36,632 bases of DNA from a virus (taxonomy: Duplodnaviria > Heunggongvirae > Uroviricota > Caudoviricetes), in IMG/VR virus record IMGVR_UViG_2541047758_000014; one strand, written 5' to 3'. The notes below the pieces were generated by a model that worked only from the letters and a program-made list of their open reading frames with translations, was not told the origin of the DNA and did no database searches. Below are positions 1-36,632 of this stretch, one piece after another. Made by a program: the position numbers and the translations under genes. Position 1 is the first letter of the stretch; each line of letters starts with the position of its first letter.

Positions 1-60
1 GGTATCCGTTCTGCTGAAGTGTCATGGCGTTGATTTTACGGTGACTCTTCGACAGTGAAA

Positions 61-83
61 AGAAAAAAGGCCGCAGAGCGGCC
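61..83 (-). terminator. Rho-independent terminator candidate downstream of the 209..649 gene
   Basis: Hairpin ggccgc-aga-gcggcc at 69..83; on the minus strand it is followed by TTTTTTCT (complement of 61..68). Confidence 0.5.
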
Positions 84-208
84 ATAAACACAAGTAAAAA
101 TCAATAAGTTAGATAATTATCAAAGACTTACAGACACACAAAAACACAGCCAACCACAACAAATAACAGGGATGTGGTCACTTTGTGGATCATATCGCCG
201 CCATAAAT

Positions 209-649
209 TTACTTAATAACAGTAACCACAGCCACAAGCACGGCCATCGCAGACAGGACAATACCTGTGAGTAGCCAGGTCTGATTTGCAAATGATTTCT
301 GAAGTTCAGTACGATGCTCAGCCATCTCAACTTTCAGAGACTGGCGTAAATCAGCCATCTCAGACTTCAGGGATTGGCGAGATTCTGCCATCTCAAGCCT
401 CAACCCTTCGCGAATCTCCAGTACATCAGATTTGGTAGCAAAGGATTCGCTTCTTGTGGTGAGAGTAATCAGGTTGTTTTTGATTTCAGTCACATCACTT
501 TCCAGGCAACTGACCCGCCGTTCAAGGTCGTCATTCATGCCATCACCTCCATCATTACCACTTCCTGTTACTTGGTTGTTGGATACATTATAGGCATTCT
601 CTTTCTTTTTTCTGAACCGCGAAATATGTGCAACATTCTCTGCCATCAC
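209..649 (-). CDS. Hypothetical membrane-anchored protein with 11-residue coiled-coil-like repeats and a C-terminal transmembrane helix
   Basis: 146 aa ORF; repeats LRLEMAESRQS / LKSEMADLRQS / LKVEMAEHRTE; hydrophobic C-terminus TWLLTGIVLSAMAVLVAVVTVIK; terminator just downstream. Confidence 0.55.
   Translation of the reverse strand: MMAENVAHISRFRKKKENAYNVSNNQVTGSGNDGGDGMNDDLERRVSCLESDVTEIKNNLITLTTRSESFATKSDVLEIREGLRLEMAESRQSLKSEMADLRQSLKVEMAEHRTELQKSFANQTWLLTGIVLSAMAVLVAVVTVIK
318..416. repeat. Three tandem 33-bp repeats inside the 209..649 gene, encoding the 11-aa protein repeats
   Basis: Units at 318..350, 351..383 and 384..416, e.g. tcagccatctcaactttcagagactggcgtaaa / tcagccatctcagacttcagggattggcgagat. 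Confidence 0.7.
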
Positions 650-1008
650 TTCTCATCACCCTGCTTGCCTACCCAGTTCATAAAGGCCCGGGCCGAGTAA
701 CGATGAACAAACCCACATCTGTTACAGGTAAGTCGGAATTCATAGTTATGGATATTTTCCCGATCATGTCCCTCATATCCCGGATACCCAGTAAATGGAC
801 CGATATAATCAAGCATAACAAGAGTGCCTAAATCACACTCCTCAGCAGTTTTCGGCTCAGGCCCCACCTCAACAATATTCGTCAAATACATGTACATATC
901 CGTATCGCCACACGACAAACATTTTTCATTCGTAGACGACTCATTGAGAAAACGCGCAAAATTATCGAGCGTTGCCATTCTTTTAAGTTCATCTAAATGA
1001 AACTTCAC
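646..1008 (-). CDS. Hypothetical protein with two CxxC pairs (possible zinc ribbon)
   Basis: 120 aa ORF; CLSC and CNRC motifs; stop overlaps the start of the downstream gene, suggesting co-transcription; no family recognised. Confidence 0.5.
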   Translation of the reverse strand: MKFHLDELKRMATLDNFARFLNESSTNEKCLSCGDTDMYMYLTNIVEVGPEPKTAEECDLGTLVMLDYIGPFTGYPGYEGHDRENIHNYEFRLTCNRCGFVHRYSARAFMNWVGKQGDEK

Positions 1009-1010
1009 TC

Positions 1011-1988
1011 TTAAGCACCTCCTAGTGGATTAAACCTCACCGCATCCTGCAGGTAATCCGGCGCAAGATGGGCATAAATCATCGTTGTCTGAATCTTTGC
1101 GTGCCCCAGAATTTTCTGGAGCGTCAGAATATTGCCGCCGTTCATCATGAAATGACTGGCGAAGGTGTGGCGCAGCGCATGAACAGCCTGGCCGTCAGGA
1201 ACATCAGGTGCGACCGTTTTGATGACATCGCGAACCAATGGATAATCCAGCGTCGGAAACACCAGTTTCCCGCCCCGTTTTTTGATCTTTTCAAACAGGC
1301 TTTCAGAAATAGGAACGGTACGGTTTTTGCTGTTCTTCGTTTTTGAAAAAGTGATTCGACAATGAAGAACACGGCGCTGCTCCAGTGCCGCTACCTCGCC
1401 CCATCGCGCCCCGGTCGACAGAAGGATTTCGACGGCCAGCCGTTCATCGGGATTTTCAGCCAGTGCATCCAGCAACTGAACACATTCAGACTTACTCAGA
1501 TATCCCATTTCACGCTCGTTAACCTTCATTCCTTTAAGGCCTTGAACGGGGTTATCGTTAAGAAAATGGCCGGATGAGATGAGTGCGGTAAACATCGCGC
1601 TTAACGCCCCAATCTCTCGATTTATGGTGCTGGGCTGTATCCCCTGCTCTATCCTGGACACACGTAGCTCGGTGAGCATCGTTGTATTAAGTTTATGCAC
1701 GCACGGGTCATCCATTGCCTCACTCAAGCGCAGCAATTTAAGGCGCGTGTTATGCCCTGACTTCATTAGCTGGCCGTGGTATTTCCACCACAAGTCAATA
1801 AGCACTGACAGCGGACGGCGATCAATGGAGTTTCCTTTCCACTCATTGTTATGCTGTTGCGCCAGCACCCACCGCTCATATAAAACTGCATCCGATTTCG
1901 TTTTAAATTTTTTGCGAATGCGTTTGCCTTTACGCCCCTCAGGACGCATGTCAAGAAGATACCCTCCCGGAATTGATTTTATGCTCAT
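1011..1988 (-). CDS. int: Phage tyrosine integrase (P2-type site-specific recombinase)
   Basis: Track ORF 1011..2138; start placed at the internal ATG at 1988 (MSIKSIPGGYLLDMRPEG...). C-terminal HALRHTFASHF...ILGHAKIQTTMIYAHL matches the tyrosine recombinase catalytic region (R, H-x-x-R, Y). Confidence 0.9.
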   Translation of the reverse strand: MSIKSIPGGYLLDMRPEGRKGKRIRKKFKTKSDAVLYERWVLAQQHNNEWKGNSIDRRPLSVLIDLWWKYHGQLMKSGHNTRLKLLRLSEAMDDPCVHKLNTTMLTELRVSRIEQGIQPSTINREIGALSAMFTALISSGHFLNDNPVQGLKGMKVNEREMGYLSKSECVQLLDALAENPDERLAVEILLSTGARWGEVAALEQRRVLHCRITFSKTKNSKNRTVPISESLFEKIKKRGGKLVFPTLDYPLVRDVIKTVAPDVPDGQAVHALRHTFASHFMMNGGNILTLQKILGHAKIQTTMIYAHLAPDYLQDAVRFNPLGGA

Positions 1989-2037
1989 TCGTGAAACCCC
2001 AGCGTTACAAGACCACCATGCCCCCAGCGCTCCATGA

Positions 2038-2346
2038 TTAGCCGGGCTGTGTGCCAGTCTTGCGGGGTTTTTGAGAAGGCGATGTGCTTTTTGGCCCATC
2101 AGGGGAGAGAGACGGACTGATCTGCCCAGCAGCCTCATTTGTTTTTCCCGTCATAAGCCAATTCATGTACTTAAAAAAGCGAGGGTGATTAACAATCTTG
2201 ATAAGCACTTCGCCCCCTATGTTTTCAATCCGCCCCGTTTCATAACGACGCAAAGTGCCGATAGGCACATCAATCAGGCCGCAAAATTCTTCGCGCGTTA
2301 AATCCTCTGATTCACGAATCACTCTAATTTTTTCACCGATAAGCAT
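2038..2346 (-). CDS. Immunity repressor, P2 C / 186 CI-like HTH protein
   Basis: Start placed at the internal ATG at 2346 (MLIGEKIRVIRESEDLTREEFCGLIDVPIGTLRRYETG... HTH); lies directly upstream of int and divergent from the early operon, as in P2. Confidence 0.8.
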   Translation of the reverse strand: MLIGEKIRVIRESEDLTREEFCGLIDVPIGTLRRYETGRIENIGGEVLIKIVNHPRFFKYMNWLMTGKTNEAAGQISPSLSPDGPKSTSPSQKPRKTGTQPG

Positions 2347-2442
2347 TGACAGTGTTCCTATAAGTACACTAAGCTTGCGCACGAGGTGTACTTATAAGTA
2401 CACCAAGTCACAAACAACCACAGATAGCGCAGGTTATCACAC
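2347..2442. promoter_or_regulatory. Divergent promoter/operator region between repressor and early operon
   Basis: Direct repeats tataagtacac at 2359..2369 and 2393..2403 (34 bp apart) and TTGACA at 2346..2351; resembles the direct-repeat operator layout of P2-type switches. Exact promoter hexamers not resolved. Confidence 0.5.
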
Positions 2443-2721
2443 ATGGCAAAAGTCCTGAACACACACGAACAGGCAGACTTTGAGCGGTTAGCAGCGTTCT
2501 ATCCCTACCGCGATGAGCATGGGTTACCAGTACTTGAAGAAAGCCTGAAAGATTACGCAAAACGTACCAACCAAGCTGTTAACACAGTGAAAAGACAGGC
2601 TGACAGAGGTTCAATTCCCATCAACCAGGATGAAAAGAACTCAAGACGCACAGTAAATCTCTTCGCTCTTTTCCTGAAAACAATCAGGAGCGCAGAAAAA
2701 TACGTGCAGATGACAAAATAA
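2443..2721 (+). CDS. First early-operon gene, Cox/Apl-like excisionase-regulator by position
   Basis: 92 aa ORF, first gene transcribed away from the repressor; assignment by synteny only, sequence not recognised. Confidence 0.5.
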   Translation: MAKVLNTHEQADFERLAAFYPYRDEHGLPVLEESLKDYAKRTNQAVNTVKRQADRGSIPINQDEKNSRRTVNLFALFLKTIRSAEKYVQMTK

Positions 2722-2735
2722 CGAGGTGTCATTTT

Positions 2736-3074
2736 ATGCTGAAGCAACGCCGTAATTTTCGTACCGGAACAGAACGCCACGCTAACCGTTTCACTACCAG
2801 TGCATCACGCAGCAACATCCGCTACAGCCTGAGTGATACACACGCAACGCCGGATGGCTACCCAGTAAAACAAATCGGCGAGCACGCCTGGCTGATTGAG
2901 AAAGCTGGAATCGTGATCCACAAATGCCCACGCAATCCGTTTACCGGAAACCGCATTTTTGCATTGAGCTGCGGCGACAATCAGTTCGGACAGGATTTCA
3001 CATTATACGAAGCACTACGCACGGTTGATCGTCTGCTTCGCGGGCAAAGTTTTATTAAACAGGCTGATTTATAA
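2736..3074 (+). CDS. Hypothetical early protein
   Basis: 112 aa ORF in the early operon, tightly spaced after the preceding gene. Confidence 0.45.
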   Translation: MLKQRRNFRTGTERHANRFTTSASRSNIRYSLSDTHATPDGYPVKQIGEHAWLIEKAGIVIHKCPRNPFTGNRIFALSCGDNQFGQDFTLYEALRTVDRLLRGQSFIKQADL

Positions 3075-3084
3075 CAGGTGCTTT

Positions 3085-3363
3085 ATGACCAAAGAGCATG
3101 CACAAGGTGTATTTATCCGTTTTATTGATTTTCGCGGTGAACTGTTATTACGCGCATCAGCCATTGACGGAGTTGTTCCATCCGAAAAAAACGCAGCTAC
3201 TTACGTTTATCTGAACGGCACGCGATTGTTTGTGGAACTTCCGTACCAGACCGTGCGCGAAATTATTAGCGAAGCTGAAAAAGCACGTCAGGTTAATGGC
3301 GATGAACCCTATATCGAAATTATCTGCATGGATTCAGAAGCTGAAATTCAGAAAGCAGATTAA
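3085..3363 (+). CDS. Hypothetical early protein
   Basis: Track ORF 3025..3363; start moved to the ATG at 3085 (MTKEHAQGVF...) to avoid overlap with the upstream gene. Confidence 0.5.
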   Translation: MTKEHAQGVFIRFIDFRGELLLRASAIDGVVPSEKNAATYVYLNGTRLFVELPYQTVREIISEAEKARQVNGDEPYIEIICMDSEAEIQKAD

Positions 3364-3374
3364 AGGGCGTTGCG

Positions 3375-3617
3375 ATGGGCAAAGAATATAAAACTCTCAT
3401 TAACAAAGCACTTGAACGATTTTATTTTCGCTTAAGTGCATCAGGCGCTCATGCTGAACGTGCAGCCCGTGACTCATTGACCAGGGCAATCCGGAGTCTG
3501 TATGACGTGGCTTTTTACGCTGATGATCTGGATGCACTTAACGAACTTTCCGAGCTGATCTGTGCCGCAGAATGCGGGGAACATATTGAACCGTATAAGC
3601 TGGGGAATATTGCATGA
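3375..3617 (+). CDS. Hypothetical early protein
   Basis: 80 aa ORF, 11 bp after the preceding stop. Confidence 0.5.
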   Translation: MGKEYKTLINKALERFYFRLSASGAHAERAARDSLTRAIRSLYDVAFYADDLDALNELSELICAAECGEHIEPYKLGNIA

Positions 3618-3727
3618 GTATATTTATCTCATGGCTTGTTCTGATTATTTCGGTGGCCTGCGCCATTGGGATTATGCGAATTATTCATTCAGTAAAAAAG
3701 ATTGAACGCTTTTTCACTGGCGAATAA
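3614..3727 (+). CDS. Small hydrophobic peptide (37 aa), possible membrane protein
   Basis: ATG at 3614 overlaps the upstream stop (ATGA); translation MSIFISWLVLIISVACAIGIMRIIHSVKKIERFFTGE; below the ORF-track size cutoff. Confidence 0.3.
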   Translation: MSIFISWLVLIISVACAIGIMRIIHSVKKIERFFTGE

Positions 3728-3813
3728 CAGAGCAAATAAAACCACAGGTTAAATAAGAAAATGTAAAAACAATCCGCATTCGCGGAGGTATTCGCACACG
3801 CCAAGGAGGCGTA

Positions 3814-4017
3814 ATGGCAATTAAGCGATTTACCGTCGTTCGTTTTACCTCCAGAGGACGTGAATACGAAGTCGACGAACGCCTGATTACCACAATCGAC
3901 AAACACCGTTCAGAAAAGGATGCACACCACATCTACCTCACTGACGGCACTTACTTCTGCGCCACCAACGTGGTGCGGGTGAACCTTATCCGACAGGTAC
4001 AGGAGTCATGCAGATGA
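3814..4017 (+). CDS. Hypothetical protein
   Basis: 67 aa ORF preceded by a strong RBS (aaggaggcg) 5-13 nt upstream of the ATG. Confidence 0.5.
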   Translation: MAIKRFTVVRFTSRGREYEVDERLITTIDKHRSEKDAHHIYLTDGTYFCATNVVRVNLIRQVQESCR

Positions 4018-4259
4018 CCATTCTGGACTATATCGCCGCCAATCCGGGGTGTAGCGGTGGAGAAATCGCCGCAGCACTGAATACCCCAACCACAGCTATT
4101 AATGCGGAGTTACGCCGACTCTGGCGTAGCGGTTCAGTCATAAGAAAAGAGCGCAAAACAGGTGGTCGCTTCTCTTACCAGGTAAACCCGATGCCGTTCG
4201 GGTGCGGCAATCCACTTACCAATATGTTTAACCAGTTACTGAAGGAAGCCAGAGCATGA
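4014..4259 (+). CDS. Small putative winged-helix DNA-binding protein
   Basis: Track ORF 4008..4259; ATG at 4014 has better RBS spacing (caggag); sequence resembles small HTH regulators. Confidence 0.45.
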   Translation: MTILDYIAANPGCSGGEIAAALNTPTTAINAELRRLWRSGSVIRKERKTGGRFSYQVNPMPFGCGNPLTNMFNQLLKEARA

Positions 4260-4552
4260 GCATCATCAACCACCAGGAATTACGCGAACTGGCGACTGCC
4301 GTGCAAAGAATACCCCTCCATGAATCACTACCATCTCGCGTGAGCTTACAACCGTCAGTGGTGTTGGCACTGCTGGATGAGTTGGAGCACGCCAGAACCA
4401 CGGCCCCTGCCATTCGCCTGACACTCCATCATGAAATCGCTGATTTCTGCGCAACGCTGGGTTCACCTGGCGAACCGGAAACACCGGAAGCAATACAGCG
4501 CGAGTTATTACAACGCATCAATAACGTTTTTGATTTTTTCCTTAACCAGTAA
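4256..4552 (+). CDS. Hypothetical protein
   Basis: 98 aa ORF; ATGA start/stop overlap with the upstream gene. Confidence 0.5.
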   Translation: MSIINHQELRELATAVQRIPLHESLPSRVSLQPSVVLALLDELEHARTTAPAIRLTLHHEIADFCATLGSPGEPETPEAIQRELLQRINNVFDFFLNQ

Positions 4553-4563
4553 GGGATCGCAGC

Positions 4564-4767
4564 ATGAACAAAAAGACCTGGTTTCGCGCATACATGTGGG
4601 TGCTGGTATGCGTCCTCGTCTCTCTCATTCTGTATGCAGGACTACTCCCCCGAATGATTTCATCAGACAGCTCCTTCCTGGTATTGCTGGGCATTTTCAT
4701 TGCCATGCTGTACCCGGCAGGCGTTGTTCGCCTTTTCAGTAAGTACATCAAGGAAATCAAACAATGA
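4564..4767 (+). CDS. Small two-helix membrane protein, possible partner of the downstream SPFH protein
   Basis: 67 aa; two hydrophobic segments (WVLVCVLVSLILYAGLL and FLVLLGIFIAMLYPAGVV); RBS aaggga; stop overlaps the next start. Confidence 0.55.
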   Translation: MNKKTWFRAYMWVLVCVLVSLILYAGLLPRMISSDSSFLVLLGIFIAMLYPAGVVRLFSKYIKEIKQ

Positions 4768-5594
4768 AGAAATTCAAACTCTTTCAGATTCTCCCGCTTT
4801 TTGCCGCCATCCTGCTGGTTGGCTGCGATCGCGTTGAGCCAGGTAATGTGGGCATCAAAGTCAACAAGCTGGGCGACGACAAAGGCGTTGGCGAAGTGGT
4901 TGGCGTTGGCCGCTACTGGACTGGCTGGAATACCGAGGTTTACATCTTCCCGACCTTCAAACAAATGAAGACCTACGATGAGCCGTTCAGCTTTCAGATG
5001 AGTGACGGCACAACCATCGGCTATCACATCGGCGTGGCTTACAAGGTTGATCCATCCAAAGTTACCACAGTGTTTCAGACCTACCGCAAAGGCGTGGATG
5101 ACATTACCGACACTGACCTGCGCCAGAAGATTGCCGATGCACTCAACCGACTGGCCAGCAAAATGACCACCGATAAGTTTATCGACGGTGGTAAGTCTGA
5201 ACTGCTGGATTCAGCACTTAAAGATATTCAGGAAGAGATGACCCCCATCGGCATTCAGGTCATGAGCCTCTCTTATGTCGGTAAACCGGAATATCCGCCA
5301 ACCGTTATCGACAGCATTAACGCCAAAGTCACGGCAAACCAGAAAACCCTGCAACGCGAACAGGAAGTCAAGCAACGCGAAGCAGAAGCCAACATGTTGC
5401 GCGCAGAAGCTGCCGGACAGGCTGATGCCATTCGCACAAAAGCCCAGGCTGAAGCCGACGCCATTCGTTTACGCGGTGAAGCTCTGCGCCAGAATCCCGG
5501 CGTTATGGAGCTGGAAGCAATCAACAAATGGAACGGCACGCTGCCGCAATACATGACCAGCAACACCGCTGTTCCGTTTGTTCCGGTGAAGTAA
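4764..5594 (+). CDS. SPFH/band-7 (prohibitin/stomatin-like) domain lipoprotein
   Basis: 276 aa; lipobox LLVGC at the N-terminus; central region and Ala/Glu/Gln-rich coiled coil typical of SPFH proteins. Confidence 0.7.
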   Translation: MKKFKLFQILPLFAAILLVGCDRVEPGNVGIKVNKLGDDKGVGEVVGVGRYWTGWNTEVYIFPTFKQMKTYDEPFSFQMSDGTTIGYHIGVAYKVDPSKVTTVFQTYRKGVDDITDTDLRQKIADALNRLASKMTTDKFIDGGKSELLDSALKDIQEEMTPIGIQVMSLSYVGKPEYPPTVIDSINAKVTANQKTLQREQEVKQREAEANMLRAEAAGQADAIRTKAQAEADAIRLRGEALRQNPGVMELEAINKWNGTLPQYMTSNTAVPFVPVK

Positions 5595-5963
5595 TTAAAC
5601 CCGGCCAGTGAAAATCGCTGGCCGGAGCAGTATCAGGATTTTTTTTAGTATGCCGTTCTCACAAAAAAACCGCTTGCCATGCCGCAATCAGTCAGGTTAC
5701 ATTTCCGCTGCACCTCATAAAACGGGTGCCGGGATTTCCACCCCGCTGACAACCAAAGCGCACAACCGCGCCAGCGGTTTTTTTGTGCGTACCGTATCGC
5801 CACGTCTTTTTCGCACACGAATTATGGTGGGGCGTATGGGGCCGACTTCGGTCGGGCCGGGTTCTTTGGTTGCCGGTTGTGGAAACCCTGTACGTCTCAC
5901 CACCCCGAGTTTTCCACCTCTGGATGGTGAGTTTTCAAAACTTACAACCAAAGAGGCCACACC

Positions 5964-6194
5964 ATGGCAAACCGCAAACAGCACCGCGCTATCGCGGAGC
6001 GTCGTCACATCCAGACTGAAATCAACCGCAGACTTTTCCGCGCATTCCGCGTCGCGCAAATCATGCACATCAATATGCTGCATGAACGCAGTCACGCACT
6101 ATCGAACAGCTATTCCGCCTCTGTTTTCAGCTATCTGGCGGATGATCTGCGCGAGCTTCAGCAGCTCATCCAGCAGCAAAACAAACTCCATTAA
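5964..6194 (+). CDS. Hypothetical small basic protein
   Basis: 76 aa ORF with RBS aaagagg 7 nt upstream; sits where P2-type phages carry small genes before A. Confidence 0.4.
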   Translation: MANRKQHRAIAERRHIQTEINRRLFRAFRVAQIMHINMLHERSHALSNSYSASVFSYLADDLRELQQLIQQQNKLH

Positions 6195-6266
6195 TTCCTG
6201 TTCCGGGCCTTTCCTGCACCTTGCGGCGGGAGGCCTTCGCACATCTGTAACAAGAGGATTGCCGCA

Positions 6267-6632
6267 ATGATTCTCGCCAACGACTTTCTTGAATACCTGC
6301 TCAACACAGAACGTGATCTTGCCGCTCGCGTGCGTGATCGTTATGACATGTACCTGAAATCCCTGCCTGTACCGCAGCTCGCTGACGGAAAGATTGTTAT
6401 TGATGGTCGCTACATGATTGACAGCCACGAGGGAAATTACAGGCTTTACCGCATTGAAGGTGGTACTCCGTCCGTTATTGGCATTTACCAGCGCCCATCC
6501 TCTGCAATCGTCGATGTGATTGCCGACAGCATCCGCATCACACATCGCCATGCCGACACAGAAGACACCGTGCTGGAAATTCAGCGGCTGGCTACAGTCT
6601 GCCGCGACACCCTGAATGGCATGACGAAGTAA
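6267..6632 (+). CDS. Hypothetical protein upstream of the replication gene
   Basis: 121 aa ORF with RBS aagagga; 6 bp before the gpA start. Confidence 0.5.
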   Translation: MILANDFLEYLLNTERDLAARVRDRYDMYLKSLPVPQLADGKIVIDGRYMIDSHEGNYRLYRIEGGTPSVIGIYQRPSSAIVDVIADSIRITHRHADTEDTVLEIQRLATVCRDTLNGMTK

Positions 6633-6638
6633 ATCACT

Positions 6639-9461
6639 ATGACGGCAGAGTACATCAGGGACTGGCAACAACCGCGCCACGCAGTGGGGCGTGAAGGAAC
6701 GGGGATCCCCGCTCCTGAATCCGCGCTTTCCTCCTGGCTGGATGCCTACCGGGTAGAGAACGAGCGCCGCCAGGAAATGGCTGATGCGGCGTTCTCCGCC
6801 ACGCCGCTGGGCAACCTGATTAATAAAAGCCTGGACGCACAGGAAAAACAGGACAAAACCATCACACTGGCAGGAGACGCCAGAAAACAGGCACGCGGCG
6901 CGGTGGATGAAGCCATGGCCTCGCTGCGCCTGCTGCCGTCCTATCTGCGCGATCCGCTTATTCGCCACCTCTCCTTCCTTCGCAAAAAACAGGAAGCCGA
7001 TCGCCGGAAAGGCAAAAAGAGCTGGCAGGCGGAACGCTATGCACGCGGAACCCTGCGCAAAATATTCGAACGTCTGGATCGCACTGACGGACGCTGGCTG
7101 ACACCGGGTTATCGCTCCCTTGCCGGACGCGAACGCCTGGACGATTTGCTTTACCTGCCGCAGCTCAACAAACACCAGATACAGACGCTGGCCACCATGA
7201 CGGCGGCGATGTTCAGCAGCACCTTCGAAAAACTCTGCGATGGCTTTGGCGCGACTGATGGCGAACTGACCATGGATGTAACGCTGAAGGCGTATCAGAT
7301 GCTGGCCCGCATGGCGTTACACCTGCACGCCATGCCTCCACATTATGACGCACTGACAACAGACAAAGACCGGAGGAACGAACCGGACACGGAGCTGCTG
7401 CCGGGCGCAATCCTTCGCCTGACCTGTGCGGAATGGTGGAAACGCAAACTGTGGCTGTTACGTTGCGAGTGGAGAGAAGAACAACTCCGCGCCGCCTGTC
7501 TGGTTTCCAGAAAAACATCACCCTATCTGAGCCAGGACGCGTTAAGCGAGTTTCGCGCACAGCGCGAGAAAACACGCGATTTCCTGAAAAGTTTCATGCT
7601 GGAAAATGAAGACGGGTTCACGATTGATCTCGAGACAGTGTATTACGCGGGAGTAAGTAACCCGGTTCACCGTAAGGCAGAAATGATGGCCACCATGAAG
7701 GGACTGGAACTTCTGGCCGAAGCCCGTGGCGACAGAGCGGTGTTTCTGACTGTCACCTGCCCGTCAAAATACCACGCAACAACGGAGAACGGTCATCCGA
7801 ACCCCAAATGGAACGGGGCCACCATGCGCGACTCCAGCGATTACCTGGTTAACACGTTTTTTGCGGCGGTCCGCAAGAAACTGAACCGCGACGGCCTGCG
7901 CTGGTATGGCATCCGCACGGTGGAGCCTCACCATGACGGCACCGTGCACTGGCATATGATGGTCTTTGCTCATCCGGAAGAAATCGACACCATTGTGTCC
8001 CACACCCGCGATATTGCCATTCAGGAAGATCGCCACGAGCTGGGCGATGATATTACTCCGCGCTTTAAGGCGGAGTACGTCGACGGCTCAAAAGGTACGC
8101 CAACCAGCTACATCGCCACCTACATCGGAAAGAACCTGGACAGCCGCGCCGTGGATGGTATCGACCCGAAAACGGGCAAGCCACGCGTTGACCACGAAAC
8201 CGGAAAATCAATGGCCGAGAGCGTGGAGCGCGCCATCGGCTGGGCGCGCCTTCACCGGGTCCGCCAGTTCCAGTTCTTTGGCATCCCCTCCCGTCAGGTG
8301 TGGCGTGAACTACGCCGCCTTGCCAGCCAGATGGCACGCAACCCGGAAGGCCCGCAACGGCTGAAGGATGACGCAATGGATGCGGTACTCGCTGCCGCTG
8401 ATGCCGGGTGTTTTGCCACCTACATTGAAAAACAGGGTGGCGTGCTTGTTCCACGCAAAGACTACCTGATTCGCACCGCCTACGACCTCGCAGAAGAGCT
8501 GAACGATTACGGCGAACAGAGCGTACAGATTTATGGGATCTGGTCACCACTCATCGGGGAATCCTCCCGTGTGTGCACGCATCCGGATAACTGGAAGCTG
8601 GTAAGACGCAAACCGGAAGCGGAAGACAGCACCCGCGAAAATGGTTTTGACCTTCAGGGCGGCCCTGCCGCCCCTTGGACTCGTGGCAATAACTGTCCCC
8701 GTGTACAGGAAACGAACAACAACGGGACAGAACAGCCGGAAGAACGGCCAGCACCGTGGCCGCAGCTCCCTGACGGCGTTGAAGTGAACGAATGGATGCG
8801 CTCACTGAAACGGCACGAACGCCGGGCGCTGATGCGTTCGCTTCGTGACAAACAGGCAAAAAACAGCAGCGATGAAATGCAGAGCTGGACACAGAGCCGC
8901 AAACAGCAGCGGCCTTTGCCTGATAACCACGAATTACTCGCTAAAGAATGGCGGGAGTCTGCTGAATCTCTCGGCCTGCATATCGGTGAACAACAGATGC
9001 AGCACCTGTTACGGGGCGGCAGTCTGTACGTTGACGGCAGCATCATTGCACCGCAGGGATTTGAAATTGTACGCAAACCGGATACCCGCCCGGACAGCCG
9101 AATCACGCAGCTCTGGCAGCGCCTGAGCCGTAATCACGGCGTAAGCAGCACGGAGATCCGCCATAACCCGGTCTCCAGCTATCTGGCACAGCTCGGGGCA
9201 TCAGACCCCGAAGCCGCCGCACGCCTGGCATCCACACTTCAGCAGGTCCAGAACACCATGAAAACACCCGTTACCGTGCTTTCTGACATGCTGCGCGCCA
9301 TTCGTGACGCAGAGCACGCACAGAGAATCAGAGAAACCACTGAACGCGCCCGCCGCAAAGCAAACCTGCTGAGGACTGGCCTGACCAGTGGAAACAAAAA
9401 ACAGACAGAAACGGGATTCACAAATCCCGTAAATGAGCAAAAAACGCGCCGCGATATATGA
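6639..9461 (+). CDS. A: Replication initiation endonuclease (P2 gpA / 186 A-like rolling-circle initiator)
   Basis: 940 aa; contains the HUH-type region HHDGTVHWHMMVFAHPEEI and Tyr-containing segment characteristic of P2 A; position after the early operon. Confidence 0.85.
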   Translation: MTAEYIRDWQQPRHAVGREGTGIPAPESALSSWLDAYRVENERRQEMADAAFSATPLGNLINKSLDAQEKQDKTITLAGDARKQARGAVDEAMASLRLLPSYLRDPLIRHLSFLRKKQEADRRKGKKSWQAERYARGTLRKIFERLDRTDGRWLTPGYRSLAGRERLDDLLYLPQLNKHQIQTLATMTAAMFSSTFEKLCDGFGATDGELTMDVTLKAYQMLARMALHLHAMPPHYDALTTDKDRRNEPDTELLPGAILRLTCAEWWKRKLWLLRCEWREEQLRAACLVSRKTSPYLSQDALSEFRAQREKTRDFLKSFMLENEDGFTIDLETVYYAGVSNPVHRKAEMMATMKGLELLAEARGDRAVFLTVTCPSKYHATTENGHPNPKWNGATMRDSSDYLVNTFFAAVRKKLNRDGLRWYGIRTVEPHHDGTVHWHMMVFAHPEEIDTIVSHTRDIAIQEDRHELGDDITPRFKAEYVDGSKGTPTSYIATYIGKNLDSRAVDGIDPKTGKPRVDHETGKSMAESVERAIGWARLHRVRQFQFFGIPSRQVWRELRRLASQMARNPEGPQRLKDDAMDAVLAAADAGCFATYIEKQGGVLVPRKDYLIRTAYDLAEELNDYGEQSVQIYGIWSPLIGESSRVCTHPDNWKLVRRKPEAEDSTRENGFDLQGGPAAPWTRGNNCPRVQETNNNGTEQPEERPAPWPQLPDGVEVNEWMRSLKRHERRALMRSLRDKQAKNSSDEMQSWTQSRKQQRPLPDNHELLAKEWRESAESLGLHIGEQQMQHLLRGGSLYVDGSIIAPQGFEIVRKPDTRPDSRITQLWQRLSRNHGVSSTEIRHNPVSSYLAQLGASDPEAAARLASTLQQVQNTMKTPVTVLSDMLRAIRDAEHAQRIRETTERARRKANLLRTGLTSGNKKQTETGFTNPVNEQKTRRDI

Positions 9462-9506
9462 AGTGCGCACAAAACAGGCGAAAGCGGGATTTAAAAATCC
9501 CGTAAA
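9412..9506. repeat. Two 22-bp palindromic repeats flanking the A stop, candidate parC-like centromere or iterons
   Basis: cgggattcacaaatcccgtaaa at 9412..9433 and cgggatttaaaaatcccgtaaa at 9485..9506; each is an inverted repeat cgggatt-N4-aatcccg; immediately upstream of parM. Confidence 0.5.
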
Positions 9507-9537
9507 CGGTTAATTAACCAACATAAGGAAAATCGAC

Positions 9538-10497
9538 ATGAAAATTTGTATCGACGACGGCTCCACCAACATCAAGCTGGCATGGACTGAGAATGGCGAA
9601 CGCCGCAACGCCATCAGCCCGAACAGCTTCAAGTCGGAATGGTCTGCGCCGTTCGGTGGCATGCAGCCCGCGAACTACATGCTTGATGGCGTGCGCTATG
9701 GTTTTGATCCGGTCAGCGATCGCTTTGTCCAGACGACCGACACGCAATACCAGTACAGCGATGTGAATGTAATCGCCATTCATCACGCGCTGGTCAAATC
9801 AGGCATCACGCCACAAGAGGTGGATGTGGTTGTCACCCTGCCACTGAGCGAGTATTTCGAGACAAACGCACAGCCGGACATGGCCAACATCAACCGCAAA
9901 AAAGCGAACGTTATGCGCTCGGTGGAGTACCAGAACGGCGAAGCATTCACTATCCGTAACGTGCGGGTTATGCCTGAATCCATTCCGGCTGGCTTTAAAG
10001 CACTGGCTGACATGAGTCCGTTTGAATCCCTGCTGATTGTGGATTTAGGCGGAACCACGCTGGATGTGGCAAAGGTTCAAGGGCAACTGGCAGGTATCAG
10101 CCAGGTGTTTTGCGATCCACACGTAGGCGTTTCCCTGATGGCCGATGCCGTACTGTCGGTGATGGCCACTAACGGTATGCGCACCAGTCACCACATCGCC
10201 AATACCATTATCGAACATCGCCATGATGAAGCCTGGCTGCGCCAGCACATCCACAATGACGCGCATTACGCCAGCCTGATGGCGGTTATTCGTGAAAAGG
10301 AAGAAACACTGAAACAACGCGTGATCCGCGCGCTGGCGGTTTTTTCGGGTTACGGGCGGGTGATGGTTGTCGGTGGAGGGGCGGAGATTGTGGCACCCGC
10401 TATCCGCGAAGTCTGCGGAGTTAATGCGACTTTCATCGCGGACGGGGTGCCACAGTTTGCTCTGGTTAATGGGCTGTACGCAATGGACAAGGAGTAA
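9538..10497 (+). CDS. parM: ParM/StbA-like actin-type partition ATPase
   Basis: 319 aa; N-terminus MKICIDDGSTNIKLAW and ISPNSFK...YSDVNVIAIHHAL closely resemble plasmid R1 ParM (MLVFIDDGSTNIKLQW...). Confidence 0.85.
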   Translation: MKICIDDGSTNIKLAWTENGERRNAISPNSFKSEWSAPFGGMQPANYMLDGVRYGFDPVSDRFVQTTDTQYQYSDVNVIAIHHALVKSGITPQEVDVVVTLPLSEYFETNAQPDMANINRKKANVMRSVEYQNGEAFTIRNVRVMPESIPAGFKALADMSPFESLLIVDLGGTTLDVAKVQGQLAGISQVFCDPHVGVSLMADAVLSVMATNGMRTSHHIANTIIEHRHDEAWLRQHIHNDAHYASLMAVIREKEETLKQRVIRALAVFSGYGRVMVVGGGAEIVAPAIREVCGVNATFIADGVPQFALVNGLYAMDKE

Positions 10498-10501
10498 ACC
10501 A

Positions 10502-10813
10502 ATGACGACACCAACCAGACGGATAAGTTTCTATCTGAAGCCTGCGGCCGTCAAGAACGAAAGCGAAGCATGCGCCTGGCTGGACAGCCTTACACCAGAA
10601 GCCCGCAAAAGCGGCCAACGCGTGGCTTTTCTGGCTGGGCTGGCACTTCTGAAAATGAATCCAGCAGAGGCTTACCGACTGGCTGCATGGGCTGACGATG
10701 AGGCGTTATCCGTGACACAAACCAGGACTGAACGCCCCGTGTCACAGCCAGTACCAACCGCACAGATAACCAATCAGATGGCCGGAAATATCAGGGCGTT
10801 ATTCCCCGAATAA
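10502..10813 (+). CDS. parR: ParR-like centromere-binding adaptor
   Basis: 103 aa; start at ATG 10502 inside track ORF 10367..10813; RRISFYLKPAAV...AFLAGLALLKMNP resembles R1 ParR; sits directly downstream of parM as in the R1 par operon. Confidence 0.7.
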   Translation: MTTPTRRISFYLKPAAVKNESEACAWLDSLTPEARKSGQRVAFLAGLALLKMNPAEAYRLAAWADDEALSVTQTRTERPVSQPVPTAQITNQMAGNIRALFPE

Positions 10814-11044
10814 GGCAATACGGTGAAGCATCCCCAGGGGAAGTGAAGCTAAACTTAAGAGGGGCGGATATAGACGCCCCGATTCACAGAAAAATTTATT
10901 GAATTTGAACGTTTTCAACGTTATGTTTTACGCAGATTTCAAGGTTTTGGGGATTTAGAGGCGGCCCCCCAAAAGTTGATACCGCCTAGTTGGTAACTTC
11001 GTCGTCAGACTGGGACTCCAACCACGCCAGCTGAGAGGTTGGCG

Positions 11045-11851
11045 CTATTTTTTACGCAAAGGGGGTAATTTATATCGCAAATTAACCTCTTTCGTTTCAA
11101 TATCTCTTGGCCCCTTCTTTTTATCAAAAAACAACCAGATATTGAATTTTCGCTCTGTCGGCCAGGTATCGTGCCGTAATGATTCCCACCCAAGATAAGA
11201 AGCGATTTTCTCTGCCATAGCCAGTTTCGCTGGAGAAGTGGCTTTCCTTTGATATGCACACATGACAGCCCCTAATAAAAAATCGACAAGCTGAATATGT
11301 TCCGATGTTTTTGAGTCTTTTGTTTCAACTAGTTTAATTATGTCCTTGCGCCCATATTTTCGGGCCAGAGAATGGTTGGCAATTATGTGAAACTCTTCAT
11401 CGGCTTTTTTGTAACGAGATGGCAGGGGATCAACTTCTATAAGGAACTCACATTCCGCATGAGGCCACCTTTGGATCACGTTACCTATTTTTGTTTCAAT
11501 AAGCTTGCAAAAATGCTTACGCATTGCAAGATCATAATCCCCACCATGATATGATTTTTCTACTTTAGACTTCTCAACAATAATACAGTGAAAAGCCATC
11601 CAGTTGTGCCTAAAAAACACATCAATGACGTCGCTATAAAAAGCTGCATTACGCTTTGAATGTGCTTTCTGCCATTTGAGCTCATCACTGCATCCATGCT
11701 TTTTTCTCAAATCCTGTACCATGCGAGTGAGTTCAGCGCGCCTCTGATAGCTCATCCAGAGACTCCCAAACCCGTAGAATGGCTGCCCATCAACGCCAGA
11801 TTCATCACAGGCAACATGCCATATCATTTTTTTCTGATTGTTATCTTTCAT
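11045..11851 (-). CDS. DUF3800-like protein, candidate anti-phage or accessory cargo at the A-Q hotspot
   Basis: 268 aa; N-terminal WHVACDESG and C-terminal IQLVDFLLGAV motifs as I recall for DUF3800; gene is clearly more AT-rich than the phage backbone; opposite strand to its neighbours. Confidence 0.6.
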   Translation of the reverse strand: MKDNNQKKMIWHVACDESGVDGQPFYGFGSLWMSYQRRAELTRMVQDLRKKHGCSDELKWQKAHSKRNAAFYSDVIDVFFRHNWMAFHCIIVEKSKVEKSYHGGDYDLAMRKHFCKLIETKIGNVIQRWPHAECEFLIEVDPLPSRYKKADEEFHIIANHSLARKYGRKDIIKLVETKDSKTSEHIQLVDFLLGAVMCAYQRKATSPAKLAMAEKIASYLGWESLRHDTWPTERKFNIWLFFDKKKGPRDIETKEVNLRYKLPPLRKK

Positions 11852-12010
11852 TGGTCTTGGGTTCTGGGGACTAAACGTGCTGCATCTAATTTAATCACAC
11901 ACATAACCTACTGATAAAGATCATTTTTATTCCTGTCTCTCACCAAATGGGTATTGAGAATGACCACCTGAACACACTGAAATAAAGGCGAAAATCATGT
12001 ATCGCCCTGC

Positions 12011-12040
12011 TGCACAATAGTGCACAAATTTGCACAATTT
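12011..12040. repeat. Three tandem 10-bp repeats (TGCACAA-N3), helically phased
   Basis: tgcacaatag / tgcacaaatt / tgcacaattt at 12011..12040; a fourth TGCACAAA at 12103..12110 and GGATCCGT twice at 12081..12088 and 12092..12099. Confidence 0.7.
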
Positions 12041-12420
12041 TTTTGAACGACTTTTTGCCCTTCCGGCCCCCGTGGCGGCTGGATCCGTCAAGGATCCGTG
12101 CGTGCACAAAAAAACGCGTTTTTTCTGCGCGCAGGTGACGGGGGAACAGCCCGCGTTTCAGGGGGTAAATAGCATTCCCTGAGCGATGTCGCAGCGACAC
12201 AACAGAATGGCTGTATTTCTCACGCTGAGCGTGAAAAAGACGTAAGGGTTTTTGATTTGATGGGTTGAAAGGTAAGGCCGTCAAAATCGCACTGAGGCGG
12301 CGAGAACATACAGTCAACGCGGTGGGATTGCGTAAGAGTCTGACCGTCGATGGTGGCGATAAACTGGAAGGCGTCGTGAAATTATCTGATTGATACAGGA
12401 GCTGGAGAGTCGGGGCATAA

Positions 12421-12445
12421 ATTTTTTATGCCCCGGCGAAGCAGC
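12421..12445. terminator. Perfect 11-bp-arm hairpin just downstream of the portal gene
   Basis: cggggcataaa-ttt-tttatgccccg at 12421..12445; no clean T-run, so terminator role is uncertain. Confidence 0.35.
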
Positions 12446-12461
12446 AGACAAGCGAAGCGCG

Positions 12462-13508
12462 TCAGGCTGTGGGCTGGGTGTCTAACAGTGCGTAAGGGTT
12501 AAAGCGGATCACCTCTTCGCCCAGCCAGTCATTGATGTGCTTCATGGCCTCCATGACGGGCATCAGCTCGTTAATTGCGTAAACCCGCGCGGCCTTCTCC
12601 ACATCACCAAACGCACTTTTTTCACCCGGCATCGCCCCCATCAGTTGCGGCGGAACGCGGTGCGCAGCCAGCACATCATCACGGGATGCCGCCTTAACAT
12701 TCATGAACTCATCCTTTGCGGTGATCTGCTGGAACGGCAAAATTTGCACCCCCTCTTTGCCCCCGTTGGGCGCATGAATGAGCACGTTTTTAAACGCACC
12801 ACCACCACGTGCCCCCTGTAGCGTTTCTTTCAGGGAGTCCATGCTTTCGCGGTTTACCTGCGCTGCACCGATGTAGATGATGCACCCGGCGTGGGATCCG
12901 TTGTCGTAATACAGTTTTCTGAACATGTCCGCCGAATGAGACAGGCTGGCCGAGAGTAATGCGCCGAGATATTCCGGCATGCCGTAGATTTCCTGGTTAA
13001 TGTCAGGATTCATCAGGTGGCACACTTTGCCAGGGCGAAACTGAAACGCATCCTTGCCATCCTGCACATACCACCATGATTCAAGATCGCTTCCGCGTCG
13101 CATGTATTTCGCCAGTGCGTGCCGTAATTTAAGCGGTTCGCCGAGCATATTGCTTCGAAGCTCAAGGAATGCGTTACCGAACACAAACCAGTCCAGCGCC
13201 AGCGCCGAGAAATCCTGCCGGGAAAGCAGCGGGTGCGGGATGTAGCAGCCGAGTAATACATTGCGCTTAAAGTAAAGCGCAGACTGATGCCAGGACGTTT
13301 GCCGGGCAGCTCTTGCCAGACCGTACCAGTCTACCGGGGTTTCATACCACCGCCCGTTATCAGCACAGTACATATTGTCCAGCAGATCATGCCCGGTCAG
13401 GCGATAAGGACCATCAAATGTGAATGCACTGAGCGATGATTCTTTCCTGAGCGCATCAGCGAGATCAATGCGTGAACTCATGCGCACTTTTTTATTTTTT
13501 CTGCTCAT
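12462..13508 (-). CDS. Q: Portal protein (P2 gpQ-like)
   Basis: 348 aa; size, position next to the terminase and sequence consistent with P2 Q; start overlaps the P stop. Confidence 0.9.
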   Translation of the reverse strand: MSRKNKKVRMSSRIDLADALRKESSLSAFTFDGPYRLTGHDLLDNMYCADNGRWYETPVDWYGLARAARQTSWHQSALYFKRNVLLGCYIPHPLLSRQDFSALALDWFVFGNAFLELRSNMLGEPLKLRHALAKYMRRGSDLESWWYVQDGKDAFQFRPGKVCHLMNPDINQEIYGMPEYLGALLSASLSHSADMFRKLYYDNGSHAGCIIYIGAAQVNRESMDSLKETLQGARGGGAFKNVLIHAPNGGKEGVQILPFQQITAKDEFMNVKAASRDDVLAAHRVPPQLMGAMPGEKSAFGDVEKAARVYAINELMPVMEAMKHINDWLGEEVIRFNPYALLDTQPTA

Positions 13509-15259
13509 CAGAACTCCATAACCGTGAAACGCTCGTTTTCTCCTTCGCCGCCAATCGGTTCGTTAATGACAGCAAGCATGGTTGCCCACGCAAGGTCGCC
13601 GTGGCTGATCCCCCTCGCGCGGTCCGTTTCGTAAGTGATAAAGCCGCCCGGTGTTTTCACCTTACGCACGGCGTTAAAGGCCGCGACCAGCTCGCGTTCG
13701 GCGCGATCGTATTCCCACCGCCCGGCACGCATTATTTGCAGCATTTTCAGTACCAGCGACCGTTTTGATGACAGCGTGAAGGTGTACGGAATAGCAGCAG
13801 GGAAAAACCGTTTCACTATCTGATAAACAGCCTCCCCGTTCCCGCCCGTCACATCAATGCCGATGTGTTCCACGTTGTAGCGATACGTGAACTCTTCAAT
13901 GACTCTGGCCTGTTCTTCAAACTCCAGCCCCTGAACGCGTCGCGTCTCCACCGTTCGAAAACGGCCACCAGGAACAGCCGGAGGAACCACCACGGACACA
14001 GCGCCGCTGTCGCCGTTACCACTGCTGCCGTTTGCGTCATACCCAATCCATACCGGACGATTCCCCATCGGGCGGGGAGCAAAAGGTTTCCAGTCTTTCC
14101 AGTCGTCGTATCCGTCAACACCGCAGCCAATCAGGATATTCAGGTTAAATGCCGATTCCCCTTCGCGGACAAACTCACACATATAGAGATTGAGGAACTC
14201 GTCTTCGGTATTTTCATCACGAATTTCGTCGATATCGGTGTGTTTCCAGCCGTGATTAACCACATCTTCCAGCGTGACAATTTGCCGCCACGTCCGGTCA
14301 GGGCAGATAAGCCCGTTATGCAGCGTTTTCCAGTCCACAGAAAAACGCTGGCGTTTATGCGAGGCCTTTTTCTCGTTCCAGCGGTCGCCGTTCCAGTAGG
14401 CGTATGCCTCGTGCGTTTCGGTGGATGGCGTGGAGAAGTAGGTGCGCCGCAGTCCGCTGAGGGTTGCCATAGCGCCAGCCACCTTGCGCAGTTCAGCAAA
14501 GCGACTGACCCAGAAAAATTCATCAAAATAAAAATTGCCCGTATAGGACTGTGCCGACGCAGCAGAAGTGCCGAGAAAATGCAGCTCTGCGCCGTTGGAG
14601 AGGATGATTTTATCGCCCCCTTTCAGCTCCACATCAACTTCAGCCGCGGCCTTCTGAATAATGCTTTTAAACTGGAACGCCTGACGACGCGACGCAGACA
14701 AAAAAATCTGGTTACGCTGGTAAGGTTGCGCCACATCGTCACGCAGCGCCATCAGCAGTGCTTCCTGTGCAAAATACCAGGTCGCCCCAATCTGTCGGGA
14801 TTTCAGGATCATCCTGTTACGTATCCCGGCTTCCCTGCAAAGGGTCAGGGAGTCAAACCAGCCCCGCTGATGCCACTCCAGCCTGCTGATGATTTTTTCC
14901 CGCAGTGCGGCAATCTGTTCCGGCGTGAAATGATTTTTGAGTTTTTTCGCCCGGCCTTTCTTTCCTGCGGCCATCACATCCGGCTGGCCATCATGTAGCT
15001 TTTTAAGCTGCCGGGTCAGCAGGTCTATTTCCTTAAAGTCACCGCCTGTTTTATTCTGTTTTTCAGTAAGCTGGATGAGGCGCGCATCGATGGACTGCGT
15101 GACACGCTGCACGGGTGGCGTTTCATCCCACTGGTCACGTTTTTTCCACGCATAAATCGTGTTCGGGTTTATTCCCATCAGACGTGATATTTCTGCGGGC
15201 GGATAACCCTGCCAGTAAAGTTGCCGCGCACGCTGGCGCACAAAAGCGTCCTGAATCAT
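13508..15259 (-). CDS. P: Terminase large (ATPase) subunit (P2 gpP-like)
   Basis: 583 aa; divergent from the O-N-M-L operon exactly as in P2. Confidence 0.9.
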   Translation of the reverse strand: MIQDAFVRQRARQLYWQGYPPAEISRLMGINPNTIYAWKKRDQWDETPPVQRVTQSIDARLIQLTEKQNKTGGDFKEIDLLTRQLKKLHDGQPDVMAAGKKGRAKKLKNHFTPEQIAALREKIISRLEWHQRGWFDSLTLCREAGIRNRMILKSRQIGATWYFAQEALLMALRDDVAQPYQRNQIFLSASRRQAFQFKSIIQKAAAEVDVELKGGDKIILSNGAELHFLGTSAASAQSYTGNFYFDEFFWVSRFAELRKVAGAMATLSGLRRTYFSTPSTETHEAYAYWNGDRWNEKKASHKRQRFSVDWKTLHNGLICPDRTWRQIVTLEDVVNHGWKHTDIDEIRDENTEDEFLNLYMCEFVREGESAFNLNILIGCGVDGYDDWKDWKPFAPRPMGNRPVWIGYDANGSSGNGDSGAVSVVVPPAVPGGRFRTVETRRVQGLEFEEQARVIEEFTYRYNVEHIGIDVTGGNGEAVYQIVKRFFPAAIPYTFTLSSKRSLVLKMLQIMRAGRWEYDRAERELVAAFNAVRKVKTPGGFITYETDRARGISHGDLAWATMLAVINEPIGGEGENERFTVMEF

Positions 15260-15412
15260 TGCTCCCCCTGAGTAATTACAGGAAGATTACCCGCGCGCGA
15301 AACCGTTCTCCTTAACCCCCTGTTCTGACCGTTTTCTTACAACAAAAGCCCTTTGTATCAGCCTGTTACGCTTTGCCATCATGACTGAAGAACCAGTCAG
15401 AGGGGCAAAACT

Positions 15413-16249
15413 ATGGCTAATGAAAAAAAGACATCCCGCAAAAAGTTTCGCGTGGCTGTCTCCGGATCAACTGTTGATGGCCGTGAAATCAGTCCGGTGC
15501 ATCTGCGTGAAGCCGCCGAGAACTTCAACCCGGATGTTTACGCTGCCCGCGTGAACGTTGAGCACTATCTCTCGCCATGCCCGTCAAGCGAATTTTCCGC
15601 AATGGGCGATGTCACCGCACTGAGTACGGAAGACATTACGGAAGGTCCGCTGGCCGGACGTACTGCGCTGTATGCAGAAATCGAACCGACCGAGCGCATG
15701 AAGCAGCTTGTCGCGGACGGCAAGAAAATCTATTCCAGTATCGAACTGCACCCGCAGTTCTCCGTTAACGGGCGCGCCTATCTGGTCGGGCTGGCGATGA
15801 CCGACACCCCGGCAAGCCTGGGCACTGAGCGCCTGAAATTCACGGCACAGCAACGTCAGGCGGTGATGACGTTCAACAGTATCCAGGGTGAAGCGCCGCT
15901 TATCTCCGAAGCCATCGAGTCTGAAATCATCGAAATGGCAGAACAACGCCAGGAAGAAGGCACCCAGTGGTTTAACCGCGTAATGGGGATTATTGGCCGT
16001 GGCCGCAAAGCGGATGACGCCAGTTTTTCCCGTATTCAGGAAGCGGTGGAAGGCGTCGCAACGTCACAGGCCGACATTATCGACCGTTTTAATGTGCTGG
16101 AAACCCGCCATCAGCAGGACCGCCAGAAAATTACGTCACTGACCACAGAGCTGGCAGCACTGAAGGAAAAACTGCGCACGCAGGACGGCGATCCGCAGAA
16201 CCGGTTCACCGCAACAGGTGCAGCCTCCGACCAGCTGGCTGACTTCTGA
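15413..16249 (+). CDS. O: Capsid scaffolding protein (P2 gpO-like)
   Basis: 278 aa; Ala/Glu-rich C-terminal half; first gene of the head operon. Confidence 0.85.
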   Translation: MANEKKTSRKKFRVAVSGSTVDGREISPVHLREAAENFNPDVYAARVNVEHYLSPCPSSEFSAMGDVTALSTEDITEGPLAGRTALYAEIEPTERMKQLVADGKKIYSSIELHPQFSVNGRAYLVGLAMTDTPASLGTERLKFTAQQRQAVMTFNSIQGEAPLISEAIESEIIEMAEQRQEEGTQWFNRVMGIIGRGRKADDASFSRIQEAVEGVATSQADIIDRFNVLETRHQQDRQKITSLTTELAALKEKLRTQDGDPQNRFTATGAASDQLADF

Positions 16250-16272
16250 TAAGACAAAGGAGCAAATTTTTT

Positions 16273-17325
16273 ATGAATCTGGTGATGTCAGATATTACCC
16301 GCAACAAGCTGGGTTGCTATATGGCGCAGCAGGCGTCGCTTAATAATATTCCGGTTTCCGCACTGGTATCGCGATTTACCGTGGAACCCTCGGTGCAGCA
16401 GCGTTTTGAAAACGCCTCAAAGGAAAGCACCGAATTTACAAAAAGAATTAACGTGATCGGCGTGACCGACCAGAAAGGCGAAAAAATCCTCCTGGACACC
16501 ACCGGGCCAATTGCACGCACGAATACCAGTTATGACGGCACAAAACGCCGTAACCCGAATAACGTGGTTGATCTGAAAAAACGCAAATACCAGTGCGAAC
16601 AGGTGAACTACGACACGTTTATTTCATATCCGCAGCTTGATGCCTGGGCGGCACATCCTGATTTTCAGTCCCGCATCAGCGCACAGATTGCCCGACAGGT
16701 GGCGCTTGACCGCATCATGATCGGTTTCAACGGCACGTCTCACGCGGATGAGTCCAACTTCAGCACCAACAAGCTGCTTCAGGACGTTAACGTGGGATGG
16801 CTGGAGCACATCAGAACCGACGCCAGCGAACGCGTTATGAATGACGTGACGCTGACCTCCCGCAACATGGACAACACCGTGGCGCACGCGGGTAAGTATG
16901 CGAACGCTGATGCACTGGTACAGGACGCGCGTTCATCCCTGCTGGATGAATGGCACAAGGAAGCTGACGACCTTGTGGTGATTATGGGGCGCAACCTGTT
17001 TAACTCGCTGCGTCTGCCCGTGCTGAACAGCATCAGCGGCCAGAATCCCAATGCGGAATTACTTGCCGGGCAGCTCATCCTGTCATCGCGCACCATTGGC
17101 GGGCTGGGCGTGTTCCTTGCGCCGTTCTTCCCGGATGCAACGATGCTGATCACCTCATTCAACAACCTGTCGATTTACTGGCAGAAAGGTTCAATGCGTC
17201 GCCTGATGAAAGACGAACCGGAATACAACCGCATCGCCACCTACCAGTCCATCAATGACGCTTATGTCGTTGAAGACTATGGCAAGTGCGCGATGGTCAC
17301 TGGCCTGAAGTTCGCCGACAGCTAA
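16273..17325 (+). CDS. N: Major capsid protein (P2 gpN-like)
   Basis: 350 aa, immediately after the scaffold gene. Confidence 0.9.
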   Translation: MNLVMSDITRNKLGCYMAQQASLNNIPVSALVSRFTVEPSVQQRFENASKESTEFTKRINVIGVTDQKGEKILLDTTGPIARTNTSYDGTKRRNPNNVVDLKKRKYQCEQVNYDTFISYPQLDAWAAHPDFQSRISAQIARQVALDRIMIGFNGTSHADESNFSTNKLLQDVNVGWLEHIRTDASERVMNDVTLTSRNMDNTVAHAGKYANADALVQDARSSLLDEWHKEADDLVVIMGRNLFNSLRLPVLNSISGQNPNAELLAGQLILSSRTIGGLGVFLAPFFPDATMLITSFNNLSIYWQKGSMRRLMKDEPEYNRIATYQSINDAYVVEDYGKCAMVTGLKFADS

Positions 17326-17370
17326 TCAACTCACGGCGGGCATCATGCCCGCCTGTAACGGAGAGAAAAA

Positions 17371-18171
17371 ATGATTACTCCTGCACAGCAACACTGGCAG
17401 AACGTGATGGCACAGCGCGCAGGCCGGGCGAATGAAGGCGTGGACCACGCCGCGCGTACCGCGCATGAAGAGGTGCTGTATCGTCTGCGTCTGGCACAGG
17501 CCCGGCTTAAGGGCGTACAGGCCAGAAGCGCGAAAGCCGCCATCAAAAAAGAGTTGTTGCCGGACTTTTCCGGCTGGATTGAGGGAACGCTGGAGGCTGA
17601 CGGCGGGCAGCAGGATGAAGTGATTGCCACGCTGATGGTGTGGGCGATTGACTGCGGCGATCTTCCGCTGGCGCTGCGTATTGGTGCATATGTGGTCCGT
17701 CACAACCTCATCATGCCGGATAACTTTGGACGTACTGCCGCCACGGTACTGACCGAAGAAATCTGTAATCCGGTGCTGACGCAGGCCGGGACGGATGCCG
17801 ACGCGGATTTATCCGCCTTTATCGAACCACTGGACACACTTTGGGAAATTGTCGCCAACCAGGACATGCCGGACGAAGTGCGCGCCAAATTATGCAAGGC
17901 GTGTGCCTTTGCCCGTCGTGGCCTGACCGATGCGGACAGCATGGCCTCATCACTGAAGCTGCTGCGCGAAGCGATGCACCTGAACCCGAACGCAGGTGTG
18001 AAACGCGAGATTGCAACCCTTTCCCGCGCCCTGAAAAAAGCCGATTCCGCAGACGCATCAGAAGACGCCAGCGCACAGCAGGCGCAGGACGAAAGCAGCA
18101 AAAGTAAAAAGACAACGCGGAAACCTGCAACACGAAAAACCACCGCGACGCAGAAGGCGAAGCGCGGTTAA
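17371..18171 (+). CDS. M: Terminase small/endonuclease subunit (P2 gpM-like)
   Basis: 266 aa; position after N; basic Lys/Arg-rich C-terminal tail. Confidence 0.8.
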   Translation: MITPAQQHWQNVMAQRAGRANEGVDHAARTAHEEVLYRLRLAQARLKGVQARSAKAAIKKELLPDFSGWIEGTLEADGGQQDEVIATLMVWAIDCGDLPLALRIGAYVVRHNLIMPDNFGRTAATVLTEEICNPVLTQAGTDADADLSAFIEPLDTLWEIVANQDMPDEVRAKLCKACAFARRGLTDADSMASSLKLLREAMHLNPNAGVKREIATLSRALKKADSADASEDASAQQAQDESSKSKKTTRKPATRKTTATQKAKRG

Positions 18172-18264
18172 CGACTGACCCCGTCAGCGGGCGGCGTGCG
18201 CGGTGTTCCGGTTTGACTCCGTGACCGTTTACACCGCGCACCCACCGCCCGATTTTTTTCAGGA

Positions 18265-18768
18265 GTGAACCCCATGAGTATGGTTGCCAGAACTGAACCA
18301 GGACCCGCAGAGGACGACATCACCGATACCGATGATGGCGACACTCGCATTTCAGCAGGTGCATTCTGGCCGGATATTGTGCTGCGCGAGCTGCGTCTGG
18401 CGGTACGACTGCCGGGCCGCGTGACCACCTCCCGCCTGCTGCATACTGCCACCGGGGCTGTGGCACACGTTACCCGCGAGCTGGAAGCATGGCAGCAGGA
18501 ACAGCAGGCGGCTGGCCATCAGACGCTGGCCGATGTTCCGGCACCCGTAATTAACGGAGAAAGCGTCAATCTCTGGCACTGGCGCAATGCTGTTTATACC
18601 GCCACACGCGCCCTGATACTGGAGCGTTACCGCGATGCGGACACAACGGACAAGGGCGACCGCCGGGCGGACGCACTGGATATACAGACATCGGATTTGT
18701 GGCGCGATGTGAGCTGGGCCATCTCTGACATTCTGTGCCGCCCGCGAATCTTTGCGGAGTTGTGCTGA
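18265..18768 (+). CDS. L: Head completion/stabilisation protein (P2 gpL-like)
   Basis: 167 aa, position after M. Confidence 0.8.
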   Translation: MNPMSMVARTEPGPAEDDITDTDDGDTRISAGAFWPDIVLRELRLAVRLPGRVTTSRLLHTATGAVAHVTRELEAWQQEQQAAGHQTLADVPAPVINGESVNLWHWRNAVYTATRALILERYRDADTTDKGDRRADALDIQTSDLWRDVSWAISDILCRPRIFAELC

Positions 18769-18968
18769 TGAAAGTGAAGGCACTGGAAGGCGACACCGTG
18801 GATTCGCTCTGTTTCCGGTACTACGGCACGACGCAGGGCGTCACCGAAAAGGTGCTGGATGCCAACCCCGGACTCTGTCAGCAGGTATTTCTGGACGCCG
18901 GGCAGGAAGTGGAGATGCCGGAGCCGGAGAAGAAGAAACGAGAAATGATTCAGTTGTGGGGGGAGTAG
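18768..18968 (+). CDS. X: Tail protein X (P2 gpX-like)
   Basis: 66 aa from ATG 18768 (MKVKALEGDTVDSLCFRYYG...) inside track ORF 18735..18968. Confidence 0.7.
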   Translation: MKVKALEGDTVDSLCFRYYGTTQGVTEKVLDANPGLCQQVFLDAGQEVEMPEPEKKKREMIQLWGE

Positions 18969-18970
18969 CA

Positions 18971-19294
18971 GTGAGCACCATTCAAACAGGGATCACAGAG
19001 CAGGTTATTGCATGGCTCTTTGACCACCTGCCAACGGTGTATGCAGTAGGCGCGGCGGTCAGCATTTCCGCGCTGATGAGTCTTTATGACGGACGAACAC
19101 TGGTTCAGACCGTAACGGGATCGCTGGCGTGCGGCGTTCTTGCCATGGCCGTGGCCGGGTCGTTGCGCTTCTTCGGTTTTCCTGAAGATGCCGTGACGTT
19201 TATCGGCGCATCAATCGGTTTTATGGGGGCAGAGAAAGCACGCGACAAGGTTATTGCGGCCTTTAATCGCAGGGTGAAGGAGAAGGACGAATGA
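18971..19294 (+). CDS. Putative holin (three hydrophobic segments)
   Basis: GTG start at 18971 right after the X stop; 107 aa with three predicted TM segments; sits where P2 has holin Y. Confidence 0.5.
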   Translation: MSTIQTGITEQVIAWLFDHLPTVYAVGAAVSISALMSLYDGRTLVQTVTGSLACGVLAMAVAGSLRFFGFPEDAVTFIGASIGFMGAEKARDKVIAAFNRRVKEKDE

Positions 19295-19683
19295 GCAATA
19301 CATTTAAATTCAGCAGCCGGAGCGAAAAGAATTTGCAGGGCGTAAATCCTGATCTGGTGAAAGTGACCCGACGGGCACTGGAAATCTCGGAAGTGGATTT
19401 TGGTATCACCGAAGGGTTGCGCAGCCGTTACCGCCAGAAGCAACTTGTGGCCACGGGTAAGAGCCAGACCATGAACAGCCGCCACCTTACGGGGCATGCC
19501 GTGGATGTTGTGGCTTATATCGGCAGCCAGGTGTCATGGGAATGGCCGCTGTACGAAAAAATCGCAGCAGCATTCAGACAGGCCAGCCGGGAACTGAATA
19601 TTCCGGTGGAATGGGGCGGCGACTGGAAGACCCTGAAAGACGGACCGCATTTTCAGTTACCACACGGAGCCTATCCGGCATGA
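19291..19683 (+). CDS. Endolysin, peptidase M15 (L-alanyl-D-glutamate endopeptidase)-like
   Basis: 130 aa; SRHLTGHAVDV and following His/Asp fit the M15 zinc-binding pattern; lysis-cassette position. Confidence 0.7.
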   Translation: MSNTFKFSSRSEKNLQGVNPDLVKVTRRALEISEVDFGITEGLRSRYRQKQLVATGKSQTMNSRHLTGHAVDVVAYIGSQVSWEWPLYEKIAAAFRQASRELNIPVEWGGDWKTLKDGPHFQLPHGAYPA

Positions 19684-20087
19684 AGCTCTGGCCCACGCTG
19701 GGCGTCGCTTTCCTTCTGATTGCCGCATGGGGAACATCCATGCGTCTGTCGTGGTCGCTGGGCCGGGAGAACGCCAGAAACGAAGCGCAGGCCAGCGCCC
19801 TGAAACGTACCGTCGACACCCTGAATATCATCAGCGCCGGGGTACAGGATATGCAGCAGGTGCTGGCGCAACTCCGCGTGGAAAATCAACAGCGAAATCA
19901 GGACGGAGAGGCCAGACGTGAACAGCTACGCAACGATATTGCAAAAGATGAATGCGCCCACGCTTTGCCTGACGCTCGTTTTACTGACAGGTTGCGCAGG
20001 CACGCAGAACGCGCCACGGCCAGCGCCGTCAGTCCGGCTTATACCGCAGACGCTGACCATACCGGTAACGCCTCCCCCCTTCCCTGA
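19680..20087 (+). CDS. Rz/LysB-like inner-membrane spanin
   Basis: Start at ATG 19680 (MKLWPTLGVAFLLIAAWG...), N-terminal TM then coiled coil; inside track ORF 19536..20087. Confidence 0.6.
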   Translation: MKLWPTLGVAFLLIAAWGTSMRLSWSLGRENARNEAQASALKRTVDTLNIISAGVQDMQQVLAQLRVENQQRNQDGEARREQLRNDIAKDECAHALPDARFTDRLRRHAERATASAVSPAYTADADHTGNASPLP

Positions 20088-20238
20088 CACTCCCACATGG
20101 GGAAATCTCGGTATATGGGGCGACCGCCTTCTGGATGCACTGGAAACCTGTAACGCGGATAAACGGGCCATTGAATTACTGGAACAGCGCAGGCTGCAAC
20201 GACTGAACAACGAGGATAACAACCATGCTGAAAACTGA
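19948..20238 (+). CDS. Rz1/LysC-like outer-membrane lipoprotein spanin (overlapping frame)
   Basis: MNAPTLCLTLVLLTGCAG lipobox, Pro-rich; overlaps the 3' end of the Rz-like gene in another frame. Confidence 0.55.
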   Translation: MNAPTLCLTLVLLTGCAGTQNAPRPAPSVRLIPQTLTIPVTPPPFPDTPTWGNLGIWGDRLLDALETCNADKRAIELLEQRRLQRLNNEDNNHAEN

Positions 20239-20692
20239 TTCCCTGCGTGAAGCCATGACCCGTTCATGCCGATGGTGTCAGGCCAACCCGGAAAAATTCA
20301 CCATTTTCGTGGAGAGCGGCAACATTGAAACGACAGGAGAAACCCCATCGTTTGTTTACCGCTATCAGATGGTGATGTTTGTCATGGATTACGCCGGGGG
20401 GCTGGATGACCTCACGCTGCCGCTGCTGGCGTGGTTATCCGAAAATCAGCCACAGTTGTTGCTCAACCCTGAGCGTAATCAGGACATCAAATTCTCCGCC
20501 GTTATCAATGACGATGACAGCGCCGACCTCCTGTTTACGCTCCCCCTGCGGGAACGCATTCGCATCACGCGCAACAGTCAGGGCACACCGCAGGCAGAAC
20601 ACCTGCCGGAGCCAAAACCCCGTCTGCCCTCTTCCAAAGGCGACTGGTCGCATGTATTCCAGGATGTGACGTGGGGTGAAAGCGATGGATAA
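20225..20692 (+). CDS. R: Tail completion protein (P2 gpR-like)
   Basis: 155 aa, position after the lysis cassette. Confidence 0.8.
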   Translation: MLKTDSLREAMTRSCRWCQANPEKFTIFVESGNIETTGETPSFVYRYQMVMFVMDYAGGLDDLTLPLLAWLSENQPQLLLNPERNQDIKFSAVINDDDSADLLFTLPLRERIRITRNSQGTPQAEHLPEPKPRLPSSKGDWSHVFQDVTWGESDG

Positions 20693-21320
20693 GGCATTCA
20701 CCCGCGTGGATGAAACCTTTGAGGCCATCCGCGACAGCCTGAATCAGCAGGCCATCAATAACATCGCCAGAAAGCTGGCACAGGATTTACGCCGCGCCCA
20801 GCAGGCGCGTATCCGGTCACAGAAAGCGCCGGACGGGACCGCGTGGACACCACGCAGACGCCGCGTAACCCGGATACAGGAACGCATTCGCTTTATCTGG
20901 AATAACGAAGCACGCACGCTGAAAAACTGGCATCACGACACGGGGAAATACGGGCGAACCATTACCGGGTGGGATGAGGATAAAAACAATATCCGCACGT
21001 TTTACCGGGATGACATCGACCGTTTTCTGGAAATACGCACCCGGCGCATCAACCAGGACAGCACAAAGCGCGTCCCCATGTTCGTAAAACTGCGCACCGC
21101 CCGCTACCTGAAAGCCCGTGCAGATGCTTCCGGTGTGACGGTGGGTTACAGCGGCGTGGCCGCACGTATTGCCCGCGTTCATCAGTTCGGTGAGCGCGAT
21201 CAGGTTGCGCCGGGCATTTTCACCGATTACCCGGTACGTGAGCTGCTGGGTATCAGCCAGGCAGATGAGCGCCTGATTTATAACACGGTGCTGGGCCGGA
21301 TTGCGGAGGCTGTACGGTGA
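20676..21320 (+). CDS. S: Tail completion / virion morphogenesis protein (P2 gpS-like)
   Basis: 214 aa, overlaps the R stop; start could also be the ATG at 20685. Confidence 0.75.
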   Translation: MKAMDKAFTRVDETFEAIRDSLNQQAINNIARKLAQDLRRAQQARIRSQKAPDGTAWTPRRRRVTRIQERIRFIWNNEARTLKNWHHDTGKYGRTITGWDEDKNNIRTFYRDDIDRFLEIRTRRINQDSTKRVPMFVKLRTARYLKARADASGVTVGYSGVAARIARVHQFGERDQVAPGIFTDYPVRELLGISQADERLIYNTVLGRIAEAVR

Positions 21321-21898
21321 GCGCAGAACTCATGCGACTGCTGAGCAATATCATCCGCACCGGGATCATCTCTGAAGTTGATGAGAAGTCCTGGCGCGTG
21401 CGCGTTCGCAGCGGCGAACTGGAAACAGGATGGTTGCGCTGGAACACCACGCGCGCGGGAGCTTTCAATGTGTGGCTGCCGCCATCACCCGGCGAACAGG
21501 TGGTAATTGCCTGCATTGGCGGCAACCCGGAAACCGCCATGATAATTGGCAGCCTGTGGAGTGATGCCAATCCGGCACCCGGCAAAAGCCTGAAAGAAAT
21601 CGTGGTCAGCGCGCCGGATGGCGCGGTGTTCAGCTACGACGCGGACGCAGGCGCACTGAGCGCCAGCGGCATGAAAACGGCCACTTTACAGGCATCCGTC
21701 AGCGTGACACTGGACACGCCCGTCGTGGAATGCACAGACCTTCTGAGAACGGCGACGCTTGACGTCACAAAAGGGGGAAAGATGAGCGGCAATATCACGC
21801 ACAGCGGCGGCAATTTCACCTCAAACGGCATTACCGTGCATACGCATAAACACGGTGGCGTGAAAGGTGGCAGCGATTCGACAGGAGGCCCGCAGTGA
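21317..21898 (+). CDS. V: Baseplate spike protein (P2 gpV-like)
   Basis: 193 aa; GTG start at 21317 (or ATG at 21332); Gly-rich C-terminus. Confidence 0.8.
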   Translation: MSAELMRLLSNIIRTGIISEVDEKSWRVRVRSGELETGWLRWNTTRAGAFNVWLPPSPGEQVVIACIGGNPETAMIIGSLWSDANPAPGKSLKEIVVSAPDGAVFSYDADAGALSASGMKTATLQASVSVTLDTPVVECTDLLRTATLDVTKGGKMSGNITHSGGNFTSNGITVHTHKHGGVKGGSDSTGGPQ

Positions 21899-22245
21899 CA
21901 ACCCGCTACACAGGAATGAACCCGGACGGAACGGGAAACCTGAACGATATGGAGCACCTGAAACAGTCAGTCAGGGACATCCTGACCACCCCGCTGGCAA
22001 GCCGGGTTATGCGACGGGAATATGGCAGCCTTGTGCCTGATTTGATTGACGAACCCATGAATAACACCACGCGTCTGCAATGCATGAGTGCTGCCGTGAT
22101 TGCGCTGACACGATGGGAACCCCGCATTGCCCTGGATGCCATCGACGTTGTCTGGAAAGCGGGAGGCCGCGCCGGGGTGACGCTGTCGGGCACTGTCATG
22201 CAGACCATGCAGAATGTTGAATTAACCATCACGCTGAGGGAGTAA
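21895..22245 (+). CDS. W: Baseplate wedge protein (P2 gpW-like)
   Basis: 116 aa, translationally coupled to V. Confidence 0.8.
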   Translation: MTTRYTGMNPDGTGNLNDMEHLKQSVRDILTTPLASRVMRREYGSLVPDLIDEPMNNTTRLQCMSAAVIALTRWEPRIALDAIDVVWKAGGRAGVTLSGTVMQTMQNVELTITLRE

Positions 22246-22248
22246 ATC

Positions 22249-23145
22249 ATGCCCGCCGTTGACCTTTCACAGTTACCGGAACCCGCCATCATCGCGGAGC
22301 CTGACTTTGAGGCAATTCTGGCTGACACAAAGGCCATGATGATTGCGTCCTATCCTGCCGAACAGCGTGAAGCCGTCTCCGCCGCGCTGGAGCTGGAATC
22401 AGAACCCCTGAACGTTATCGCTCAAACCATGTCGTTTCGTGAAATGCTGTTACGCCAGCGGGTTAACGAGGGCGCACGCGCCTGCATGTTAAGCCACGGT
22501 TCAGGGACAAACCTGGACAACCTCGCGGGCAATATGAACACAAAGCGCCTGGTTATCACTCCGGCAACGGATACCACCGACGCGGTGATGGAGAGCGACA
22601 CCTCGCTGAGACTGCGGGCGCAGCGGGCGTACGACGGCCTGAGTGTTGCTGGCCCGTCAGGTGCATACGAGTATTTTGCCCGCAGCGCCAGCGGTCTGGT
22701 GCGTGATGCGCGGGCTATCAGTCCGTCTCCGGCAAATGTGACGGTTTCCATCCTGTCCACTGAAGGCGACGGCACGGCAACGGAGGCGTTGCTTAATACC
22801 GTTCGCGCCGTTCTGAATGCAGAGGATACCCGCCCGGTGGCCGACCGCCTGACCGTACAGAGCGCCAGCATCGTGACATGGCGGCTGAATGCAAAACTGT
22901 ACTTTTACCCCGGTCCGGAATCCGAACCTATTCTGGCCGCGGCGGAATCGTCATTCAGGAAGTGGCTGGCTGAACAGGGGCTTATCGGTCAGGACGTGGC
23001 GTTGTCCGCCATTGCTGCCGCACTGCATGTGCACGGTGTGCAACGCGTGGAGATAATCGAACCCACACAGAATATGTCCATCAGCGACATACAGGCGGCG
23101 CGCTGTGAGTCATTCACCATCAGCGAAGGTGGGCGTAATGAGTAA
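22249..23145 (+). CDS. J: Baseplate protein (P2 gpJ-like)
   Basis: 298 aa. Confidence 0.85.
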   Translation: MPAVDLSQLPEPAIIAEPDFEAILADTKAMMIASYPAEQREAVSAALELESEPLNVIAQTMSFREMLLRQRVNEGARACMLSHGSGTNLDNLAGNMNTKRLVITPATDTTDAVMESDTSLRLRAQRAYDGLSVAGPSGAYEYFARSASGLVRDARAISPSPANVTVSILSTEGDGTATEALLNTVRAVLNAEDTRPVADRLTVQSASIVTWRLNAKLYFYPGPESEPILAAAESSFRKWLAEQGLIGQDVALSAIAAALHVHGVQRVEIIEPTQNMSISDIQAARCESFTISEGGRNE

Positions 23146-23668
23146 TTCACTGTTACCGCCATCAGCCAGCAATTTCATGCGTTGTGCCGAAGCTGTCGGA
23201 ACGCGCATTACAGACATCCCGGTAGACCTCAACACGCTGTGGTCGCCGGACACCTGCCCGGTGCACCTGCTGCCTTATCTCGCCTGGGCATTTTCCGTTG
23301 ACCGCTGGGATCGCAACTGGCCGGAAGAGACAAAACGACAGGTGATTCGTGATGCATGGCTGATACACCGACACAAGGGAACCATCAGCGCACTGCGCCG
23401 GGCCATTGAGCCGCTGGGATACCTCATTCGTGTGTCTGAGTGGTGGGAGTTCGGCGGAGAACCGGGAACATTTACCGTTGAAGTGGGCACGCTGGACAGT
23501 GGCGTGACGGAGGAAATGTATCTGGAAATGGAGCGGTTGATTGCTGATGCCCGCCCGGTCAGCCGCCACATGACAGGGCTGAATATCATTCAGGAGATCC
23601 CTGGAGATATTTTCGCGGCGGCAGCAACTTACGACGGTGAAGTCATTACCATTTATCCGGACGATTAA
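23138..23668 (+). CDS. I: Baseplate protein (P2 gpI-like)
   Basis: 176 aa from ATG 23138 (MSNSLLPPSAS...) inside track ORF 23105..23668. Confidence 0.8.
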   Translation: MSNSLLPPSASNFMRCAEAVGTRITDIPVDLNTLWSPDTCPVHLLPYLAWAFSVDRWDRNWPEETKRQVIRDAWLIHRHKGTISALRRAIEPLGYLIRVSEWWEFGGEPGTFTVEVGTLDSGVTEEMYLEMERLIADARPVSRHMTGLNIIQEIPGDIFAAAATYDGEVITIYPDD

Positions 23669-23670
23669 GC

Positions 23671-25524
23671 ATGAGTACCACAACACGAAAATTTAAAACC
23701 GTTATCACCGATACGGGTGCAAAAAAATTAGCGCAGGCAGCCGCGCCAGATGGTAAGCCTGTCCGCCTGACTCATATGGCCGTGGGCGACGGTGGCGGTA
23801 CATTGCCCACACCTGACAGTAAGCAGACCCGTCTGGTGCATGAGGTGTGGCGACATACTGTTAATCGCGTCATCCTGGACGCAACACATCAGAACCGCAT
23901 TATTGCAGAGCTGGTTATTCCTCCTGAAACGGGCGGATTCTGGATCCGGGAAATTGGTGTATTTGATGAGCACGGCGATTTAATCGCGGTGGGCAATACT
24001 GCCGAAAGTTACAAGCCAGCCGTTGCCGAAGGGTCCGGTCGTGCACAAACATTTCGCACCATTCTGACCGTATCCAGCACAGCCACCGTGGCGCTTACCG
24101 TGGATAACACCATGGTGATGGCCACAGTGGATTACGTGGATGACAAACTGAAAGAGCATGAACAGTCACGACGTCACCCGGACGCCTCGCTGACCGCAAA
24201 AGGCTTTGTTCAACTCAGTAGCGCCACCAACAGCGCGTCTGAAACGCAGGCTGCAACGCCGAAAGCAGTAAAGGCCGCGTATGACCTTGCTAACGCAAAA
24301 TATACCGCTCAGGACGCCACGACGGCACAAAAAGGGATAGTCCAGCTCAGTAGTGCCACCAACAGCACGTCTGAAACACTGGCCGCGACATCGAAAGCGG
24401 TTAAGGCGGTAATGGATGAAACGAACAAGAAAGCGCCCTTAAACAGTCCTGCGCTGACCGGAACGCCAACAACGCCAACTGCGCGACAGGGAACGAATAA
24501 TACCCAAATCGCAAGCACGGCTTTCGTTATGGCTGCGATTGCCGCCCTTGTAGATTCGTCACCTGACGCACTGAATACGCTGAACGAGTTAGCGGCGGCG
24601 CTGGGAAACGACCCGAATTTTGCGACCACCATGACTAACGCGCTTGCGGGTAAGCAACCGAAAGATGCCACCCTGACGGCGCTGGCCGGGCTTGCTACTG
24701 CGGCAGACAGGTTTCCGTATTTTACGGGGAATGATGTCGCCAGCCTGGCACCCCTGACAAAAGTCGGGCGGGATATTCTTGCGAAATCGACCGTTGCTGC
24801 CGTTATCGAATACCTCGGTTTACGAGAACTCGGCACAAGCGGGGAGAAAATACCGTTACTCAGTACAGCGAATACCTGGACCAATCGACAAACATTCAGC
24901 GGTGGCCTTTCTGGGGAACTGTCCGGCAATGCCGCTACTGCAACAAAGCTGAAAACAGCACGAAAAATTGCTGGAGTTGGTTTTGATGGTTCTAGCGATA
25001 TTTCAATTAGTGCCAAAAATGTCAATGCATTTGCACTCCGACAAACAGGTAATACTGTTAATGGTGATACATCCGTTGGATGGAATTGGGATAGTGGTGC
25101 ATATAACGCCATGATTGGTGGTGCATCTGCATTAATTCTTCACTTTAATATAAATGCTGGTAGCTGTCCTGCCGTACAATTCCGTGTGAATTATAAAAAT
25201 GGTGGCATTTCCTACAGGTCGGCTCGTGATGGTTATGGGTTTGAATTAGGTTGGTCAGATTTCTATACCACGACACGAAAACCTTCAGCGGGAGATGTTG
25301 GTGCATATACGCGGGCAGAATGTAACTCAAGGTTTATTACAGGTATTCGCCTTGGCGGTCTGTCATCTGTTCAGACATGGAATGGTCCCGGCTGGTCTGA
25401 CAGGTCAGGTTATGTCGTTACGGGTTCAGTTAACGGAAACCGTGATGAATTAATTGATAAAACACAGGCAAGGCCAATTCAGTATTGCATTAATGGGACG
25501 TGGTATAACGCGGGGAGTATTTAA
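23671..25524 (+). CDS. H: Tail fibre protein (P2 gpH-like); variable C-terminal part lies on the invertible segment
   Basis: 617 aa; internal duplication QLSSATNS-SET-AAT-KAVKA; C-terminus RPIQYCINGTWYNAGSI parallels the alternative cassette on the other strand. Confidence 0.85.
   Translation: MSTTTRKFKTVITDTGAKKLAQAAAPDGKPVRLTHMAVGDGGGTLPTPDSKQTRLVHEVWRHTVNRVILDATHQNRIIAELVIPPETGGFWIREIGVFDEHGDLIAVGNTAESYKPAVAEGSGRAQTFRTILTVSSTATVALTVDNTMVMATVDYVDDKLKEHEQSRRHPDASLTAKGFVQLSSATNSASETQAATPKAVKAAYDLANAKYTAQDATTAQKGIVQLSSATNSTSETLAATSKAVKAVMDETNKKAPLNSPALTGTPTTPTARQGTNNTQIASTAFVMAAIAALVDSSPDALNTLNELAAALGNDPNFATTMTNALAGKQPKDATLTALAGLATAADRFPYFTGNDVASLAPLTKVGRDILAKSTVAAVIEYLGLRELGTSGEKIPLLSTANTWTNRQTFSGGLSGELSGNAATATKLKTARKIAGVGFDGSSDISISAKNVNAFALRQTGNTVNGDTSVGWNWDSGAYNAMIGGASALILHFNINAGSCPAVQFRVNYKNGGISYRSARDGYGFELGWSDFYTTTRKPSAGDVGAYTRAECNSRFITGIRLGGLSSVQTWNGPGWSDRSGYVVTGSVNGNRDELIDKTQARPIQYCINGTWYNAGSI
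24802..24827. other. gix/hix-like crossover site inside H (left end of invertible segment)
   Basis: ttatcgaatacctcggtttacgagaa matches the reverse complement of the 27481..27506 site at 21 of 26 positions with a perfect 11-bp core cctcggtttac. Confidence 0.7.
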
Positions 25525-25526
25525 CG

Positions 25527-26060
25527 ATGATGCACTTAAAAAACATTACTGCTGGCAACCCTAAAACAAAAGAGCAATACCAGCTAACAAAGCAATTTAA
25601 CATCAAATGGCTTTATTCAGATGATGGAAAAAACTGGTATGAGGAACAAAAGAATTTCCAGCCAGACACTTTGAAAATGGTCTATGACCATAACGGCGTT
25701 ATTATTTGTATTGAAAAGGATGTTTCAGCAATTAATCCGGAAGGCGCAAGCGTCGTTGAATTACCTGATATTACAGCAAATCGCCGGGCTGATATTTCGG
25801 GGAAATGGTTGTTCAAAGATGGCGTAGTGATAAAGCGAACTTATACCGAGGAAGAGCAGAGGCAACAAGCGGAAAATGAAAAGCAAAGCCTGTTGCAACT
25901 TGTCAGGGATAAAACCCAGCTATGGGACTCACAGCTACGGCTGGGCATCATTTCCGACGAGAATAAACAAAAATTAACCGAGTGGATGCTCTATGCGCAG
26001 AAAGTCGAATCTACAGACACCTCCAGCCTGCCAGTAACGTTTCCCGAACAACCAGAATGA
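25527..26060 (+). CDS. G: Tail fibre assembly protein (P2 gpG-like)
   Basis: 177 aa; N-terminus [22 protein letters not shown] conserved with the inverted copy. Confidence 0.8.
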   Translation: MMHLKNITAGNPKTKEQYQLTKQFNIKWLYSDDGKNWYEEQKNFQPDTLKMVYDHNGVIICIEKDVSAINPEGASVVELPDITANRRADISGKWLFKDGVVIKRTYTEEEQRQQAENEKQSLLQLVRDKTQLWDSQLRLGIISDENKQKLTEWMLYAQKVESTDTSSLPVTFPEQPE

Positions 26061-26062
26061 GA

Positions 26063-26090
26063 GAAGGCCCGATATTGGGCCTTAATTTTT
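26063..26090. terminator. Bidirectional hairpin between convergent G and G'
   Basis: aaggccc-gatatt-gggcctt at 26064..26083 followed by aattttt. Confidence 0.5.
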
Positions 26091-26616
26091 ACTCAGGCTT
26101 TTGTGGCCATTCGGGATTTGCTGTATCCACACGGCTGACCAGAACGCTGTAGCGTTCCCATGACTCCAGTCGTGTGCGTTCCTCATCCGTCGCCATATTC
26201 AGCCTGACAGCGCGTTCCAGTGGCTGAATAACGCTTTCAGCTTCAGAAAGCAACGCGACCTTTTGTGATTCGGCCTGTTGTTGCTGTTCGTCTGCTGTAT
26301 AAATCCGCTTAACCACAGTTCCGTTCTTAAACATCCACTTCCCTGAATCATCGGCACGACGATTGGCTGTTATATCTGGAATCTCAACGACACTAAAGCC
26401 TTCGGGATTAAGCGTTGAGGCATCTTTGGTTATGGCAACAATAATATTATTTTCGTCGTATACAATCTTTATGGTGTCGTCCTGAAAGTTATTTACTTCC
26501 TCATACCAGTTTTTACCGTCTTCGGACCATAACCAGATAACATCAAAATTCTTTGTTAGCTGATATTGTTCTTTTGTTTTTGGATTTCCGGACTTAATAT
26601 TTTTTAAATGCTGCAT
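26089..26616 (-). CDS. Alternative tail fibre assembly protein (G')
   Basis: 175 aa; [24 protein letters not shown]... paralogous to G, opposite strand. Confidence 0.8.
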
Positions 26617-26619
26617 AAT

Positions 26620-27498
26620 TTACACCTGTGCGACGTTATACCATGTGCCATTGATGTATTTTTGTATTGGTCTGAAGATGGCTTCATCATCGCCATCTAC
26701 TTCACCAATGATTCTTAATCCGGTAATTGCGTGTCCGGCTTTTTCATAACGACCACCACGCGCCATCAATTGAACAACACGCGTACCCAGGCGAACATCT
26801 TTTACATAGCGTGAATCAAAATTCCCCCAGTTGCTGGGCTGTATCTGACCGTTAACAGAAAATATTACCGAGTTATCTGTATTTCGCTGGCTATAGAAAT
26901 GCCATCCTGCCTCATCGCCTAACTCTGCAACTACTGGACGGGTTGAAGCACCCCATAAATTAAACGTTGCATTCTTTGTGGAGGTGTTGGAGCTGGATAG
27001 CGAGAACTTTTTACTATCACCTGCCTGAATGTTTTTAAAAGCAATAGCAACTCCATTCTGAAAGCGGAATACTCGCTGACTATTAGCGTAAACATCCAGA
27101 ATGCCATCACCATTCTGTTTGAATCCGGTGTCATTATCACCAAGAACAATAGAGCTACCACCTAACGCATTCGTCGTACCAACTCCAAGACTGCCATTAA
27201 TGACGGCATTTACCAGAATATTTAGTGCATCCCATTTCAGCGTCATCAGGTCTTTTGTTGTGGTGCTCTGGCGGCTTCTCCATTTGAAATATTCATTGCC
27301 GTTGTCGCCTGTTTCAAACCACATGTATGAATCAGTGTCACCATCAGCATCATTTTTAAATCCAATCTTCGCCCAGTCAGTATTTCGAATCCAGGCAAGG
27401 ATTGAGTCATTTTCAAAAGTAAGCCCACCGGACAAGGTATCGCCATTTTTTTGCACGGCGTTACCAGCCCTGTTTACCGTTTCCTGTAAACCGAGGTT
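26620..27498 (-). CDS. Alternative tail fibre C-terminal cassette (promoterless; fused to H constant part after inversion)
   Basis: Track ORF 26620..27456; frame stays open upstream through the gix site to 27498; C-terminus RPIQKYINGTWYNVAQV parallels H. Confidence 0.7.
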   Translation of the reverse strand, partial: NLGLQETVNRAGNAVQKNGDTLSGGLTFENDSILAWIRNTDWAKIGFKNDADGDTDSYMWFETGDNGNEYFKWRSRQSTTTKDLMTLKWDALNILVNAVINGSLGVGTTNALGGSSIVLGDNDTGFKQNGDGILDVYANSQRVFRFQNGVAIAFKNIQAGDSKKFSLSSSNTSTKNATFNLWGASTRPVVAELGDEAGWHFYSQRNTDNSVIFSVNGQIQPSNWGNFDSRYVKDVRLGTRVVQLMARGGRYEKAGHAITGLRIIGEVDGDDEAIFRPIQKYINGTWYNVAQV

Positions 27499-27506
27499 TT
27501 AAATAA
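27481..27506. other. gix-like crossover site (right end of invertible segment)
   Basis: ttcctgtaaaccgaggttttaaataa, nearly identical to the Mu gix sequence as I recall it (TTCCTGTAAACCGAGGTTTTGGATAA). Confidence 0.75.
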
Positions 27507-27542
27507 TGGCCGTTTCTGGCCTGCATGGCATGATTTGCGCTT

Positions 27543-28160
27543 TTGGACGGGAGATTCAGTGTGCTGATTGGCTATGTAAGGGTATCAACAAATGACCAGA
27601 ATACAGACCTGCAACGAAACGCTCTTGTTTGTGCAGGATGTGAACAAATATTTGAAGATAAATTAAGCGGGACAAAGACAGACCGACCGGGATTAAAACG
27701 CGCTTTAAAGCGCCTTCAAAAAGGTGACACGCTGGTTGTCTGGAAACTGGATCGCCTCGGGCGAAGCATGAAACATCTGATTTCTCTCGTCGGGGAACTA
27801 CGGGAGCGAGGGATTAATTTTCGCAGTCTGACCGACAGCATAGACACATCTTCTCCAATGGGGCGTTTTTTCTTCCACGTGATGGGTGCCCTGGCTGAAA
27901 TGGAACGTGAATTAATTGTTGAACGTACACTGGCCGGGCTGGCGGCAGCGCGCGCAAGGGGGCGCACAGGCGGACGTCGACCGAAGCTGACAAAAGAACA
28001 GCATGAGCAAATAGCAAGGCTAATCAAAAACGGGCACGACAGAAAACAACTGGCAATAATTTACGGCATTGGCACATCGACGATTTATCGTTATCACCCT
28101 GTAGGCGATATACAGACTGAAGAAACAACCGGGCAGACTCAGGAAAATGAAAACCGCTAA
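27543..28160 (+). CDS. Serine DNA invertase (Gin/Pin/Cin/Hin family)
   Basis: Contains LIGYVRVSTNDQNTDLQRNAL, the conserved N-terminus with the catalytic Ser, and a C-terminal HTH; track start is non-ATG (TTG at 27543), GTG at 27561 is a likely true start. Confidence 0.85.
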   Translation: MDGRFSVLIGYVRVSTNDQNTDLQRNALVCAGCEQIFEDKLSGTKTDRPGLKRALKRLQKGDTLVVWKLDRLGRSMKHLISLVGELRERGINFRSLTDSIDTSSPMGRFFFHVMGALAEMERELIVERTLAGLAAARARGRTGGRRPKLTKEQHEQIARLIKNGHDRKQLAIIYGIGTSTIYRYHPVGDIQTEETTGQTQENENR

Positions 28161-28184
28161 TCTGACCATTAGCGGTTTTTGTGT
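28150..28184. terminator. Bidirectional terminator between convergent invertase and U
   Basis: Perfect 11-bp arms aaaccgctaat / attagcggttt with 6-nt loop, followed by ttgtgtt; T-rich on the other side too. Confidence 0.6.
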
Positions 28185-28188
28185 TAAA

Positions 28189-28683
28189 TCAGAACAGCCC
28201 TTTAACTGAACTGGCCGCGCTGTTAAGAGATGATGTCACCTTATCTTTGAAGCCGGACAGCATATCACTGAACGATGAGGATTGCAGGCGCTCCCGCAAA
28301 TCCTCATCACAGCGTTCAAGGGTCAGTGAAAATTCTATCTTTTTCGCCTTACCGTAGCGATCAAACTCGGAACGGGTCGTATTCGTTTCAGTCAGCACAT
28401 ACATGCCGTAAATCTGCCCGACACCATCAATCAGAGGCCAGGGGCGTCCTGTATATGCCTGCGTGGTCAGCAACGAAAGCGACACTTCGCCACCTGTAAT
28501 TTCAGGATAAAGCACGCCGGAAAGCACAATGCGATCATCACCTGCACCTATATACTGCCAGCTTGCTGAACGGTTAACGCGTTCATTTTTCACATGCCGC
28601 CAGCTTTTGTTTTGCTGTAACTGCTGATGCGGCAGTGTGCGCAGCTCAAAAACAAACATGCCGTAGATCATCATCATGACCAT
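28189..28683 (-). CDS. U: Tail protein (P2 gpU-like)
   Basis: 164 aa; directly downstream of the tape measure gene on the same strand. Confidence 0.8.
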   Translation of the reverse strand: MVMMMIYGMFVFELRTLPHQQLQQNKSWRHVKNERVNRSASWQYIGAGDDRIVLSGVLYPEITGGEVSLSLLTTQAYTGRPWPLIDGVGQIYGMYVLTETNTTRSEFDRYGKAKKIEFSLTLERCDEDLRERLQSSSFSDMLSGFKDKVTSSLNSAASSVKGLF

Positions 28684-28689
28684 GACTCC

Positions 28690-31533
28690 TCAATCTTTAT
28701 CGTAAAAACTGCCACGTCCGGCACGGGCGCGCCGTTCCATCTCTGCCCTGACCATTTCACCGACCAGTTTCGCCAGTTCGCGGGGATTCTGCGTAACAAC
28801 GTTATGCAGATGAACATGAATTTCACCGCCAAATCTGGAGACAGCAGGCTCCCGATTACGGGAAGCTGCAGGAACTGATGCCACTGGCGATCGTATGGCC
28901 TCCGCCACCGGGCGGGAGCTGGCCGCAACAACAGGGACCAGCGCCGGAGGCAGCGGAGCCGGGACTACGGGTGTGATATTAATTGCGGGGGCAGGCTTAC
29001 TGACCTGCGCAATCTTCCGCTCCTGCCACTCCCCACGAACAGCAAGTGCGCGGGGCAGGTTCTTAAAGACAATATCGCCAGGGCCAATGCGTTTTTTCGT
29101 CTCATCAACCAGCTTACCTGTGTTATCAGCAATTTTGCTGAGTCTGCGTAGCGTCCCGGTATTGCTGTCTGTGAGCGGTTTGTTGTCTTTGGGTTTATCA
29201 CCTCCGGTGCCATTGCCATTTTCCACAGGCTTCGGCGGATTGATTTTCGCAAGGTCCCCCTGAAGCAAGGCAACCTTGTCCTGAAGAATGGCCGCACGCT
29301 GTGCGTCTTCGATTTTCTTGCGCGCCCTTTCCGCTTCATCCGGAAGCACACCGAGCTTTTCAAGTATCCACGCCAGCGTATCCAGCAACATTTTTGCAGG
29401 TATCAGAACAAGTTGTAACGCACCGCCAAGAACGTTACCGAATATCTCGCCAGCACTGGTACATTTATCCAGCGTTTCCTTGCTGGACTCCATCGGTGAC
29501 AGCAGCGATTTAAACCAGTTAAACACCTGGCTTATCCCGCTTCCGATTGCGTCAAAAACAGGACCAAACCGTTCAAAGGTTTCGCGCAACGGGGCCAGCC
29601 GCTCCATAATCCCACTGAACACCCCGGCAAAAAATGCCCTGATTGGGTCCCAGTATTTCCAGATAAGAATGGCAGCTCCGGCAAGCGCAGCCACGATAAG
29701 ACCAACCGGACTGAACAGCGCCCCGATAGCGCCCCCCAGTAACGAAACGGAACCCGTCACCATTCCCCATAGTGCTGGCAGAACCCTGACAGCATTCATT
29801 GATCCGGTCAGGAGGGAAAAACCAAGACGCAGTTTTGCCAGCGGGCCAGCAAGCACACCAATAGCCAGCGACAACGAGCCAACCGTTGCAGTCATTGCCA
29901 GCAGTGCACCGCCTGCAATCAGTAGCTGGCGCGTCAGTGCGGGATGGGCCTGCGCCAGCGCCGTCACCTTTGATACCACACGCGTGAGCCACTGCGTGAC
30001 AGAACGCAGCGGACCGTCAATCAGATCTGCAATGCGGATGCGCAACCCTTCCCATGCACTGCTGAGTGATTTCAGATCGCCGTCAAGGTTGTTGGCCATA
30101 ACCTTTGCCGTGCGTTCAGCCTCACCGCGCGCGCCTTCAAGTTCTTTTCTCAGTTTGGGTAAGGAGCCGTCACCTGCCGCATCAACGAGGGCCATAAATG
30201 ATGTGAAAGCCTCTTCTCCGGCAATGTCCTTAAAGAACGATACCCGGTCAACTTCCCCGTATTTGCGGGTAGCTTTATAAAGGTCAGCCAGCACATCCTC
30301 CATCGGGCGCATTTTGCCCCCGGCATCCGAGACAGACACGCCAAGCTCTTTCAGCGCCTCTGCTGCCGCCTTTGGCGGTGATGCCAGACGAGCCAGGCTG
30401 GCACGCATTGCCGTACCAGCATCACTCCCCCTGATACCCATATTCGCCAGCACGCCCGCCATCGCTGCGGCCTGCTCCAGCGATATTCCCAGCTTACCCG
30501 CCACCGGACCTGCATATTTCATGGTTTCACCCAGTGCGCGAAGGTCAGTGTTGGTACGGGTAAACGCTGCGGTGAGTGTGTCGCCGACCCGGTCCATCTG
30601 GTCAGCAGAAAGACCGAACTGCGTCAGAATATTTGAGCCAATATCCGCCGTCTCACCGAGGTCCATACCGCCAGCCGTTGCCATGCTCAGTACGCCAGGG
30701 AGCGCAGCCTGAATGGCCTGTGGTGTGAAGCCAGCCATTGCAAGAAATGCCTGCCCACTGGCGGCATCGCCTGCGGTGAACTGCGTTTCAGAGCCAAGTT
30801 TTAACGCCTGCTCACGCAGCGCCTTAAACTGCGGGCTGTTTTTGTCGATTCGCGTCAGTGCCTGAACGCGGGACATCTCTTTCCCGAACCCGATCGCAGG
30901 CTGCAAAAAACGCCCGGCAGCATAGCCGCCCGCCGCTGCCGCACCAATTGCCAGCGCACCACCTGTTTTCAGTTTTCCCGCTGTTTCCTGCGCGCGCGAA
31001 TACCGCTCACGCGCCTGCGTTACACGCGCAAGCGCCTGCCGTTCGCGTTCAAGCTGGTTGTTGTACTGTTCGGTGCGTCTGATGGCCTGCTGGATGGTGT
31101 TATCGCTGCCTGTCAGGGAAATGCCGTGGCGTTTCAGCTCTCCGCCAATCTCCCGCATTTTCTGAATTTCCCGTGTGCGCGATTCATTCAGGCGTTCAAG
31201 CCGGGTGCTTAACTGCTGCATCAGCTTTTGTTGTTTTTCGCTGAGCACTGTACCCGTGCGTTGTAACTGATTAAGGGCGTTAAGCTGGCGTCGTGCTTTC
31301 ACGATACCCGCATCCGCTTTACTGACAGCGTCGCGGGCGCGCTCAAATGAACGCGCCTGACGCTCGAGATTTTTGATCGCCCCCTGCGTTCGCTGGATGG
31401 AGTCACCAAACTGCCCCATCAGGCGGCGGGCGTTTTCGGCAGGCCGGGTCAGCCTGTCAACGGCGCTGAAAGCGACCCGGATGTCAAGAGTCTTCATTGT
31501 CTGCATTCCCGCTGCGAAGTGCCGCCCGCTCAC
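28690..31533 (-). CDS. T: Tail tape measure protein (P2 gpT-like)
   Basis: 947 aa; Ala/Gly-rich with coiled-coil N-terminus and hydrophobic central region. Confidence 0.85.
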   Translation of the reverse strand: MSGRHFAAGMQTMKTLDIRVAFSAVDRLTRPAENARRLMGQFGDSIQRTQGAIKNLERQARSFERARDAVSKADAGIVKARRQLNALNQLQRTGTVLSEKQQKLMQQLSTRLERLNESRTREIQKMREIGGELKRHGISLTGSDNTIQQAIRRTEQYNNQLERERQALARVTQARERYSRAQETAGKLKTGGALAIGAAAAGGYAAGRFLQPAIGFGKEMSRVQALTRIDKNSPQFKALREQALKLGSETQFTAGDAASGQAFLAMAGFTPQAIQAALPGVLSMATAGGMDLGETADIGSNILTQFGLSADQMDRVGDTLTAAFTRTNTDLRALGETMKYAGPVAGKLGISLEQAAAMAGVLANMGIRGSDAGTAMRASLARLASPPKAAAEALKELGVSVSDAGGKMRPMEDVLADLYKATRKYGEVDRVSFFKDIAGEEAFTSFMALVDAAGDGSLPKLRKELEGARGEAERTAKVMANNLDGDLKSLSSAWEGLRIRIADLIDGPLRSVTQWLTRVVSKVTALAQAHPALTRQLLIAGGALLAMTATVGSLSLAIGVLAGPLAKLRLGFSLLTGSMNAVRVLPALWGMVTGSVSLLGGAIGALFSPVGLIVAALAGAAILIWKYWDPIRAFFAGVFSGIMERLAPLRETFERFGPVFDAIGSGISQVFNWFKSLLSPMESSKETLDKCTSAGEIFGNVLGGALQLVLIPAKMLLDTLAWILEKLGVLPDEAERARKKIEDAQRAAILQDKVALLQGDLAKINPPKPVENGNGTGGDKPKDNKPLTDSNTGTLRRLSKIADNTGKLVDETKKRIGPGDIVFKNLPRALAVRGEWQERKIAQVSKPAPAINITPVVPAPLPPALVPVVAASSRPVAEAIRSPVASVPAASRNREPAVSRFGGEIHVHLHNVVTQNPRELAKLVGEMVRAEMERRARAGRGSFYDKD

Positions 31534-32013
31534 GCCAGCTAACCACTTCGCCGGGCGTCATCATGAAGATTTCGGCGGGCGACCAGTTAAAAATAACGGC
31601 AATATCTGCCACAAAGTCTTCTATGTGCTCAAAGCACACAACCGTGATCAGGCTTCCGTCGCCTGTTCGTTCTTCCCGCCAGAGTCCGCACCGCTCAAAA
31701 AATTTACGGCAACCACACATAACTGAATAAAGTCACGGGATGCCATTTTTTTGATCGTCACTTCATCCAGTCGCGGTGATGTCACGCGTGACAGCAGCGT
31801 AAACATGGATTCCGCTTTCAGATTCAGCACATCAGACAGCGACAAATCTCGCAGAGATCCAGCCTGCTCAATAGCCCCGGTGATCTCCACATACGTGATT
31901 TTTTCGCCGCCTCGCTCAATTGGTTGGGTAAGTTTTACGCCACGCTCACTGGTTTCTTTCACAGTGTCAGCAACTACCGTGTTTTCGGTATCGATGTTTT
32001 TCGTCTCTTTCAT
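31484..32013 (-). CDS. E+E' fusion by programmed -1 frameshift
   Basis: After a -1 slip at TTTTTTG the reading continues ...AVNF-FERCGLWREERTG... into the 31484..31720 frame; matches the conserved E/E' arrangement of P2-type tails. Confidence 0.6.
31648..32013 (-). CDS. E: Tail assembly chaperone (P2 gpE-like)
   Basis: 121 aa; contains slippery heptamer T-TTT-TTG (plus coordinates 31696..31702) in the E frame. Confidence 0.75.
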   Translation of the reverse strand: MKETKNIDTENTVVADTVKETSERGVKLTQPIERGGEKITYVEITGAIEQAGSLRDLSLSDVLNLKAESMFTLLSRVTSPRLDEVTIKKMASRDFIQLCVVAVNFLSGADSGGKNEQATEA

Positions 32014-32067
32014 CAGGAAACTCCTTTCAGTCAGAGGCGACGCACTGCGCCGCCTGCATATTACTTA

Positions 32068-32580
32068 TCAGCCAAGCCCAAGCGCGGAACGGATGCGATC
32101 GGGCACAATGTCCTTGCCGTCCTTCCGGTAAATGAAGTTCAGCAGGTCAATCTCCCACAGCGGGCGATCGTTAACGCTCAGCTTGTAGTAGGTGTTTTTA
32201 ATGGCGTAAGAGTGTGATGTGGCTTCGCCCTGTTTGGCTTCCCCCATATCAATTTCCGTCACACGTCCGCGCATTTCGACTTCATACAGGTCGCTTTCTG
32301 CATCGGTGTAGTATTCACCCGCAAAACGCAGCAGCGTGCCGTCAATCGTGCCGCCATACTTAAGGAACAGCTCACGAACTGCGCCCCCCATGACAAAGCT
32401 CGCATCAAGCGCGGAGTCGTCCAGACCGAGATCAATACTTACCGCACCCATCATGCCACCACCCCGGTAGCTGTCGGTTTTGCGCGTCAGCTTAGGCAGA
32501 GTGACGGACGTCACCTTACCCACTTCGTTTTCACCATCCACAAACAGCGTAAAAAAGCGAAGATGTTTTGGCACAGCCAT
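32068..32580 (-). CDS. FII: Tail tube protein (P2 gpFII-like)
   Basis: 170 aa, downstream of and coupled to the sheath gene. Confidence 0.85.
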   Translation of the reverse strand: MAVPKHLRFFTLFVDGENEVGKVTSVTLPKLTRKTDSYRGGGMMGAVSIDLGLDDSALDASFVMGGAVRELFLKYGGTIDGTLLRFAGEYYTDAESDLYEVEMRGRVTEIDMGEAKQGEATSHSYAIKNTYYKLSVNDRPLWEIDLLNFIYRKDGKDIVPDRIRSALGLG

Positions 32581-33764
32581 CAGGCACCTCCCAGCACCGC
32601 AAATGCGGGTTCAAAGTATTCATCAGTAAACGTCTGGTAAAGCTCCATATCTTCCAGCGGGGGAACAGGCGTATATTTGTAGCGAATACGCACACGCCCC
32701 TGACGTAAATCCGTGGTGCTGTTATCCACCACGTCATACCAGCACTCCGCGCCAATCAGTTTCCCGGCAGTAACCAGTGAATCCAGTTTTGCCCTGATGG
32801 CACTGATAACATCCTTCACGTTCGCAGGCGTCAGTGGACTGTCGATGGTTTCAAACTGCGCTTCCGCAATTGAATCAGCCAACACCTGTGCGGTTCGGGT
32901 ATACACCTCAAAGATGTAGGCGTTCGTTTCCGGTGTGCGGTTGCCCCAGAAGCGGAACCCGTTGCGACGAATAATGGTCGTGATTTCTTTGTTGTTGAGG
33001 CTGTTGGCATCACTGTCTTCGGCCTGCAACGACCAGAACACATGCCTGGACATCCCCAGCACATTTTTAACCGGAACGTTGGACAGCGATTTGTGCCAGC
33101 CCTGTTCATGGTCAATGTACGCACGGAGGCCGCACGCATAGGCAGGCGCGGGGAACGTTTCGTTTTTGCCACTTTTCGGGTTGTAGGCGATGAAGTCCGG
33201 CCATAAGAGCATCACCTCACGTTCGTTGAATTTCTGGCGGTAGGTAATCGCCTCAGCCATCGTGTTACAGCCGTGACATGAGGCATACACAAACGCGCGC
33301 AGTTTACCTGCAATCACGCACAGGGATTTTGTTACAGCCTCCGTGTCCAGCTCCGGCGCGGCCAGAATACGCGGACGGTATCCGATGCTTTCATCCTGCT
33401 CTGCAACAAGCAGCGCATACATCCCCGTATAGCTGCCGTCATCCTCAGAACCACCGATAACCAGTTGATCCTGCGTCTTTCCGTCTTCTTCTTTGTGTTC
33501 AGCCACGCGAACGACGATCACCTTTGTGCTCACCTGGTCTGCAATGGCCTTAAGCGCACGATAAAGCGTCCCCGTTGTCCCGCATTTTCCCAGCACGTCA
33601 TTGACGCGGGTCAGCAGTGTGGGCTTGTTCAGCGGGAACAGCTTCGCGTCCGCATCATCCGCCGTTGCCACGATACCGATAACGCTGGAATCAACATCGT
33701 TAATCGCTGTTACCAGGTCGGTATTTTCCGTAACACGGGCACCATGAAAACGAGTTTCACTCAT
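32580..33764 (-). CDS. FI: Contractile tail sheath protein (P2 gpFI-like)
   Basis: 394 aa; FPLNKP...GTLYRALKAIADQ resembles P2 FI. Confidence 0.9.
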   Translation of the reverse strand: MSETRFHGARVTENTDLVTAINDVDSSVIGIVATADDADAKLFPLNKPTLLTRVNDVLGKCGTTGTLYRALKAIADQVSTKVIVVRVAEHKEEDGKTQDQLVIGGSEDDGSYTGMYALLVAEQDESIGYRPRILAAPELDTEAVTKSLCVIAGKLRAFVYASCHGCNTMAEAITYRQKFNEREVMLLWPDFIAYNPKSGKNETFPAPAYACGLRAYIDHEQGWHKSLSNVPVKNVLGMSRHVFWSLQAEDSDANSLNNKEITTIIRRNGFRFWGNRTPETNAYIFEVYTRTAQVLADSIAEAQFETIDSPLTPANVKDVISAIRAKLDSLVTAGKLIGAECWYDVVDNSTTDLRQGRVRIRYKYTPVPPLEDMELYQTFTDEYFEPAFAVLGGA

Positions 33765-33921
33765 AGCTTCAGCCCCTTGTATCCGTTAAATGATTCGGCA
33801 ACAATCATCACCCACCACGCGCGTAATCTCACCCCTGCGCCGTTCTCCCGACCCGGCGACAACAAAAAGCAGTAACCCCCTCCGCACGCACATGCGACCA
33901 TGCCGCACAGGGAGGAAACAG

Positions 33922-35031
33922 ATGACCGACACCACCATGCAATTGCTCAGTCAGGGCACAGACCCCGTGAAAATGCCGGATTTTGATATTCTTGCGGAGG
34001 GTAAAACGCTGTCAGGCGTGGCAGAGCGCCTGATGAGCCTGTCACTGACCGACAACCGGGGATTTGAGGCGGACCAGCTCACCATCACGCTGGATGATGC
34101 GGATGGTCAGTTGCAGCTACCGCCACGGGGCGCGCGCCTGACGGTTCTCATTGGCTGGAAAGGAGAACCGCTGACAGAAAAAGGCACTTACATTGTTGAT
34201 GAAATCGCTCACGAAGGACCGCCGGACAGGCTGACTGTTTCAGCCAGAAGCGCAGATTTTCGGGATGAATTTAACGTTAAACGTGAGGTGTCCTGGCATG
34301 ATGTGACCCTTGAGCGTGTGGTATCCGCCATCGCTCATCGGTATGGTCTGAAACCACAAATCAGCGAAATGCTGATGGATATCGAAATCGACCACGCCGA
34401 CCAGACCGAAGAAAGCGACATGTCCTTCCTTACGCGCATGGCGGAAATGCTGGGCGCAATCACCACGGTAAAAAGCGGTAATCTGTTATTCATCATGCCA
34501 GGCGGTGGCGTGAACGCACAGGGCCAGCCGTTGCCCTCGTTCGCCATCACGCGCAGCAGTGGCGATCGCCATCAGTTCCGCATTGCTGACCGCGAAGCGT
34601 ATACGGGGGTACGCGCTTACTGGCTTGATCTTAATTACGGGAAAAAGAAAAAAGTCAGCGTGAAACGCCGCAAACCGCCAAAACCCAAAAAGGAGAAAAG
34701 CAGCAGCCGTGAAGGTGATTATATGGAAGGCGCAGAAGGCAATGTGTTTGTGTTACGCAAGACTTATCAGAACGAGCAGGCAGCAAGACGCGCAGCGGCG
34801 GCAAAGTGGCAGCAGCTACAACGCGGAGCCGCAGCGTTCTCCATCACACTGGCACGTGGACGCGCAGAACTCTACCCCGAAATGCATGGCACGGTAACAG
34901 GATTTAAAAGCGAAATTGATAATCAGGACTGGATTATTGCAAAAGCCGAGCACACCATTGATAACAGTGGCTTTACCACGCAGCTTGAGCTTGAAGCCAA
35001 AATCCCGGAATGGATAGCAGAAACAGAGTAA
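33922..35031 (+). CDS. D: Tail protein D (late control gene D family)
   Basis: Start at ATG 33922 with RBS gggagga inside track ORF 33790..35031; 369 aa. Confidence 0.85.
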   Translation: MTDTTMQLLSQGTDPVKMPDFDILAEGKTLSGVAERLMSLSLTDNRGFEADQLTITLDDADGQLQLPPRGARLTVLIGWKGEPLTEKGTYIVDEIAHEGPPDRLTVSARSADFRDEFNVKREVSWHDVTLERVVSAIAHRYGLKPQISEMLMDIEIDHADQTEESDMSFLTRMAEMLGAITTVKSGNLLFIMPGGGVNAQGQPLPSFAITRSSGDRHQFRIADREAYTGVRAYWLDLNYGKKKKVSVKRRKPPKPKKEKSSSREGDYMEGAEGNVFVLRKTYQNEQAARRAAAAKWQQLQRGAAAFSITLARGRAELYPEMHGTVTGFKSEIDNQDWIIAKAEHTIDNSGFTTQLELEAKIPEWIAETE

Positions 35032-35225
35032 ACAACTTAGATGCATTAGCCCTGACATTTGCTAACGCGCTTACAGCAAGAATCATAACCAATCTGACAG
35101 CCTACCCGGTGTCAAAATCAGAAGAGCCTTACATTAGAATATGTTAATTTGTAGCAAACAAATTTACACACAAATGATTACTGCTGAAATAGCCCCCATA
35201 AATACCATGTCAAAGGATCCATGTT

Positions 35226-35891
35226 ATGAATATGCAAATTTTTATCGCACCAGCAGCCACAGTTGCTGCAGTCTGCCTTGCTGCATATTTTGCTTTACGA
35301 AATGAACGTAAAAAGAAAGCACTTGAGATTAGAACAACTCAACTAGATCGAATATCAGAGCTAGTAAACCGAGCATCTACCAATTTGATGCAATATACAG
35401 GTACTCTTGCCTCTATACTGGAAGCGCACGCCAAAGATAATTATCTACCGAACAAAAAATTTGACATTAATGTAATTAGCAAATGGAAAGATTGCCTCGA
35501 TGAGAGTGAGGTCTGGGCGATTGATAGACAGCAACTAAGAACATGTCAGCACAGTCTGGAGTTTCATCGTGAAAAAGAATGGGCTGAATGGAAAAAAATA
35601 ATTCCACCATTACTTGATAAAATTGACCAATTTTTTCTCATATCTAAGCCAGGGCAACCTGTTACGTTTATAAATGGCCAAAACAAAACAGCTGATGAAC
35701 TACTTGTTTTCTCAAGATATTTGAGAAAACAAACAGCAGAAATTGAATCAGTACGTCAGCTGTTACTTTCTCAAATGAGAGAGGAATTCATCGAGTTAAC
35801 TAGCTTTGAACCTGTCACAATGTTTAGCTTATTTAAATCAATAAAGAAAAATGTCATGCAATTTTTCTGTATCAGTGCTCTTAAAAATTGA
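35226..35891 (+). CDS. AT-rich moron: N-terminally membrane-anchored protein of unknown function
   Basis: 221 aa; N-terminal TM IFIAPAATVAAVCLAAYFAL; markedly AT-rich; own RBS (aagga) and downstream terminator; inserted between D and ogr. Confidence 0.6.
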   Translation: MNMQIFIAPAATVAAVCLAAYFALRNERKKKALEIRTTQLDRISELVNRASTNLMQYTGTLASILEAHAKDNYLPNKKFDINVISKWKDCLDESEVWAIDRQQLRTCQHSLEFHREKEWAEWKKIIPPLLDKIDQFFLISKPGQPVTFINGQNKTADELLVFSRYLRKQTAEIESVRQLLLSQMREEFIELTSFEPVTMFSLFKSIKKNVMQFFCISALKN

Positions 35892-35906
35892 CGCTCTGTT
35901 GCAAGC

Positions 35907-35938
35907 AACCCCAGTGTTAAACTGGGGTTATTCTTGCT
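35907..35938 (+). terminator. Rho-independent terminator after the moron gene
   Basis: aaccccagt-gttaa-actggggtt followed by attcttgct. Confidence 0.6.
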
Positions 35939-36040
35939 AAGAGACCTTTCTACGGCATCAGTAAACAAAACGAACTATCAGTTGGAGTCTGAGCAAGTTC
36001 AGCCTAAACTAGCGACAGCACTACGTTAAGGGAGGTCGCT

Positions 36041-36301
36041 ATGTTCCGTTGTCCGCTTTGTGGCGCATCTGCCCGTATCCGCACCAGTCGTCCGGAAAAT
36101 GATTCAAACACCGTGCGGCAAAAGTATTACCAGTGTAACAACCTGGAATGCGGCGTATGCTTCTCAACACTGGAAGCTTTCCATAAATTCACATCGAAAC
36201 ACGCCTCCGGCATCCACTCTTCAGAAGATATCCCGTGGCATGAGCTGCCAGCTTCACACAGGGGAAACAATCAGATGAGCTTGCCTTTACCTCAGAATTA
36301 A
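36041..36301 (+). CDS. ogr: Ogr-family zinc-finger late transcription activator
   Basis: MFRCPLCGASARIRTSR...YYQCNNLECGVCF matches the P2 Ogr C-x2-C...C-x4-C pattern; RBS aagggagg. Confidence 0.85.
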   Translation: MFRCPLCGASARIRTSRPENDSNTVRQKYYQCNNLECGVCFSTLEAFHKFTSKHASGIHSSEDIPWHELPASHRGNNQMSLPLPQN

Positions 36302-36361
36302 CAGGCAGAATTGCCGGAGTAACAAAAAAGCGATAGATTACGCGCGGGTGCCTTTCGGCTG

Positions 36362-36574
36362 ATGGTCGGAGGGAATACCCGAAGGCCAGATGTGGAAAGG
36401 CCCCGGAAAACATCTCTGTTTAACCGAGGCCCTAACCGCATTACCTTGACAAGTGAAAGGTTAGCGCCTCTCCGGAAAAGGAGCAAGTGCTATGTCGCAA
36501 AAATCGCTTACGGCCATCACGTTCTGCGTGACGGCAATCCTCATCATCTGGATGTTGCACGGTTCGCTGTGTGA
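36362..36574 (+). CDS. mok-like overlapping reading frame of the hok locus
   Basis: 70 aa ORF overlapping the hok frame, as in hok/mok/sok loci; no sequence signature of its own. Confidence 0.35.
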   Translation: MVGGNTRRPDVERPRKTSLFNRGPNRITLTSERLAPLRKRSKCYVAKIAYGHHVLRDGNPHHLDVARFAV

Positions 36575-36632
36575 AATACGGATGAGCTTCTGGGGAGCGG
36601 AGTTTGCGGCGTTCTTACAGTGTAAGCAGTAA
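36492..36632 (+). CDS. hok: Hok/Gef-family type I toxin
   Basis: 46 aa MSQKSLTAITFCVTAILIIWMLHGSLCEIRMSFWGAEFAAFLQCKQ; SLCEIR and AAFL motifs match Hok/HokA; below ORF-track size cutoff; stop is the last codon of the window. Confidence 0.75.
   Translation: MSQKSLTAITFCVTAILIIWMLHGSLCEIRMSFWGAEFAAFLQCKQ

What the first reader, a model, noticed from the sequence alone, without database searches (positions are those of the whole stretch)
35032..35940. AT-rich membrane-protein moron inserted between D and ogr
In P2-type phages ogr normally follows D directly. Here about 1 kb of strongly AT-rich DNA sits between them, holding a self-contained unit: a 221-aa protein with one N-terminal TM helix and a soluble helical domain, its own RBS, and a strong terminator at 35907..35938. 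Composition and placement indicate recent horizontal acquisition; likely roles are superinfection exclusion, abortive infection or a host-interaction factor.
Basis: partly seen in the sequence, partly recalled or inferred. Interest (0 to 1): 0.7.

Follow-up and report, generated by a model that had tools for sequence, protein, structure and literature searches.

The report
Uncharacterised membrane-protein cassette in P2-like prophage
A horizontally acquired one-gene cassette encoding an unstudied membrane-anchored protein sits in a swap-in/swap-out slot between the tail gene D and the regulator ogr of an E. coli P2-like prophage; its relatives ride on phages, plasmids and defence islands, which makes it a candidate (untested) phage-exclusion gene.

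Summary
A 968-bp low-GC segment (0.376 against 0.523 for the window) separates gpD from ogr and is absent from phage P88. It carries one 221-aa ORF (35226..35891) with an AAGGA ribosome-binding site and a strong downstream hairpin. The gene is under purifying selection (dN/dS 0.24 against a Kluyvera copy). The junction is a fixed cassette-exchange site. About two thirds of sampled related E. coli prophages are empty there. The rest carry one of at least six unrelated low-GC single genes with the same boundaries. This cargo occurs in 58 of 5426 complete E. coli genomes. The protein belongs to a small Enterobacterales family (23 representatives among 1.84 billion proteins) with no Pfam, PHROG, PADLOC, NCBIfam or PDB match. 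It is predicted to have an N-out/C-in membrane anchor running into a cytoplasmic helical bundle (pLDDT 81). Family members are always solitary. They sit in accessory slots of P2-like and lambdoid prophages, plasmids and conjugative elements, and in islands beside CBASS-like, TIR, KAP-NTPase and DUF4238 genes. The moron reading is supported. A role in phage or mobile-element exclusion is the best inference (about 0.45) and is untested. An own promoter was not shown.

The parts
33922..35031 (+). gpD (tail/baseplate hub, 'late control D'), the left conserved flank
   Evidence: PF05954 and phrog_52. The PHROG match starts at residue 43-45 of the 413-aa ORF 33790..35031, so the likely start is M45 = 33922. 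P88 annotates a 366-aa D.
35042..36009 (.). 968-bp segment absent from the empty D-ogr junction of phage P88
   Evidence: blastn and alignment of the window against L004; GC 0.376.
35051..35964 (.). Variable cassette proper, the part replaced by other cargo in related prophages
   Evidence: All six cargo types share a left boundary at about 35048-35050 (the YecA cassette shares up to 35102) and a right boundary at about 35965-35978.
35083..35225 (+). 143-nt upstream region that travels with the gene between phage types. It contains the invariant block GAATATGTTAATTTGT and the perfect inverted repeat AATTTGT(35146-52)-N5-ACAAATT(35158-64). The best promoter-like match is TCAAAA(35112)-17-TAGAAT(35135).
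   Evidence: Homology to the Kluyvera lambdoid copy begins at 35083; alignment; promoter scoring 8/12, not conserved in Kluyvera; sequence read directly.
35213..35217 (+). Shine-Dalgarno-like AAGGA, 8 nt before the ATG
   Evidence: Sequence read directly; conserved as (A/G)AGGA in L015 and L020.
35226..35891 (+). 221-aa ORF: predicted N-terminal membrane anchor (about residues 4-24), conserved juxtamembrane LRNExxKKxLE motif (24-34), helical bundle (to about residue 192), C-terminal amphipathic helix (199-219)
   Evidence: dN/dS 0.24 against Kluyvera. Invariant A20, L24, K30, K31, H114, W122, F136 in 35 sequences.
35894..35943 (+). Strong hairpin (core stem 35907-35929) followed by ATTCTTGC; a probable intrinsic terminator for the D-cargo transcript
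   Evidence: -26.7 kcal/mol, z -6.0. Present in the E. coli copies, not in the Kluyvera copy.
35965..36009 (+). Right conserved flank shared by all cargo-bearing prophages but missing in P88. It holds a weak promoter-like element for ogr: TTGGAG(35982)-17-TAAACT(36005).
   Evidence: Promoter score is 7/12 here and 9/12 (TTGGAA-17-TAGAAT) in phage 500465-2. Promoter function is inferred.
36041..36301 (+). ogr (Ogr/Delta zinc-finger late activator), the right conserved flank
   Evidence: PF04606 and phrog_603.

Best explanation
Shown: the segment is a one-gene accessory cassette (a moron). It occupies a fixed cassette-exchange slot between gpD and ogr of a P88-like (Xuanwuvirus, Peduoviridae) prophage integrated next to ihfA/pheT in E. 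coli. It is foreign in composition, present in only about 5% of related prophages, and shares a mobile module with a copy in an unrelated lambdoid prophage.

Predicted: the product is a single-pass inner-membrane protein. A very short N-terminus faces out. The hydrophobic helix continues without a break into a cytoplasmic helical bundle. The most conserved part is the juxtamembrane LRNExxKKxLE motif, together with an invariant His114, Trp122 and Phe136.

Inferred: it acts alone as an exclusion or defence factor that mobile elements carry to compete with other elements. It would work at the cytoplasmic face of the inner membrane. It could block productive DNA entry or early development of a superinfecting phage (superinfection exclusion). 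Alternatively it could sense an infection cue through the bundle and compromise the membrane (abortive infection). The evidence here cannot choose between these two.

Transcription in this prophage most likely comes from read-through of D, since no terminator lies between them, and possibly also from a weak own promoter. The hairpin ends that transcript. ogr would then be served by the promoter-like element in the conserved right flank.
For: Cassette and slot: P88 lacks 35042-36009. Of 38 sampled prophages that hold both flanks, 25 are empty. The other 13 carry this gene, a 340-aa weak-HEPN gene, a DUF3800 gene, a YecA-family gene or one of two PIN-domain genes. All share the same boundaries and have GC 0.33-0.42.

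Real gene: dN/dS 0.24, dS 0.67.

Family: only 23 representatives among 1.84e9 proteins, all about 215-235 aa. It is confined to Enterobacterales.

Context of 13 diverse members (all solitary, no conserved neighbour):
- lambdoid phages between Q and the holin
- lambdoid early regions
- plasmids beside Rep3/ParA
- tra regions and ICE-like elements
- islands with SMODS+S_4TM, nSTAND, TIR, KAP NTPase and RES
- a smpB island with an integrase and a KAP NTPase
- between DUF4238 and DUF4145 genes. DUF4238 is a validated anti-T7 defence (PMC9122126).

Same prophage: its classical A-Q defence hotspot carries a DUF3800 protein matching PADLOC PDC-M04A. Another DUF3800 protein is an alternative D-ogr cargo.
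Against: There is no functional data of any kind. No similarity to any known defence, exclusion or Abi family was found: PADLOC gave 0 of 23 members, and PHROGs, Pfam and NCBIfam gave nothing. None of the other D-ogr cargoes hits PADLOC convincingly, so the slot is not yet a demonstrated defence hotspot.

Guilt by association is weak for single genes on mobile elements, where virulence, stress and maintenance genes also accumulate. The cytoplasmic location of the bulk of the protein argues against a classical periplasm-side block of injection. The membrane helix is only moderately hydrophobic in several family members (1.3-1.5). IS elements interrupt the gene in at least 6 of 58 carrier genomes and it is frameshifted in phage 520873, so it is dispensable.
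Confidence: 0.45

Rival explanations
1. Lysogenic-conversion factor unrelated to phage defence. The membrane-anchored protein would change host envelope physiology, stress tolerance or host-animal interaction, and is kept because it benefits the lysogen.
For: Carriers include pathogens: EPEC O127:H6 E2348/69, O55:H7 CB9615, O111 and ETEC. One family member lies next to an autotransporter and HipA. Morons often encode membrane proteins with such roles (review text in PMC7067206). No defence-family match was found.
Against: Carriers also come from fish, frog, chicken, pig and wastewater, so there is no pathotype link. Several family members sit inside clusters of recognised defence genes. The family also occurs on plant-associated Pantoea and Erwinia plasmids.
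Confidence: 0.2
2. A function for the carrying element itself. Examples are tuning of late gene expression or lysis timing in phages, or maintenance/addiction of the element.
For: In this prophage the gene is co-oriented with D, downstream of it and with no intervening terminator. In L016 and L017 it lies between the Q antiterminator and the holin, that is, inside the late transcript. On plasmids it sits directly beside rep/par genes. A Hok/Gef addiction-type gene follows ogr.
Against: It is absent from about 95% of closely related prophages, which therefore complete their cycle without it. It occurs in non-phage, non-plasmid chromosomal islands. It has no partner gene that could act as an antitoxin. 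It has no PHROG lysis-family match, and separate holin and Rz-like spanin genes are present in L016/L017.
Confidence: 0.15
3. An accessory component of a CBASS-type system (SMODS cyclase plus S_4TM effector) that has become detached in most contexts.
For: Two different family members in two genera lie 520-575 bp upstream of a SMODS + S_4TM pair, on the same strand, within otherwise different islands.
Against: Eleven other sampled contexts, this window included, have no SMODS or S_4TM gene nearby. The large intergenic gap argues against co-translation. The subclade holding these two members also includes tra-region, prophage and plasmid copies.
Confidence: 0.05
4. Hitch-hiking or decaying DNA, meaning the ORF has no selected function.
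For: There are IS insertions and truncated or frameshifted alleles in some genomes. The gene is rare and dispensable.
Against: dN/dS is 0.24 at dS 0.67. Length and architecture are conserved down to about 20% identity, with seven invariant residues in 35 sequences. The fold prediction is confident.
Confidence: 0.05

Closest known systems
Phage morons in the sense of Juhala et al. 2000 and Cumby, Davidson & Maxwell 2012 (for example HK97 gp15, lambda bor/lom). These citations appear in the reference list of PMC7067206; details of gp15 are from my own knowledge.
   Same: An extra gene inserted between two genes that are adjacent in related phages, with foreign low-GC composition and a downstream hairpin. 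It encodes a small inner-membrane protein and is dispensable for the phage.
   Different: An own promoter was not demonstrated. There is no sequence similarity to any characterised moron product. The same gene family also rides on plasmids, ICEs and chromosomal islands.
P2-like prophage accessory/defence hotspots: gpA-gpQ (old, tin) and Z/fun (Rousset et al. 2022, PMC9122126; PMC13586616; bioRxiv 10.1101/2024.10.15.618418)
   Same: A small locus (here 1-2 kb; those authors describe roughly 1-5 kb) between two conserved genes, with high turnover of unrelated low-GC cargo in either orientation. Cargo domains (PIN, HEPN-like, DUF3800) are of the kind seen in defence hotspots.
   Different: The location differs. 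The D-ogr junction of P88-like phages is not among the hotspots named in those papers, and 'ogr' occurs 0 times in each text. [quoted passage not shown] No cargo at this junction has been validated or matches PADLOC.
Single-pass membrane superinfection-exclusion proteins (lactococcal Sie2009, P22 SieA, T4 Imm). Architectures are recalled from my own knowledge.
   Same: A small prophage-encoded protein with an N-terminal membrane anchor that acts alone.
   Different: There is no sequence match: PHROGs and Pfam contain these families and gave nothing at E <= 0.1. The bulk of this protein is predicted to be cytoplasmic, not external.
Four-helix-bundle sensor domains of chemoreceptors and histidine kinases (Tar/Tsr, NarX/NarQ, QseE)

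Membership tests
Phage moron (Juhala/Hendrix definition) | Inserted between two genes that are adjacent in related phages | tested here: met
   D and ogr are about 40 nt apart in P88. The window has 968 extra bp. 25 of 38 sampled relatives are empty at this junction.
Phage moron (Juhala/Hendrix definition) | Nucleotide composition distinct from the surrounding phage genome | tested here: met
   GC 0.376 (CDS 0.360, GC3 0.28) against 0.541 for D and 0.523 for the window.
Phage moron (Juhala/Hendrix definition) | Own transcription terminator downstream | tested here: met
   Hairpin at -26.7 kcal/mol, z -6.0, followed by ATTCTT. Caveats: the U-tract is interrupted and the hairpin is not conserved in the Kluyvera copy.
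Phage moron (Juhala/Hendrix definition) | Own promoter, allowing expression from the repressed prophage | tested here: inconclusive
   143 nt of upstream DNA travels with the gene. The best sigma-70 match is only 8/12 and is not conserved. There is no TGT-N12-ACA site. Transcript mapping is needed.
P2-like prophage defence hotspot (Rousset et al. 2022) | Small locus between two conserved genes with high turnover of unrelated cargo | tested here: met
   At least six unrelated single-gene cargoes, plus the empty state, with shared boundaries.
P2-like prophage defence hotspot (Rousset et al. 2022) | Cargo includes recognised anti-phage systems | tested here: inconclusive
   No cargo at this junction hits PADLOC. 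Only suggestive domains were found: a sub-threshold HEPN_RiboL-PSP match (E 1.2e-4), RefSeq 'PIN domain' names, and DUF3800, whose relative in the A-Q hotspot of this same window matches PDC-M04A.
P2-like prophage defence hotspot (Rousset et al. 2022) | Cargo confers phage resistance when expressed | not testable with these tools
   Requires plating and infection assays.
Known superinfection-exclusion / abortive-infection protein families (SieA, SieB, Imm, Sp, RexB, gp15-like, Abi families, PADLOC systems) | Sequence homology to a family model | tested here: not met
   Pfam: nothing below E 0.03. PHROGs: nothing below E 0.2. PADLOC: one spurious match at E 0.023 for the query and 0 of 23 members at E <= 0.01. 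NCBIfam: nothing.
4HB sensor domains (4HB_MCP / NarX-type) | Sequence-profile membership and a periplasmic location between two TM helices | tested here: not met
i-spanin (Rz / P2 LysB type) | N-in/C-out anchor with a periplasmic coiled-coil domain, paired with an o-spanin gene in the lysis cassette | tested here: not met
   No PHROG spanin match. Separate Rz-like spanins are present in L016 and L017. The charge distribution predicts C-in. The family also occurs on plasmids and islands.

The most novel reading that the evidence does not exclude
The 221-aa protein would be the founding member of a new stand-alone, membrane-anchored anti-phage or anti-mobile-element system that is shared among phages, plasmids, ICEs and defence islands of Enterobacterales. 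The D-ogr junction of P88-like prophages would be a previously unlisted defence hotspot holding at least six uncharacterised single-gene systems: this one, a HEPN-like gene, two PIN-domain genes, a DUF3800 gene and a YecA-family gene.
Probability: 0.35. Interest if true: 0.65.

Novelty: new member of a known kind. Interest (0 to 1): 0.45.

Why it matters
Prophage hotspots have been one of the most productive places to find new anti-phage systems. This junction is a compact, easily cloned slot with fixed boundaries, and it has at least six unannotated single-gene cargoes. The cargo studied here belongs to a family with no annotation in any library tested, yet it is present in reference strains that are easy to work with (EPEC E2348/69, O55:H7 CB9615). 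If it excludes phages or plasmids, it would add a new single-protein membrane-based mechanism and a new hotspot to mine. If it does not, it is one more moron of unknown role.

Tried and rejected
Contexts were obtained through `search for homologous proteins` and `look-up of encoding contigs` instead.
2. The afdb50 fold library was unavailable. Foldseek against PDB and BFVD gave no hit at E <= 1e-3. PDB sequence-profile searches gave nothing.
3. The idea that conservation in the membrane helix lies on one helical face was tested and dropped. The 100-degree periodicity test gave permutation p = 0.17.
4. An Ogr-type activator site (TGT-N12-ACA) upstream of the ORF was not found on the + strand of 33700-36100.
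5. The window part of the promoter scan was invalid, because an alignment record named 'window' overwrote the real sequence. It was repeated correctly.
6. A colicin-immunity role, suggested by a pore-forming colicin-domain gene beside the Kluyvera copy, was rejected. No other context has a colicin gene, and pore-former immunity proteins are polytopic (own knowledge).
7. An i-spanin or lysis role was rejected (see the membership test).
8. An obligate CBASS partnership was rejected, since it appears in only 2 of 13 contexts.
9. Literature searches for WP_001057122 and WP_001057121 and for P88/Xuanwuvirus hotspot work found nothing on this gene.

Full report
**1. The observation**

The window is a complete P2-like prophage. 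Its right end reads sheath/tube (minus strand), then gpD, the finding, ogr and a Hok/Gef gene on the plus strand. In matching E. coli genomes these are followed by ihfA and pheT.

gpD (PF05954, phrog_52) ends at 35031. Ogr (PF04606) starts at 36041. Between them lies one substantial ORF, 35226..35891 (221 aa). AAGGA sits 8 nt before its ATG.

GC falls to 0.33-0.40 across 35000-35950, against 0.50-0.59 on either side. The insert is 0.376, the CDS 0.360 (GC3 0.28), D 0.541 and the window 0.523.

A hairpin with a 9-bp core stem (35907-35929) followed by ATTCTT was found by the terminator scan. Its extended form folds at -26.7 kcal/mol (z = -6.0).

**2. It is an insertion into a fixed, polymorphic slot**

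Phage P88 (Xuanwuvirus, Peduoviridae) aligns with the window up to 35041 and again from 36010. Only one base lies between these two blocks in P88, so 968 bp are extra here.

1063 complete E. coli genomes hold both flanks of the 5.6-kb query. The cargo itself is in 58 of 5426 genomes, always chromosomal. Carriers include O55:H7 CB9615 and EPEC O127:H6 E2348/69.

In an evenly spaced sample of the ranking, 38 rows held both flanks:

| State of the D-ogr junction | Rows |
|---|---|
| Empty | 25 |
| This 221-aa gene | 3 |
| 340-aa gene, opposite strand, sub-threshold HEPN_RiboL-PSP match | 3 |
| 389-aa DUF3800 protein | 2 |
| 379-aa YecA-family protein | 2 |
| PIN-domain proteins (356 and 500 aa) | 3 |

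All these cargoes share the same boundaries. The left edge is 17-19 nt past the D stop (the YecA cassette shares homology up to 35102). The right edge is 63-76 nt before the ogr ATG. All are 1.2-1.9 kb with GC 0.33-0.42.

The conserved right flank (35965-36009) is missing in P88. It contains a promoter-like TTGG(A/G)(A/G)-17-TA(G/A)A(A/C)T element, scoring 9/12 in phage 500465-2 and 7/12 here. I infer that it serves ogr once a cassette with a terminator separates ogr from D.

**3. The gene is real and mobile**

A Kluyvera georgiana copy (73% protein identity) lies in a lambdoid prophage, between the replication genes and the RusA/DUF968/Q region. DNA homology to the window runs only from 35083 to 35897. 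That covers 143 nt upstream plus the CDS and excludes the hairpin.

dN/dS between the two copies is 0.24 at dS 0.67, which shows purifying selection.

The gene is nevertheless dispensable. IS1 or IS3 elements interrupt it in at least six carrier genomes, IS100 lies within the D-to-hok stretch in a seventh, and the gene is frameshifted in phage 520873.

**4. The protein**

No model in Pfam, PHROGs, PADLOC or NCBIfam matches. None of 23 family members hits PADLOC. PDB sequence-profile searches are empty.

An exhaustive HMMER search of 1.84 billion representatives finds 23 with E <= 0.001, nearly all 215-235 aa. A profile search of the 5.8-billion set finds 30 clusters. All are named 'hypothetical', none has a Pfam domain, and they come from Escherichia, Kluyvera, Klebsiella, Citrobacter, Salmonella and Pseudescherichia. 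Plasmid copies in Pantoea, Erwinia and Winslowiella extend the range.

The only strongly hydrophobic segment is N-terminal, with a Kyte-Doolittle mean of 2.11. In most members the residues before it carry no Lys or Arg, while 4-6 Lys/Arg lie in the 15 residues after it. By the positive-inside rule (established knowledge) this predicts N-out/C-in, with the bulk of the protein in the cytoplasm.

AlphaFold2 with 23 sequences gives pLDDT 81.3 and pTM 0.67, with the five models at 75.6-81.3. The anchor helix continues as the first helix of a helical bundle (H3-71, 81-93, 101-114, 116-137, 156-192), followed by a less confident C-terminal helix.

Invariant residues in 35 sequences are A20, L24, K30, K31, H114, W122 and F136. 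The juxtamembrane LRNExxKKxLE motif is the best-conserved stretch.

**5. Where the family lives**

Thirteen diverse members were placed in context. Each is solitary, with no recurrent neighbour.

| Context | Members or loci |
|---|---|
| P2-like D-ogr slot | this window |
| Lambdoid phages, between the Q antiterminator and holin/endolysin/Rz (the classical lambdoid moron position) | L016, L017 |
| Lambdoid early regions | P0004, P0045 |
| Plasmids, beside Rep3 and ParA | P0028, P0033, P0019 |
| ICE-like element next to HipA | P0037 |
| Among tra genes | P0043 |
| Islands with SMODS+S_4TM, nSTAND, TIR, KAP NTPase, RES | P0022, P0032 |
| smpB island with integrase and KAP NTPase | P0035 |
| Between DUF4238 and DUF4145 genes | P0044 |

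A single DUF4238 protein was validated as an anti-T7 defence by Rousset et al. (PMC9122126). The classical A-Q hotspot of this same prophage holds a DUF3800 protein matching the PADLOC candidate PDC-M04A. Another DUF3800 protein is an alternative D-ogr cargo.

**6. Mechanism**

Shown: a mobile one-gene cassette in a cassette-exchange slot, and a selected, predicted membrane-anchored helical protein.

Inferred: it is a stand-alone factor used in competition between mobile elements, either superinfection exclusion or abortive infection, acting at the cytoplasmic face of the inner membrane. I put this at about 0.45. It rests on distribution and neighbourhood only, and the protein matches no known defence family.

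Rival explanations:
- a lysogenic-conversion factor unrelated to phages (0.2)
- a function for the carrying element itself (0.15)
- a detached CBASS accessory gene (0.05)
- no selected function (0.05)

Expression is unresolved. No terminator lies between D and the ORF, so late read-through is likely. The upstream 143 nt travel with the gene and contain an invariant block and a 7-bp inverted repeat. The best sigma-70 match is only 8/12 and is not conserved. In a Salmonella P2-like prophage, ogr is transcribed during lysogeny (PMC7067206), so this end of such prophages is not silent.

**7. Comparison with what is known, and novelty**

As a kind of thing this is known: a moron or hotspot cargo of a temperate phage. 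The D-ogr junction is not among the P2 hotspots named in the three hotspot papers read. Those hotspots are A-Q/cos, Z/fun downstream of gpL, int-att and int-primase. 'ogr' does not occur in any of the three texts. [quoted passage not shown]

The protein family is unannotated everywhere I could look. I therefore file it as a new member of a known kind. Interest is moderate (0.45). It is a concrete, cheap-to-test lead for defence discovery, not a surprise in itself.

Noticed in passing
window 35042-36009; loci L002, L035, L036, L037, L038: The D-ogr junction of P88-like prophages is a fixed cassette-exchange site. It holds at least six unrelated low-GC single-gene cargoes: this gene, a 340-aa weak-HEPN gene, a DUF3800 gene, a YecA-family gene and two PIN-domain genes. 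None of them matches PADLOC.
   Followed up: yes
window 11045-11851 (-): A 268-aa DUF3800 protein sits in the classical gpA-gpQ hotspot (GC 0.41-0.43). It matches the PADLOC candidate defence family PDC-M04A at E 2.6e-35. The adjacent 125-aa ORF 11940-12317 has no match.
   Followed up: partly
window 9538-10813 (+): A plasmid-type partition pair lies inside an integrated P2-like prophage, just after the replication gene: ParM/StbA (PF06406 + PF21523, 319 aa) and a Plasmid_stab_B protein. This hints that these phages may also be maintained episomally.
   Followed up: partly
window 36492-36632 (+): A Hok/Gef-family toxin gene (annotated 'MokW-like host killing' in related phages) follows ogr at the extreme right end of the prophage, next to ihfA. 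The same hok region is about 83% identical in many Stx2a-converting phages.
   Followed up: no
window 27543-28160 (+) and 26089-27456 (-): A serine recombinase/invertase (Resolvase + HTH_7) lies beside oppositely oriented ORFs in a low-GC tail-fibre region. This suggests an invertible host-range switch.
   Followed up: no
L024 5001-8199; L029 5001-8233: Two different family members, in Pseudescherichia and Klebsiella michiganensis, lie 520-575 bp upstream of a SMODS + S_4TM (CBASS-like) pair, on the same strand, within otherwise different islands.
   Followed up: partly
E. coli genome hits H19-H24, H63, H133-134, H158-160; L003: IS1A or IS3 interrupts the cargo gene in at least six carrier genomes. 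IS100 lies within the D-to-hok stretch in a seventh genome (H63), and I did not check whether it falls inside the gene. The gene is frameshifted in phage 520873. This may reflect counter-selection or simply IS preference for AT-rich DNA.
   Followed up: partly
L020 3077-4652: The Kluyvera lambdoid prophage that carries the 73%-identical homolog also encodes a 408-aa protein with a pore-forming colicin domain (PF01024). A 100-aa gene lies on the opposite strand right after it, the usual layout for a colicin and its immunity gene.
   Followed up: no
window 33790-35031; L001 2779-3632: RefSeq annotates gpD of this prophage as a shortened 266-aa 'VgrG/Pvc8 family' protein plus a 31-codon pseudogene fragment on the other strand. 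The reading frame is in fact open from 33922 to 35031 (369 aa), as in P88.
   Followed up: no
window 35146-35164: A perfect 7-bp inverted repeat, AATTTGT-N5-ACAAATT, lies in the conserved region upstream of the ORF, right after an invariant GAATATGTT block. It could be an operator or an RNA element. It is only partly conserved in the Kluyvera copy.
   Followed up: partly

What the first reader, a model, noticed from the sequence alone, without database searches (positions are those of the whole stretch)
36302..36632. hok/mok-like type I toxin locus at the right edge, just past ogr
A 46-aa ORF ending exactly at the window edge has the Hok signature (TM helix then SLCEIR...AAFL), and a longer overlapping frame (36362..36574) is arranged like mok. 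A sok-like antisense RNA would be expected on the minus strand around 36330..36420 but cannot be defined by eye. The locus could be phage cargo stabilising the prophage or a host locus marking the attachment boundary.
Basis: partly seen in the sequence, partly recalled or inferred. Interest (0 to 1): 0.5.

Follow-up and report, generated by a model that had tools for sequence, protein, structure and literature searches.

The report
Prophage-borne hok/sok toxin–antitoxin cassette
The right edge of the window holds an ordinary, already annotated Hok-family toxin gene with its antisense RNA antidote, carried as cargo by a P2-like prophage of E. coli; the proposed third gene, mok, is not conserved.

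Summary
The 46-aa ORF at 36492..36632 is a real Hok/Gef-family toxin gene (Pfam PF01848 above its cut-off; PHROG 251 E 1e-22). Identical DNA lies beside ogr in over 1,000 complete E. coli genomes, where RefSeq already calls it 'Hok/Gef family protein', and in packaged P88-like phages. The hok-mRNA elements are present and conserved. These are a 5' tac element at 36346, a ucb box, a GAGGC/GCCUC target hairpin and a sequestered hok Shine-Dalgarno. A minus-strand Sok-like gene has its promoter at 36486→36458 and its RNA at about 36451→36393. Its -10 hexamer is identical to the one mutated experimentally in sokW. The locus is cut by the window edge: the fbi element and terminator lie about 60-120 nt further on in an identical chromosome. 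The 25-bp attR core lies 262 nt past the hok stop, so this is phage cargo, not host DNA. The 'mok' frame (36362..36574) exists but is closed, with no start codon, in 10 of 25 leader variants that encode the identical Hok and in all diverged relatives. It is probably fortuitous. The closest studied system, hokW-sokW of Stx phage Sp5, is a different paralogue. Verdict: correct call, known kind, low novelty.

The parts
36311..36339 (+). Candidate hok promoter: -35 TTGCCG (36311-36316), 17-nt spacer, -10 TAGATT (36334-36339), 6 nt before the predicted +1
   Evidence: Read from the sequence. A TAnnnT hexamer lies 6 nt before the GG start in the window, in hokW (TAGAAT) and in the R1-type locus (TATGAT), and TAAATT/TAGAAT/TACATT sit at this spot in relatives. 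It matches only 8 of 12 consensus positions and was not reported by the promoter scan.
36346..36491 (+). hok mRNA 5' leader: predicted +1 G at 36346; tac element GGGUGCCUUUCGGCU 36346-36360; ucb box GAAAGGCCCC 36395-36404; SD-like GAGGC 36426-36430; dcb GCCUC 36466-36470; hok Shine-Dalgarno AAGGAG 36478-36483
   Evidence: Rfam RF01794 matches 36346..36505 on the + strand over its full length, 48.4 bits, E 1.2e-9, below the gathering score of 59. The leader stays 75-90% identical where the CDS falls to 65-70%.
36492..36632 (+). hok-family toxin gene, 46 aa (N-terminal membrane helix, then SLCEIR...AAFLQCKQ)
   Evidence: Pfam PF01848 29.9 bits, above its cut-off of 22. PHROG 251 E 1.3e-22. RefSeq WP_000078916.1 'Hok/Gef family protein'. 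The length is 46 aa in 11 of 12 aligned relatives (one is 45 aa) and dN/dS is 0.17-0.54.
36458..36486 (-). Sok-like promoter on the minus strand: -35 TTGCTC (36486->36481), 17-nt spacer, -10 TAACCT (36463->36458)
   Evidence: TTGnnn-N17/18-TAxCCT (TAACCT in 12 of 13, TACCCT in one) is present at this place in 13 of 13 window-type loci and as TTGCTC-N17-TAACCT in 25 of 25 IMG/VR leader variants. hokW has TTGCCT-N17-TAACCT and the R1-type locus TTGCGC-N17-TATCCT at the same place. The sokW 'pro-less' mutagenic primer replaces exactly this hexamer. It is a weak consensus match, 6 of 12, and was not called by the scan.
36393..36451 (-). Predicted Sok-like antisense RNA, about 58 nt: a 10-nt single-stranded 5' tail, then a long hairpin (36431->36399), then UUUCC; the ends are inferred
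   Evidence: The fold gives -26 kcal/mol, z -4.0, with the 5' tail unpaired. The position corresponds to Sok in the R1 and hokW loci. No transcript data were available.
36362..36574 (+). mok-like overlapping ORF (70 codons), probably fortuitous and not part of the conserved system
   Evidence: The ORF exists. It has no family hit. The frame is closed with no start codon in Chuche, L018, L019, L020, VT2-Sakai, phi296 and the IncI1 plasmid, and in 20 of 80 IMG/VR loci with identical Hok. Where a start is present it shifts between -130, -103 and -100.
36041..36301 (+). ogr late-gene activator (context: last core gene of the P2-like prophage)
   Evidence: Pfam Ogr_Delta 52.4 bits; RefSeq annotation.
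59..83 (.). attL core AAAGAAAAAAGGCCGCAGAGCGGCC; its direct repeat (attR) starts 262 nt beyond the window end in an identical chromosome, overlapping the ihfA terminator
   Evidence: The 25-nt exact repeat lies at window 59-83 and L001 4995-5019. The prophage sits between btuC and ihfA. Four IMG/VR loci have the core 259-264 nt after the hok stop.

Best explanation
This is a hok/sok-type type I toxin-antitoxin cassette of about 410 nt, carried as a moron between ogr and attR of a P88-like (Xuanwuvirus, P2-like) prophage integrated between btuC and ihfA of E. coli. Shown by sequence: a Hok-family membrane toxin ORF, a structured mRNA leader homologous to the hok leader, and a conserved antisense promoter and hairpin.

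Inferred by analogy with plasmid R1 and supported by folding and covariation: the full-length mRNA (+1 at 36346; it ends at a terminator about 120 nt past the window) is locked shut by 15 bp of tac/fbi 5'-3' pairing, with the hok Shine-Dalgarno held in a conserved local hairpin. Slow 3' trimming removes fbi. tac then pairs with ucb (36395-36404), and GAGGC (36426-36430) pairs with GCCUC (36466-36470), forming the Sok-target hairpin and loosening the anti-SD. The short-lived Sok-like RNA (about 36451->36393, minus strand) binds this form and triggers its decay. If Sok synthesis stops, through loss of the prophage or shut-off of host transcription, Hok is made and depolarises the inner membrane.

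Unlike R1, no mok reading frame is conserved, so Hok is most likely translated directly from its own AAGGAG site.

The biological role is not resolved. It could be prophage addiction, abortive infection against other phages, or help with lysis on induction. I favour a selfish stabilising or exclusion module.
For: Hok family membership:
- Pfam 29.9 bits against a cut-off of 22; PHROG 251 E 1.3e-22; RefSeq name.
- Purifying selection on the Hok frame, dN/dS 0.17-0.54, with the length 46 aa in 11 of 12 relatives.

Leader and mRNA structure:
- Rfam RF01794 matches the + strand over its full length, E 1.2e-9.
- The full-length mRNA folds at -177.8 kcal/mol, z -9.1, with 15-bp 5'-3' closure.
- On 12 homologues 88.3% of cells are paired against 38-43% with slid partners, and 28 pairs show compensatory changes against 3-18.
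- All three natural variants of the fbi core are C->T changes that keep G.U pairing.
- In-silico 3' truncation moves tac from fbi to ucb in 9 of 12 homologues and creates the GAGGC/GCCUC hairpin.

Sok:
- The promoter motif is conserved in 13 of 13 and 25 of 25 loci, and its -10 is identical to the sokW -10 that was mutated experimentally.
- The Sok-like fold has z -4.0.

Cargo status:
- att core repeat.
- The cassette lies inside phage genomes P88 and Chuche.
- The homology block shared with Stx phages and IncI1 plasmids runs from about 20 nt upstream of the mRNA start to the end of the fbi core, and not beyond.

The R1 mechanism is taken from PMC9841398. A relative, hokW-sokW, has been shown to work as a TA system in a prophage (PMC8621323).
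Against: - No transcript, toxicity or stability data exist for this locus or its subfamily.
- The Rfam score is below the family's gathering threshold (48.4 against 59).
- Both promoters are weak matches to the sigma-70 consensus (8 of 12 and 6 of 12), and the consensus scan called none in the region.
- The tested structure was derived from one of the aligned sequences, which inflates the contrast with the slid controls.
- The 3' part of the unit (fbi, terminator) is not in the window and is taken from a chromosome identical over the last 733 bases.
- In the truncated fold the hok start codon is still paired, so direct translation is an inference.
- In R1, stop codons in mok upstream of hok abolish Hok synthesis, so mok-less variants could in principle be silent.
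Confidence: 0.85

Rival explanations
1. A canonical three-gene hok/mok/sok locus as in plasmid R1. The 36362..36574 frame would be mok, its translation would be needed to open the hok ribosome-binding site, and Sok would act by blocking mok translation.
For: The ORF exists, is 70 codons long like R1 mok, and stands in the phase relation to hok (hok one nt downstream) that I recall for R1. It is intact in 49 of 80 IMG/VR loci. [quoted passage not shown]
Against: - The ATG lies 130 nt upstream of hok (about 58 in R1) at mRNA position 17, inside the tac stem, and I see no Shine-Dalgarno before it.
- The SD-like GAGGC that aligns with the R1 mok SD is not followed by a start codon.
- The frame is closed with no ATG/GTG/TTG in 10 of 25 leader variants with identical Hok.
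- It is also closed in all diverged relatives (VT2-Sakai, phi296, STEC639, S. diarizonae) in which Hok still evolves under dN/dS 0.2-0.4.
- Where a start is present its position is not conserved (-130, -103, -100).
- The product matches no family.
- The 9 leader variants with the -130 ATG are all at least 147 of 150 identical to the window, so they form one recent lineage.
Confidence: 0.08
2. A decayed, non-functional hok relic, like the IS-disrupted or mutated chromosomal hok loci of E. coli K-12, carried passively by the prophage.
For: Chromosomal hok loci are often inactive: K-12 hokA is split from sokA by IS150. Degenerate copies of this very subfamily exist, in an E. albertii plasmid with a deletion and in Stx2_EH2011 with a frameshift. 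The promoter matches are weak.
Against: The ORF, both promoters, tac, ucb, dcb, fbi and the hairpins are all intact here. The cassette is present with at least 80% coverage in 1,156 of 5,426 complete E. coli genomes. dN/dS is below 0.55 throughout. Compensatory and wobble-only changes preserve the RNA helices.
Confidence: 0.07
3. A host chromosomal hok locus that marks the outer side of the attachment boundary, so not part of the phage.
For: It is the last feature before the window edge and lies beyond ogr, the last core P2-type gene.
Against: The 25-bp att core repeat lies 262 nt downstream of hok, overlapping the ihfA terminator, with its partner at window 59-83. The cassette is found inside sequenced virion genomes (P88, Chuche, PhiR44_2, Shae_phiSM). 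It also follows ogr in prophages with different downstream flanks, which implies different integration sites.
Confidence: 0.01

Closest known systems
hok/mok/sok (parB) of plasmid R1, the paradigm type I toxin-antitoxin system
   Same: A small Hok-family membrane toxin. An mRNA of about 400 nt with 5' tac / 3' fbi closure. Alternative tac-ucb pairing after 3' trimming. An SD-like GAGG/dcb target hairpin. A short antisense RNA with a single-stranded 5' tail and a hairpin, made from a promoter placed at the same point of the leader (TTGCGC-N17-TATCCT in the R1-type locus against TTGCTC-N17-TAACCT here).
   Different: Only 33% protein identity. The leader is about 27 nt shorter (hok AUG at +147 against +174). 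No conserved mok frame. The element is carried by a phage, not a plasmid. The Rfam score is below the gathering threshold.
hokW-sokW of Stx2 prophage Sp5 / VT2-Sakai (Takada et al. 2021, PMC8621323)
   Same: A prophage-borne hok/sok module that has been shown to be a working TA pair. Its Sok -10 hexamer is the same TAACCT at the same position, and its 5' end is the same GGGUGC.
   Different: It is a different paralogue. HokW is 51 aa (MKQQKAM...) and 28% identical. It lies at VT2-Sakai 57501-57827 and has an in-frame N-terminal extension annotated as MokW. The true Stx-phage counterpart of the window's locus is an unannotated cassette between lom and orf66 (44532-44906, 81% nt identity).
HokA of E. 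coli (NCBIfam NF007290) and the other chromosomal hok loci (hokB-E)
   Same: HokA is the best-scoring named Hok model, sharing the MxQK...W...SLCE...AAFL.CK pattern. The hokA leader also begins GGGTGC and carries a GCACCC fbi-like box.
   Different: The score is 34 bits against an equivalog cut-off of 89, so this is not HokA. Nucleotide similarity to the K-12 hokA locus is low, and that locus is disrupted by IS150.

Membership tests
Hok/Gef toxin family (Pfam PF01848) | Profile match above the curated gathering score | tested here: met
   29.9 bits against a cut-off of 22, E 4.1e-7, covering profile positions 5-42 of 42. Also PHROG 251 E 1.3e-22.
Hok/Gef toxin family (Pfam PF01848) | Peptide of about 45-55 aa with one N-terminal hydrophobic helix and the conserved C-E-x-R motif | tested here: met
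   46 aa. In the alignment with Hok(R1), HokW and five relatives the invariant residues are M1, C12, T14, C27, E28, R30 and A39.
Hok/Gef toxin family (Pfam PF01848) | Kills or arrests cells by damaging the inner membrane when expressed | not testable with these tools
   This needs an induction experiment. It has been shown only for relatives: Hok of R1 and HokW.
hok/sok type I TA locus (R1 parB architecture) | Antisense Sok RNA gene with its own promoter inside the hok leader | tested here: met
   The promoter motif is conserved in 13 of 13 and 25 of 25 loci, and its -10 is identical to the mutated sokW -10. The hairpin plus 5' tail fold has z -4.0. This is sequence-level evidence only; no transcript evidence was available.
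hok/sok type I TA locus (R1 parB architecture) | Long-range tac/fbi pairing that closes the full-length mRNA, with alternative tac/ucb pairing after 3' trimming | tested here: met
   15-bp closure in the MFE structure, z -9.1. Helix 1 is 92% paired across 12 loci. fbi variants change only to G.U. The pairing switches to ucb in 9 of 12 truncated folds. The fbi element lies outside the window.
hok/sok type I TA locus (R1 parB architecture) | Overlapping mok reading frame whose translation is coupled to hok | tested here: not met
   The frame is present in the window but absent in 10 of 25 leader variants with identical Hok and in all diverged relatives. The aligned SD-like GAGGC is not followed by a start codon.
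hok/sok type I TA locus (R1 parB architecture) | Membership of Rfam RF01794 (sok/hok leader model) at the gathering score | tested here: not met
   48.4 bits against a gathering score of 59. The match is nevertheless full-length (1-157 of 157) with E 1.2e-9.
hok/sok type I TA locus (R1 parB architecture) | Unstable Sok, stable hok mRNA, RNase III cleavage of the duplex | not testable with these tools
   This needs rifampicin chase Northerns and an rnc mutant.
HokA (NCBIfam NF007290, equivalog) | Score at or above the equivalog cut-off | tested here: not met
   34 bits against a cut-off of 89.
hokW-sokW of Sp5 | Orthology to the studied HokW locus | tested here: not met
   28% protein identity. 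The studied locus was mapped by its primers to VT2-Sakai 57501-57827, whereas the window's homologue is at 44532-44906.
Cargo (moron) of a P2-like / P88-like prophage | Lies between the att core repeats and is present in packaged genomes of related phages | tested here: met
   att core at window 59-83 and 262 nt past the hok stop. The cassette is present in P88, Chuche and other Xuanwuvirus records at 94-97% identity.

The most novel reading that the evidence does not exclude
This widespread phage-borne Hok subfamily (46 aa; found in P88-like phages, beside lom in Stx phages, and on IncI1 plasmids) may be a mok-independent variant of hok/sok. In that reading the element homologous to the R1 mok Shine-Dalgarno (GAGGC) no longer starts translation. 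It acts only as an RNA switch arm that pairs with GCCUC to release the hok ribosome-binding site, and Sok works by undoing that switch and by RNase III decay rather than by blocking a leader peptide. The most variable stretch of the leader (36432-36457) coincides with the Sok 5' recognition tail. That could define specificity classes which let several hok/sok cassettes coexist in one cell.
Probability: 0.45. Interest if true: 0.3.

Novelty: already known. Interest (0 to 1): 0.15.

Why it matters
It matters little beyond correct annotation. The toxin gene is already named in RefSeq and in phage records. What public annotation lacks is the RNA half of the system: the Sok-like gene, tac/ucb/dcb/fbi, and the true 3' end beyond many provirus boundaries. 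It also lacks three corrections.
- The label 'MokW-like' is a misnomer for a Hok protein.
- Stx phages carry a second, unannotated hok cassette of this type.
- The studied hokW-sokW is a different paralogue.

The lack of a conserved mok frame offers a cheap test of whether leader-peptide coupling is dispensable in part of the hok family. Because about a fifth of complete E. coli genomes carry this ogr-hok arrangement, its effect on prophage retention or phage exclusion would be easy to measure and of modest ecological interest.

Tried and rejected
- The consensus promoter scan of the locus found no sigma-70-type site. The promoter calls therefore rest on positional homology and conservation, not on consensus strength.
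- I first took the 81% match in Stx phages to be hokW-sokW. Mapping the primers of Takada et al. showed that hokW is a different locus, so that equation was dropped.
Three of them are in records labelled Planococcaceae, Vagococcus and Xanthomonas that look like contamination, so the scan was of little use for taxonomic range.
- The R1-type plasmid locus I fetched (L015) differs from the R1 sequence I remember around the mok start, so I did not use it to define the R1 mok frame. R1 positions are taken from PMC9841398 instead.
- MAFFT misaligned the 5' end of the S. diarizonae locus and the fbi of the EDL933 locus in A3. These count as unpaired cells, so that result is conservative.
- PADLOC has no model that hits this Hok.
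- The K-12 hokA locus, rebuilt without IS150, aligns only weakly, so it was rejected as the parent family.
- Literature searches for a study of hok in P2-like phages found none. Neither of the two P2 hotspot papers contains the word 'hok'.
- I did not run structure prediction or the large protein searches, because family membership was already clear.

Full report
**Observation.** The window ends with an ATG ORF at 36492..36632 whose stop codon is the last triplet. Its 46-aa product, MSQKSLTAITFCVTAILIIWMLHGSLCEIRMSFWGAEFAAFLQCKQ, scores 29.9 bits against Pfam HOK_GEF (cut-off 22, E 4e-7) and E 1.3e-22 against PHROG 251. The best NCBIfam model is HokA, but at 34 bits against a cut-off of 89, so it is a Hok-family protein and not HokA. 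The upstream gene 36041..36301 is ogr.

**Where it sits.**
- The last 733 bases of the window are 100% identical to several E. coli chromosomes. 1,757 of 5,426 complete genomes match, 1,156 of them over at least 80% of the ogr-hok query. RefSeq annotates the ORF as 'Hok/Gef family protein', WP_000078916.1.
- In strain TUM9757 the prophage lies between btuC and ihfA.
- A 25-nt exact direct repeat, AAAGAAAAAAGGCCGCAGAGCGGCC, occurs at window 59-83 and 262 nt downstream of the hok stop, overlapping the ihfA terminator. Four IMG/VR loci show the same spacing. Hok is therefore inside the prophage.
- The same cassette lies next to ogr at 94-97% identity in sequenced phages: P88, Chuche, PhiR44_2, Shae_phiSM and Xuanwuvirus P884B11.
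- 47 of 80 related IMG/VR contigs stop exactly at the hok stop codon. The coincidence of the ORF end with the window edge is thus a provirus-trimming artefact.

**The RNA architecture.** Rfam RF01794 ('sok') matches the plus strand at 36346..36505 over its whole length (48.4 bits, E 1.2e-9, gathering score 59). Its consensus begins GGGUGCUUGAG and ends at an AUG. It is in effect a model of the hok mRNA leader in sense orientation; this reading relies on my knowledge of the R1 sequence.

Reading on into the identical chromosome (L001 = window minus 31,899), three elements follow the stop codon:
- a GC-rich hairpin;
- the box AAGGCACCC, which is the exact complement of the 5' GGGUGCCUU at 36346-36354;
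- an intrinsic terminator.

The 407-nt transcript folds at -177.8 kcal/mol (z -9.1) with 15 bp joining its two ends. This is the tac/fbi closure described for R1 (PMC9841398). Supporting comparisons:
- On an alignment of 12 homologues, 88.3% of cells are paired against 38-43% when partners are slid.
- 28 pairs carry compensatory double changes against 3-18 in the slid controls. The caveat is that the structure came from one of the sequences.
- Natural variants of the fbi core (GGCACTC, GGCATCC, GGTACCC) are all C-to-T changes that keep G.U pairs.
- When the 3' end is removed in silico, the 5' tac element re-pairs with GAAAGGCCCC (36395-36404, ucb) in 9 of 12 homologues. GAGGC (36426-36430) then pairs with GCCUC (36466-36470). 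This reproduces the R1 'open' form with its Sok-target hairpin.
- In the full-length fold the hok Shine-Dalgarno (AAGGAG, 36478-36483) sits in a local hairpin that is 95.5% paired, with 6 of its 11 pairs never varying (helix 7).

**Sok.** On the minus strand the motif TTGCTC-N17-TAACCT lies at 36486->36458. A TTGnnn-N17/18-TAxCCT motif is present at this point in all 13 window-type loci I collected (TAACCT in 12, TACCCT in one). TTGCTC-N17-TAACCT is present in all 25 distinct leader variants from IMG/VR. It corresponds to TTGCCT-N17-TAACCT in hokW and TTGCGC-N17-TATCCT in an R1-type plasmid locus.

The mutagenic primer that Takada et al. used to make their sokW 'promoter-less' construct replaces exactly this hexamer: TAGGTTAG becomes CCGGCTCG on the hok strand. 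The window's -10 is therefore identical to an experimentally disabled Sok -10.

Transcription from about 36451 would give an RNA of about 58 nt with a 10-nt free 5' tail and a long hairpin (36431->36399), followed by UUUCC (-26 kcal/mol, z -4.0). That is the Sok design.

Both this promoter (6 of 12) and the hok promoter TTGCCG-N17-TAGATT (36311-36339; 8 of 12) are weak consensus matches, and the scan called neither.

**mok.** By my reading of a remembered R1 sequence, the 36362 frame has the R1 phase relation to hok, but several points count against it.
- It starts 130 nt upstream of hok (about 58 in R1), at mRNA position 17 inside the tac stem, and I see no Shine-Dalgarno before it.
- The GAGGC that aligns with the R1 mok SD is not followed by a start codon.
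- The frame is interrupted, with no ATG/GTG/TTG before the hok ATG, in Chuche (96% identical), two further near-identical loci including a Salmonella one, VT2-Sakai, phi296, STEC639 and an IncI1 plasmid. The S. diarizonae locus keeps only a GTG at -28.
- The 80 IMG/VR loci all encode the identical Hok. 20 of them (10 of 25 leader variants) have no such ORF, 9 have an ATG at -103 instead, and 2 have only GTG/TTG.
- Hok itself evolves under dN/dS 0.17-0.54, including between mok-less lineages such as VT2-Sakai and phi296 (0.27). Hok must therefore be translated without mok.
- The putative Mok product hits nothing.

I conclude that the frame is fortuitous in this lineage. Hok is probably initiated directly once the anti-SD is drawn into the GAGGC/GCCUC hairpin. 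That last step is inference, because the start codon stays paired in the truncated fold.

**Relation to known systems.** The cassette is about 81% identical over 373 nt to a locus in Stx phages (933W, VT2-Sakai and others). That locus lies between lom and orf66 and is unannotated in VT2-Sakai.

The experimentally studied hokW-sokW (PMC8621323) maps by its primers to 57501-57827 of VT2-Sakai. It encodes a 51-aa HokW that is 28% identical to the window's Hok, so it is a paralogue and not the same locus.

The block shared by P88-like phages, Stx phages and IncI1 plasmids runs from about 20 nt upstream of the mRNA start to the end of the fbi core. After that point at least five different 3' flanks occur. 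This marks the cassette as a self-contained mobile module.

The noncoding leader stays 75-90% identical even where the coding region drops to 65-70%, as expected for a region that encodes two overlapping RNAs.

**Function.** The mechanism is inferred from R1. A stable but inert full-length mRNA is slowly trimmed at its 3' end. The trimmed form is either destroyed with Sok or, when Sok is no longer made, translated into a membrane-damaging peptide.

Relatives have been credited with three roles:
- post-segregational killing, in R1;
- partial exclusion of T4 by R1 hok/sok, as cited in PMC8621323;
- faster release of Sp5 after induction, for hokW-sokW.

Nothing here discriminates among them. I favour a stabilising or exclusion role for a cassette that spreads among unrelated mobile elements.

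**Verdict.** The mok component is not supported, the position of sok needed correcting, and the locus is truncated by the window. The element belongs to a long-known family and is already named in public annotation, so novelty and interest are low. The one mildly interesting point is the apparent independence from mok.

Noticed in passing
window 5710-5784 (+) and 5820-5907 (+): Rfam gathering-level hits to isrK (64.3 bits) and C4 antisense RNA (80.5 bits), side by side in the early/immunity region of the prophage. This pair of sRNAs is typical of P1/P7-type immunity control. It was not examined further.
   Followed up: no
window 35226-35891 (+): A 221-aa ORF with a hydrophobic N-terminus is inserted between tail gene D (33790-35031) and ogr. 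It has no significant Pfam hit (best E 0.03) and no PADLOC hit. In phage P88 ogr follows D directly. This is an uncharacterised moron next to the hok cassette.
   Followed up: partly
window 209-649 (-) and 646-1008 (-): Two overlapping ORFs (146 and 120 aa) lie between the attL core and the integrase gene (1011-2138). They have no convincing family hit. This is possibly another cargo slot at the left prophage end.
   Followed up: partly
window 1-83; L001 4951-5040: Window bases 1-58 are host DNA, starting at the base after the btuC CDS (98 of the first 100 bases match strain TUM9757). The 25-bp att core overlaps the ihfA terminator, where Rfam gives a partial, sub-threshold STnc540 hit (33.1 bits against 38). 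The prophage therefore rebuilds the 3' end of ihfA and its sRNA.
   Followed up: partly
L005 / L016 (VT2-Sakai 44532-44906, between lom and orf66): Stx phages (933W, VT2-Sakai and about 180 records) carry a window-type hok cassette that is unannotated in several reference records. It is distinct from the studied hokW-sokW at 57501-57827, so Sp5 has two hok/sok loci.
   Followed up: yes
L023-L102 (IMG/VR loci): 47 of 80 viral contigs end exactly at the hok stop codon, as the window does. Provirus boundary calling seems to cut at the last gene and so drops the fbi element, the terminator and attR.
   Followed up: yes
window 36432-36457 (alignment A3 columns about 93-115): The most variable stretch of the otherwise conserved leader coincides with the predicted 5' recognition tail of Sok and the loop of its target hairpin. 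Leaders are also mosaic: pC-Ec2-KPC has the Stx-type hairpin with the window-type CDS. This may define Sok specificity classes or may simply be neutral.
   Followed up: no
L009 (E. albertii plasmid pEA5_1) and L011 (Stx2_EH2011): These are degenerate copies of the same cassette. One has an internal deletion in hok, the other an 8-nt deletion and frameshift just after the start codon, so decay does occur in some hosts.
   Followed up: partly
L017, L018, L020 (genome contigs): Records titled Planococcaceae MAG, Vagococcus sp. and Xanthomonas pisi contain this enterobacterial cassette at 98%, 98% and 72% protein identity. This is most likely contamination of those assemblies.
   Followed up: no
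PHROG 251 and phage records (for example P88 gp52): The widely propagated product name 'MokW-like host killing' is attached to proteins that are Hok toxins, not Mok. In VT2-Sakai the 70-aa 'MokW' is simply HokW with an in-frame N-terminal extension.
   Followed up: yes
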